From Sarea resinae (taxonomy: Eukaryota), in contig JAPEUD010000019.1 of NCBI GenBank assembly GCA_026026165.1, positions 124,001-188,000 of the forward strand: a stretch of DNA of 64,000 nt, read 5' to 3'. Each line of letters begins with the position of its first letter. The first letter of the stretch is position 1. The notes under the pieces were generated by a model, which saw nothing but the letters and a program-made list of their open reading frames with translations, was not told the DNA's origin and did no database searches. This document shows positions 1 through 64,000 of this stretch, piece after piece. Both the position numbers and the translations under genes were made by a program.

Positions 1-359
1 GTAACACGAGGCCGAGTCTTATCAGCTTTCTCCTCAGGCCGCCGTGCTTTCCGCTGCTTCTCTCGCCAACGTCTGCTATATGCTCTTGCCTTGTCCTCTC
101 TCAAGCTTTTCAGATAGGCGCTTTTTGCATCCTTGTCGACAAACTGTTCTCGTGCGTACCGCAATGACTCTTTTTTTTGTGGCTGACCTGACAATGTTGC
201 ATTGGTCGTGATTTGATGTGCTCTCGTTCCCAGAAGCCGTGGGTTTGGAATCGGAGGCCATTGCGTTAACAGCCTCGGGGCTAGAAACGGGAGGATTGGC
301 AAGTCCGTGTCTGAGAGTCGGCCAAGTTTATGCAGCGAGCGAAAGTACATGAGGGTCAT
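1..359 (-). CDS. 5' part of a gene running off the window; probable mitochondrial-targeted protein (possibly PPR/RNA-binding)
   Basis: Stop-free frame from ATG 359 (second ATG 350) to base 1: MTLMYFRSLHKLGRLSDTDLPILPFLAPRLLTQWPP...KKESLRYAREQFVDKDAKSAYLKSLREDKARAYSRRWREKQRKARR. An in-frame TAG lies just upstream. Absent from the ORF track because it has no stop in the window. The Arg/Leu-rich N-terminus with LPFLAPR resembles fungal mitochondrial presequences. Confidence 0.6.
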   Translation of the reverse strand, partial: MTLMYFRSLHKLGRLSDTDLPILPFLAPRLLTQWPPIPNPRLLGTRAHQITTNATLSGQPQKKESLRYAREQFVDKDAKSAYLKSLREDKARAYSRRWREKQRKARRPEEKADKTRPRV

Positions 360-723
360 CCTCTAAGGGTCATATATGCATCGTCGTATATTGTATGGCG
401 ATTTGCAAAGCTTGACGTTCCAGGCTTGAGGAATCAACGTGGTCGGAGTTAAGGCTGAGGCTGAAAAGTTGCCAGAAGTACGAAGCGAAAGTCGCGAACT
501 TTTGAACTTCATTCGAGTCCGGAGCTTGACGACACAGGCGCAGATCTCGCTCACCAGCCACTATCGCTCATGAGCATCCTCACCACGTCTCAGGTCCTGC
601 AGGAACGGTCATCAATGCTTCGAATATAAAGCTGCAAAGAAACACCTCTAAAAGAGCATTCGCGCGCACATTCACAACAAAGCCACTCGCACGTCTACAG
701 CTATTGAGACTCAGACAAACGCA

Positions 724-1344
724 ATGTCGACCAACCACTCTTCCCTCGAAGCCGCGTCCAACGAGCGCAAAGCCCGCCTGGCCAAGCTAAAGTCGCTGAA
801 ACGAAAACAGCCCGACTCCTACGACGACACCGAAGAGTCATCCACCAAAGCCTCAGATGGCCTGCTCACATCTCCTGCCCCAGTAGACGTCACAACGACC
901 TACTTGTCGGGGCGCAACTACGACGCCGCGACTCGAGGGCCAAAACTCGGCTTCGAAGACGCTCCTACGGAAGGTCAGGTCACGCTCGAAGATCAAGCGC
1001 GAGAGATAGCGGAGCAGACGGCAAAAGAGGCCGAGGAGGAAGAGAAGGCGGACCGGCCGATAGACCTGTTCAAGCTTCAGCCGAAGAAGCCGAACTGGGA
1101 TTTGAAGCGGGATCTCGATAAGAAACTGGAGGTGCTAAATGTGAGGACTGATAATGCCATTGCAAAGTTGGTGCGGCAGAGGATCGAAACAGCGCAGAAG
1201 GCATCGAAGGCGAATGGGATTGGCAGTTCCGAGGGAGAGAATGTGGGGATAGAGGGAACTACGTTGGTAGAGGGTATTCATATGAGGGAGAGAGAGGAGG
1301 CAGAAGATGAGAGGAGGGACGAGGAAGATGAAGAGATGTCATGA
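724..1344 (+). CDS. cwf18: Pre-mRNA splicing factor Cwf18/CCDC12 family
   Basis: Single-exon 206 aa ORF with ERKARLAKLKSLKRK, GRNYD...GPKLGFE and LQPKKPNWDLKRDL...RTDNAIAKLVRQRI motifs. Confidence 0.9.
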   Translation: MSTNHSSLEAASNERKARLAKLKSLKRKQPDSYDDTEESSTKASDGLLTSPAPVDVTTTYLSGRNYDAATRGPKLGFEDAPTEGQVTLEDQAREIAEQTAKEAEEEEKADRPIDLFKLQPKKPNWDLKRDLDKKLEVLNVRTDNAIAKLVRQRIETAQKASKANGIGSSEGENVGIEGTTLVEGIHMREREEAEDERRDEEDEEMS

Positions 1345-1809
1345 ATTTTCCAATCCGGCGTTTGGCAGGCATATTGATCGGGAAAGCCATGGCGTTTATT
1401 GTCTGGATCGAATGCCTTGGGTCTCCAGAGTGCTTCTCCGGGGTCTGCAAAATATTTCTAATAACTACAATCGCAAAAGCTACCATTACGAGACAATGAC
1501 TGGGCTGACGATGACGGGCATTGGTATTGTGAGGATGATAATTACATGATATCCTCAGAAACATCCACTGTCACCCAGATCTACGCATTCGGCAGACAGC
1601 TAATCAAGTCGTGCCACTATACCGCAGTAGTAAAAGTTTATCAACCTGGCGAAAAGTATCTATGCCTTTCCAATCATCTCATCAGCCGTGAATGCGCGGA
1701 AAATATCATTCTAATTATCAACACTTTTGGCCAGAGTTCATCACTGCTCGTCGACCCATGTCGCCAGAACTCCTCAATGCTGCACAATGCCAATACCACA
1801 GGAATACAG

Positions 1810-4569
1810 CTATGGAATGCTTTGCATCATGTACGGCTGAGGACCAGATTGCGGCGTGCTCTTAGATATAGAGGGTATCGAACCATACGCCTGAGGTGGA
1901 AGAGGCCTCTTGTTCTCCACGAACGGTGACATTTGAGGCGGGGGTGGTTTGGGAGGAAGATGTGATGGCGTTCCCCATTTGGATATTGTGCTGTGATTTG
2001 ACAATTGATTGGGAGACGGTTGATGGGAAGCATATGGCATATTCTGAGTACTGGCTGATTGTCGAATGCTGGGGCCTTGAGGAAATTGGCCTGGGGAGAA
2101 AGGGGCTGGTCCGCCCTGAGTCATCGCCTGATGTGGTACATGAGCTGGCATCTGCTGAGCGGCAAATTGACCTGTATACTGAGGATTGATGTCGGCAGGG
2201 GGTTGCGAGCCATATCTCTCAGCCTGGTTCATTCCATACCCACTGCCGGGAATGAAGGATTGAGTTTGTGGATTGAATGTTTGGCGGTTGTAACTTCCAG
2301 GGATTGGATGCTGGCTTTGGTAAGGCGAGCTACTCGAGCTACTGTTAAAGGATGGCTGTGGCAACTGTCCATACGGATATGGGCCCCGCGAATTCACAGG
2401 GGAGAAATTCTGCGAGTCTGCTGGAGATCGCGCTCCCTGAGCTGGAAAGGGAGCGGGGTACGAATTCGGGTAGTACGGCTGTGTCCACTGCTGTTGTGGA
2501 GGTTGAGTCTGAGGCCGTGCCTGGGCAGGAAAGCCACCTCTTCCTACTGGTGGCACTGCTGCGGATCGTTGTGCTTCCGGACTCCAAGCTTGGAACGGGA
2601 TGGCTTGCGGCTTCGGCTGACTGGGCTGGCCATAGCCTGCCTGGGGCATCTGAAAAGGGCCTTGACTCGACGGCGGAGCTCCTTGGCTTGACATGGATCC
2701 ATGACTCGCCATAGGATAAGAGGAAGGCCCATCCATGGTGAATGGCTTAGGATATTGCGGGCCGCTCGGTATAGTAGCTCCCATTCCCATCGGTTGGCCA
2801 CCAAGTGACTCGGGAGGAGGAATATACGAATCAGCAAACGGCGCCCCACCGTAGGTGCCTGCGTAAGATCTTGCAGGAAATTGTTCTGGATGATAGTAGG
2901 CGTTGAATTGTGATCTCGCCTCAAAGCCGTCATCATTCGCATTCCTCTTCTTGGGCTTCTTCTTGCCTGCACCCGAACTAGATCTTGACACGTCCTTGCC
3001 ATCTTCCGCATTAGTACCTCCTTCAGCATTATCCGATTCTTCAAATCCTTTGAAGATCCGTTCCCTAGCTTCTTTGTATTTTGCTTCTCTTTCTTCTCGA
3101 GTCAAAAGATGCTTATCTTTGGTAGACATGGAGCCACTGGACTTCATCCCACTTCGGTCTGGATCGCTACCACTATCACCACCAGCTTCCGAGGTGGTCT
3201 TCGAAGGATCTTCCGAGCTTCCGGGCGTATTCGCATCCGAACTCGGCTTCTCTCTATCCGCACCGCCTCTTCGCATGATCTTTACGGCAGGGACATTGGG
3301 CGGCGGCGTGTTTGCCGACGTTGGAGGATTGGAGATTCCCGTTAAAGGTGGAGGACTAGCATGCATATCAGAAAGGTAACAAAGAAAGGCAAATAGACTG
3401 AGGCTTACAGTCTACAAAATGGAGTCCGATAAAGTCGAACAGCACTAACGGCATTGTCAACAAAATGCGTTAGATAATAGTAGTCCGCGAGCTTGTGTGC
3501 AAGCAGTCGATAGAATGAGTTGCAAGGCGGAAGGTCAAGTGTCGCTTCCCTAGGATTGTTAGCGAAAGGCAATTGATAGCAAACCATCAAAAGCCAACGT
3601 ACTGAGAATCTTTGACAAAGTTGATGACATCTTGCTCGAGTCGCAAGAGAAACAGCCTATCCTTTGGTGATTCCAGTGCTTCCAGCAGCTTCTCATCCGG
3701 GTCCTTGCGAGTGAATCCATAGGGTGTTTCCGCCCCTTTGGAAGCCTCTTGCCCTTGAACAAGGGAAGGCAGAGATTCGTCTAGCTTTGGTAGGACGCCA
3801 ATAGCATCAGGCGACTGCGAGTCTGGATGAGGCATATTGGGATGGAATCGCGCCGCTATTATGCCACGTTGGGGAGAGGGCCCGAAACGCTCGGAAATTT
3901 CATGAAATTGGTCTCGAAATGCCCGAGCGCCAGCCTCAGAGCCGAACCTCGAACTCGCATTGGTCGAGAAAGGTCCATTAAAAGACTCATCGTCTTCCGC
4001 AGCCTTGAGGCTCGCGCTATCGTCAGGACGTAGAGATTCTTTCTCGTCCAAAGCAAACGTTGCGCCAGATGCTACACTCTTTCCATCAAGACTGGCGGGT
4101 TTTCCCGACGTGTCCGATGTAGAGACATGTGTTTGAGCGTCGTCGAAAGTAGAGTCAACTCGTACTGGACCACTCGGACGATCTGAATCCTGGGCGCCTC
4201 GCGATGCTGGATGGTCCGTACTCTCGTCAACTTGGACAGCTTTCAGATCCTCGCTGAGATCTTTTATTTCATGCTTCCAATCGGCATTGGTGGGATTGGA
4301 GTCACCATTAGAATCACCCGTCCGAGTAGAGGAAGCGGGCTCATTGAGGTCCGAGGTCAGCGACGATTCTTTGTCAGGAAGACGTTCGCTGACTTTGGCG
4401 TGGCCATCTCGATTAGAGACAGGTCTTTGTTTTAATTGCGCGGCAGACGCAGACGCAGCGACCTGGGACCTATCAGTATTGCATTGGAACCGAATTTGAA
4501 GATCAGCTCTGAGCTCACCTGCGCAAAAGAAGCCTTCACAGTAGGATTGGGAAGAGCCGAAGTTGGCAT
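1810..4569 (-). CDS. R3H- and SUZ-domain RNA-binding protein with P/Q/Y-rich low-complexity tail (Rbs1/encore-like)
   Basis: Exons 4569-4519 (an alternative in-frame ATG at 4587), 4462-3603, 3549-3409 and 3355-1810, with canonical GT-AG introns. R3H: LEALESPKDRLFLLRLEQDV...LPPCNSFYRLLAHKLADYY. SUZ: KIMRR...TREEREAKYKEARERIF. Confidence 0.85.
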
Positions 4570-6204
4570 GCTTGTCTGGCCAATCATGACTGCACAGAAG
4601 ATGTCCTGGTAACGCGGAACCGACAGTTCGTGATTTTCTATGTTTCGCTGAACGCGGGGGAAAATGAATGTGTGGTTCCAAAAATTTTGTAGCAATAACC
4701 GTAGACGGAGGAAATTATTCAGGGAAAGTCAAGGGAAGAAAGAATCGTGTTCCGGGCATGATGAGAGGTTGGCATTTGAATCCTCATAAGCACGAGCGTG
4801 TTGAAGATGCTGCCACAAGGCGAGAAGGGGTACGAATGTCGTCTATGAGGCCGCACAACGTCAAGGCGAAGAGCTTCTATTCTTCCAGTAGAGCTCTCCA
4901 ACGTCTAAGCTTCGGCGAAAGAGAAGCCCAAAGTCGGGTGGGTCGAGTGAATCTCAACAGCTGAAAGGGTGGTGGAATCAATCAATAAGATGAAGCGGTT
5001 CTCCAGAGGCCAATGTGGTCACCCCGTCCCAAGGCCAGTCAAGAACTGGCAAGAGGCGATACCTCTATCTAAAGGGTATGCTGCTTGGAGCGAGAGAGCC
5101 TGTTCGTGGATGAATGGGAGCGAGTGATGGTGAGGGTGAGGGTGATGGTGGTGAAGGTGTCGGCGGTGGTGGTGGTGGAAGGGTCAGGTCAAGTTGGGAG
5201 TCGGATAAGATACTTTTTCACACGTATTCATACAGCGAACGAGACGGGCCTTGAACGCCAGTCAAGCACTCCATCCACTCCATCCAGGGATCCATTCAAA
5301 ACTGGATTGACAGCTCTGTTTGCAGCTCGTGCAATGCTTCTTTGTCTGCGCAGTTCCTGAAGTGCACCATCTCTGGCCCTCGGAGAATGAAGCGATCTTG
5401 GGGTTGAAAGGAACACATTGATATAGTGGAGGTTGCGCTTACGGATACCACAGGGCACTCCCGTACCAAAGGCTTCGTGACCAGCGTACACTGAAGTCCG
5501 GCGGCTCTTGGCTCTTGGCTCTTGCGGGAGTCAGACGCCCATACGGCAGAATGGAGAATGTTGTCAACCTACTTCAGTATCTCAACATGGCAAAGTCCTT
5601 GATGATGACAAAGAATGATGATTACCTCGTTCGTGATGATCTCCACTACGGATTGTACTTCATAAATCGAGGAACAGATTCTCTGCTTATGATGACCGAT
5701 TCTTGTGATAGCAGCTTTAACTCCCCGAGGTCAGTACGTGTTGATCCATTGATGATGTCCAGAGTACGATCTACGAGGCCCAAAGATAGTTTAACTCGTG
5801 ATCCGTCATCCATGTGTCTCGCGCCTGCCAGAAAGATATTTCAGGAACTTGCCGCATCTCAGCCTTTCCCAATGTGGTAATTCAACCTGACCTCCAGCTC
5901 GGACTCGATCACCACCTGCCCTGCCACTGCAACACGACTCTGGGGCTTTTTGCATTTGTATTTGCATCAGTAAACGGTTCAACGGCAAGACACTCATTTA
6001 TCTTCTCAGCATCATCCACCTCATATTACGCATTTTTCACGCGTCCAGCTGCGCCAAGGCCGGCGCCAGAAGCCGCGTCTCTTGCTTGCGTCAACTTCCA
6101 TCGCCCACCCACCCATCGAGTTCCTCAACACCCACAACAACCCTTGCACTCTCCTGGAATCTCTCAGCTGTATCGCAAACCGCGCGTTGTTGTGTGGTTG
6201 ACGG

Positions 6205-7406
6205 ATGAATCGCTATCGAGGCCCCACCATCGGCGGGCCCTCCAAGGCCACGGCCTCGACCCTGTGCCAGAAATGTTTGAAAAAAGATAAGTCCCACTTC
6301 TTGCCGCAAGATGGACGGCATCGTTGCGTGAGCACTGCAGCTGACGGCTCTCAGCACGACACTACAGCTATGAATGCAAGACCTCGGCGCAAGAGCGCCC
6401 GTATACATCGCGGCCGTCACGAACGCAGCAGTTGCTCAATCCAAAGCTCGTTCCCAAGCTGACGAGTGATGTCCCCAATGACCTCTTACGGAAGTGCGTC
6501 TCCCTCCCCGATATCTGTGCTCAAGTCGCCATGCTAATGCCGTTGTCAACTTATAGGAAAGGAATCGCAGACGAGCAACTAGCTAAGAAAGAAGAAGAAC
6601 GAGGCCGCAAACGAAGTCTCCATGACGACAACGGTGACCCCCTCTACAGGCGTCAGCCGTCGCGCTCAGTATCCTCGTCGTCATTCTCATCCATCTCCAC
6701 TGTCTCTACCAACAAATCGAGCTCCCGCTCTCCCGCCCCGCACGTCTCCTCAATCCCCGCCTCCGACGCCCGCAAGAGGCGCCGCCGCTCAGTCTCTTCG
6801 TCCGCATCGGCATCCTCGCGCAATTCCTACGATCACGATTCCCGACAGAGCCGCTCGAGTCGCTATCGCGACCGCAACACGCGCCTGCGACGCAGCTCGA
6901 CGAGTCCGGCCCAGCGCGGTCGCCGGAGAAGCCGGTCCACGCTCACGCCAATCGAGCGCGACTCCCAAGCTCAGAAACGCGCAGCACACAGCCCGGGCTT
7001 CGACCGGCGCAAAATGCCTCGTCACAGACGATCCCTGACTCCCTCCTCGCCCTCGTCCGGCTCCGACGATGACAACGATAACACACGCATGCAAACACAG
7101 AGAGACGAATCCCAATCACGACCACGACCACGGCATCACGAAGGGGCACCTCGTCCGCGGCGTGGCCACGACCGTCTCCGCGACGCACAGAGGCGCTATT
7201 CCAACGACGACGATAGGTACGGGAGCAGTTATCGCGATCCCCTTAATACGGATCAGCCGCGGCGTAGTCGACCGCCTCCAGCTTCTCCTCTCCACTCTCG
7301 ACCACCACCACCGCCACCGTCACAGCAGCAGCAGAGAAGAGAGCGCAGTCTGAGCCCTTTCAGCAAGCGTCTGGCTTTGACGCAGGCCATGAATATGGGC
7401 CGATGA
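6205..7406 (+). CDS. CCHC zinc-knuckle protein with Ser/Arg-rich tail (ZCCHC10-like)
   Basis: Exons 6205-6286, 6358-6493 and 6557-7406 give CQKCLKKGHYSYEC (C-x2-C-x4-H-x4-C), then ERPYTSRPSRTQQL, an RS-rich region and a C-terminal RERSLSPFSKRLALTQAMN. Intron 1 must be AT-AC; intron 2 is GT-AG. Confidence 0.85.
6287..6357 (+). other. Non-canonical AT-AC intron with U2-type donor and branch signals
   Basis: ATAAGT...GCTGAC (6340-6345)...CAGCAC. Only this junction restores both the frame and the exact CCHC spacing. Confidence 0.8.
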
Positions 7407-8202
7407 ATCGAGCTGATTAGGGAACGTGAATTGGCATTGAAGAGACATGGGATTGGCAATCGGGAATCGGGCATTCTCGTTCTTTTGGTTTTTGTCTTCT
7501 GTTTCTCTTCTTGGGCCGTCCTTTTTCTCTCTTCTCTTCTCGCCTCTCCTCTTCTCTTTTCTTGTCCTCTCCCCCCCTCCCTTTCGTTCTTCCATCCTTT
7601 CTCTCTTTCGTCCTTTCCCTTCTTCTCAATTCTTCCATACCAGGCTGACGATCCCCCTCTCCCTCCATACCTCCCACACCCTCCCACAGTGTATGTACAT
7701 ACGGACAAAAAAGTGCAAGCATGCCCATGTACATTAGGCCCGCCCAGCGATGATTGCGTAAGGGATCACAGTGCGTGTGAAGAGGAACTCAGATGCCAAT
7801 ACCAGACAATGACAATGCTCTGGCAATGCTATGCTATACCAACGCAGCGCAAACCACGGCATCGATGTTGGCATTACCGATTGAACAGCGTTGACCTACC
7901 TACGTACCCCATTTACTACCTTACCGACCTACCTACCACCCTACCTACCTCTCTACCTACCCTACACCTCTTACCCTTACTACCCTACCCTACCTCAACT
8001 ATACGGTATAAGATAGGTAATATAAGGTAAATCCTAGCCCTTTATATCCCGTACTCTGTATGTCCTGTCCATGGCACCGCCAACCCGCTAAACTGCCAAA
8101 CCCCTATCCTATCCTGCCATACATACTATACTATACCAACTTACTTTACTTTACTTTTCCCTGCCTTATCTTACCTTACCTTATCTTACCTTACCTTACC
8201 TC

Positions 8203-8297
8203 ACTATGTACACAGGACCTTACTATATACGCAGGACCTTACTATATACGCAGGACCTTACTATATACACAGGACCTTACTATATACACAGGACCTT
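8203..8297 (+). repeat. 19-bp minisatellite, 5 copies (ACTATATACRCAGGACCTT)
   Basis: Units at 8203, 8222, 8241, 8260 and 8279. Preceded by (CCTTA)n-like repeats and followed by a 14-bp duplication, AAGTACAGAAGAGT x2. Confidence 0.9.
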
Positions 8298-8342
8298 ATA
8301 TAAAGCAAGTACAGAAGAGTAAGTACAGAAGAGTAAGGTAGA

Positions 8343-8383
8343 TAGGTAGGTAGGTAGGTAGGTAGGTAGGTAGGTAGGTAGGT
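8343..8383 (+). repeat. (TAGG)n microsatellite
   Basis: About 10 perfect tetranucleotide units. Confidence 0.95.
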
Positions 8384-9429
8384 GGCTGGTAGCTGGTAGC
8401 AGCTGGTATTAATAACGGACTGGCTGAACCTGTTTGTATAGATCTAGCTGCTTATCTGGCTGTCACATGGAACTATATCTCCTTTGAATCCGACGGTCAA
8501 AACTGCCATCTCCTTCGGATCCAATGTCATCGGATCGGATCGGATCGGATTCATTCAGTCAGTTGATTCAATTCGTTCACTTCCATTGATTCAGACATCC
8601 TAGTCCATCTACTTGACTAAGGTAGGTACTAGGTCTAGAGAAGCTGAAAGGAAAAACCTCGATTCACTTCATCTACCTAGTCAAATGGCTTCGAGGACTA
8701 GAAAGAGAGAACCGGAAAGAGGACGAAGAAGTTTATTACTGTTCTTCCTCTTTTGGGAGATTAAAGTGGTTGGGGTGATTGATATATGAATAGAAAGCTG
8801 GGTGGATGGAGAGATAGATACAAGGTAGATAGAGAGATGGAGGGATGGAGGGATGGAGGGATGGGGAGACGGAATAAGGGGTGGATTACTCCGGAATACT
8901 AGTATGTAACTAAACCCCTCCAAACAACATCAGTACCAATACCAATACCAAAACCAACGCGCAGTTTGCCCTCGTTGGTGCGTGTGGTCAACAACATCGA
9001 GGACGACGAGGTAGGTGGCTTTGATGGCAATGACGGCGATGAAGACGGTTTGAACGGTTATAATGGCAGTGGGTAATGGATGGGCCAGGGGCAATAGATG
9101 GGCAATGGGTCATAGGCAATGATGACAATGGCAAAGACAACCTTGAACGCCAATGACAAGAACGACGACGTCAAACAATGATCTCATGTCTGAACCCACG
9201 GATTACACAGTGTGTGAATCCCGACATCAACTCAATCAATGTACTTCCTCTGTTGGAAGAACAATCTTTGAGAGTCACAAATTCTCGTTTTCGTTTGCAC
9301 GTCATGTCTGTTCATCAATATCATCATGAACATCGTAATTGGAATTTTCGTTTCTAGCTAGAACAGCAAGACCTTGCCATTGCTATGTTCCCCTGCCCTT
9401 TTACCGCCCCCTTTAGCTCTCACTAAAAT

Positions 9430-10646
9430 CTAGCCATTGACGATGACACCGCCATTGGGATGCAGGCTCTGGCCCGAGATCATGCTACTGTCCGAGGAGG
9501 CGAGGAAGACGAAGCAGGTGGCAATCTCCGAGGGCTGCCCGGGTCGCCCCATCGGCGAGGTGAATTGGTCTTGCGCTTCGTGTGTCATCGTGGACGGGAT
9601 GAGCGGTGTCCAGACTGTTTTTGATGCGTTAGATGGCCATCTTCATTTCGGGTCATGGAGCGAGATAAAGGAGAGAGGTTTCATCTTTAAGTAGCGGGAG
9701 ACTGAAGAAGGGGCAAAGACAAGGGGTCGAAAATGTTCAGCTGAATTAAGCTTACCTGGTCCAGGACACACGGCGTTGACGCGGATTCCTTTGCCGCAGA
9801 ACTGGTTCGAGAGACCGCGCGTAAAGGCCACGATGGCGCCTTTGCTGGATGTGTAGTCGAGGAGGTCGGGGCGGCCGATATAGGCATTCACGGAAGCATT
9901 GTTGACGATTGAGTCGCCAGACTTCATGTGCGGAAGGGTGTATTTGGCCATGTAGAAGTAAGGGTGGATGTTGGTGTTGAAGGTGTCGAGCCACTGGTCT
10001 CTATAGAAAGTAAATCAGTCCAATTCCTCTGTTCTTGCGTGCGAACAATGCACCAAAAAGGATAAAGAAAAGGACATACTCTGACAGCTGGAAGATATCA
10101 TCCTTCATCATCTGAAACGCGGCATTATTGACCAGGATGTTGATCCCGCCCATCTTCTCCAGTGCATCCTCGACGGCCTTCTTGCAATTCGCCTGCTCCC
10201 TCAGATCCGTAGGATGGAGATAGCATTTTCGGCCGCGCTGCTCGACCTCCTCCTTCGTCTTTTGCGCATCCTTCTCTTCGTGCGGCAAATACACAATGAA
10301 GCTGTCGGCGCCCTCCATGGCAAATAAGATGGCAATGGCCCGCCCAATGCCCGAGTCACCGCCTGTGATGAGCGCCTTCTTGCCCTCGAGCTTACCCGCA
10401 GCTTTGTAGGTCTGGTAGCCCCCGTCTTCCGTGGGCACCTTCGTATCGGTTGGCTTGGGTCCTTTCATTTCGGATTGGAGCCCAGGAGCGGATTGGTGTT
10501 GGATGGGCACTTCGTGGCCTGGATATGTTGATTAGCATTTCGACAAACTACAACGGAGAGACAAGAGGAAATTGAGGAAGCTAACCAGATTTGAATTGCG
10601 AATCCTCGCCCTTGACGGACTTGATAGCATTTTTAGCTGCCTCCAT
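9430..10646 (-). CDS. Short-chain dehydrogenase/reductase (glucose/ribitol dehydrogenase-like, YghA/YhxC type)
   Basis: Exons 10646-10586, 10518-10080, 10000-9756 and 9614-9430. Motifs: TGGDSGIG, LVNNAA, catalytic YTSSK, IRVNAVCPGPVWTPLIP, GRPGQPSE and HPNGG. Confidence 0.9.
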
Positions 10647-11559
10647 TCTAGCGACTGCGTTTCAGGTATGTTGACTGTAGTGCTCGACGAAGAAAGAGTG
10701 ACAGAGAAACTAATTTGATTCAGATCTTTGATACTCGATCTCGATTTCAGAGAAGACTTTGTAATAAAGAACGTGAATAATGTTTCGTGGTGCTGGTTTT
10801 ATCATTTGGAAAGTGGGCGAGGGTATGGGAATACACAGTTTCGTAGTGATGATATCATACCCTTGTTTTGTACCTCCGATCGCTGCGTGCAGCATGCGGC
10901 CTCGCGATTAGCATTCACGCGTCGCCCTTATCGGTTCCTCTGTCAACGTCATCGCCCACGGAATTGAAGACAGAATCTCTCGACATAGATAGCAATCCTT
11001 ACAAAAAAAGATTGAGATACATCATATCGTTCGCGAATGTGGTGTCACTTTGAAATGGACACATGCGTGAACTGCTTAGTATGAAGAATACTTTCGATTT
11101 CCATTCCCTCGTCGCTCCAGCATATCCACTGCCCTGGGCCCCCTAATACTCATCCGTTTTGGATATCGCAGCTAGAATGAGTGATCAAGAACTTAAACGA
11201 AATGAAATGCGATAACATAAAGCTCCTAGCACCTGCGACCCTGCCCAAACGTTACCCATCCATCATCAAAAGAAAGCAACTAAACGTACATCGTCTCCGA
11301 CGAAGAATGAGAAAATACGAAGAAAGGGGTGCCGATTTGACGGCATGTAAGATCTAAGCTTTTTTGGCAATGCTGAGGTCGACATTGAAGGGCTGGATTC
11401 GCCGGCGAACAAAGCAGCCTCAACGTACGACTAGAAAAGTGGGATGTGGGTGATTTTGTGGCGAGGTGGAGGATATGGCGTCTTTGCGGCGGAAGCGACA
11501 GACGAAACGGCTGAAACGAGACGAAACTGATCAAAGCTGAAGAAAATCCAGAACCAAAC

Positions 11560-13254
<1,695 letters not shown>

Positions 13255-14492
13255 CTATGTAAGCCCTCTCAGCCGTATGCGAGGTCGAGTAGCGAGTACT
13301 TGGACCACGCACGCGGATGGCCCCGGAAGGACGCCTCCACCAAGTCTCGAGTACCTCGCATTCCTTCCCGGCTTACCGATTTACCACCGAACCTGGAGAA
13401 GAGGAGGTGCCGGGAGGCGAGGACGATCTTTCACCCGGTCAAAGCTGAGCGAGCAGAGAGAAGAGAGAGCTGGTCATCGATCCTGTACACTACTCAGTAC
13501 GCTACAGCACGCACCTTTGCATGCCCTGCGCATTACTCAGCTCTGTTCTTCTGGAACAATGCCATCGATAATGCAGTAGAACCGAGTCATCTCCTTCGTG
13601 CGGAGTACATCCATGGATGATTCTCTTCAATGTCTTTCTCAGCATTCTTATCCTTTGTCTTCTTCTAGGCCTTTGCTCCTCTCGATGGACGAAGCTCTGA
13701 CCGCACCACCTCCACTACTCTATTGTCCTGCCCGTGTCACGTCGCATCATTGATGTCTCCCACGCTTCCCTGTATTCCCTGTACGATGGCAGCTGCAGCT
13801 CGCAGCATCAAGATCAACATGGACGATGGGTAGGGTAGCACGATACTGACATCTACCACATCTTTTGCTTACCTCGTAGGTACTTCGTACTCTGTCACTA
13901 GGTAGGTAAGGTAGGTAGTGAGCGAACCACTGGACTACTCCTGAAACCGGCATGTGTGCACATCGACGAATCCATATGACATCTGGATGCTCGCTGTTAG
14001 CTGTCATTGATCTTGAGTTGAGGGCTGCCATCCATGGATGGCCGTTGTGCTCTCTGAGATGCAGTAGAAGGCCATGGGTGCTTTGGAGACTGCAGCGCTG
14101 GTGATCATGAGTGTTCGCACAGCAGAAGCATTCAATCAAAGAGCGCAACCAGATTGGGACCATGGACAGAACTGGAGATGCGGGTTGGCTCCATCTTGCA
14201 ACATGAAATCTATGGATGCTCCGTACCTGCTTGTCTTTGATTGCTTGTGCTCGATCATGCGTGCTTCTTTGATTTCAACCTGCTCTCTTATTCTGCTGGC
14301 GAGACTACCACTTAGCGGACGTCCCTACCTTTGATAGCCCACCTTCCTTGAAATACAGAACCATATCTCGTATCATTCGTCCCCTTCGTTCGTCGATGTT
14401 AGACTCGCCATCATTCTTCAAGGCACTTGATGATTCCCTGTCTGCTCATCCTTGTACTCCATACCTGGAGAAGTTGAGACATTGACCTGATC

Positions 14493-16499
14493 ATGGCGAC
14501 TTATGGCAAGAAGAAAAAAGGCCTGCTCTCTTCGTTTTCCGTCTTCCACGATGACAAAGAATCTGACCATCAAAGCAAGAAGTCTGGTAACATCTCCATC
14601 CGTCCATTACATTTGAATCTGAATGGTGCTGATGGCCATTGTACAGCCTATTCACGTCTGTCACCACAAAGGCCAGGCAAGGACCTCCGACGAGGCGGGC
14701 CTGCGTATAAAGATGAAGACAGCAATGATGAATTAGCCAATTCTCTTCCGGATGACTTTCCTGGAAACAAGGCCAGCAAGGGATCGAACGACCGCCCTCA
14801 ACTGACCAGTAGGAGTGGCACATCCGACATTGGCAAACAAGTTCGCGAGCAGGACAGCCTTTCCAGTGTTCGTTCGAAGACTCGACAGACCAACGCCCCA
14901 CCAGTGATCTCACCAGACGACAACAGAGAGCGGAGTCATAGATCCGACCAATCCTCCAAAGCTTTGAGCCTTCCCACCAAGGTCAAACCTTCCGTAGCTC
15001 AAAAACCCTCGAAATCTATATCTATCCCTCGTGCTGGTAGCACTGGAGAGCAGAACCGGAGCTCTGCGGCATCAAAGCGTCACAGTCCTGGTTTTACATC
15101 TTTGACCGGCGGTAGGAAACTCGGTGCGAAGGCGTTAAACACTTCAGCCAACTCCAGCAATTTAGACCCGAGTCCCAACCAGTCGTATCCGACGACGAAG
15201 GCTAAAGGCTCGAGCCGTGACCTCCTACCATCGCGGAGTAAGGGCGTCTTCAACAAGCTTAAAGAAGCAATCACTGAGCGCCTGGGTGGTAGTTCAGAAA
15301 GAGGTTCAGTGAGAGGTGCTTCCTCGTCTGATGGGCATCGGAGGAACAAAGGAGACTGTTCTAGCTCATCACGGGTTCGACCTCGTGTTGAAAGAAAGGG
15401 TCCTAGCGCACCAAGAAATCAACCCTTGAACGATATTGATAGAATTAATACGAAACCGGTCATAGATGATGTTTCTCTGCCAGAGCCGAGACAACAACAT
15501 TATGACCCCTTTTCAGATGACCAAGAGACATTTGAATCGCACCTTCTCGCAGAGTCGTTCGGAAGTCGTCTCGCTCGAACCCCCTCGCCCTCCAGAGCCC
15601 AAAACTCTAGCGAAAATACCTTTGCCAGCTCCAACGAAACGTCTTCTACGATACAGCAAGCGTTCTCCGACACAAGGTCGCCCCTCGGTCAACATAAGAA
15701 TGTCTACGAATTCTCCAGCAGCCCAGTGGGTTCATCGACTCCCCGAAGTCATCTAGAGCAAGAACTCAATGAGAAGCGTGATCGGATCCCTGAGCCTCAT
15801 CAGCCCATTTTCCCGAGCTCTCCAACCGTGGGGTCTTCTACTCCTCAGCTTGAGAACCCAGCCTCTGACGACCACAGATATCACCAAGGCATCCGCACAG
15901 GAAAGGAATATGACAGTCCCAAAAACCCCAAACGCAACTCTGGAGACGACCCGAGCTTCTACCCTCGACCCCTTAAACGAATCAAGCAGGAAAATCACCC
16001 ATCTACTGAGGCCCTAGAGGACACCCTCAGTCAAAGCATGCACAAGCTCGGCTCCGGCATCCTAGCAGCCAAAGACCCCAACAAGGAACTCGGCAAGCTG
16101 AGAGTGCCCCGCGGCGATACCAGGCCAAGGCCAAGGGCCAAAAAGGGGCTTAGCATCTTCGAGTCTCCTAGCAGTGGCAGCAGTGGCCGGAAGAAGACTG
16201 CAGCATCAACCGCGCCGATGGATGAGAAGACGTATATCTCGTTGCGCACCAAGCGTGCCGTCCCCACCGCCGCAGCAATAGCAGCAGCCAAGCAATCAGC
16301 GATCCCAAAGCCGGTGGGTAGATTCGGGGCCAAAGAGCGAAGGGCGAGTAAGTCTTTCTCGATGCTCCTGGACCTTGTGGGAAGTGAGGACGACGACGAC
16401 GACGATGATGACGAGGTGGCGGTAAACGGCGAGGGTGAGTCCATGGGCTCGGACGAACTGCAGCACGATGATGAGATACATAAGCTCGGCACTCTCTGA
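14493..16499 (+). CDS. Hypothetical, largely disordered Ser/Lys/Arg-rich protein
   Basis: 668-codon ORF with CATCATG/GATCATG-type start context, a probable in-frame 60-nt intron at 14587-14646 (GTAAC...GCTGAT...CAG), basic NLS-like patches and an acidic C-terminus. Confidence 0.7.
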   Translation: MATYGKKKKGLLSSFSVFHDDKESDHQSKKSGNISIRPLHLNLNGADGHCTAYSRLSPQRPGKDLRRGGPAYKDEDSNDELANSLPDDFPGNKASKGSNDRPQLTSRSGTSDIGKQVREQDSLSSVRSKTRQTNAPPVISPDDNRERSHRSDQSSKALSLPTKVKPSVAQKPSKSISIPRAGSTGEQNRSSAASKRHSPGFTSLTGGRKLGAKALNTSANSSNLDPSPNQSYPTTKAKGSSRDLLPSRSKGVFNKLKEAITERLGGSSERGSVRGASSSDGHRRNKGDCSSSSRVRPRVERKGPSAPRNQPLNDIDRINTKPVIDDVSLPEPRQQHYDPFSDDQETFESHLLAESFGSRLARTPSPSRAQNSSENTFASSNETSSTIQQAFSDTRSPLGQHKNVYEFSSSPVGSSTPRSHLEQELNEKRDRIPEPHQPIFPSSPTVGSSTPQLENPASDDHRYHQGIRTGKEYDSPKNPKRNSGDDPSFYPRPLKRIKQENHPSTEALEDTLSQSMHKLGSGILAAKDPNKELGKLRVPRGDTRPRPRAKKGLSIFESPSSGSSGRKKTAASTAPMDEKTYISLRTKRAVPTAAAIAAAKQSAIPKPVGRFGAKERRASKSFSMLLDLVGSEDDDDDDDDEVAVNGEGESMGSDELQHDDEIHKLGTL

Positions 16500-17707
16500 G
16501 GCCAATTCGAGACACACTCTCGGCCCTGCTTAGCTCAGCTGAGCTGAGCTCTCCTTCTGCATCTGGCCGACCAGTTCTTCTAGAAAAGAAGAATAAGGGG
16601 CAATTTTTCGCTCGTGCTTCTCACTGGCTTGAACAGATCGAGCGCCCGATCATGTATGTCGTTTCCGGCGCTTTTCCGCAGAGGCGGTGTTTGCTTTTGC
16701 TACTTTTGCTCTAGCGACGGCGTTGGGGGCTTTTGTCGTATTCTTATCTGTAACGCCGCGAGGCATAGTATGGTATAGCATACCTTAGTGGAACATACCT
16801 TAGTGGAGCAGAGCGTAGCATAGCAATGGCAATGGCAGTGGCTTGGAACAGCACAACATAGCACAGCACAGCATAGCACAGCACAATATCCAACCGGTCT
16901 GACTTTGTCGTGTCCATAGCCGATAAAGGGTGATATAAGTACTCTAGGTTAGAACAACAAAACTCGATGTATGATTGTGAGTATGTATGCATATATGGAT
17001 GCACGCACGCCACGTTTGCTTTTTTTTGAGGGGTTCGTTTGTATCAATTGACGTTTGTTTAATTGATCGAATGATTGGTCGATTGTGATGTGTGCAAGTC
17101 TTCGTATATAGGGTAAGGTAGAGTATTCCATGCCATTTTTCGATCATTGCTTATGTTTTTTCACCTGTAAATAACAACAGAGGAAAAAAAGAAAAGGAAA
17201 GGAAAAGATGCTGCTATGATAGAAGAGAATTAGGGGATAGTATACACGTTTCCCACCCCCTCCCTCCACGTTTCTCCCTCCCCGCCGAACCGGGGACTCG
17301 TTACCCATGCCCCTTTGGAAACTGCGATATCACAGAAAGAAGCTCCTGATTGACTAACTATCCGAATGACTGACTAGTTCATACTTTTTGTTCCCTGGGG
17401 CCGAAGTCGATGGATGGATGGATGGATGGGTGGTGGTGATGGAGAGTATGATTGATATGGGGGGTGAAACGGCGCATAATGAATCTGTCTCGGAAAAGGG
17501 GCGCAGCATCGGAAGCGTGCTGGAACTCGTCGGGGCTGGTGGTAATGGCAGCCCGGCGTTTCCTTTTCCTTCGAGTATGCCAGATAAAGCTGAATGGAGG
17601 TTTCGAGAGATGCGGGGATGATGGATGGGTGCGGACGGACAGACGGGCGGGTAATGATTCGCAAGGGGAAATGATGGCAAGGGAGGCCAGGCCGGGCGAG
17701 GGAACAA

Positions 17708-18540
17708 TCAAGTGAGTTTCTGCTTGATGAAGAAGGCGCGCAGATGCGACAGTTGCCAGGCGCAGGTGATGCCCAGCACGGCGAGCTGGATCAGCGTCCA
17801 GCGCACAACGCGGGTGTTGGTCGATTCGGACTGGTCGCGGAATTCGGCCTCGCGTTCCTGAAATTATTTTTTCGTCTGAGACACGCGATTCCCACTAGCA
17901 AGAGGAGGATATGGTAGGAACGATAAACGTACCCTTTGGAACACCTGTTCCCGTCGAATGTCCTGCAGCCGCCCGTTCAGGTCCTTGACCTTCTGCACAA
18001 TGTCCTGGATCTTGCCCTTGTCCGTGCTCTCGATGTCGCTCGTCTCGCCGATGGCCAGGTCCAGCGTCATTCGGACCGCGTTCTGCGGCGCCCCGCCCGA
18101 GAGCCAGCCTCCTTGGTTGGGGGATGAGGCCGTGAAGCAGATCTTGTGCTCGCCGCTATCGGCGGCGCTGAAGGTGAAGCGGCCTTTCGATAGCCCGCGG
18201 TTCGAGACGACGCGGTGGTCATTGTCGAACGTCTCGTCCACTGAGATGTACACACCAGTCTGTGGGTTCGGGGAGTAGGACGAGGTTTGGGCGTCCAGCT
18301 CTTCCGTCGAGTAGTGGCCTAGTGATGATTAGTTTTGAGGCCAATTGGGACCGCGCGCGGAAGGAGATGCTATGACTGACCGACGACGAGAGTGTCTTTC
18401 GGCAGCTCTTCAAAGAAACATTTGGGCGTGCTGACGTCGAGGTAGAAGTAGAGGGCGTTGGCTGGCAGGATGAGGGTCGTGAGCAGGATCAAGCAGAGAG
18501 TGGATGCCAGTGATGGCGTCGTTGACCTCGAGACGGCCAT
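17708..18540 (-). CDS. emp24/gp25L/p24 family ER-Golgi cargo receptor (Erp1-like)
   Basis: Exons 18540-18381, 18318-17933 and 17857-17708. Signal peptide, GOLD domain ([15 protein letters not shown]...GEHKICF), coiled coil ([24 protein letters not shown]), TM helix and FFIKQKL tail. Confidence 0.93.
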
Positions 18541-18912
18541 TGTGAGACTTGATAGAGGCGGGTTGTGGGTCTGTCGGCTTCACGTTGGCATCCAGCTGGC
18601 CGCAAGTTCACACTTCGAGATTATTGTCGTGTCCGTATATGGTCGGGGATATGGCCTGCCAAGGGGCTGATCCTCCGCGTTTGCTGGAGCACGGAAGTTG
18701 CCGCTTCTGTACTCTGTAATTCACGTCGTACTGCATACTACCAGCTGCTTGTATCAACTTGCGCAGAGATTCAATGAACGCAGGCGCTGGCTCACTCATC
18801 AACTCATCAACTCATCAACTCCCTCATCTCCGCATCATCTATAACCTGAACGGTGCATCATCCGGACTTGGAGCAAATCTGGATTGAAGAAGCTCAGCTT
18901 CGTGTCTTCAGA

Positions 18913-21071
18913 ATGACGACTGCCGATGTCAGAGACATGCTGGATCTGCCCACGGACGGGCACCCACGACCGACAAAGAAACAGAAGACGGTTGAGAAGC
19001 GACCAGGTATGTCAAGGCGGATCTTACTTGGAGGCAGCAGTCATTGACGAGTCTTCTCAGAGGGCATCACTCGAGAACTATACGCGCTGCTCGGTGAGCG
19101 TGCCCCTCCCATCGCGATCTCAGATCATGGCAAATACAAGGAGAGGCCGAAGCGGGCGCATAAGGCTCAGCCATGGTGTGTCCCAATAAATCAAAGCTAC
19201 TCCTGGAAGAATGCATTTCCTAACGCGGCCATAGGGAATCGGTGTCGTTTACGAATCCCGCGCGTAATGATGGACTGGTCCTGCGACATTGGAGACGGAA
19301 GCGCGATCTGGGAACCCACACCACCTCAGGCCAAGCCGACGACGGCGTCTCTACCGATCAAGAGAGCAAGCCGTCGCCGCAGGAATCGGAGTACTATTAC
19401 GCCAAGTTCAATGTCAAAATCGACGGGCCGCAATACACCGAGGAGCAGTACAACTCCCAGCTCCGGAGCGACGACTGGAGCAAAGAAGAGACGGATTATC
19501 TCGTTGATCTGGCCCTGGACTACGACCTGAGATGGGTCATCGTGGCCGACCGCTACGACTTCCAACCTGCCAAAACTCCCAAACAAGAAGACGAAGAACG
19601 TGCTGCGCTTATCCCAGCCCCAAAGCGACGTACGATGGAGGACATGAAAGCCCGGTATTACGACGTCGCCGCAAAAATGCTCGCCATCCATCGCCCCATT
19701 TCAACAATGTCGGCCGCCGAATTCGATCTCCACGAAAAAATGAGCAAATTCAACCCCGTGCAAGAATCCCAGCGCAAGCACCTGGCCGACGCTTTACTCT
19801 CGCGAACGCCCGACGAAATCAAAGACGAAGAGATTCTCCTCGGCGAACTCAGACGTATCGTCAACAACGAAGATCGCCTCCTCACCGAACGCAAAGAACT
19901 CCGCGAGCGCCTCGAATCCCCGCAGAGCTCCGGAACCACTCAAATGTACCAGTCCAGCCAAGGGCTCGGCCAACTCATGCAGAGCCTTCTTTCAGCGGAC
20001 AAGAACAAAAAACGCCGCTCGCTCCTCGGACCCGGCGAAAACGCCGCCAGTCCTGCCCCAGGAGCAGCAGCTGGACCATCGGGCGCCACAGCCAATGGTT
20101 CCACCCAGAAGGATGCCACCAAAGACTCGCACCGCGAATCCCTCAGCGGACCTTCCGGTGCTGCTCACAAAAAGGGGTCTACAGCAGCCGCATCAGCCGC
20201 CGCAGCGGCAGCAGCAGCAACAACAACAGCGAACGCCCCCATCGAGCGCCGTGCTTTGAGTCCCAAAGAAGAAGAGAGATACGGCGTCTCGTACCACGAG
20301 CGGCTCAATCCAGGCCCGCACTTCCGGCACGACAAGGTCGCTAAACTCGGGGCGGCCAAATCCAACGTCCAGGCCACGAAGATCAGCACCGCGCTCACGG
20401 AACTCGATATTCCTCCCCGCCTCGTGATGCCTACGGCCGCTGTGTGCGCCGAGTACGAACGACTGATCCAGAGCATCCATTCCTTGCTAGATGTCAGGAA
20501 AGTCAGTGAGAAGGTGGAGGCGGAGATCAAGGTCGCGGCCGCGATGAAGGAGGAGCGGGAGCGGAGAGAACGAGCAGAGAGGGGAGAGCCGGAACCGGAG
20601 CCCGAGGCTGAGAAGGAGAAGCAATCACATACGGAGGCTCAAGGCGACAAGGAGCATGGGAATGCAAAGGACCCTGCCAAAGACCCGCAGCCCAAACAAG
20701 AACACCAAGACCATGATGCCGACGTCTCCATGACCGACGCTCCCGCCCCTTCTTCTTCTTCGGTCCCAGCCGCCAACCCCTCTGCAGACGTGCCCTCCAC
20801 AACTCCTACCACTACTTCCCCTACCTCCACCGCCGCACCACAAACGACAGACCCCACAGACAGAACTGCTCCAGCCAAAGCAAACATTACCGCTGCCGCA
20901 CCACCACCAACATTAGCACCAGCAAGTCAGGCACAAGCACAGGCACAAGCCCACAAGCGCAGCGCCAGCGTCCTCAGCAACGCGAGTAACAAGAGCGCGA
21001 ATGCAGGTTCTTCCACGGGACCGGGTGCAAGTACAGGGCCTGCGGCCGGCGTCAAGAGGGTGAAGAAATGA
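18913..21071 (+). CDS. SWC4: SWR1/NuA4 complex subunit Swc4/Eaf2 (DMAP1 homolog)
   Basis: Exons 18913-19006, 19061-19175 and 19235-21071. Motifs: ADVRDML, EGITRELYALLG, FTNPARNDGLVLRHW, SANT domain WSKEETDYL...DLRWVIVADRY...MEDMKARYY, and LVMPT. Confidence 0.93.
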
Positions 21072-22609
21072 GTCCTGTTGGCCCAACTCTCTCCGGGTCC
21101 ATAGAAGCGTCTTTTTTTTCTTTCTTTCTTTCTGTCTGTCTGCTTATCTGGTGCACGCATCTATTCTTCTATCATCAATACGAGGCAGAGACGAAACGGA
21201 AAGTCAAAGGAAGGAGAAGAAAGGAGAAGAAAGGGACCCAATCACCAAAAGGGGAAACCACCCCAGGCGCGAGCGGCGTTCATCACATCACATCACATCA
21301 CATCATTCATCTTCCCATGCCATGCATCAGTACAGTTAGTCTGGAGCGTGTACCGGAATGGGGATAAAAAGGAAGACGGAAAAGGGGGGAAGGGAGGGGC
21401 CGGCGCACACAAACTCTTTTCGTAGCGTACCTACGTAGCTAGACCAATAATAAGCCTCGGGTCATTAATACACGTTCAAGAGTACCTTAGGTGCCTATGC
21501 GTCGATATTCAACTTTTTCGTCTCCTATTCGTCTCCAGACGGACAAAGAGGCAGACATACAGGCGGTCGGTAGTGAGTGAGTGCTGAGTGAGTAAGTGAG
21601 TGAGTGAGTGAGTAAGTGAATTAAGTGTCTAGTAACATGATCATAATCATAACTCCTTAGCCGGCCACTTAAATCCAAACACCAAGTACCTAAGCACCCA
21701 AGCAGCTAATTACCTAAAATCCAAACCAAAGACTTAAGACCTAAGTACCTATCTAAGAGCAGCGACACAGAGAGCAGAGCAGAGCAGAGCGCATAATAGA
21801 ATCCTCAAATCCTTAGATTTTCTAATCCCCTTAGCCTACTTACTGACTACTGCCCACCCTTTCCTCTTCAATGAGCCGAAATAAGGCAACATAGGGGAGG
21901 GTCGGTACAACAAAGCATCACCACTATATATCAAGGTAGGGGGGGGCAGGAGGACAGGACATGTCAAGGCATGTCAAGGCAAGGCAAGGCAAGGCAAGGA
22001 GAGGGGGGAATTGATAGATAACAAACAGCAGGCTACTTCACTCGAGTCAATCAATCAGTTTACTCTATCATTGTTGAGAAAAGTTTCAAGAACAAAAAGC
22101 AAAACAAACGCCGCCCTGCTTGCTTCGCGCGTCTTTGTTTCGATTTCATGTTTAATGGGCTGCTCTTGCGGGAAAGGAAGACCGTTGTTGATCGAGGTGC
22201 GTATGACCCCAGAGAGACTAGAGAGACAGTGGACACAGACACACACGTACACACACTCGACCTATGATGTGGGGCAAAAATGCGGCAGACACCACCACCG
22301 CCCACGAATAAGGGAAAGTAAACACAACACGGCTATCTCTGCAAGTCCGTCTGTCTGGCGCTGGTTCGAACGAACGAGGTGTCCCAATGATAGATGGGGA
22401 GAAAGAAAAGGAGAGGGAAGAAAGAACAAACATTATGGGGCTGTACAAAAATGTAGAGAAGACGCCCTTTTCCTCCCATTGCCTGTAGAACGTGATATGG
22501 CGTACCTCAATCTTTTCCGTCTGTCCATTGAGCAGCTTTGGATGTTGAGCTGCGGATGAACCCGGGACAAGAAAGCTGTAATAAAGCGTGGCCGAGCTCG
22601 GATCTACCA

Positions 22610-25631
<3,022 letters not shown>

Positions 25632-26957
25632 CTTGACGGTGCAACGAGGCTAAAGGGAGAGAGCTCCCAGGACTCGAGGTGGTCAAAATCCACGACAATT
25701 GTCTCTCGACTGAGAGGCCCCAGTTCTGGGGGATCTTTTGGATGCGTAGGATGAGGCAAGGTGGGTGGTGGATACTGAACTGCTTGTACCTTGTAACAGG
25801 AGCCAGGAGCAGTGAGCAGTGGGCTGTGCACGCACAGGAACACCCTAGCACCGCGATGAGGGAGATAGATGGCGAGGCTCCCCGAACGGTGTGATGTTCT
25901 TCAAGGCGGATGACCGAAAAGTGCCTCTATGCTGTAGAGGGAGCGATGCTCCAGCCGTGACGATGCCAGGTGATGTTGGAAGATGCGTTGCCGCTGTGGC
26001 CTTTGTGAGTCTCCGTTCAACGAAGAGAATACTGCTCTAGCTACTGCGTAGTCCCTTGGGCTCAGCAGTCAAATCGAGCGTAGAGTACTGAGTAGGTACC
26101 GTGCTGAGTCCGAGTGGCTCGCCCGCCCAAAGATAGAAATCGTGCCCCGCGTCTGGAGCTTGGCCCCTGCTTCTGGGCCTGCAATGCAGGAATAGGCCGA
26201 TTTGCTCTGTTCAACAATTCAATGCCGCCCCTTCCTTCGTGCCTCACGTAATCCTTCTCGATTCTTCGATGGAGAAGCATGCACGGATGGAGGAATGAAG
26301 GAGGAGAATGGGCAATCGCTACGTGCAGCTTTCCTGCGACTGGGCTTGGCTCCAGCCCGGCGACTCTAGGAGAAGGGAACACGAAAGCGACCGTTGTGGC
26401 CGGTTGTTTAGTCATCGCTAGAGGGCACAACCTCCACCTACCCAACTTACTCCGGAGTACGATGTAGGTAGGTAGCTGCTGCGCGGTGGAAGAGTCCGGA
26501 GCACAGGGTGAGGTGGTTTCATCCATCATTCCATCACTACTGCGCAGTACTTCTACGCTACTACCGCTCTTATCACGGTGCACTCGCCAAAGCCACCCTA
26601 CTGCGCAGTACCTTTCCTTGTTAGTATGTAGCTCTCTGCATCCCAATCATCACTGAATATCGAACCCTGGATGGCACGCTGTAGGGAATATCGCATTCTT
26701 CACCATCTACTGCCGAATCAATTAGCCTGGTAGGTCCAGATATAAACCTCGTTCCCTTCACCCTGATAGCTCCACCGCTCCCGTATCCTTCCATCCTTGG
26801 TAAATTCTAGGAGTATTCTGCGCAAGTCTGCACCAGCCCATACTGTACAATCCCATAAAACAACTCTTTGCCAACCCTGAGAACCCTGAAAAGAACTTTT
26901 CCCCCGCAGCGAGTCAGAAGAATAGATGATCTATCGAGCATAGTACCCAAACTATTT

Positions 26958-27852
<895 letters not shown>

Positions 27853-29644
27853 GACTGCGATTCGCGATCTAGGTTTCTGTGCCGTGCACATTAGTTCTCT
27901 ACTGCATTGCAAAGGCGGCGGAGGTGAAGCATACCAGGGGACAGAAGATATGGTGGTCGCGATCTCTTGTAAAAGTTCCAAAATATGGCACTGCTCAGAG
28001 GTATGGATACCACAGAGTCTGTGAATTCCTGGGTCAGGTTGAATGAGGTAGATTGGGTGTTCACTGTTCACTTTATTCAAAGGATTCGCGACCAACGGCG
28101 GGAGGCTCATGCATAACGCCAGCTCCAGATTCGGCTAGGCAAGATGTGTCATGGTCCCGCTTAAGCAGCAGGTCGAAGTACTTCTATTCCAGCCTGTATT
28201 ACTGCGTAGAGCTAGGTATCTTGCTTGCCCTTACCTACCGCTGCGCGCCGCAGACAGCGACAGCTCCTGGCTCGTACCGTCGATTATTGACTGTCGTCAA
28301 AGACAGGTATGAATACGGTGTGCAGCCTTTTGCTCCCTACCGTGTCTTCCATTGTCTGCACAGATGTCTTGGATTCTCCTTTCACATTCACTTTTAAAAC
28401 TAGCTGCAGTACACTCATAAACATATGGGGCATTTCACTGTAAAAGCTTACCTCATAGGGTCCATGAAGGGTTCCCCGATTATCTATTGCTGTTGAAACG
28501 AAACAGCCGGAATCACTCGTTACGAGCCAAACACTCATAACTCATGAGTCTGGCGGACCGAATTGAGCTTTGTATCCCTCTGATCATACTCGGTATGAAC
28601 AAGGCCTGGCTATTGCTCTGACGGTGGAATTGTCTCCCAAACAAATCAAAGCAAATGCCTTGGCGAACGACGACAAGCTTACGTGGCCGGCTCACCACGC
28701 ATTGATTGGAGAGACGAAGTTGGGGCGACTGCAAGTGATGACTCCTATCCTATATCAATTTATCTCCTCGCAGCCTGTTGTATATGATCCCCTTTATATT
28801 CAGCTCCCTAGTCAGGCAAAGACATATCCAGACACGCGGGTTGCGGTATATTCACTATATCAGATTGTGTGCATTGAATCTACCAACTAGGGGAGGCATG
28901 CTTAAGTTGCTAAGGAATCATTGTATGATTTACTCTTCTGAATCTCAGGTAGCTCGCTACTACCAGAGTCGTAGCACGTGTGTCCGCGTGTTCTTACCCT
29001 CAAGGGGTATTTACATCTTTGCCTGCAAGCCAACATCACCTCCTGAATACCTCATCCAACGAGAAGTCCTATCGTAGTCTGCCATTCGCATCACCCAGCA
29101 AACACTTGTCCTCCATTACATATAAGCACGGGTCTCCTGAGCTAAACGCCTTTGTTGATCCTCGAGAGCTCCATGCATTTTCTCGCCTAGATATAAGCCT
29201 AACATGGCAGATCACTGCAAGGCGCACTTGTAAGCGCCCACATCTAATGCAGCACCTGTGCCACATGCGCGCATACCACTGAAGAGCAGACCCGTCAGCT
29301 CCCAGATGCAGCTAATCGTCAGCGAAACCATGACCTGTATCAACGAATATCCCGAAATAAGGTGCATTGAATTCTGATGAAGTGCGCGGCTATTTTCTAG
29401 GGGCGAATGCTCTTGATATCCTGATGAAACCCATTTGCATAGGCGGTGCCGCCTGTTAGATTGGATATGACTGTTCCTCATAGAGGGCAAAGCCTTATAT
29501 CATGTCCGGTTTCCTCTTCTCTCAATTTCAGGTGTTCCTCTCTTTCTAGCTCAATTGTATTTCCAGTTCAAGCGTCCTTCGTTATCTTCCTGCTGTCCTG
29601 GCAGTCTTGCGTTTCTCATCTTCTTTATATATACTTGGCTCAGC

Positions 29645-30059
29645 ATGGCAGAAGACTTCGATGGGTCAGGTGAGATAATCCAGTCGTGTCGTTCGCAGCA
29701 TGCTAGTGCGGGAAGAGGGCATGGCTTCCTAACTTTTTTCCATTGCTCAAGATAGCCTTGAGGGATTTCTCGATGGCTATAGCCCATCTGTTGGCTTGGT
29801 AGTGACCGCCGCCGTTGTTTTCTCGGCCGTTTATGCATTTTCTATATTCCAATACTTCCGGCTCAGAAGCTGGTTCTTCTGGCCCGTGATTGTAGCAGCC
29901 TCAAGTTTGTCTCCCCACTCCCGACTCAGAAGCAGGATCTCTTACGTGATGCGACTGCCCGATAGTGGAGACCTCCGGCTTCATTGCCAGAGCATATTGG
30001 AGTCAACATCAGTTGGACTTGCAGGCCTTTCTCTTCCAGTCGTATATCCTGCGGTGAGT

Positions 30060-30096
<37 letters not shown>

Positions 30097-30913
30097 CTCT
30101 CTCTCCCCCCCCCCATGTCTACCTCCAGATCTCGGGGCCCAGGTCTAATTTTCGCCGACGGTGCCATGACAGACTCACACCATGCCTACTCCTGTCAGCC
30201 TGCTGCATGACCTTCGGCCGCCTAGTGCAATGGATCACGCCCCTCGAGCAACGCCAATGTCGAATCCTCTGGATTCCAACCCGCCACCTAGCAACCTCGC
30301 TATCGCTATTCGAGTCCCTGGCTTGCTTCGTCCAGGTGCTCGGTATCTGGTTGTTCCACACCAACAACAACCTCTCTGCGCTTATTGCGGGGCTGGCGCT
30401 GCAGCTGTGCTGCTGTTGCGTCTTCGTCGCCGTGGCCGCGCGCTTCAACCAGCTGAGCAGAGGCTGGACGAGCTTCTCCTTCTACGATCCCGAGAGCAGA
30501 AAGCCGCGACTCGTCTGGGCTGTCGTGGGAGCCGTCTCATTGATGCTGGTACGTACGCATGACTTGCAGCGGCAGAGATCAATCCCTTATTTTACGCATG
30601 ACCTGGGCCCCACAGCACAAAACCGCTAACGAGCACCCACGCACAGCTCCAAACACTCTACGGCCTCATCTCCCTAAGCATACTCGCGTCCTCCTCCTCT
30701 TCCTCCTCTTCAGCAAACACCTACCTCTGCAATCACGAATGGCCCTTCTGGGTCTTCGCCGTCGTGCCCGTGCTCGCCACCTTCCTCGTCTTCAACGTCG
30801 TCCATCCCGCCGCCTACCTACCTGGCGCGTATTCGCGTTTCCAACCCATCCAAGAAGATCCTTTGAACGCCAAGGACGGTCTCCCGATGTATGAGCGCTC
30901 TTGGCCGTCGTGA
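29645..30913 (+). CDS. RTA1-like multi-TM (lipid-translocating exporter family) protein, divergent
   Basis: Five exons. Family-like motifs: YSPS, METSGFIAR, MTFGRLV, GLALQL, YLCNHEWPFWVF and HPAAYLP. Confidence 0.75.
30061..30093 (+). repeat. (CT)n microsatellite inside RTA1 intron 3
   Basis: Run of about 16 CT units directly after the GTGAGT donor. Confidence 0.9.
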
Positions 30914-31881
30914 ACCGGGGACAGGAATGCGAAAGCTCGGTCGTGTTGAGATATAGGGGGAGAGAAGGATGTGGGATCAGCGCGTGTGGGGCGAGCGGTT
31001 TATATGCAAGTGAGAGAGAGAGCATCGCGCTGTGTGCCCCGCTGAGAGCAACGTCGAGTCGAGCTCCGACAAAATAGCGCATGTTTAACACACGCACACA
31101 CACACACACACATCTATCTCAGATCGGCCAAATACCCCCTATTTTGATTATCCATGGCCATCAAGTTTCTTCCCACGACGGAAGAAGTCGTCCTAACGGA
31201 CCTTATTCACCCAGTATGGTTATCTATCGATCCATCTATCCATCTATCTATCGTCAATGAATAAGACAAATGCAAACCATTTTTTTTTTGGCCACTGAGG
31301 TGGTATCGCATACATGTTGTCGTTTCTGATCCTGAAGAAAGAAATGTAGGTGAGTAGGCAGGCAGGTCGTGTATCCACATTCCACTAATTAGATCAAGTG
31401 ACCACCATCTACCATCGCTAGCATCGCCAGCATCAGCATCAGCATCAGAACACTGCTAGCATGGCAGTATACAATCAATCATCCAACCGCCCTCCACACC
31501 CACAGCCACAGCCACAGGCAGAGAGAAAAGAACCCCCCCCCCCTTTTCCCAGACCCCACCCCATGACGAAGAACTGGTAATTGTGTCATGTTGGTTGATT
31601 GGTTGAGTGGTTGTGTTGTTAGGATTGTGTTATATTGATTCCATTTTCGTTTTCGGATCCAATGTTTGTGAGTTATACATGTGCGGATGAGCTTATTGTG
31701 GTAGGTATGTGGTAATATGGACGCCATCCCCCGCCTCCGGCCCTCCGGCCCCGCTGCTTGAAGGGCACTGCCGCTCGGTAAAGGTGAGCAATTCTCGCCC
31801 GCGCCCGTCCGCCGCCCCCCCCCCCAAACCACTCCCAGCCTCGGGGGAACCTACCAAAAAAAAGAAAAAAAGAAAATAGTA

Positions 31882-34594
31882 TCAGCGGTTCAGATTCAGC
31901 AATCCCTCTATGTAGCTCCTAGTATCGATGCCAATGCCCTCAGCGAGTCGAGCAGGGCCCCAACCACCACTTCCTCTGAAACCGCCGCCGCCGCCATTCC
32001 TTCGATACGTAGAACTGATCTTCCTCGCCGACGACGACAACGAAGAAACAGCGGCAGCATGATCGCTGGCCTTGCGAACGAGAAACGCTTCTCGGAAGTT
32101 AGCGTTCTTAGAGGAAGAAGAAGAAGAGGAGGAAAGAGGGCCGCAGACATCGGGGCCGACGGTTTCCGAGTGCGGGAAGCGCAGCCAGACGACCCACCAG
32201 CCGCGGCTCGTCTTGCACGTTCGCTCGAGCTCTGACATGCGCCGTCTTGTCGATGCGTACGTATTGAGGATCTGGATGTGCACGTTGAGGGCTTCGACTC
32301 GGACCCACGGCGGTGATGGTGGTGCTGGGGAGCTTGGGTCGTGACGGCCGTCATTAGTGGAGGCAGCACTAGGTTCTGGTATGTTCGGAATAGAGGTGTG
32401 CACGGTCAGGTTGGTGGGGTCGTAGACGAGGTCATAGATCGGCTGGGCGTTGGGAGTCGCAGATGTGTTTCTGAGTGACGAGGCATTTGCAAGGCGAGCG
32501 TTAGCTTTGGCTGGAGAAGTAGACGAGAGGAGTGGCCGCTGCAGAGGCCCAAGCTGGTGATGAATCGAGCGGTAGAAAGTCGGCATGGCAAGGGTGGCGG
32601 TATCGAGTTCGAAGATGAAGGTAAACATGAATGGTTGGTGCTGGGACACACGGTCAGATCAATAGACAGAATTGCGGACACTGTTGGGTTGCAACTTACA
32701 ACATATATTACCGCGCGAACCTTCTTATCCTTGTCATGCTCGTAGCTGTTCTGCTCTCCTGGCACAGATTCATGGTCTTTCTTCTCTGGCACTGCGACAT
32801 GTAGAGTCCGCAGAAGCAGTCGATTATCTCGCTCGCTCGATTCCATTTCTTGATCTCCGTTGCCTAGGTCGGAAGTTGCAACGCTCTCGTCAACCTGATC
32901 ATCCTTCTCGAGATCTCCCGCCAGACCGATGATGAAGCGGCCAGCCGGATGCTTGGGCTTCGGTGAGACATTTCGTTGTTCATTGCTGTCTTCCGGTCTT
33001 GGCTCCAGATGCCGCATGGACTTTCGATTAGTGCTCTCATCATTGGAAACCCGCGTACTTGCGTCAGGGCGCTCTCCACGCTGCATTCCAGCCCACGTAG
33101 CAGCACCTTGGGATCTCCCAAGCGAACCGCCCCAGCTCGAGCCATAGCCCAAGGTCAGATACTTCATGAGCGTCCCTGTGGCAGTTTCGGGAGACTCTGC
33201 CCTCTGCGATGTCTTATCTCCAGACCCAGCAAGACTTTGCGGACCCGAAGCAGCTGATACAATAGGCGGCGGAATCCGGATTGGAGAGTCGTCGCGCCCA
33301 TTGTCCCTGACATTGTGTGTAGACTGACTGACGTTTGGAATGGCCTTCTCCGCAGCGTCTGGTCCAGCTGCCTTGCCATTGGACTGAGAAATGCTATCGC
33401 CGAGCCCCTTCTTTGGTTTCTTCCATCGTTTTCGACGATTTGCAGTAGGATTATCTCGTACGCCATATGTGTCTTCTCCGTCTTTATAGATCCACTCCAT
33501 CCAGGCTGCTATATTTTTCAGAGAAGATCTGCTGACAGCTCCAACCCCTGAGAATACAACGCCATCTTCATGACCAACCTGCGAGCCGACACCAATCCAC
33601 TTCTCGCTCTCACTCCCCATATCAGCAACCTGATGCCTCCTTTTGCCATTGGCGGATTCTCCCTGTACCGCCTCCGAATCTGATGTAGCGGTTCCGAACC
33701 GAGAGACCACTAAATCAATCAGACCCTCTGTCCTTCCAACAAAGCCTTCCAATACTTCACGCTCGCCGCTCCCCCATTCTTCTTCGCCGACCCCTATCCC
33801 AATCTCCCCTCCTGCCGCAAGCTTTAATCCGTTAAAGATGTCGCATGCTGGATTTCCATGGAGGAGAACATCCCATTCTGTAGCGAATCTCGACCAAAAT
33901 CTGTCCAGAATGTCACAGAATTGGAGCCTAGGAAGGCGTGCGAAGAATTGACTCAAAGATTGGGCGTGGTGTAGGAGAAACACAGAATGTGCCCGCTCGA
34001 TTTGACGTAGCAATAGTTCCGGAGGTGCTACTTCTCGGGAAGAGTATTCAATAGCTGGCTCAGTAGAAGAAGACTCGCGCTGGTCGGAGGCACCGCCTTG
34101 GGTGGAATTTGAAGGCATTCGTGTCAAGTCGATTGACTGGGCTGCTGTTAGCTGTGTTACCCTTGAATGCCATGGTACGTACGGCCAGTATCCACCAGCC
34201 CTCTTCCAATTCATGTAGAATGATGCGCGATCTCTCAGTTTCCACTGATTCTACGGCCTCTCCATCTGAAAAGCTTCTTCCAAGAAAGTCAGTACGTTCA
34301 CATACTAGAACTCATAGGAAGCGGGAGCTCTCGCAGACCACCTTACCTAGCAAACTCCACCATGCCCTGTGCCAGACCTATCTGGCGCAGTCTCTCATTC
34401 TCGGCTTCGTGTGCCGCATCCTCCTTGCCAAGCTGCCTGGATCTGCCCCTCCGTCTTCTCCGAGCAGCCTTGGAATAGTAGAAGACGATCTGATCCCGCA
34501 GGGTTTCGTCTGAGGTGCTGAGCGAGGGATTGTAGATGGCGAGAAATGAGAGCTGTGCGGGTTCCACGGCTGACTGACTGACGTTTCCGGACAT
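31882..34594 (-). CDS. CCZ1: Vacuolar fusion protein Ccz1 (Mon1-Ccz1 GEF subunit)
   Basis: Four exons. Longin-type motifs: PAQLSFLAIYNP, ERLRQIGLAQGMVEFARSF, ELEEGWWILASIDLT, WDVLLHGNP, GVGEEEWGSGEREVLE, LVYDP, ERTCKTSRGWWVVW and GIDTRSYIEGLLNLNR. Confidence 0.88.
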
Positions 34595-34783
34595 GGCATT
34601 GTTGGAGATGATTGTTCAGGAAATTGGCAGCGATAAGGTCGGGTTGCGCTGTTGTGTGTACATGTGTAGGTAGTCACTGACGTCGCTTGTGATGTTGTTC
34701 CTGTTGTTCTCGTCCCCTGCAAGATATATCCATGGATCTCAATATATCTCGTGCACGCAACGCATGCGCCGGACCAAACCCTC

Positions 34784-36112
34784 ATGAGATCCCCTCTGAG
34801 ACTGCTGAGCATCTGTCGCTCACTGTCAGACAACCGATTCCTGTCTTGCGGTCGTCGGTACAGCTCAACCAAAGCTTGCGATCCTTTGCGCATTTTGTTT
34901 TGTGGTTCAGAGGAATTTAGTATAGCCTCTCTCCGAGCTGTACATGAAAAGAAGCGTGAGCGTCCAGATCTAATCGCGTCGATCGACGTCGTCTGCAGGC
35001 CTGGCAAACGGGTTGGGCGGGGCCTAAAGAGTATACGAGATGGTAGGAATATTTCAGATTGGTGATAAAGCGAATGGTGCTGATTCTATACAGTGCCAAT
35101 CAAGGCTGTAGCACAGCAATTAGGCTTGCCCCTTCATGAGATTGACACCTTTACGAAATGGAATGTGGGTACTTCATCGTCTATCACCAAACAATGTTAC
35201 TTACATCTGATAGCCCCCTCGGCCTGATGGCGAATCTATCAATTTGCTTGTTGCTGTTTCTTTCGGATTGCTCGTCCCCCCACGCATACTCGATGGTGCC
35301 AAATATGGCGGCCTTAATGTTCATCCTTCCCTCCTACCAGAGTGAGTATTTGCGATTATGTTTCGCTTTGAGAGTGTTCCATTGACCCCAGCAGTTTACG
35401 AGGTCCGGCGCCGCTGCATCATACCCTTATAGCTGGCCGTACTCGGACTGGTGTAACTTTGCAGACTCTGCATCCTAAACACTTCGATCACGGGGCAGTC
35501 CTTGCGCAAACGCCATATCCGGGCATTGAAATAGATCCGGACAGGTGCACAGTGCCACAACTCCTAGACACCTTAGCACCTAAAGGCGCCCAGCTCCTTG
35601 TTCGTGGCATCGAAGATAGACTGTTCGTTCCGCCTGTCCAAGAAGTCAAATGGAGCGATGAAGACAGAGGAGCCATAGAAATACGGCATGCACCGAAAAT
35701 CAAACCCGAAGATAGACATCTTAATTGGTCATCATGGACTGCACGGGATATATTGCGGAGAGATAATGCCATAGGCCCTCTTTGGAACATAACAAATGTT
35801 GAAAGCCACGACCCGAATGCGAACGGAGGGTACGAGCAGAGAAGGATCATCCTTGAGAGCTTGCGGGAGGTGGAGAACCCAGAATTCCCTCAATTTGAAC
35901 CAGGAGTCCCTTTTGTTCTCTCGGACGACAACTTTTCAAGGCTCTATGTCTGGACGTCGGATGGAAAAGTTTTGGAGATAAGCCAGGTAAAGATTGAGGG
36001 AAGCCGCACGACGGATGCGGCGATGGCTGCGAAAAAAGCAGGAATTCTATCCTGCGTTCGATGGCTCCAGAACTCGATGTGCTTTCACGGACTTGCTGGC
36101 AGCCTGTCTTGA
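34784..36112 (+). CDS. FMT1: Mitochondrial methionyl-tRNA formyltransferase
   Basis: Presequence, then PLRILFCGSEEFS, VAVSFG, LNVHPSLLPDLRGPAPLHH, TGVTLQTLHPKHFDHG and APKI. Three GT-AG introns. Divergent from CCZ1 across about 190 bp. Confidence 0.92.
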
Positions 36113-36669
36113 AGCATATCCTCATTCTGTTTCGCCTCGATGTTCTCAACCTGCTCCAAAGAGTTCGGCATGACATTTGCATGGCCAGACGAAATACCTT
36201 TTTGTAAGATATGTGCTACTGGGGATTGCCGGCGATCCATACTTGAGACATGTTTGCTCGCGGATTGGAGACGAATATCTTACGTCCTTAGATCTAGCAT
36301 CCAAGACTATATAAATATCCTATTGGGATGTTCAAGTAATCGAGGTCACCGGTATCCGATTAGTACCAGACTAACAATAAGATCATGAAGGCAAGAGCCC
36401 ATCATAAAGCTGGGGGGCTGAGCAGATAATGGTACAGCTGAAGACTTCGCGAGCTGGATATAGAAGTTGGTATGACTTCATATTCTACCCAGTAGGGTGA
36501 TCGTGCTATTAAGACATCCCATGAAGATACGTAACATGCCTCACGCCCCAGTCCGCCAGTTCAAGCTACGCCGCCCACCCAAGGAAAGCAATTTTCATGG
36601 TTACAAATGGGAAAGAAAAACCCGGTGAAGAAGTTGGTCCTCGAGCGATCGGGTTGCATCCGACTCAAC

Positions 36670-37326
36670 CTAATCTTTCTTCGGATGATCTTCCTCCTCG
36701 ACACTCCCTCCACTAGCACTGTCCAAGCTCTCTTCCTTTTCGAGCTCGACATTGTCTTCGGGGCGAGCGCCGTGCACCTCTTCGTCAAAGGTGGGTTCCA
36801 AGTCGACGGTCTCGAACTTGGTCTTGAAATTCTTGATGCCGTGCTCGATGGAGCTGCTGTTGGAACGACGACGAGGGTTGGTCATGTTGTAAGCGTAGTC
36901 TTCGATTTCGTCTCCGTCACGGCCCCTGTGTCAGAGACGTCAGCAATCTCAGCCACCGAGATGAATGAGTGAAGGGTCAACGAACCAGTTACCCTTGCCA
37001 GCTCCATCTTTCTTGGTCTTCTTCGGGTCAGCATCAACGTGGCCAGCCTTGGCAAAGTAGCGAGGGAGGTGATCTTCATGAACTGCAGTACCGTCGACGA
37101 CGGCAACGTGGTCACGGTCGTTGAGCTTGTGAGAGCGGGTCACTGTGAAAGAGCATCGATTAGTCTAGTGCTTTGTCTTTCACCGGACGGAATTTGGCGA
37201 TGAGAGGTCAAGAGCCCATTGGCAAGACTTTGGACGGTATAGCTAGGTCGTCTGCCGTCTCACAGGACCCCTCGGAGGGCTGCCCCGCCTTCACGCACCG
37301 CCCAATTGGGCCAGGATGAACTTACT
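36670..37326 (-). CDS. Stf2/Tma10-like small hydrophilic protein (ATPase-stabilising factor 15 kDa family)
   Basis: Start codon split A(37326)|TG(37142-37141); exons 37142-36986 and 36925-36670. Sequence: MTRSHKLNDR...PRYFAKAGHVDADPKKTKKDGAGKGNWGRDGDEIED...NPRRRSNS. Confidence 0.85.
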
Positions 37327-38647
37327 GATGGATGAGATACGGTCCGGATGGTTTGCGAAGAGTGGTACAATTGAAGAGGGAGATGCTTGAGATGGTCAAG
37401 ATTGGGCTTTTGTATGATCTGTTTGAAGGATGGAGATGTCGAGTTATGGAAAGGCGTCGAATCAGCTCATTTCATTGCTCGTGTGACCACAAACAAGGGA
37501 GCTTACTCCGTCGAGCGAAGCGAAGACGAGATCAACGGCCCCAACGAGGCCGTTCTCCACCGCATTCACCTCGCGGGGTTTGTAGTATGAGCATTCAACT
37601 ACTTCAGTATTATTGCTTCCGAGAGATATAGGAGTCATGCAGCTCTTCTATGATGACCATCTACTCTACGTGGTCTGCGTGATTCCATGGCCGACTTCAC
37701 AAGTGATCTTGATCGGATTGTGCTTCTCAAGCTCTCAAACCTGATATACCATATTCAATGAATTGAGAGCAGCTGCAAGCGCCAAGGGAGCCGAGGATCA
37801 GGACCGTGAAGAGCAACGGATGGCCAGAATATTCATGTCCTTGATGAGCAAAGCGAGATCTGGAAGGACACTCTGCTGCCATTGATTGACAGATCTCCCG
37901 AGCAGTTGTCCGCTAGACACGCCACTACTGCTTCAACGCCAGGAGGCAGGGTACGTCATTCCAGCATTGCAGAGACCGTAAGGTACGCAGAGGACGGAGT
38001 CGACCGGGGCTCTGAGTCAACCTGTGGCATATGACCTGACTGCAATTGAGATCATCGACTCAACCATCGGTTCGAGTCAAGCGTGAGCACTGGAAGCTTC
38101 CAATTGATGGTAATATGGTGATCCTACTGTGATCCATCGAACGTCTTCCTCGGAGAATTCACTCTACTCATAGTACTGTGCAGTACTACTTAGAGTCGGG
38201 TCTGTGCAACTGTGCAGTGGAGTGCAAGAGCTTTCCCCACACTTTGCACCTTGGCTCCTCTCGGCTGCCGGAGGCCTCCGTGCAGCCCTGGTTGTTCTGC
38301 CGCCATCCGCGTTAGGACGGAAACGGCACAAGCGTGCCTCTGCTTACCTTATCGACTATCCATCGCATCTCCATCATCTCCGCTGCAAGTGGAAAATCGT
38401 GTGCCCGCTATCGGACGGATGACAAAATCAGGGCAAGACAACAACTTTCCACCATCAGCATCATCATCATCACCCAGCTGTCTCAATCCCTCTGATGAGC
38501 CAAAGAGTGAAAGAGTGTTCACCATTTGTAACATCCATTCCTGCCTCTGTAAGAGACACACCTTCGACGCCGCATTCATTCGTCGCCACCTGCCCACGTT
38601 CCTAATCGGAAGAAAACCCCCACCTCGCCATTCGTCTTCCTGCGGCC

Positions 38648-39806
38648 ATGGCCCCAGGAGTAACGCTGGACATGTCGTCCGACTTCAATGCCCCCCAATA
38701 CGACAATGCCATTTCATCTTCCCGCGAACAACGGACCCTCCTTCTGTCACCACCGTCCATCTCCTCGCACCCCGAAGCGCTCCAGAACATCCTCCAAGCC
38801 CACAACCGCACATTCACCGACCTCCAGATGCTCGACCGCCTCTCTCTCGGCCTCGTCTCCCTACCAGACTCTACATATGAGATCATCATGATCCTCACCG
38901 ATGCCGACGGCACGCGATCCGAGAGCCAGAGACTGCTGGGCCGTGACGTCTTGGCATGCCTCGTGCGGGCCTTGAAGCCCGGCGGCAGGGTCTGCAGCCA
39001 AGACGGCAGTTTCGCCGCTGCTGATGGGCCCGAGAAACGAGAAGCTATTCTGGCGGGCTTGGTCGCGGCGAGTGAGGGCGGTGCGATGATGAAGCCCGAT
39101 CATAGCGCTACGCAGTCTGTGCCTCTGCGATTCGGCAGAAAGAAGGGTGGCGATAACAGCACGGCAAAGCCGATTGCTAATACGACGAACGGAGTGGGAA
39201 ATGGGACCGTTCCTCTTGCCTTGAACGGGAAGCGTAAACCAGGCAATGAGGATATCGTGAGGCCGGCAGGCGTCGGCTTTGTTGATTTCAGTGACGACTT
39301 CGGAGACCCGATGGTGGAAGGCGAGGAAGGCGACGACGATGACGACGAATTGATTGACGAAGATACCCTCTTAAACGAAGAAGACCTCGCCCGTCCCATC
39401 ATCCAGCGTACGTTCCTCCCCTTTCCCCCTTTGTCCCTCACAGACTCCCAGGTAGCACTCTACTAACCCTTCCACCGATCCCACAGCACCAGAATGCCTC
39501 CCGAAAGCAGGAAAACGCCGCCGGGCATGCAAAGACTGCACATGCGGACTCAAGGAGAAGCTCGAAGCAGAAGACACATCGAAGCGCTCAGCCGCCGACG
39601 GCCAACTCCGCACGCTGACGACGATGAAGAAGCTGGGCCGCGCCGACCTGGCCGAGGTCGACTTCACCGTCCAGGGCAAGGTCGGCAGCTGTGGCAACTG
39701 CGCCCTCGGCGACGCCTTCCGCTGCGACGGCTGTCCGTACGTCGGCATGCCGGCCTTCAAACCCGGCGAGGAGGTCCGCTTGCTCAATAATGACGTTCAA
39801 CTGTAA
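38648..39806 (+). CDS. DRE2: Fe-S cluster assembly protein Dre2 (anamorsin)
   Basis: Exons 38648-39407 and 39487-39806. Motifs: [18 protein letters not shown]...[11 protein letters not shown] and [29 protein letters not shown]. Confidence 0.95.
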
Positions 39807-39820
39807 TTTCGCCCCTCGTC

Positions 39821-39823
39821 TTT

Positions 39824-39861
<38 letters not shown>
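39821..39861 (+). repeat. (TTTC)n microsatellite in the DRE2 3' region
   Basis: Tandem TTTC units. Confidence 0.9.
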
Positions 39862-39864
<3 letters not shown>

Positions 39865-40276
39865 GTCGCGCTGCGCTTTTGGCCCCGGACTGCATGCATG
39901 CATGGCCTATTTACTTTCTTTCTTTCTCTTCTTTCTCTCTTGTTCGGCGTTAGGACTGTGGCAGTGGGAGGCGGTCATGTCATGACTTCGCCAACAGAAA
40001 AAAAAAGGACGAGCACCACGCATCATGTGGGAAGAAGAACAGCGTTTTCCTATGGGACGAATAGCGCGTCCTACAAGAGGAGAGCCTGCCGTGCCTTCGA
40101 ACGAGGGAGGGAGGGCGAGTCCCTGTAGCTGCTGGTAGATGGATCACGAATAGAGTAGTCCTCGGTCTAGATAGATGATGATTGATGAATAAGCGTTGTA
40201 CGGAATGGAGATAGGAGACGTTCTTTACTTTCCCCTTACGGTCCTTTTGTCCATGTCCCGCACTTTCTGAGTGCTA

Positions 40277-40306
40277 GTGAGTGAGTGAGTGAGTGAGTGA
40301 GTGAGT
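40277..40306 (+). repeat. (GTGA)n microsatellite
   Basis: Tandem GTGA units; a similar degenerate tract lies at about 21571-21619. Confidence 0.9.
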
Positions 40307-40650
40307 GGTACAAGTCAAAAGGGGAACAAAATACAAGGTTCGATATCATCAGCCACAATGCATGCATGAGTCGAGCTCGATATCGTACTTCATATTCAAG
40401 TATCCGGGCTGTGATCAATTAGCACGTCTTCAGGCAGCACATACCCGACAGCGGTCTAGAATTACATTTGGGCCCCTATATATATAGATATAGATAATAC
40501 ACCGCTAAGATGGGCGGCTCATCTATCCACCCGGCGAGAGAAACCCCATAACCTTTCCCCTCCCTCGCTCCCTCCCTCGCTAGAAGTGACTGACTCCCCA
40601 AAACCCTAGCAAAATACTGCAAAGAAAAAAAAAAACACCAATCTACACCA

Positions 40651-43600
40651 TCACTCGCCCATCTCGACATCACCATCCACATCAACAAGGCCAGAGCCAG
40701 GGTCAGGGACTCCAGCCTCAGGAAAGACCCACTCATGAACCGCCGCTTCGGCCTCGCGCACCTCTTCCCCTTCTTCAATCGGCATGGCCTCGGCCCCGAT
40801 CGTCGTGTTCTGCTGCGCCGCCGCCACGATGCCGGCATACCAGTCACGAAGGCGGCCTTTGTCGAGATAGTGCTGCAGGGCGTCGTTCTCGGCCTGCAGG
40901 TCGTGCGCGACGGGTTCGACGAGGTCTTCTTTGGTGCCGAAGAGCGGGCGGAGCTCGCGCGGCTCGCAGCCGGCGCCGAGGACTTGGTCGGGCGAGAGGA
41001 GGGGGACGGAGATGTTTTTGTAGACGTCTAGAAAGTAGTCCGGGCGTTAGTCCAGTCTTCTGCACATGGGAGGAGTACCAGTATATCACGTACGAGCGAG
41101 ATGGCAATCCCTCAAGGTTCGGAACAAGAACGTGTCGTGCGTGGTCTGCTCGACGGCGGCGTCGTCCATGTTGGCCGTGTTGTTGATTTCTTCCCAGTCG
41201 TCTTTGATCATGCAGCGCCTCCAGATGATTTTCTCCATCAGTGCTTTCCGGTCCTTGTTCATCCCCTTTTCGCTTAGTCGGAGAATTTGCAAAGCCAATG
41301 TGAATTCCTGGCCGGCAATCGAGTCTTCGCCGTGGGTGTCTTCGGTCTTCGAGGTCGAGTCCATGAGGGTTAGAACGTTGATCAACTGTTCGGGGTTCAT
41401 TGTTTGATGGCTGACGAGACTTGCGATGCCGAGTTCCAGTAGTTGATGTAGTGCCGGCTTACCCTTGACAGTCTCGACGCCGTATTGATCCATAGCGAGC
41501 TGCAATGCTGCTTTGTCATCAATGGCTCCATATAGGGCCGGATGCATGTGGTTGAAAACCCTCTCCTGGATCTCGACGAGGGTGAGTTCATCATTGATAG
41601 ACTCGACTCTGTCTTGAATGTCCTCGTCCGAGACTTGTTTTCCTTCATGTCCCGCAAGCCATGCCAGCTTCCCCAGACTCAGCTCGACCTTCTTGCCCCA
41701 CAAGTCTTTTTCCTGCTTCTGAGCTATATCCAACAAAGTGTTGGAAGCATTCAAGTAGTCGTGCTCTCCAGTGATGTCATTGATCCAGCACAGTTTTGAC
41801 CAGCGGGGATCTTGGCGCAGAAATCTACTCAGATAGGGCTGGAACTCGTTATTATCGTCCAAGAGGCTGCCGAGTCGGTTCTGACGAATATAGTTGATGA
41901 ATAGTGCTCGCGCCCAGTCATCACCAAATTTACCAAAATAACGTGTGATGAGCTCCTGCATCCTTAGTAATCGATTTTCTGCAAAGGCTGCCTCTTCTGC
42001 GCTCACACCAGGCTCGGCGATCCTGAGGCTGAGATCCCCGACTTCCTCTCCCACCAAGGACACAAGTGCTTTCACCTCGCCGTATTTTTCGGCCAAGGCG
42101 ATTGCCTGGTCGGTCAGTCCCAACTGAGAAAGCTTCGTCATCTGGACTTCTCGAACACCGAAATGAGCAAGCTTGACATGGGTGCCAGCGTTTCTCATTG
42201 CGTCTTCTTCTTGCGCAAGACACCATCGATAATGCTCGATGTACGTCAGGCAGCACATCTCAACCAGTCGGACGTTCTCTTCGCCGACCTTTTTGACCAC
42301 CTTGGGATCCGGTCCTCCTTCAACGAGTGGCTTATTCCAGTGGCTGAGAGCCATCTCTCGAGCTAGATCGACTAAATTTTTGGTGGTATGTGCGACTGGC
42401 CAGGTTGACGTCCAGAATTGGGGCAGACCTTCATATGCAGATGTAAGTATCCCATCCTGCAAAGGCTCGTTCTCTAAGCCATAGATTTCCGCATTGAGCT
42501 CGCGGAATCTGAACGCCGTCTCTAGCGCCCCAAGTGATATGTCATCGGCTTCACTGATGAGGCCCATAATTGTTGGATGGTCTTTTGTCCCCTCATTGTA
42601 TACTTCGACCACCGCCTTCCAGGCCCATGGGACCAGATTCTCTAAACGCCATATGTCTTTGATGAACCACTGACGAACTTCGTCTAATTCTCCTAATTCT
42701 GGATCCGGCTCCGACTTCAAGTCTTCGTTCATCAAAACCACTATCTCGGAAAGGAGAGTGCTGTGTTTTCTATCCTTGTGCTTCAAACGGGAATCGTATG
42801 ACTTCCAAATAGCTCTACCAGAAGCTATTCTTTCCGCATTCCAAATCAATTTCCACTTTGTTAACCGAGATAGAGGAGGGTAGTTTGCTTTCATATGAAG
42901 CGCCAGATTCTGTAACGCGATTGCTTTCTGTCTCAACTGCTGATCTAGAGACGGATTCAGAGCTGGGATGAACTCGCTTGTCGTTTTCGTAATCTCATCA
43001 CTGATGGTCAAGGCGGCCATCTCGACTTCGTCTTGAGGGAACTGAACCTCAGACCGTCCAGAAAAGCTGAGCAAATTCTCGGAGTTCGCACCATAGAAAA
43101 CAGCCTGTTCAATCTTGCTTTTTGCCGTAATGATTGCTTGCTGTATGTCGTCGTTATTCTCTTTGGGCTCAAACGCAGCAACTCGAACAACTCCGTATCC
43201 CTTAATCAGAAGAGCGCAGCCTGGGTGTTTCGCCAGCTGTGTTTCGTCGTTCATCCTCGGCATGCGTTTATCATAGCTGTCTTCCACACCGCAGCCCACG
43301 ACGTGATAATCAGTGTCTTTGCGAAAGTCGATGGCATCCTCAAACGGCTCCGGAAGCTTGTGAGAATCGAATAAGAGTTGGGATTCGGGTGTATTCTCAG
43401 GTCCTTTGAGCGAAGCAAGTACGATTGCCGTGTCGAATACCACGAACGCTGTATGAGCAGGTTCGGGAAGATAAATTCGTGGTTTCCACTCAACATATGC
43501 TGGAACGGGAGTCGTATAGCATCTTATCTTATGGACCATTTGGACCTTGACTCTGTCGTTTCCCAAAAGCAGCTCTATCAACGAATATCCAGGCCCGTTG

Positions 43601-44934
43601 CTTGCTCTGGAAGCTACCAGCGCTATTATTGAAATTTCCGAACCAGGGCCGGCTATGCTGACGTCCGTGCTAGTCTCTGTGACCGGAGCAAAAGCGAAAT
43701 CAAGGACTTCATATGAGTGCTCGTCTTGGGCGTCCAGTCCAACAGAAGCCTTAATTTCTTGTCCAGCGTCAAACTCTCCTCGTAGAGTAACATGTCCAGA
43801 CCAATTTATATCCCAGCACTGGAATATGCCCTTCGCGCTAGCAATGACAACGTCTCTCTGGCCTCGAACGTGTGACTTTCCAGCCCTTGTAGCAACCACG
43901 TCCCGTCGCCAGCCTCCGCCTCCGAGAACATATTTGAGTCCGCTAAACAGGCCCCCACCGCCCGAGCTGGCACCATAGCTTCGGAGGACTTGTACGAGAA
44001 CAGCCGGTCTGCCTTGGGGATCCCTCACTCGGAGATGAGCTACTCGGCCACTACTGAGATTCAGGACGAAGCCCGCTGGCTCGGCATCGACGATCTGCAC
44101 GATGGTCTCGCCGGACAACATACTACCGATCGATCCCTCCACACACTGTTGTCGTTGTCGCATCAGATCCGCAGTTGCGGCACTTGCAATGGATTCCCAG
44201 TAAATGATTTGACCCGATACAGGCATTACTATGACTAAGCCCGGCTTTGTAGATGAGGCAGATCGTGTCGTAAGGGACCCGATTGGAAGCGGGTCTGAGA
44301 GTCCCCTTGACGCATTGCGAAGTTCGAAGGAAAAGCTCTCTGCTGGTAGCGACTGGGGCGACGTGTAAGACCAGATGTGGGCTTGAGTAGCGGTAATAGC
44401 GAGAGCATATCCGTGGGAGAAAGAGATTGCACCATGTAGACGCGCTATAGAATTATTAGCAGGTCCTAAATGAAGAGCAATGGCAGTTTCTACCGTTTTT
44501 CTCGGTGCGAAAATGGTCTGGAAAGGCGGGAAGCTGGGTAACTATGTAGCTGTCGTTCTTTGTCTACACCGCCGAATGTCAGCTTGCGCAAGCCATGAGT
44601 CAACAAGGAGTCCTACCAGCGTGAGGCTTCCATCACCCTTGCCTCCCCGCTTGCTTGATCTTGATTTCTCCCTCACGACCAATTGTTTTGGTCTCGAAGA
44701 AGCGTCTCCATCGAGACTGATGTTGCCTCGGTCGCCTTGCATTGACTCTTCTCCATCTTGCGCCTTCCCTGAGGGTAGTGAAAACGTGTCTTGGCTCAGG
44801 AAGCTGCGCTGCCTCTTCTTGTTACGTGGCGGAAGGCTGGCCGTAGATTCATCGGAGTGTGTTCGTTGCCGTCTTCTTGGATTGCGCGATGCAGGGAGGG
44901 TCGAAATATTGAGGGTAGAGTCGGGTGAGAACAT
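40651..44934 (-). CDS. NUP133: Nucleoporin Nup133/Nup132
   Basis: Four exons. MFSP...RNPRRRQR N-terminus, beta-propeller (PGLVIVMPVSGQIIYWESI), AKSKIEQAVFYG, LCWINDI, KVELSLGKL and IWRRCMIKDDW. Last exon ends GDVEMGE*. Confidence 0.88.
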
Positions 44935-46312
44935 GATGAATTGGATCTCAAAGATGATCGAGCGCAAGAGGCGCAGGAGCAGAAATCAAGCTTAAGCGGG
45001 TGATATCATCAAGACGATGAGGTGCGATTCATGTTGAAAACACGCTTGGCGGCCAAGAAGGTTTGTTGATGGCGATGCCGAGCTCGATCTACGGAATTTA
45101 GCGAGCCTGATCATGATGATCCCCACGGCATCTGCCGAGCCCTACACACTCTTTATTTACCTCCGGCTCTTACTTCACCTACCGCAGAATTAGTGTACGT
45201 CCAACATTGATGAACCAAGTATGTGCCATTGGCTAATAGTGGGTTTGCATAGAGAGGGTGGATACACTCCTCTGTCAGGATAGTATATAAATTCTATCAA
45301 TTCTTGTTCTTGCAGTGTTGAAGCTGTTGCTTGGCGTTGCGATTTCGAATCTAGCATTCATACCCGCGATTTTCCCATTGGCAGATTACTGCAGTAATTG
45401 ATAATCGATATCTCTCTTTGAGTTTAATCTACCTACTTGCCGCCTACTTCTGAACTACTGTGTTACTGGCCCAGAGAGTAGCCTACCTACCTCAGGTAGG
45501 TAGTAATCTGACAACCTCTTGCTAAGGCTCTTGTAACAGTACTATGCTGTCCCTCAACCTATCTGGGACTCTAGAAGAATAGCTCTAGGTCGACGAAAGT
45601 GATTCAAGATCTTACTATCTAACTTTCATGTACACTAATCTGTAGGTTGAATCTCTTTGCGATGAATTGATTTAATAATCCTTAGAAACGACATTTAATA
45701 AGAAGAGTATACCCTTCCTTATTAGAGGCAGAAGCTGCACCGTTGTGTTCGGCCTATCTTTGTCGTGTTCTGCCTCCATTTAAGGTAGGTACGACGCCTA
45801 CTCATGATACAATACTAACTACCTTGACTTCGACGCAGTAGCTACAGTACTAACTCCAGCTTGCTTCGCAACTACCTAGCCGTACCTTAGGTAAGCGGCA
45901 ATGTCCAGGCACAACAGTGTGGGACGGGAAAAGAGCGTAAGGGGAGAGACGCTCGGGTTGTCTTCCTACACGGTAGTATCCAAAAGCGGTTTCCCTTGGC
46001 ATTCCGATTCCCCTCAACAATGATAGTCTGTTTTATTCTGGCAGCTGCTTATCCATTGACTGTTCCACGGGCATCACACCGCTCGCATTACAAGACTGCA
46101 GGATCCCCTGCTTGCCAAGATGCCGTTTGCTCGGGATCCTCGAAAGGGGGAGGTCCCATTTGAGTGGGCGGACAGCTCGAGTGGTACCGGACTCGGGAAT
46201 AGAGCGACGAGAGGGGCCTAAGGTACTCAGTAAAGGACAGTACTCGAAGTACAAGCACCTCACCTAGTACCAAGCACCCAGTCAAGAGCGAGGTACGAGG
46301 TACGAGGCCCAA

Positions 46313-46340
46313 GTACGGGTACGGGTACGGGTACGGGTAC
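46313..46340 (+). repeat. (GTACGG)n hexamer repeat within a GTAC-rich patch
   Basis: About 4.5 tandem units. Confidence 0.85.
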
Positions 46341-47549
46341 TCGCCGTGCTCGGTAGAAGGAGGAGCGAGTCCTTGAGTCGGTTCCTGGCCAATCATCTCA
46401 AGGGCGCTGCTCCCTTTCCGAATACCGCTTGTGGTAGTGCACCTCATGGGTATCCCATTTCATCCATGGATCACTTCAACCATAGTTGAGCATGGCATTC
46501 AGTTAGTCTGACCGAGTCACGATCGAGGTGCTGGGCATGCTTTCCAAGACAGAGAGAGACCCAGCAGAATTCGAGAGAAAACGTCTTTGGCAGCGTCGTG
46601 TACCTGTTGAACCGGAGCGGCTGTTCCCATCTCTTGGCGTACGAAATCAATCGACTGACGACCTCGACCTACTGACTACTAACTGACTCGATCACCACTG
46701 ACCACGACCTTGTGAAGACAGCAGGAGGAGCGAGTACGCAGTAGTACTATGAGTAGGCTAGAGTATGGTAGCTGTAGCTGTTGCAGTAGGCAAGAGTGCT
46801 GGGTGCGGTGGTCGAAATGGGTCCTTGGTCCTCGTCGCAAGGTACGAGTACTGAGGAGGTGGTACCCTCCGCCACGTCTTGACCGACTCGAGCCAGCCAA
46901 CCGCTGCCAGGACGCAAGTAGCTGCGTACGGAAGTACTCCGAGGACTCGTATATCCTTGCCGCTACCTGGATCCTGCGCTGGTCCGGTACCAATTGAAAA
47001 CTTCCGCTTGCTGTTGCTGTTAGAGTCGAGGTGTGGCCGCCAGCCAGTACTATGAGTACCTTACTACTTGCTATGTACCTCCAGGCTCTTGGTCGCTGCT
47101 CCAAGCTGTGCCCGTAGCTGCGGTACTTCGTACCTCGTACACTGCGACTTCCTCCCCGACCTGGCACTTCCGTCTTCACAACTCATCATCCATCGAGACC
47201 ATCGTCCCTCTGCGATTTCCATCCGCTGCCTGATCTAGCAGGCACGCGGTTTGAGAGGCTCGCTCTCTCCCTCTCCCTCTCCCTCTCCCCCTCTCTCTTG
47301 ATCCCTCCTTCACTCCTCTGCTCCTCGCAGACATCTGTCGGCTGCTTGCAGAAGGGTGGACCGACAACTCCACACTCCCTTTTGACCTCTCGACACCGTG
47401 TGCCAAGCCATCCATCGACGTCGAGCTCTTCGGTCGGCCGTCAACGAAGTTTGAACGTCGTTCAGAAGTGCCATTTTCTGGATTGCAATCTTCCTGGCAG
47501 AGCTTTTGGGTCTGATCATTCGACTTCACTTGGGTGTTGTTGCCGACTG

Positions 47550-47628
47550 GTGAGTGTGAGGGCGAAGGCAGCAGCCGTTTCTGGCACATCATCTCCCAAC
47601 AGTGTTGTTGACGGTCGGCTTCTTTCAG
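47550..47628 (+). other. Probable 5'-UTR intron of the casein kinase I gene
   Basis: GTGAGT donor, GTTGAC branch (47607-47612) and TTCTTTCAG acceptor (alternative AG at 47637), inside an ATG-free stretch upstream of ATG 47717. Confidence 0.55.
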
Positions 47629-47716
47629 CTGTTGCAGGTTGTTTACCGTCACGGTCGACATCATTATCCCTCAATCTCTCATCACCACGAGCGTGTCATA
47701 GTCCATAGCCGCACCC

Positions 47717-49344
47717 ATGGCTTCATCATCGTCCAATGTCGTCGGTGTACACTACCGGGTGGGAAAGAAGATCGGCGAAGGCTCGTTCGGAGTCATCTTC
47801 GAAGGCACAAACTTGCTGAACAACCAGCAAGTCGCCATCAAGTTTGTACGTGGTCGTACGGTCGGACAGAGTGTTAGCGATTTGGGTTTCTAACGCATTG
47901 CCCTAGGAACCTCGCAAAAGTGATGCTCCACAACTACGAGATGAGTATCGAACCTATAAGATCCTCGTCGGATGCCGTAAGGATAGCAAACCCGCTTGAT
48001 TCGAGCTCATGCTGATGTGAACCAGCTGGAATTCCCAACGTCTATTATTTCGGCCAGGAAGGGCTACACAACATCCTCGTTATTGATCTTCTCGGACCCA
48101 GTCTCGAAGATCTTTTTGATCACTGCAACCGCAGATTCTCCGTCAAGACAGTGGTCATGGTTGCAAAGCAGATGGTGAGAGGCCACCATGAAATTGAAAT
48201 GGGAATGGGACAGGAAAATAACCTGGTTGTAGCTTTCACGAGTCCAGACCATACACGAGAAAAACCTCATCTATCGCGATATCAAGCCCGACAACTTCCT
48301 CATTGGTAGACCGCATACGAAAGCGGAGAACGTCATCCATGTTGTAGATTTCGGCATGGCGAAACAATACCGCGACCCCAAAACGAAACAGCACATCCCT
48401 TACAGAGAGCGCAAATCGCTATCTGGAACAGCACGATACATGAGCATCAACACGCATCTGGGCAGAGAGCAATCGCGGAGAGATGATCTCGAGGCGTTGG
48501 GACATGTGTTCATGTATTTCCTTCGCGGGGGACTGCCGTGGCAAGGGTTGAAGGCGGCAACGAACAAGCAAAAGTACGAAAAGATCGGAGAGAAGAAGCA
48601 GACGACTGCAATCAAAGATTTATGCGATGGCTTCCCAGGTATGCCGTGTTGATCAAAGACTTACGACCTTTCTGACCGTCTACAGAAGAGCTCAATCAGT
48701 ATCTCAGCTATGTCCGAAACCTTGGATTCGAGGACACACCCGACTATGATTACCTACGAGACCTTTTCACCCAAGCGCTTAAGAACAGGGGAGAAGTTGA
48801 AGACGGAGAGTATGACTGGATGAAGCTCAACCACGGCAAGGGATGGGACGTCCCTTCGCAACCGCACCAACCGAACTCATCAGCCAAGGCATTGCATAAT
48901 CGACCAGCACAGATCTCCCAAGCGCGTTTAAACGCAGCGCAACCCCCGACTCCTGCTCCGGGTCAACCGGGCCTGAGCAGTGCTGCGCATCGGCAAAGCG
49001 GCGTAAAACAAGCGCGTGAGAGCGGACCTATCGGGGGTTTGGCAGATGTTGGCGCAGCGAGGGCCTTGCAGGACGTGGGGACTCCGACCGGCTCGACTCA
49101 GGCTCAATACAATAAGAACAGCACATCGCACCTTCCGAGCACGTCTCACCTGCCTCGCGGGCCATCGAACATGGTTGTTCCACAACAGCCAGCAACGAGG
49201 CCGAGCCCCGAGCCGGAACCCACTCCTTGGCAGAAGATCCGGAAGGCCTTGTGTTGTGGTAGGTGAAGTCTGGATTGATGGTCAGCCATTTGACGGATCG
49301 ATTTCTCCTGGAAGCACGTGAGACTGATTCTTGTTGCAGGCTGA
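47717..49344 (+). CDS. Casein kinase I, membrane-anchored Yck1/Yck2/Cki-type
   Basis: Motifs: [39 protein letters not shown] and EQSRRDDLE, with a C-terminal Cys-Cys palmitoylation signal. Five coding-region introns; the last (49259-49339) gives CCG*. Confidence 0.95.
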
Positions 49345-50580
49345 GCGAGGAAACCCTCGTCTGACCTGTCGATGTCTTTATTTTCGCTGCTGCCGTCCTG
49401 TGTCCCGAACCCCCTATACGCGATCGCCATTAGGGGTTGTTTTCCCATGAAAAAGAGAACCCCAATCCTGATAGTTTTGCCACGGTGGAATAGTTTGTGC
49501 TTGTTCGTTTTAATTGCATATGGGCGTGCGTTCTCTTCGTTTGTGCTTCTTACTAATGACCCCTTGTCTTTTGGTGTGCCTGCCTGCCCTGCCTCTTTTG
49601 AGCTCTCTCCAGCGATCGATCCGACCCCGTTCCGCTATTACTACCACTCCTACCACCTTTATAGACTCATACACCCCATACGCGTACCACCTATGTCACA
49701 CCTCTTTCATCCCGTTTCCTAAATCCGAGTCTCTCTCCTCGATTCGTTAGGGTGTTTTCTTCATACCAATCAATCAATCAATAAGTCAATCAATCATTCA
49801 ATCGATGCACAAGCACAAACGCGCCGTCCCTCCTTGCCTCCCTCTCTCCCTCCCGCAGCTCGCCTTTTTTTTTCTTTGGCCAAGTGAGCATAATCATCGC
49901 ACGCTCCTCACCTCACCGACTTTTTTTTCATTTCCTTTGTTGGTCTGTTTGTTTGCAGAGTCTTTCCTTGGACGGCGGGCGGGCGGGCGGGCGGGCGGGT
50001 AGGCTACGATAACGCTCCAAGAGGGGAGGAGGAGGAGGAGGATGGATGGATGGATGATGAGCTGGTGGGCGGATGAGCAGATGCTACTACTACTGCTGCT
50101 GCTGTGTTTGTTAGTTTTCAAAATAGAAGAATGTGATTTCTCTCTCGTCTCTGTCTCTGTCTCTCTGTCTCTGTCTCTCTGTCTACATATGTGTAGGTAG
50201 GCTCTTGCCTCCCCTCTCTCTCTCCTCCCCTCCCTTCCCCTCCCTCGTCTCTCCCATCTCCTTTTCCTCATCTCCCATCTCCCATCTCGCATCTCTCCTC
50301 TCCTGTATTCCCTCTCTCGCCTCGCTCGCCCGCCCGCCCGCGTCGTCTCTTAGGTTCGAGTAGGGAGTAGGTATTGGTTAGAGTAGGTTGCATTAGGTAT
50401 TGGTTTAGGTTCAAGGAAGGGAAGGCAAGGTGGGTGTGTTATCAGTCAGGTGAGTATCTATGTGAAAGGTATATGTATAGGCATAGGTATCGGCCTGAGT
50501 AGGTGTAGGTGTAGGCGTGAGCAGGTGGAGGCATAGGTGACTGTTGAGGCTATTCATTATTGATTATTTTCCTCTTTCTT

Positions 50581-50636
50581 CTGGTCTGGGTCTGGGTCTG
50601 GGTCCGGGTCTAGGTCTGGGTCTGGGTCTGGGTCTG
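50581..50636 (+). repeat. (GGTCTG)n hexamer repeat
   Basis: About 9 slightly degenerate units. Confidence 0.85.
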
Positions 50637-51040
50637 CTCTATCCTACTCTAGAAAGGACTCCTAACACCATCACTAACAGATATCCCTTTTACTCCTACT
50701 CAATCAACTCAACTCATTCAGCTCGTTCGTTCTACTCCTACTCCTACTCCTTCTACTACTCATTCAACCCCTTGCAACCATCCTACTTTTCCCTCAACTC
50801 CCTCACCTCATTCAAGTTTTCGAAACCGTTCTACCTCTCTGAACGAATTGTTCCAACCACTAGTGTCGTTGTTAGTACTCTCACTACTATTATCCTTGAA
50901 ACCAGGATTTGTCTAGCCACCCACCCCCCCCCTAACACTCTTGTCTGATCATATAGATGAATCTATGCATAGAGATATAGATAGATGGATCGATGGATAT
51001 AGAGACGGGATATGTAAGTATGGATTTGCTTGTTTGGCTG

Positions 51041-51083
51041 TGTTCTGTTCTGTTCTGTTCTGTTCTGTTCTGTTCTGTTCTGT
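51041..51083 (+). repeat. (TGTTC)n pentamer microsatellite
   Basis: About 8 units. Confidence 0.9.
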
Positions 51084-51369
51084 TTGCTCTTCCTCCTTCT
51101 CTTTCCTTCCCTGCTCTCTTGGTGAGCCGGTCGATCGGTCGGGCGGTCGGACGGTAAAGGGACAACGAGATCTAGGGGCGAATGTACTCTCAGATCGGTA
51201 GTGAGGGTAGTGAGTGAGCAGGAGCGAAAAAGTCGGGGATGGAGCTGGGGAAGTGGGATGGCGGTCGCTGTTTCGAATTCGGGTTCGGATTCTCATTCTC
51301 ATTCTGTCTATCGTTCTAGTTCTAGTTCTAGTTCTCGTGACCATTACCATTACTATGCTCGTTACCACA

Positions 51370-53154
51370 TCAATTTCCATTTCCATTTCCATTTCCATCT
51401 TCATGAGCGTGAGTGTGGGCGGGAGCGGAAGTGGAAGCGCCGACGACGTGGACGGTGGCGAATCCGGGACTATTCTCTTTGCTGCCATCGCCGTCGCCTT
51501 CACGTCTCTCGACTCCGTCTTCGCTGTCCTCCCGACTTCCTTCTTCTCCAGCGGTACCACGGCCACCGTCACCATCCCCATCACCACCACCGTTAGCCTC
51601 TTCATCACCAGACTCCTCCTGATCGTCAGCCGCGCCGCCCTCGGGAGACACCAGCCCCCTCTCCTCATCCGGCTTGACCGGGCCCTTCTTCGCAGCCTCC
51701 TTATGCAAGGCGATGTAAATCGCGCTGCCGAGAATCAGGCTGCTGCCAAAGATGGACAGGACGCCCGGCGTGGTGCCGAAGACGGCCTTGTCGATGGCCA
51801 GCGCGAACAGCATCTGCGTGTAGACCATGTTGGTGGCGCGCGACGACGGGTCCGACGACAGGCCCGTCGTCAGCAGGAATTGCATGATGAAGCCGCAGAT
51901 GCCCAGGAGTGTCAGCAGCACCCACTCCTGGAGCCCGTGCGGCAGCTGGAACGTGATTCCCGGCACGAAGATCAGGCTGACCGTGCTGACGATCGTGCAC
52001 CATGTGGCGAAATAGTTGACGCTGATCAGCGGGTGCGCCCGCGGCCCGATCCATCGGATCGTCGTGTAGGCGCCGCCAGCGCCAAGGACGCCGAGCAGGC
52101 CGACCAGGACGGCCGCCAGTCGCTGGGACGGCGTTGGCTCGGGCGGGGTGTAGGGCGTGGCGGGGGCAGTGGAGTTGCTGGGAGAGAGGGCGTCGGAGTT
52201 GCCCGTCGCGATGCCAGGGGTGGCAGCAGACGAGGACGAGAAGAGTGCGGTGGGGCGGGCGATGAGGACGACACCGAAGAGGGAGAAGAGGGCCGCAATT
52301 TGCTGTTTGCGGGTAAAGGGCTCGTGTATCAGAAACGAGCACGCGATGCAGCTTACGATCGGGGAGAGGAAGGTCAGCACCGTCGCTTCTGCGAGAGGGA
52401 GGTAGAGGAGAGAGTCTGTGTCTTCAATCAGCGAGGGGTCCATTTCGAGTTTTGTCAAAGACAGGAGGCTTTACAGTAGATTCCGTAGACGCCAAAGAAC
52501 CCGGTCAAGCCACGGAGGACCAACAGCCAGCGAACATCGCGCGCTCCAAAGGGAAAGTAGGGGACATTGGTCTTCCACATGTAGAGAGTGCTCAGGACGA
52601 CCGTGACGCTCATTCGGGCGAACAGGATCTGATCCAGAATGTAAGCGTAGCTCGGCGCAAGAGAAGAGGCTAACCCTCACCTGAAATGGATGCATTCCCT
52701 TTCCGTCTTCCCTCGCCGTCTCCAAAAGCCGGGTCGTGCCGTTCATGACGGCACCGAAAAATTGCGACAGCATGACCAACACCAGACCTCTATTTTGCGC
52801 CCAAAACGCCTTGAGATGCAGCTTCCATCGTTCAATTCGACCCGACGGCCCCGGGGGCTGTCTCATCCCCCGCCACGGCGTCGAACTCGATCCCCCCAGA
52901 AGCCGCCCATTATCTGCATCTGCCGGGATGGTGGAGATCTCCGATAAGGTGTCTAGAGAGCGACGGCGGCCGTCAAAGGCATTCGTGGTGAGATATGCAT
53001 CGCCGGCTGGTTCCTTGCCGGAGACCCTGATGGCCAATGCTGGAGAAAGGTCTGCTTGAGTGGTCACGGTCGCCGACTCATTCTTGCCATCTCGAAGAAG
53101 AAGAGACTTGCCGTCTTCGATCTCCGGTACCGGCGGCGACGGAGACATTGCCAT
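51370..53154 (-). CDS. EamA/DMT-family membrane transporter
   Basis: Three exons. Motifs: GMHPFQILFARM, LLVLRGLTGFFG, YSLLYLPLAEATVLTFLSP, GVVLIARP, YTTIRWIG, HPLISVNYF and RATNMVYTQMLFA; multiple TM segments. Confidence 0.9.
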
Positions 53155-54015
53155 TCATTGCTAAGGACCCGCAAGGCGAATCTCTATCTCTCAATGCAGA
53201 GCGGAACAAGATCGAGAGGAAAGGATCATCGATATGTACAAGAGAGAAGAAATGCAGATGGAAAGGAGACCTGATGCGTCAAAGATATCGGTGGAGTTGA
53301 TGATTGCGGGCACGCCGCAAGCAGACATGCCCGCCGCTATCGACAAGGCGACTAGGGAATACTGCCATGATAGAGTCCGTGAGTAGTGTGATGATGTGAT
53401 GTGATTGGGTTTCCCATCTCGATTTACCCGCCCCCATCAATCGGTCCCCACCCGTGGACAAATACATGCCCCGAATCACCGAGGAGACATTGCAATCAAT
53501 AATAACATTCTGGTGGAGAAGCATCCCGTCTCTTCACATTACATTACATTACATCCAGACATCCCCACATTGGAAGGGAGTCGACTCTGCTCCCTCTGTA
53601 GCAGAAGATCAAGGCCCAGACGCTAACGAACGCGACTGTCGTTTCTCGCGTGCGGATGAGCGATTGACAGCTGACAAGCACGCGACAGCCACAGTGAGAT
53701 GGATGTATCCACATATGTGTGGATCGCTGCATCTGGATATCAATGATGACTATCGTGTACCTCGTACTCGGAGGATCAACTTGAATGCGTGACTTGAATA
53801 AATTCAAATAGGCTGTAGGCTGATCAACAGAGGCTCTCAGAGAGAGGCTACTATCGCGAGGCTGTACAGACGGGACAATCAATCGAAGACTGATGCTAGC
53901 CTTTAATGTGTCCATGATTCATTCAATGGCTCCGTAGATTGCCAGTCTAGATAACGTCTACGTCTATGATCTATCTTGCTTGGTTTGCGTTACCTCTGCA
54001 CCCATGCCTCGGCGA

Positions 54016-54969
54016 CTACGTGCTAAACTTCAGTCCACCATTGGCGCAGACGACCGACCCGGTGCACCATCCCGAGTCTTCGCTGCAGAGCATGGCCACC
54101 ACGCCAGCAATCTCCTCAGGATAAGCCGCCCTGCCCTTGAGCTTCTTCGCCCTCTCGAGAACCTCGGGCGGGTCGATGCCTTCTCGGACCGCAGCCAACG
54201 GCGTCATTTGAGCGGGAAGAGACATGAACTCCATGAATTCGTCCGACACGCCATTGAACATGTCCGTGTCCACCGGCCCGGGATTGACGGCGTTCACGGT
54301 GGCCCGCTCGGCCAGCTCCCTTGCCCACGTTCTCGTCATACCTTCGACTGCGGCTTTGGAGCCGCCGTAGATGGACTGTGTGACGGCTCCCATGTTCGAC
54401 GAGACCGACGATAAGTTGACGATACGGCCGGAACGATCGTGTGGGAGGTACGGCATGGCCGCCTGGATGAGCAGAAGAGGTCCAAGGACATTGATGTTAT
54501 ACGTCTGGTGGAAAATCTCGGGTGTGCTCTCCTCAATCGGAACGTTGATAGAGATGCCGGCATTGTTGACGATGATGTCGATCTGGAATTTGCCGGTTTT
54601 CGGGTGTGCAAAGTGATTCTTGGCTGTCTCGACGATCAGAGGCGGACCGCCAACCGTGCCCAAGTCTGCTTGCACGGTGATAGCGTTGATGCCATGCTCT
54701 CTTTGGAGTTCTTCTGCAAGTGCTTCCGTGGTCTCCGTGCTCTTGTCCGATGTGTAGTTGAGTACAAGAGATGCCCCCTTGCTCGCCAGATTCCGGGCGA
54801 TGGCGGCGCCAATGCCTAGAGGATAGATATTAGCGGTGCGTACAATCTCTATGGGAGAATATGTACCTCTGGAGCCACCAGTGACAATGGCAAGCTTTCC
54901 TTCCAGCGATCGGAAGGTCTGATTGCCGAGATTCGTGGAGCTGGCTCTTTGGTATCCGGGGCGCGACAT
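54016..54969 (-). CDS. Short-chain dehydrogenase/reductase (FabG-like)
   Basis: TGGSRGIG (after removing the in-frame 51-nt intron 54866-54816), IVNNAG, YGGSK, VNAVNPGPVDTDM and WCTG. Confidence 0.9.
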   Translation of the reverse strand: MSRPGYQRASSTNLGNQTFRSLEGKLAIVTGGSRGTYSPIEIVRTANIYPLGIGAAIARNLASKGASLVLNYTSDKSTETTEALAEELQREHGINAITVQADLGTVGGPPLIVETAKNHFAHPKTGKFQIDIIVNNAGISINVPIEESTPEIFHQTYNINVLGPLLLIQAAMPYLPHDRSGRIVNLSSVSSNMGAVTQSIYGGSKAAVEGMTRTWARELAERATVNAVNPGPVDTDMFNGVSDEFMEFMSLPAQMTPLAAVREGIDPPEVLERAKKLKGRAAYPEEIAGVVAMLCSEDSGWCTGSVVCANGGLKFST

Positions 54970-56283
54970 CCTTTCTGTGAGCCCGAGGGTCTAGAATTCA
55001 CTTGAGTAAAAGATTGATCTTTTATCGCTATCAATTGAGGACAGTGCTTTGCTTAGAAGAAGAGGATCTGTCCTGCGGGTGGACAAGTATTGTTATTTAC
55101 TCTCGAGAGCATTCGAGCATCTTACAAAGCTCTCGAGGCTAGCGCGTGGGTGGGGTGGTTGAGTGACGCAATGACGCCACCATTGTAATCGGCGCTGGCC
55201 GACTCAACCAAGGAGGGAGTCAATTGAGGAGACAATCGCCTATGCATACTGCTGTATGTTTCCGATATGAGACATGAATTCTTCCATCGAGACAGCTTCC
55301 TCTCTGTTTGATCTAAGATGACCGCCAGCTCTGTCGTAGACGTCCTAAAATATGGTATCGAATGGTCGATGAAGTAATCACTGTTTCTGCTCACCAATAC
55401 AACCGCCCCTGAGCCCTCTCCGTCTGTTTTCCTGATCAAGAAACAAAGCCCAGTATCTATCAAACTACAGGGCACATTGTGCTCCTGCTGAGAACTAGAT
55501 ATACAAATCCCGATCTCCTCGCATCGATAAAGCTCGCCCGAGGCAGCTCGAACCTCCTTCCCAGGGTGCATCATACATTCCTGAATCTGATCTCGTCAAT
55601 CGGTAGCGTGGAATGACCTCAGACCGGGAAGAAGAAGAATGAAGCCTCAAATGCGGCTGTGAAGTGCCGTCTCGATGCTGAGCCTCAGCGATCACCGTGC
55701 GCAGTGAGAATCACCGTGTGTCGTGCAGTGCGGCTTCGAGATCGATCGCTCGCTCGCTTGAAGAAGCGAACATACGGCGCGACCGGTACATCGATCTCGA
55801 TCATGGAGAACGCCTTTTCAGGAACAGATACGGTACTCGTAATGATGAACCACAAGGGGCAAAAGCTGCGAAGCGAAGCGAAGCGGAACAATGGCGAGGC
55901 CGAGAGGGTGGGCATCGACGGTGCGATTTCTCAAAACGGTAGGCTTTGCGATGGTGGGGGCCAGATAAGCTCAGAGCGGGTTGTTGTTGTGCCTTTAGGC
56001 TGTTTTTCCATCTTCCAACAGGGCTGTGCCAGCTACCTTATCCATTGAGTGCGGCCGTTAGCGGGGCTGAGCAGCAGTAGTTTACATCGCAGTAAGCCAA
56101 CTCAGACGTGAGAGTAAGCAGAGGATATGTCTGAGTAGTAGGTAGGCAGTATATAGGAAGGCTTTCAGGCCGTTCTGCTACGATTCGCATTCAACATCTC
56201 ACTCAAGCTCAAGTGCAGAGGAAAGTCCTCAAGCAACAGAATCAGCAAGGCAAAGCGTGAACCGTCACTCATCGATCGTCACT

Positions 56284-56928
56284 ATGGGCGTCGCAGAACC
56301 ACAATCAGAGCTCCCTCCTCCATACACCCGCACAGACGACAGACCCCCGGCCTATACGGCCCCTGGCGTTGGCCAAGCAAGCTCTTCATCTGCTCGGGAG
56401 CAATTCCCAGAAGTGCTACCACCTCGCGGCGCCCAGTCGAATTCGAGCCGGCAGACACCAGAACACTCTCCTGCCACCTCCTCCGCAACACCGCCGGCTA
56501 AGAAAGACCACAAATGGCAAAAGAATCTGGCCAACTTCCTACTATCAACAGCGGACTCTCAGAGAGAATGGGAACAGATGCGGAAAGATTCCATGCGTGG
56601 ACAACGTCAGCAGGTGCGCCGGCCGATCAATTCCGGGATACATGGAGCAAAGGTCGAGCTCCGAGCTTCCCTACTGGAAAAGATCGGGGAAAGCATGCTC
56701 GGACCAGATGAACGGGCCGCGAGGGAACGGGACGCGAGAACAGATCATCGAGCAGAGAGGAGAGACATGGGGGAACTGGAGGGGTTTGCGAGATTCGGCG
56801 ATCGAAGGGAGCGGAGAGAAATGCGACGCTTTGGCCGGTACGGCGAGTACGAGGACCGAGGAGATTTGAGACGATCCAGAAGGGCCGAAAGGCTGGAGCG
56901 GAGATACAACGGACGATGGGATATATAA
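56284..56928 (+). CDS. Hypothetical protein with two N-terminal PY motifs and an Arg/Glu-rich tail
   Basis: About 214 aa ORF from ATG 56284, with LPPPY and PPAY motifs. TATA-like GTATATAG near 56149. Confidence 0.6.
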   Translation: MGVAEPQSELPPPYTRTDDRPPAYTAPGVGQASSSSAREQFPEVLPPRGAQSNSSRQTPEHSPATSSATPPAKKDHKWQKNLANFLLSTADSQREWEQMRKDSMRGQRQQVRRPINSGIHGAKVELRASLLEKIGESMLGPDERAARERDARTDHRAERRDMGELEGFARFGDRRERREMRRFGRYGEYEDRGDLRRSRRAERLERRYNGRWDI

Positions 56929-58250
56929 CGCGATAGATGCGAGAGGAATTCCCGGGAGTCAAGGCGTTCGTCGAGATGGAATGGAACCCATGGGGTTCGG
57001 ACATTTGCTATATTCCTGCTATTCCGAATACTGCCTCTTCTTTCTATTGTACATGTCTTGAGCTGCTCGAGCCAGACTTTGCTTCATTTGACAGAGTCAT
57101 AGACTGATTCTCTTTTCAAGGTCACGGTCTCCTTGATCAATAGTTCATCATGGTGAAAGTTGATCGACGCAACTGGCTCTGGTGACGCGGTGGAGCTTGG
57201 ATCTGACAGCATTCCACATGCAACCCAACGCGAAGACTGACGAGAGGCTGTTCCAGGCTGTCAAGGCACGTGGAGGGGGCTGAGGCGAAAGCAGCCATAC
57301 TATGATAGACTGCCCGCAAACTGCTACTCCAGAGTGCGGCGTATGTACGAAGTACTCGGGAGTCCCTATGCAGTACTTACATAAGCGAGTGCTGCTGAAC
57401 CCGAGAGATGGGCGGCTACTGTACGAGGGTACGAGGGGTGCCGAATGGACGCCAAAGTGGCGCCCAAGTCAGGAACAGGAAGGGATCGAGGGCAAGCTGA
57501 AACGACCATGTCTAGCGGTGAGGCCACGATCGCCAAAGGCCCAACCGCCCCCTACCACACTCCCTTTCAGGTACCCGGTACCCATGAAGTTCTGTTCCCC
57601 AACTCGACGGTCCCTGAGGAGCAAGACGTGCGGCGCAAGAGGGCAACGTCTTCTCTCGTCCAATTGCCCAGCATGCATGGCAAAGTGACTGCTACGTGGT
57701 ACGCCTCTTGCACCTTTTGCAATCCGCGAGACTTCGCGCGTGGAGCATCGTAGCATGGATGCATCACCTCACTTCCCCCTTCAGCGGGAAGCCGTCTGTC
57801 TCAGGTTCACGACGAACCCACTCACGCACCGACACTGCCTCCGGGCCAGGCACGCGCAGCCAGTCAGGCCAAATGAGATCTCGCCGTCATCCCTGATGCG
57901 ATCAACAGCCACCTCGACGGGGCCACGCCCAGAGCGGGCGGGTCCTTGGGCTATCGTCCCTATCGGTCCTCGGATTGGCGTGCAGTGCAGGATCTGCTTC
58001 ACCATCAGGCCAGCGGCTCGTACTCTACTGAGTACTACGTAGTACTCCGGAGTAGTCCTCGTACTCTGTATTCATACCCGGAGGAGTAAAGTAGGAGGTC
58101 CAATGATACCACCTCGTACCTCTCCACCCCACCACCGCTGCTAATGCACCCAAGTCACTTCCCGGTACTCCGCCCCTGACTAGCCCGTTCGCTCCCCTTC
58201 TCCTCCACATTCTTTCTCATTCACCCTGGTCTGAACGCCTTCTCCTCCTC

Positions 58251-58283
58251 CTCTTCTTCTTCTTCTTCTTCTTCTTCTTCTTC
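58251..58283 (+). repeat. (CTT)n / CT-box pyrimidine tract upstream of the Asp f7-like gene
   Basis: Tandem TTC within a polypyrimidine stretch typical of fungal core promoters. Confidence 0.8.
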
Positions 58284-58665
58284 CTCTTCCTCTCTCTCTC
58301 CTCCTCACCACATCAATCCAGACACCTGCCCGCATCTCCAAAACTCTTCACATTCTTTACAGACTTGAGGTCTTGTTGCATATCCGTCCATCACTTTCTT
58401 TCACTGAAGATATTCACTCTCTCGAGACTCGCATCTCATCTTCCTTCGTTCAGGGTTTCAGGTTTCACCCGTTGCAACAATTTCGGTCATCGTGAACCGC
58501 CAATCTCTTCGCACGTCGAACCACAAGCAATATCTACGGGCAGGCCTCCGCAAGAACCAACCCACATCTCGAATCGCTAGTCGATTCTTGCCAATCTCTC
58601 ATCCGGACAGATATCCAAGCCTCTTTCTCTCTCGAGATATCCACAGCTCCAACAGCAACCTCAAA

Positions 58666-59529
58666 ATGAAATCCTTCGCCATCGTCGCCCTTCTCGCCAC
58701 GCTAAGCGCGGCTGTGCCGCTCCGTCAGCGCGACTACGCCTACGAGACCGTGACCAATGATGTCGTTCAGACGACTTCTGTCACGACGACCGTCTGGGTG
58801 GACGCTACTGACGGCGCTCAAACCGCTGCCGTAACGAGCGCAGCGTCCTCGGCACCTCCAGCCTCTAGCACTCCTGCTACCTCGACCACAACTCAGGCTC
58901 AAGAACAATACCAGGCGCCTGCAGCTTCCTCAGCGTCTGCCTACTCGGCGCCAGCCACAAGCTCTCAAAACCCCGCAGCCTCTCCCAGCACGACGGCGTA
59001 CTCAACCCCATCCTCCACTTACCAACCCTCGACCCAAGCGCCATCGACGACGCCAACGTCGACCTGGGTGCCCAGCTCCACGACCCCCACATCCACGACC
59101 CCCACATCCACCTGGAGCCCCACCTCATCAGCCTACAGCACCAGCAGCGCTGCTGCCACCACCAGTGCCAGCTCCGGTTCCGGCTCCGGCTCAACGCCCT
59201 GCCCCCCCGGCTCCCCATGTGTGGGCGAGATCACTTACTTCCAAGCGGGTACTGGCGCGTGCGGTAACACGGTTGACGGCAGCTCGGACAGCATCATTGC
59301 CATGCCCTTTGAAATGATGGGGTCAGAGTCAAACGGCAACCCCTTCTGTGGCAAGGGCGTCAAGATCTCGTACGGCGGCAAGACGATTGATGCTGTCGTC
59401 CAAGACAAATGCCCCAGCTGCGACGGCAACCACATCGACCTCTCCGAAGCCGCATTCACGCAGCTCCTTCCCGAGGCCAGCGGAACCGCGACCGCAAGCT
59501 GGTGGTTCGCCGAGCCAACGAGCAGCTAG
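58666..59529 (+). CDS. Secreted Ser/Thr-rich expansin-like/RlpA-DPBB protein (allergen Asp f7-like)
   Basis: Signal peptide MKSFAIVALLATLSAA, S/T/A-rich linker and C-terminal GEITYF..GTGACG...NPFCGK...VQDKCPSC...IDLS..AF domain. Confidence 0.88.
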   Translation: MKSFAIVALLATLSAAVPLRQRDYAYETVTNDVVQTTSVTTTVWVDATDGAQTAAVTSAASSAPPASSTPATSTTTQAQEQYQAPAASSASAYSAPATSSQNPAASPSTTAYSTPSSTYQPSTQAPSTTPTSTWVPSSTTPTSTTPTSTWSPTSSAYSTSSAAATTSASSGSGSGSTPCPPGSPCVGEITYFQAGTGACGNTVDGSSDSIIAMPFEMMGSESNGNPFCGKGVKISYGGKTIDAVVQDKCPSCDGNHIDLSEAAFTQLLPEASGTATASWWFAEPTSS

Positions 59530-60266
59530 ACGAAGCATGTACAACCCTCTTTCTTGTCCACGCCGTCTCTTTGTTCCATTCGTTGTCTTTGTTCCGTTCT
59601 TTCAGCATCTGGCGTTGCATTCTCGGGGAAGGTGTTTCTTTTCTTCGGAAAAAAGGGAGAATCATGTCAAGGAAGAGCATTGCGCTTCTCTCCGCTGCCG
59701 ACACTTTGGACGTCGTTGCTTTCCCAGCTGGTCTCGGGAATACGCGTCTCCTCAGCATAGCTTCTTCATCTTCTCATTCCTTTCTTTGATGAAGCAGAGC
59801 AGAGGGAAGCGGAATGTGCACTCTTCATGGGCGGTTGGGTGTGTAGCGTCTTACGATTTGCATGGCTTGGCGGCATTGAGGGGGTGAGGGCAGATGGGAA
59901 GTAAAATCTGCATCTCAGATATATTTGTATATTGCAGCCGGCCTGGCTCCTGCTTTTCCTTTCAACGTTCGTCCTCGTCTGTGGTCCCCACTGAGACATA
60001 GTAGACATGGAGAAGAAGCAAGCAATTGAATATACAATCTGCGAACCACCTCAGCTGATCATGTCGTTACGTGACGGATCCCGTGTACTGTAAAGAAAAT
60101 CCGAGATTCTTCTGACCTGATATATAATACAAGGGTCGCTTTTCGAGGGACACATACACTTGCGATGGAATGAAATGCAAGACACGCATCAGTGCGCAAA
60201 GCACCACCTCTGAAGCCTGCCCTTCAAGGGTCTCCCATTGACTCTTCATCCCCACCCGCCCTCTCG

Positions 60267-61592
60267 TCATTTCCGCCCTTCTCCATTCCGCTCCACCAGC
60301 ATGTCCCCTCGCATCTCCTTCTGGCCCTCTTCCCCGCCTTCCCTCTCCATCTCTCCCAAACCCCAATACCTCACCGCCCACTCGGCGCCCAACCCGACCG
60401 TGACGGCGCCGCCCGTAAACCACGCGCCCCACCGGAACCACCACCAGCAATCCCGCACCTCGTGCAACCTGACCCGCCAGATCATATTCGCGAGCGTGAC
60501 GCCCGCGCCGCCGACACCGAGCACGAAAAACGCGGGGCCGGCGCCGACGGCGACCCCGGCGGCGCTCAGACACGCCAGCTGGGCGGCCGCGAGCCCGCAC
60601 AGCAGCGGCTTGGTGTCGTGGCGGTGGGCCAGGGCGATGGACTTGATGCCGGCGCGGGCGTCGTCGGCGGCGTCCATGTGCGCGTAGATGGCGTCGTAGA
60701 GGACGGTCCAGGCGACGTTGGAGGCGTAGAGGCAGGCCGCGGCGGCGAGGAGGGTGGGCGAGGCGAGAGGGTCGAGGTGGAGCGCGGGGAAGCCGAGGAG
60801 CGCGCCCCAGGAGAAGGTCAGCCCCAGGATGAATTGCGGGTAGTGCGTGTAGCGCTTGGCGAGCGGGTAGAGGGTCACCAGGGCCAGGGAGGGCGTGGCC
60901 CAGTAGAAGGTCGAGGGGAGCGGGAATTGCAGGAGCAGGGTGAGTCCCGCGAGCAGCTGGGCGCCCGTGAAGAGGACGGCGTTTTGCGGGCTGATGGCCC
61001 CCCGCGCGAGCGGCCGGTGCGCGGTGCGTGTGACGAGCGGGTCGAGGCGGCGGTCCCAGAGGTCGTTGATCGTGCAGCCGGCGGAGCGCATGATGAGGCT
61101 GCCGGTGGCGAAGAGGAGGATCGTGGACAGGAGCGTGCTCGGGGGTGTGATGGGCGTGGTTAGGGGCGCCGCGAGGAGGGTCGAGAAGATGCACGGGAAG
61201 AGCAGGTAGTATGTGCCTGTTGGTTTGTCGAGGCGCGCGAGCTCGGCGTAGGGGACCAGGGGGGCGGGAAGGTGGGAGAGGAGGCCGGTCGTTGGGGGTT
61301 GGTAAGGGGGCAGGTTTGCGGGGGAGGGGGTCGAGATGGCGCTAGTGGCTGTCGTGGAGGGGCGGATGGTGAGCGCGAGGGTGGATGGGGATCGGGTGGT
61401 GGTCGTCGTGGGGCGTGATGGGGCAGTTGAGAGAGCGGATCGCGGTGGTGGTATGAGGGCTCTGGCGGTGGATGTTGTACGGGTGAAGGAGAGGGTGCAG
61501 GTGAGTCGGGATGATGAGGGCGTGCGGGAGGAGAGGCGCAGGTTGAGGACGGGGCCGTGATGGCAGATTAGACGTGGTATTTTAGATGCCAT
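60267..61592 (-). CDS. COQ2: 4-hydroxybenzoate polyprenyltransferase (UbiA family), mitochondrial
   Basis: Single exon with presequence, PYAELARLDKPTG, GCTINDLWDRRLDPLVTRT..RPL, YPLAKR and YDAIYAHMDAADD. Confidence 0.95.
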   Translation of the reverse strand: MASKIPRLICHHGPVLNLRLSSRTPSSSRLTCTLSFTRTTSTARALIPPPRSALSTAPSRPTTTTTRSPSTLALTIRPSTTATSAISTPSPANLPPYQPPTTGLLSHLPAPLVPYAELARLDKPTGTYYLLFPCIFSTLLAAPLTTPITPPSTLLSTILLFATGSLIMRSAGCTINDLWDRRLDPLVTRTAHRPLARGAISPQNAVLFTGAQLLAGLTLLLQFPLPSTFYWATPSLALVTLYPLAKRYTHYPQFILGLTFSWGALLGFPALHLDPLASPTLLAAAACLYASNVAWTVLYDAIYAHMDAADDARAGIKSIALAHRHDTKPLLCGLAAAQLACLSAAGVAVGAGPAFFVLGVGGAGVTLANMIWRVRLHEVRDCWWWFRWGAWFTGGAVTVGLGAEWAVRYWGLGEMEREGGEEGQKEMRGDMLVERNGEGRK

Positions 61593-62362
61593 GATAGAGG
61601 AAATGGGTAGACTGATGTCCGTTGGTCAGCAGATGCTCAGATTGCCTAGGAGTTGGTGTTCTACCTGGAAAGTCCGAGATTCAAGACTGTAAAGAATGAA
61701 TATAATTTGGGTCGGCTGTCGAATGTGTTGATTTTAGATGAGAGATTGGGCCGGAGAAGAAGGTGTGTGCTGCTCCTGACTTGTAGATATCTGTGCTCTT
61801 CATCAATTGAGCGCTCTGGTGGCTTCGATTGAATCCCAGTTAGGTCGAGGCAGAGCAATTGGGTGAGGATACATGCCTGGATGACTTTCCAGATGCGACG
61901 GATGAATCGTGGAGGAAGATGTTGGAGATGGAGCTTGATAGATTAGATCGATAAGATCTGTCGATGTCTTATTGTTCGAGGTTCAATGGACACGGGTTAC
62001 GTACCGCGGACTCGAGATGTGAATGCGATGACAGAACACGGCCTGCCCGCCCGCATTCCATTCAATTCAACTCCACTCAACTCCACTCAAATCTTATTAT
62101 CGCGAGTTTAGGATATCTACTGCTCTATCTGAAGCCTTCGAATCTCGGACAGTCCGGGGGCCTCTCCCAGGTAGCTTGGTCGGAGCTTCATACGTTGCGA
62201 CAACAAGCTGTCTGTCGTCGCTCGTCTCGTCTCGTCTCTGTTGATCCTCCGCTCAAGATGTCCTCAGCCTCCTTGGCCTGACGCCGTCGGTCCCTTTTCC
62301 TTTGAAAGACCAAACGCAATCGTGGTACATGCCGCCTCCCTTCTTTCATGCACTGAATCATC

Positions 62363-64000
62363 ATGCCTGCGCAATTGCCTCGAGCGTCGTTCGAGCCCAT
62401 CCCGCCAGACCTGGACCTCGACGCTCTGGTAGAATCGACGCCGAATTTCCACTATGTGACGAGGATCACCGTGGACATGATAGAGGAGCGTGGTCGCGAT
62501 GAGTTTGAGAAGCTGGTCATGGCCCACGTCCTGAAGGGCGGCAAACCGTTGGTCATTGAAGGCTTCCAGGACCGGTGGGACCAATCGCTGTTTAGTCCTC
62601 AATGGCTACGGAGTCGACACGGAACCAAAGGTGCGTACATGGGGGACTTACCTCTGTTCGTGAAACTAAGCACTGAACGCTGTAGTCGAAATGGCGACGG
62701 ATCTGACCCTTCATCAACCTATGCCCCTCACCATTGGACACTATCTGAGAAACATGGGTAAACTTACCAATCAGTGGAACAGGCATAACTACAAGGAACT
62801 CGAGCGGCAAAGGATCTATCTCAAAGATATAGACTGCCCCCCCGCCTGGCATGAGAAGCTCAAAGCCCTGATACCACCTGGGGTGTTCTACCTAAACGAA
62901 AGTGTTGGCTCCGAAGGGGGCCCTGGCTCGACTGCAGCCCGCTCACCGGGTGGGAGGATGAGGACTACCAAGGGAATTGCCAAGGCGGGGGATTTGATGA
63001 GCAGCTTACCTGATGAGATGAGGGCAGAGAACCTCATGTGCTACATTGGTCACGAGGGCACCTATACGCCGGCACATCGAGAAATGTGTGCCAGCTTCGG
63101 TCAGAACATCATGGTTGAAACGTCCGAGCGGGGCGTGGACCAAGACGGCAGCCTTGAGAAGCCCGGCTCTTCTATATGGTTCATGACCGAGACTCAAGAC
63201 CGTCACATGGTCTCAGAGTACTGGCTCTCGGTCCTCGGGCACGATATTGAGATCGAGGCGCATTTCGCTCAGATCAACGCTTGGAAACAGGCACCTTTTA
63301 CGACATATGTAGTGGAGCAGAAAGTTGGTGATTTTATAATCATACCGCCTCTAGCTCCGCATCAGGTTTGGAACAGAGGCACTCGGACCATGAAGGTAGC
63401 ATGGAATCGAACGACGGTGGAGACCCTTGAGATGGCTCTCAATGAGGCATTGCCTCGAGCAAGATTGGTCTGTCGAGACGAACAGTACAAGAACAAAGCC
63501 ATCATCTACTGGACACTGAAGAAATATTCAAGTCTGCTTGAAAGTATACAACAACAGTTCCTCAACGCGCCGGATGACGAAACGGCGAATCGCTTGGCCC
63601 GGAATCCAAAGATACGCCAGCTCGGAAAGGACTTCAAACGACTGTACGATTTTTATACTAGCATCCTTCTTTCGGAGATGTTTTCACCCGCCGAACCGCG
63701 GGAAAGAAATATTGAATACCTTCCATACGACAGTTTTGTGACGTGCTCATATTGTCGTTGCAATATATTCAATCGATTCCTCACGTGCAAGACCTGCATC
63801 ATCCCGTTGGAACATGACGAGGAAGATACATATGACATATGCATGGACTGTTTCGTCATGGGTCGAAGCTGCGGGTGTATATCGAAGTTGAAGTGGGTTG
63901 AGCAGTTCAAATGGGAACAGCTGACGGAGCATCACGAGCGCTTTAGACAGCAGCTCATTGATCTCTCCGGCAAAGGCGATCCGCCTCCAACTCTCCAGAA
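62363..64000 (+). CDS. JmjC-domain protein with Cys-rich zinc-finger region (3' end outside the window)
   Basis: Exon 1 62363-62630, intron 62631-62685, then an open frame to the window end. Contains YLKDIDCP, GHEGTYTPAHREMCAS (HxE), VEQKVGDFIIIPPLAPHQVWN (distal His) and CSYCRCNIFNRFLTC. Confidence 0.88.

What the first reader, a model, noticed from the sequence alone, without database searches (positions are those of the whole stretch)
6287..6357. Obligatory U2-type AT-AC intron splitting the zinc knuckle of an SR-like protein
Seen: exon 1 ends ...TGC CAG AAA TGT TTG AAA AAA G, followed by ATAAGT (the canonical GTAAGT donor with G1->A), a standard fungal branch site GCTGAC, and CAGCAC|GA CAC TAC AGC TAT GAA TGC. 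Splicing AT...AC yields G|GA = Gly and a perfect C-x2-C-x4-H-x4-C (CQKCLKKGHYSYEC). The nearest GT-AG pair (GT 6291/AG 6354) shifts the frame into a stop. Retention stops at TGA 6460-6462. AT-AG at 6354 stays in frame but lengthens the knuckle spacing. Established: filamentous ascomycetes lack the U12 minor spliceosome; AT-AC termini can be processed by the major spliceosome because the A/C pair compensates for G/G; no U12 signal (ATATCCT, TCCTTAAC) is present here. Inference: a rare, probably rate-limiting intron in an RS-rich splicing-associated protein could act as an autoregulatory or splicing-fidelity sensor coupled to NMD, or be a converted relic of a minor intron. GT-AG gene predictors would mis-annotate it.
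Basis: partly seen in the sequence, partly recalled or inferred. Interest (0 to 1): 0.82.

Follow-up and report, generated by a model that had tools for sequence, protein, structure and literature searches.

The report
Conserved AT-AC intron in fungal zinc-knuckle gene
A short intron with the rare AT...AC ends instead of GT...AG splits the zinc-knuckle codons of a fungal ZCCHC10-like gene, keeps those ends in every related fungus examined, and is frequently missed by gene predictors.

Summary
Window 6287-6357 is a 71-nt interval starting ATAAGT, carrying GCTGAC 13 nt from its end, and ending CAC. Only AT(6287)-AC(6357) rebuilds a CX2CX4HX4C knuckle and fits Pfam PF13917 exactly.

No RNA data could be obtained for this genome, so the support is comparative.
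- 80 orthologous metagenome loci plus the window gave 39 distinct introns at this codon: 37 AT-AC, 2 AT-AA, 0 GT-AG.
- 19 loci lack the intron precisely, leaving GGN.
- Intron 2 of the same genes is GT-AG in 39 of 40 distinct sequences and GC-AG in 1.
- The signals are major-spliceosome (U2) type: AG|ATRNGT and a CTRAY branch, with no U12 motifs (0 of 39).
- Of the 120 best homologous protein models, 69 lack the canonical knuckle, largely through intron read-through or starts inside the intron.

Best reading: a real, ancient U2-type AT-AC intron of Pezizomycotina. It is probably held in place because changing only one end would block splicing. The autoregulation and minor-intron-relic ideas are untested. 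I found no paper describing it. It is a new member of a known kind, of moderate to high interest.

The parts
6205..6286 (+). Exon 1: ATG to the first base (G) of the split Gly codon. It encodes the first two Cys of the knuckle (CQKCLKK).
   Evidence: Pfam PF13917 profile positions 1-13 match residues 15-27.
6287..6357 (+). 71-nt AT-AC intron, phase 1, with U2-type signals.
   Evidence: the only junction that restores CX2CX4HX4C; same position and same termini in 36 further distinct orthologous introns.
6287..6292 (+). 5' splice site ATAAGT, preceded by exonic AG. It is the U2-type consensus with G1 replaced by A.
   Evidence: over 39 distinct introns: +1 A 39, +2 T 39, +3 A 35 / G 4, +5 G 39, +6 T 36. 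ATATCC occurs in 0 of 39.
6340..6345 (+). Branch-site motif GCTGAC. The branch A at 6344 is followed by 13 nt to the intron end.
   Evidence: a CTRAN motif is present in 37 of 39 introns, GCTGAC in 16. Distance is 10-13 nt in 36 of 37. TCCTTRAY occurs in 0 of 39.
6352..6357 (+). 3' end CAGCAC. The AC terminus is at 6356-6357. An AG lies 3 nt upstream and would have to be skipped, or used as a minor +3-nt alternative.
   Evidence: 10 of 39 distinct introns have an AG between the branch A and the AC end, and 5 end in CAGCAC.
6358..6493 (+). Exon 2: the last two bases of the Gly codon, then HYSYEC and the conserved RPSRTQQL...LLR segment.
   Evidence: PF13917 positions 14-41. (invariant columns). 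(80 loci at 80-93% identity).
6494..6556 (+). Intron 2: ordinary GT-AG (GTGCGT...GCTAAT...TATAG). It is 63 nt, in frame and without a stop.
   Evidence: Used as an internal control: 39 GT-AG and 1 GC-AG among 40 distinct orthologous sequences.
6557..7406 (+). Exon 3: Arg/Ser-rich tail ending in the conserved RERSLSPFSKRLALTQAMNMGR motif plus the TGA stop.
   Evidence: consensus C-terminus; spliced CDS of 1068 nt = 355 aa plus stop.

Best explanation
Window 6287-6357 is a genuine spliceosomal intron with AT-AC termini, removed by the major (U2-dependent) spliceosome. It belongs to a gene for a ZCCHC10-like zinc-knuckle protein with an Arg/Ser-rich tail (CDS 6205-6286, 6358-6493, 6557-7406; 355 aa).

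Proposed mechanism:
- U1/U6 recognise AG|AUAAGU, which matches the fungal 5' consensus everywhere except +1.
- U2 pairs at GCUGAC.
- In the second step, an A(+1)/C(last) pair replaces the usual G/G pair.
- The 3' site appears to be set by a short, nearly fixed distance from the branch point, not by the first AG.
- Joining G|GA recreates the Gly before His, giving CX2CX4HX4C.

The intron is old: it is shared across classes of Pezizomycotina. It most likely persists as a frozen state. Converting to GT-AG needs both ends to change, and single-end intermediates do not complete splicing. It therefore either stays AT-AC or is lost whole through a spliced copy.

Shown here: the termini, position, signals, conservation and losses.
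Inferred: actual splicing in this organism, the spliceosome type, and the frozen-state reason.
For: 1. Only AT6287-AC6357 restores the knuckle. It bridges the two Pfam PF13917 half-matches with exactly one residue.

2. The 80 metagenome loci break down as follows:
- 59 carry an intron at the same phase-1 Gly position.
- 19 have none and read GGN.
- 2 are cut upstream but end ...AC|G.
- With the window there are 39 distinct introns: 37 AT-AC, 2 AT-AA, 0 GT-AG.

3. Control: intron 2 of the same genes is GT-AG in 39 of 40 distinct sequences and GC-AG in 1.

4. The signals are U2-type:
- +5 is G in 39 of 39 and +6 is T in 36 of 39.
- A CTRAN branch motif is present in 37 of 39.
- -3 is a pyrimidine in 38 of 39.
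- ATATCC occurs in 0 of 39 and TCCTTRAY in 0 of 39.

5. The synonymous third base of the last full exon-1 codon is A (giving exonic AG|) in 36 of 37 intron-bearing distinct loci, against 8 of 13 intronless ones. Fisher p = 0.003; the rows are not phylogenetically independent.

6. The branch-A-to-end distance is 10-13 nt in 36 of 37 introns (SD 0.9). For intron 2 it is 7-19 nt (SD 2.6).

7. 10 of 39 introns carry an AG between the branch point and the AC end, which would have to be skipped.

8. Protein models of homologues:
- 51 of 120 have the x4 knuckle with Gly-His.
- In the 42 models that read from intron sequence into His, the preceding residue is R in 40 (last intron base C), S in 2 (A), and G in 0 (an AG end would give G).

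9. Same-species model pairs:
- Phyllosticta citriasiana P0018 and P0284 differ in this region only by a 16-residue D...R insert in place of G.
- Oidiodendron maius genome model P0277 starts inside the intron. It is 268/268 identical to P0115, an uninterrupted ORF from Logan contigs that reads KKGHYSYEC.

10. Literature passages read:
- No U12 system in Ascomycota: PMC2846911 and PMC11347168.
- G1-to-A is rescued by last-G-to-C in yeast and human U2-type introns; U2-type AT-AC introns exist and are conserved in orthologues: PMC1557818.
- Their 5' consensus is /ATAAGT: PMC5029451.
Against: - There is no transcript evidence for this genome.
- The whole genome is not held, so absence of U11/U12/U4atac/U6atac in this organism rests on literature about the phylum.
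- Among the 80 loci, no cDNA-versus-genome pair from one species was found.
- The O. maius argument assumes that Logan, ENA and JGI proteins are unspliced ORF calls. I inferred this from their read-through of intron 2, not from documentation.
- The window has CAG three bases before the AC end, so an AT-AG product with one extra residue cannot be excluded as a minor or even major isoform here.
- The loci are related to each other and many are near-copies, so the counts and p-values overstate independence.
- The frozen-state reason is inference. It was not tested against selection for slow splicing.
Confidence: 0.8

Rival explanations
1. The AT-AC ends are kept by selection because slow or second-step-sensitive splicing makes this intron a regulatory valve, through autoregulation by the encoded splicing-associated protein or through NMD of retained transcripts.
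For: - The termini are never converted in 39 distinct introns.
- Intron length (46-71 nt) and branch-to-end spacing are tighter than for intron 2.
- Retention gives a premature stop at 6460-6462.
- Human ZCCHC10 was detected only in catalytic C-complex spliceosomes (figure-legend passage of PMC3923134).
- The rescue of G1-to-A by last-G-to-C is described as less efficient (PMC1557818 passage).
Against: - The intron was lost precisely in several lineages: 19 of 80 loci, 5 changes on the ML tree, at least 2 forced by supported branches. The gene otherwise stays intact there.
- Nothing in the intron is conserved beyond the splice signals.
- The tight spacing is equally expected from a purely mechanical need to place a non-AG 3' site.
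- There are no expression data.
Confidence: 0.12
2. In this species the acceptor is the AG at 6353-6354 (an AT-AG intron of 68 nt), giving KKARHYSYEC. The AC reading would then be a coincidence of the CAGCAC tandem.
For: - AT-AG(6354) is in frame.
- AG is the normal acceptor.
- 5 of 39 distinct introns end in CAGCAC.
Against: - The product has x5 spacing, which none of the 51 canonical homologues shows. It adds a residue to the Pfam match.
- 34 of 39 orthologous introns have no AG at that place yet keep the AC end.
- Intronless genes read exactly K/R-G-H.
- G1-to-A needs a C, not a G, at the last position for rescue (PMC1557818 passage).
Confidence: 0.05
3. It is a U12-type (minor spliceosome) AT-AC intron.
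For: AT-AC termini. The short branch-to-3' distance (10-13 nt) resembles the spacing recalled for U12-type introns; that figure is recalled and was not checked here.
Against: - 0 of 39 introns start with ATATCC and 0 of 39 carry TCCTTRAY.
- The signals match the neighbouring GT-AG intron's type.
- Minor snRNAs are reported absent from Ascomycota (PMC2846911; PMC11347168).
- Rfam finds no snRNA in the window, but 64 kb says little.
Confidence: 0.02
4. Sequencing or assembly error at 6287 and 6357, or a decaying pseudogene.
For: Two single-base changes would turn it into GT-AG.
Against: - The same two bases occur in 36 other distinct orthologous introns.
- The exons are intact and conserved: exon 2 is up to 93% identical to relatives, and the C-terminal motif equals the family consensus.
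Confidence: 0.01

Closest known systems
U2-type ('type II') AT-AC introns of animals, e.g. human SCN4A/SCN5A and the TAF2 intron shared by human and Drosophila (PMC1557818, passages read)
   Same: - AT-AC ends combined with an otherwise U2-type 5' site. The /ATAAGT consensus is quoted in PMC5029451.
- Conserved between orthologues.
- Very rare: 24 among about 610,000 introns in five species.
   Different: - This one sits in a lineage reported to have no minor spliceosome at all.
- It is tiny (46-71 nt) and has a fungal CTRAC branch site at a nearly fixed distance from the 3' end.
- It is shared across a fungal subphylum.
- Its spliceosome dependence has not been tested experimentally.
Engineered G1-to-A / last-G-to-C double mutants of yeast and human U2-type introns (cited in PMC1557818 and PMC5029451; the original papers were not read)
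   Same: Same first-and-last nucleotide combination, processed by the major spliceosome. This provides the mechanism assumed here.
   Different: Those are laboratory constructs with reduced efficiency. This is a natural and apparently obligatory intron of a conserved gene.
Nested AT-AC intron in S. cerevisiae RPL30 (PMC5029451, passages read)
   Same: An endogenous AT-AC junction in an ascomycete without a minor spliceosome.
   Different: - RPL30 AT-AC splicing makes up about 1-2% of transcripts.
- Its 5' site does not resemble /ATAAGT.
- It is not needed for the protein.
- Here the AT-AC junction is the only one that yields the conserved protein.
AT-AC II introns 'hypothesized' in xylanase genes of filamentous fungi (one sentence in PMC1557818; the source paper was not seen)
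   Same: A claim of U2-type AT-AC introns in filamentous fungi.
   Different: A different gene family. I could not see the data, and nothing there concerns this gene or subphylum-wide conservation.
U12-type AT-AC introns
   Same: The terminal dinucleotides and a short branch-to-3' spacing.
   Different: No ATATCC 5' site and no TCCTTRAY branch site (0 of 39). The host lineage is reported to lack the machinery.

Membership tests
U2-type (type II) AT-AC intron | Intron begins AT and ends AC | tested here: met
   Window 6287-6288 AT and 6356-6357 AC. 37 of 39 distinct orthologous introns are AT-AC.
U2-type (type II) AT-AC intron | 5' splice site fits the U2-type consensus apart from position +1 | tested here: met
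   AG|ATAAGT in the window. Across 39 introns: +3 A 35 / G 4, +5 G in 39, +6 T in 36, exonic -1 G in 39, -2 A in 38.
U2-type (type II) AT-AC intron | No U12-type 5' site or branch-site motif | tested here: met
   ATATCC 0 of 39; TCCTTRAY 0 of 39; CCTTAA 0 of 39.
U2-type (type II) AT-AC intron | The junction is actually used in mRNA | tested here: inconclusive
   For this genome there is nothing to lay reads on. Indirect support comes from relatives:
- Intronless genes read K/R-G-H.
- O. maius genome model P0277 compared with the contiguous ORF P0115.
- P. citriasiana model pair P0018 and P0284.
U2-type (type II) AT-AC intron | Removal depends on U1/U2/U4/U6, not U11/U12/U4atac/U6atac | not testable with these tools
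   Inferred from the motifs and from literature passages stating that Ascomycota lack minor snRNAs. The window's own genome is not held.
U12-type intron | /ATATCCTT-like 5' site and TCCTTAAC-like branch site | tested here: not met
   0 of 39 for each.
zf-CCHC_3 / ZCCHC10-like proteins (Pfam PF13917) | Match to the PF13917 zinc-knuckle profile with CX2CX4HX4C | tested here: met
   - The exon-2 frame scores E = 3.3e-11, 43.3 bits (cut-off 27), over profile positions 14-41.
- Exon 1 alone scores 16.3 bits over positions 1-13, below the cut-off.
- 114 of the 120 listed homologues carry PF13917.
- Sources name some of them 'zinc finger CCHC-type containing 10'.
- Orthology to human ZCCHC10 was not tested by a reciprocal search.
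SR proteins (classical) | One or two RRM domains plus an RS domain | tested here: not met
   Pfam finds only the zinc knuckle. The tail is R/S-rich: 62 R, 62 S and 23 RS/SR dipeptides in 355 aa. It is therefore RS-rich, not an SR protein in the strict sense.

The most novel reading that the evidence does not exclude
The intron descends from a U12-type AT-AC intron that ZCCHC10 genes carried before Dikarya lost the minor spliceosome. It survived by acquiring U2-type 5' and branch signals while its termini stayed frozen. It now acts as a second-step proofreading gauge that tunes production of a catalytic-stage spliceosome protein.
Probability: 0.1. Interest if true: 0.85.

Novelty: new member of a known kind. 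Interest (0 to 1): 0.6.

Why it matters
Natural AT-AC introns handled by the major spliceosome are very rare: 24 were catalogued in five model genomes (PMC1557818 table). In fungi they have been only hypothesised or seen as a 1-2% side product.

This case has several useful properties.
- It appears obligatory for making the conserved protein.
- It is shared by many classes of filamentous ascomycetes, including genetically tractable Aspergillus and Penicillium.
- It shows no conversion to GT-AG among the 39 distinct introns examined, while whole-intron loss recurs.
- It therefore offers a natural system for studying first-and-last nucleotide pairing, selection of a 3' site that is not an AG, and how rare intron types persist or disappear.

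There is also a practical consequence. In 69 of the 120 best homologous protein models the zinc knuckle is not intact, largely because the intron is read through, the model starts inside it, or a wrong GT-AG pair is used. Fungal annotation pipelines should allow AT-AC junctions at this gene.

Tried and rejected
- RNA evidence: no RNA holder was listed for window 6000-7500, so read laying could not be used.
- Whole genome: not held. I could not search for minor snRNAs, count other AT-AC introns or name the species.
- Same-species cDNA versus genome among the 80 loci:
  - Only L037 and L055 shared their 42-residue junction peptide with database proteins (P0068, P0109). The one-row match to all 120 proteins (L071) is an empty-string artefact.
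  - No database protein with a canonical knuckle matched a locus at 97% or more beyond exon 2.
  - No intronless locus was more than about 75% identical in DNA to an intron-bearing one.
- Transcripts for the AT-AA species: the cluster look-up returned only genomic-type models.
- Earlier findings of this scan: nothing by place, words or sequence.
- Literature:
  - Searches found no paper on an AT-AC intron in this gene, nor on a conserved U2-type AT-AC intron in filamentous ascomycetes.
  - 'ZCCHC10' plus 'minor intron' gave 0 papers.
  - Search 13 was badly designed (any 2 of 6 terms) and returned nothing relevant.
  - Fungal RNA-seq papers report AT-AC only as bulk percentages.
  - Supplementary intron tables of the minor-intron surveys were not opened. 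They could list ZCCHC10.
- Taxon of the window: the neighbouring ALAD gene is 90-91% identical to many lichen-forming and other leotiomycetan fungi. The class stays unresolved.
- Considered and rejected without a test:
  - A-to-I editing of A(+1). It could not also turn the terminal C into G.
  - HAC1-type non-spliceosomal splicing. The conserved 5' and branch consensus argue for the spliceosome.

Full report
**1. The observation**

Reading window 5400-7800 and listing frames confirms each detail.
- The ORF frame opens after a stop at 6199-6201, and the ATG is at 6205.
- The frame runs ...TGC CAG AAA TGT TTG AAA AAA G to base 6286.
- Then come ATAAGT (6287-6292), GCTGAC (6340-6345) and CAGCAC, which ends at 6357. 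GA CAC TAC AGC TAT GAA TGC follows from 6358.

A script enumerated GT/GC/AT donors and AG/AC acceptors around the site.
- Several pairs keep the frame.
- Only AT6287-AC6357 (71 nt) yields a CX2CX4HX4C knuckle.
- GT6291-AG6354 frameshifts into a stop.
- Retention ends at TGA 6460-6462.
- AT-AG(6354) adds one residue.

Pfam PF13917 (zf-CCHC_3) matches exon 1 to profile positions 1-13. It matches the exon-2 frame from the codon before His to positions 14-41. Exactly one residue, the split Gly, is therefore expected at the junction.

**2. The gene**

The downstream structure is an ordinary GT-AG intron at 6494-6556. It is 63 nt, in frame and without a stop, which is why ORF 6345-7406 looks continuous. 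A long Arg/Ser-rich exon follows, ending at TGA 7404-7406.

The spliced CDS is 1068 nt, giving 355 aa with 62 R, 62 S and 23 RS/SR dipeptides.

Homologues are 'zinc knuckle-domain-containing' proteins of many Pezizomycotina. Sources call some of them 'zinc finger CCHC-type containing 10'. No RRM is present, so 'SR-like' applies to composition only.

The neighbouring ALAD gene is 90-91% identical to those of many lichen-forming and other leotiomycetan fungi. The window therefore comes from a filamentous ascomycete of unresolved class.

**3. Direct tests that were not possible**

No whole genome is held. No sequencing run could be listed for the gene, so junction reads could not be examined.

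**4. Orthologous DNA**

An alignment of exon 2 with 36 homologues was used to scan metagenome contigs, and 80 loci were returned. In each I located the end of CQKCLK[KR] and the His codon.

| Class of locus | Loci (of 80) |
|---|---|
| Intervening sequence in the same phase-1 Gly codon | 59 |
| No intron; read GGN directly | 19 |
| Cut upstream but ending ...AC\|G | 2 |

Collapsing identical sequences and adding the window gives 39 distinct introns: 37 AT-AC, 2 AT-AA and none GT-AG.

As a control, intron 2 of the same genes gives 40 distinct sequences: 39 GT-AG and 1 GC-AG.

**5. Type of intron** (over 39 distinct introns)

| Position or feature | Count |
|---|---|
| +1 A | 39 |
| +2 T | 39 |
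| +3 A / G | 35 / 4 |
| +5 G | 39 |
| +6 T | 36 |
| exonic -1 G | 39 |
| exonic -2 A | 38 |
| CTRAN branch motif present | 37 |
| GCTGAC branch motif | 16 |
| -3 pyrimidine | 38 |
| ATATCC 5' site (U12-type) | 0 |
| TCCTTRAY branch site (U12-type) | 0 |

This is the U2-type pattern with G1 replaced by A. It is the same /ATAAGT-like consensus quoted for animal U2-type AT-AC introns (PMC5029451 passage).

Three further observations fit recognition by U1 and a 3' site that is not chosen by AG scanning.
- The synonymous third base of the last full exon-1 codon is A in 36 of 37 intron-bearing distinct loci, against 8 of 13 intronless ones. Fisher p = 0.003; the rows are not independent.
- The branch A lies 10-13 nt from the end in 36 of 37 introns (25 at 11 nt; 13 nt in the window). 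In intron 2 the range is 7-19 nt. Intron 1 is 46-71 nt long, against 45-283 nt for intron 2.
- 10 of 39 introns have an AG between the branch A and the AC end that would have to be passed over. Five of them, including the window, end in CAGCAC.

**6. Protein models as a second line of evidence**

The 120 best homologues fall into these classes.

| Class of model | Models (of 120) |
|---|---|
| Canonical knuckle, always with Gly-His | 51 |
| Read straight through the intron (CQKCLK[KR]D...RH) | 11 |
| Use GT at +5 with an AG inside exon 2 (D-x-[YF]-E-C) | 9 |
| Start inside or upstream of the intron | 31 |
| Otherwise truncated or rearranged | 18 |

In the 42 models that read from intron sequence into His, the residue before His is R in 40 and S in 2. 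It is never G, which an AG end would give.

Cluster members show different models for the same species.
- Three model types occur in the Aspergillus niger group.
- Phyllosticta citriasiana P0018 and P0284 differ in the knuckle region only by a 16-residue D...R segment in place of G.
- Oidiodendron maius genome model P0277 begins MLTGTR inside the intron. It is 268/268 identical to P0115, an uninterrupted ORF from Logan contigs carrying KKGHYSYEC.

Logan, ENA and JGI entries elsewhere read through intron 2. I therefore take them as unspliced ORF calls, and P0115 as transcript-derived. That step is an inference.

**7. Evolution**

A tree of the conceptual N-terminal 125 alignment columns is weakly resolved.
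- Intron absence needs 5 changes on the ML tree, and at least 2 are forced by well-supported branches.
- L001-L003 lost intron 1 but keep intron 2.
- A large clade lost both introns.
- AT-AA arose twice (L028/L050 and L057).
- Close relatives P0302 (...SR-H) and P0299 (...LS-H) show the C-to-A change at the last base.

Conversion to GT-AG was not seen.

**8. Mechanism and rivals**

Passages in PMC1557818 state that G1-to-A is rescued by last-G-to-C in yeast and human U2-type introns, less efficiently than wild type. They also state that natural U2-type AT-AC introns are conserved between orthologues. Passages in PMC2846911 and PMC11347168 report no U12 system in Ascomycota.

The best-supported reading is a major-spliceosome AT-AC intron whose ends are frozen, because single-end intermediates are non-functional. 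The only common exit is then loss of the whole intron.

- For it: the tight geometry, the premature stop on retention, and detection of human ZCCHC10 only in C complexes (PMC3923134 legend).
- Against it: recurrent precise loss argues that the intron is dispensable. Nothing beyond the splice signals is conserved.

AT-AG use in this species, U12 dependence and sequence error are each contradicted by the data above.

**9. Novelty**

U2-type AT-AC introns are a known kind. In fungi I found only three things:
- bulk AT-AC percentages;
- a 1-2% nested RPL30 isoform in yeast;
- one sentence on hypothesised xylanase introns.

Searches found nothing on this gene. Some public annotations already contain the correct model, for example in the A. 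niger, Phyllosticta and Histoplasma clusters. The junction is therefore implicit in databases but, as far as these searches reach, undescribed.

Noticed in passing
L028, L050, L057 (metagenome loci); proteins P0299 versus P0302: - Two distinct orthologous introns end in AA instead of AC.
- In both, GT at +5 paired with the AG formed one base downstream would give an in-frame GT-AG intron. It would encode K-R-D-x-H, a knuckle one residue longer.
- Close relatives differ only in this last base (...SR-H versus ...LS-H).
- Which junction is used is unknown.
   Followed up: partly
window 6494-6556: Intron 2 is 63 nt, in frame and free of stops. ORF 6345-7406 therefore reads through it. Several database models of homologues contain such translated intron-2 segments, for example P0001, P0014, P0017 and P0026.
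   Followed up: partly
window 6340-6357 and the 38 orthologous introns: The branch-A-to-3'-end spacing of the AT-AC intron is nearly fixed (25 of 37 at 11 nt). The window's copy is the longest intron (71 nt) and has the widest spacing (13 nt).
   Followed up: yes
window 7916-8383: A cluster of short tandem repeats lies downstream of the gene: CTACCTACCACC x3.8, CTTAC x12, a 19-nt unit x5.6, and AGGT x12. Before it, a C/T-rich tract follows the stop codon at about 7480-7690.
   Followed up: partly
window 1810-3411 (-), 11560-13254 (-), 19224-21071 (+), 41086-44541 (-): Pfam hits on neighbouring long ORFs:
- SUZ-domain protein (1810-3411, -).
- Delta-aminolevulinic acid dehydratase (11560-13254, -).
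- SANT/DAMP1-like protein (19224-21071, +).
- Nucleoporin with Nucleoporin_N (PF08801, 'Nup133 N terminal like') and Nucleoporin_C domains (41086-44541, -).
Rfam finds no RNA family in the 64 kb.
   Followed up: partly
protein P0251 (cluster of P0096): One member of the Aspergillus niger-group cluster of this zinc-knuckle protein is named 'nuclear envelope protein Cut8' by its source. This is probably a naming or gene-merging error.
   Followed up: no
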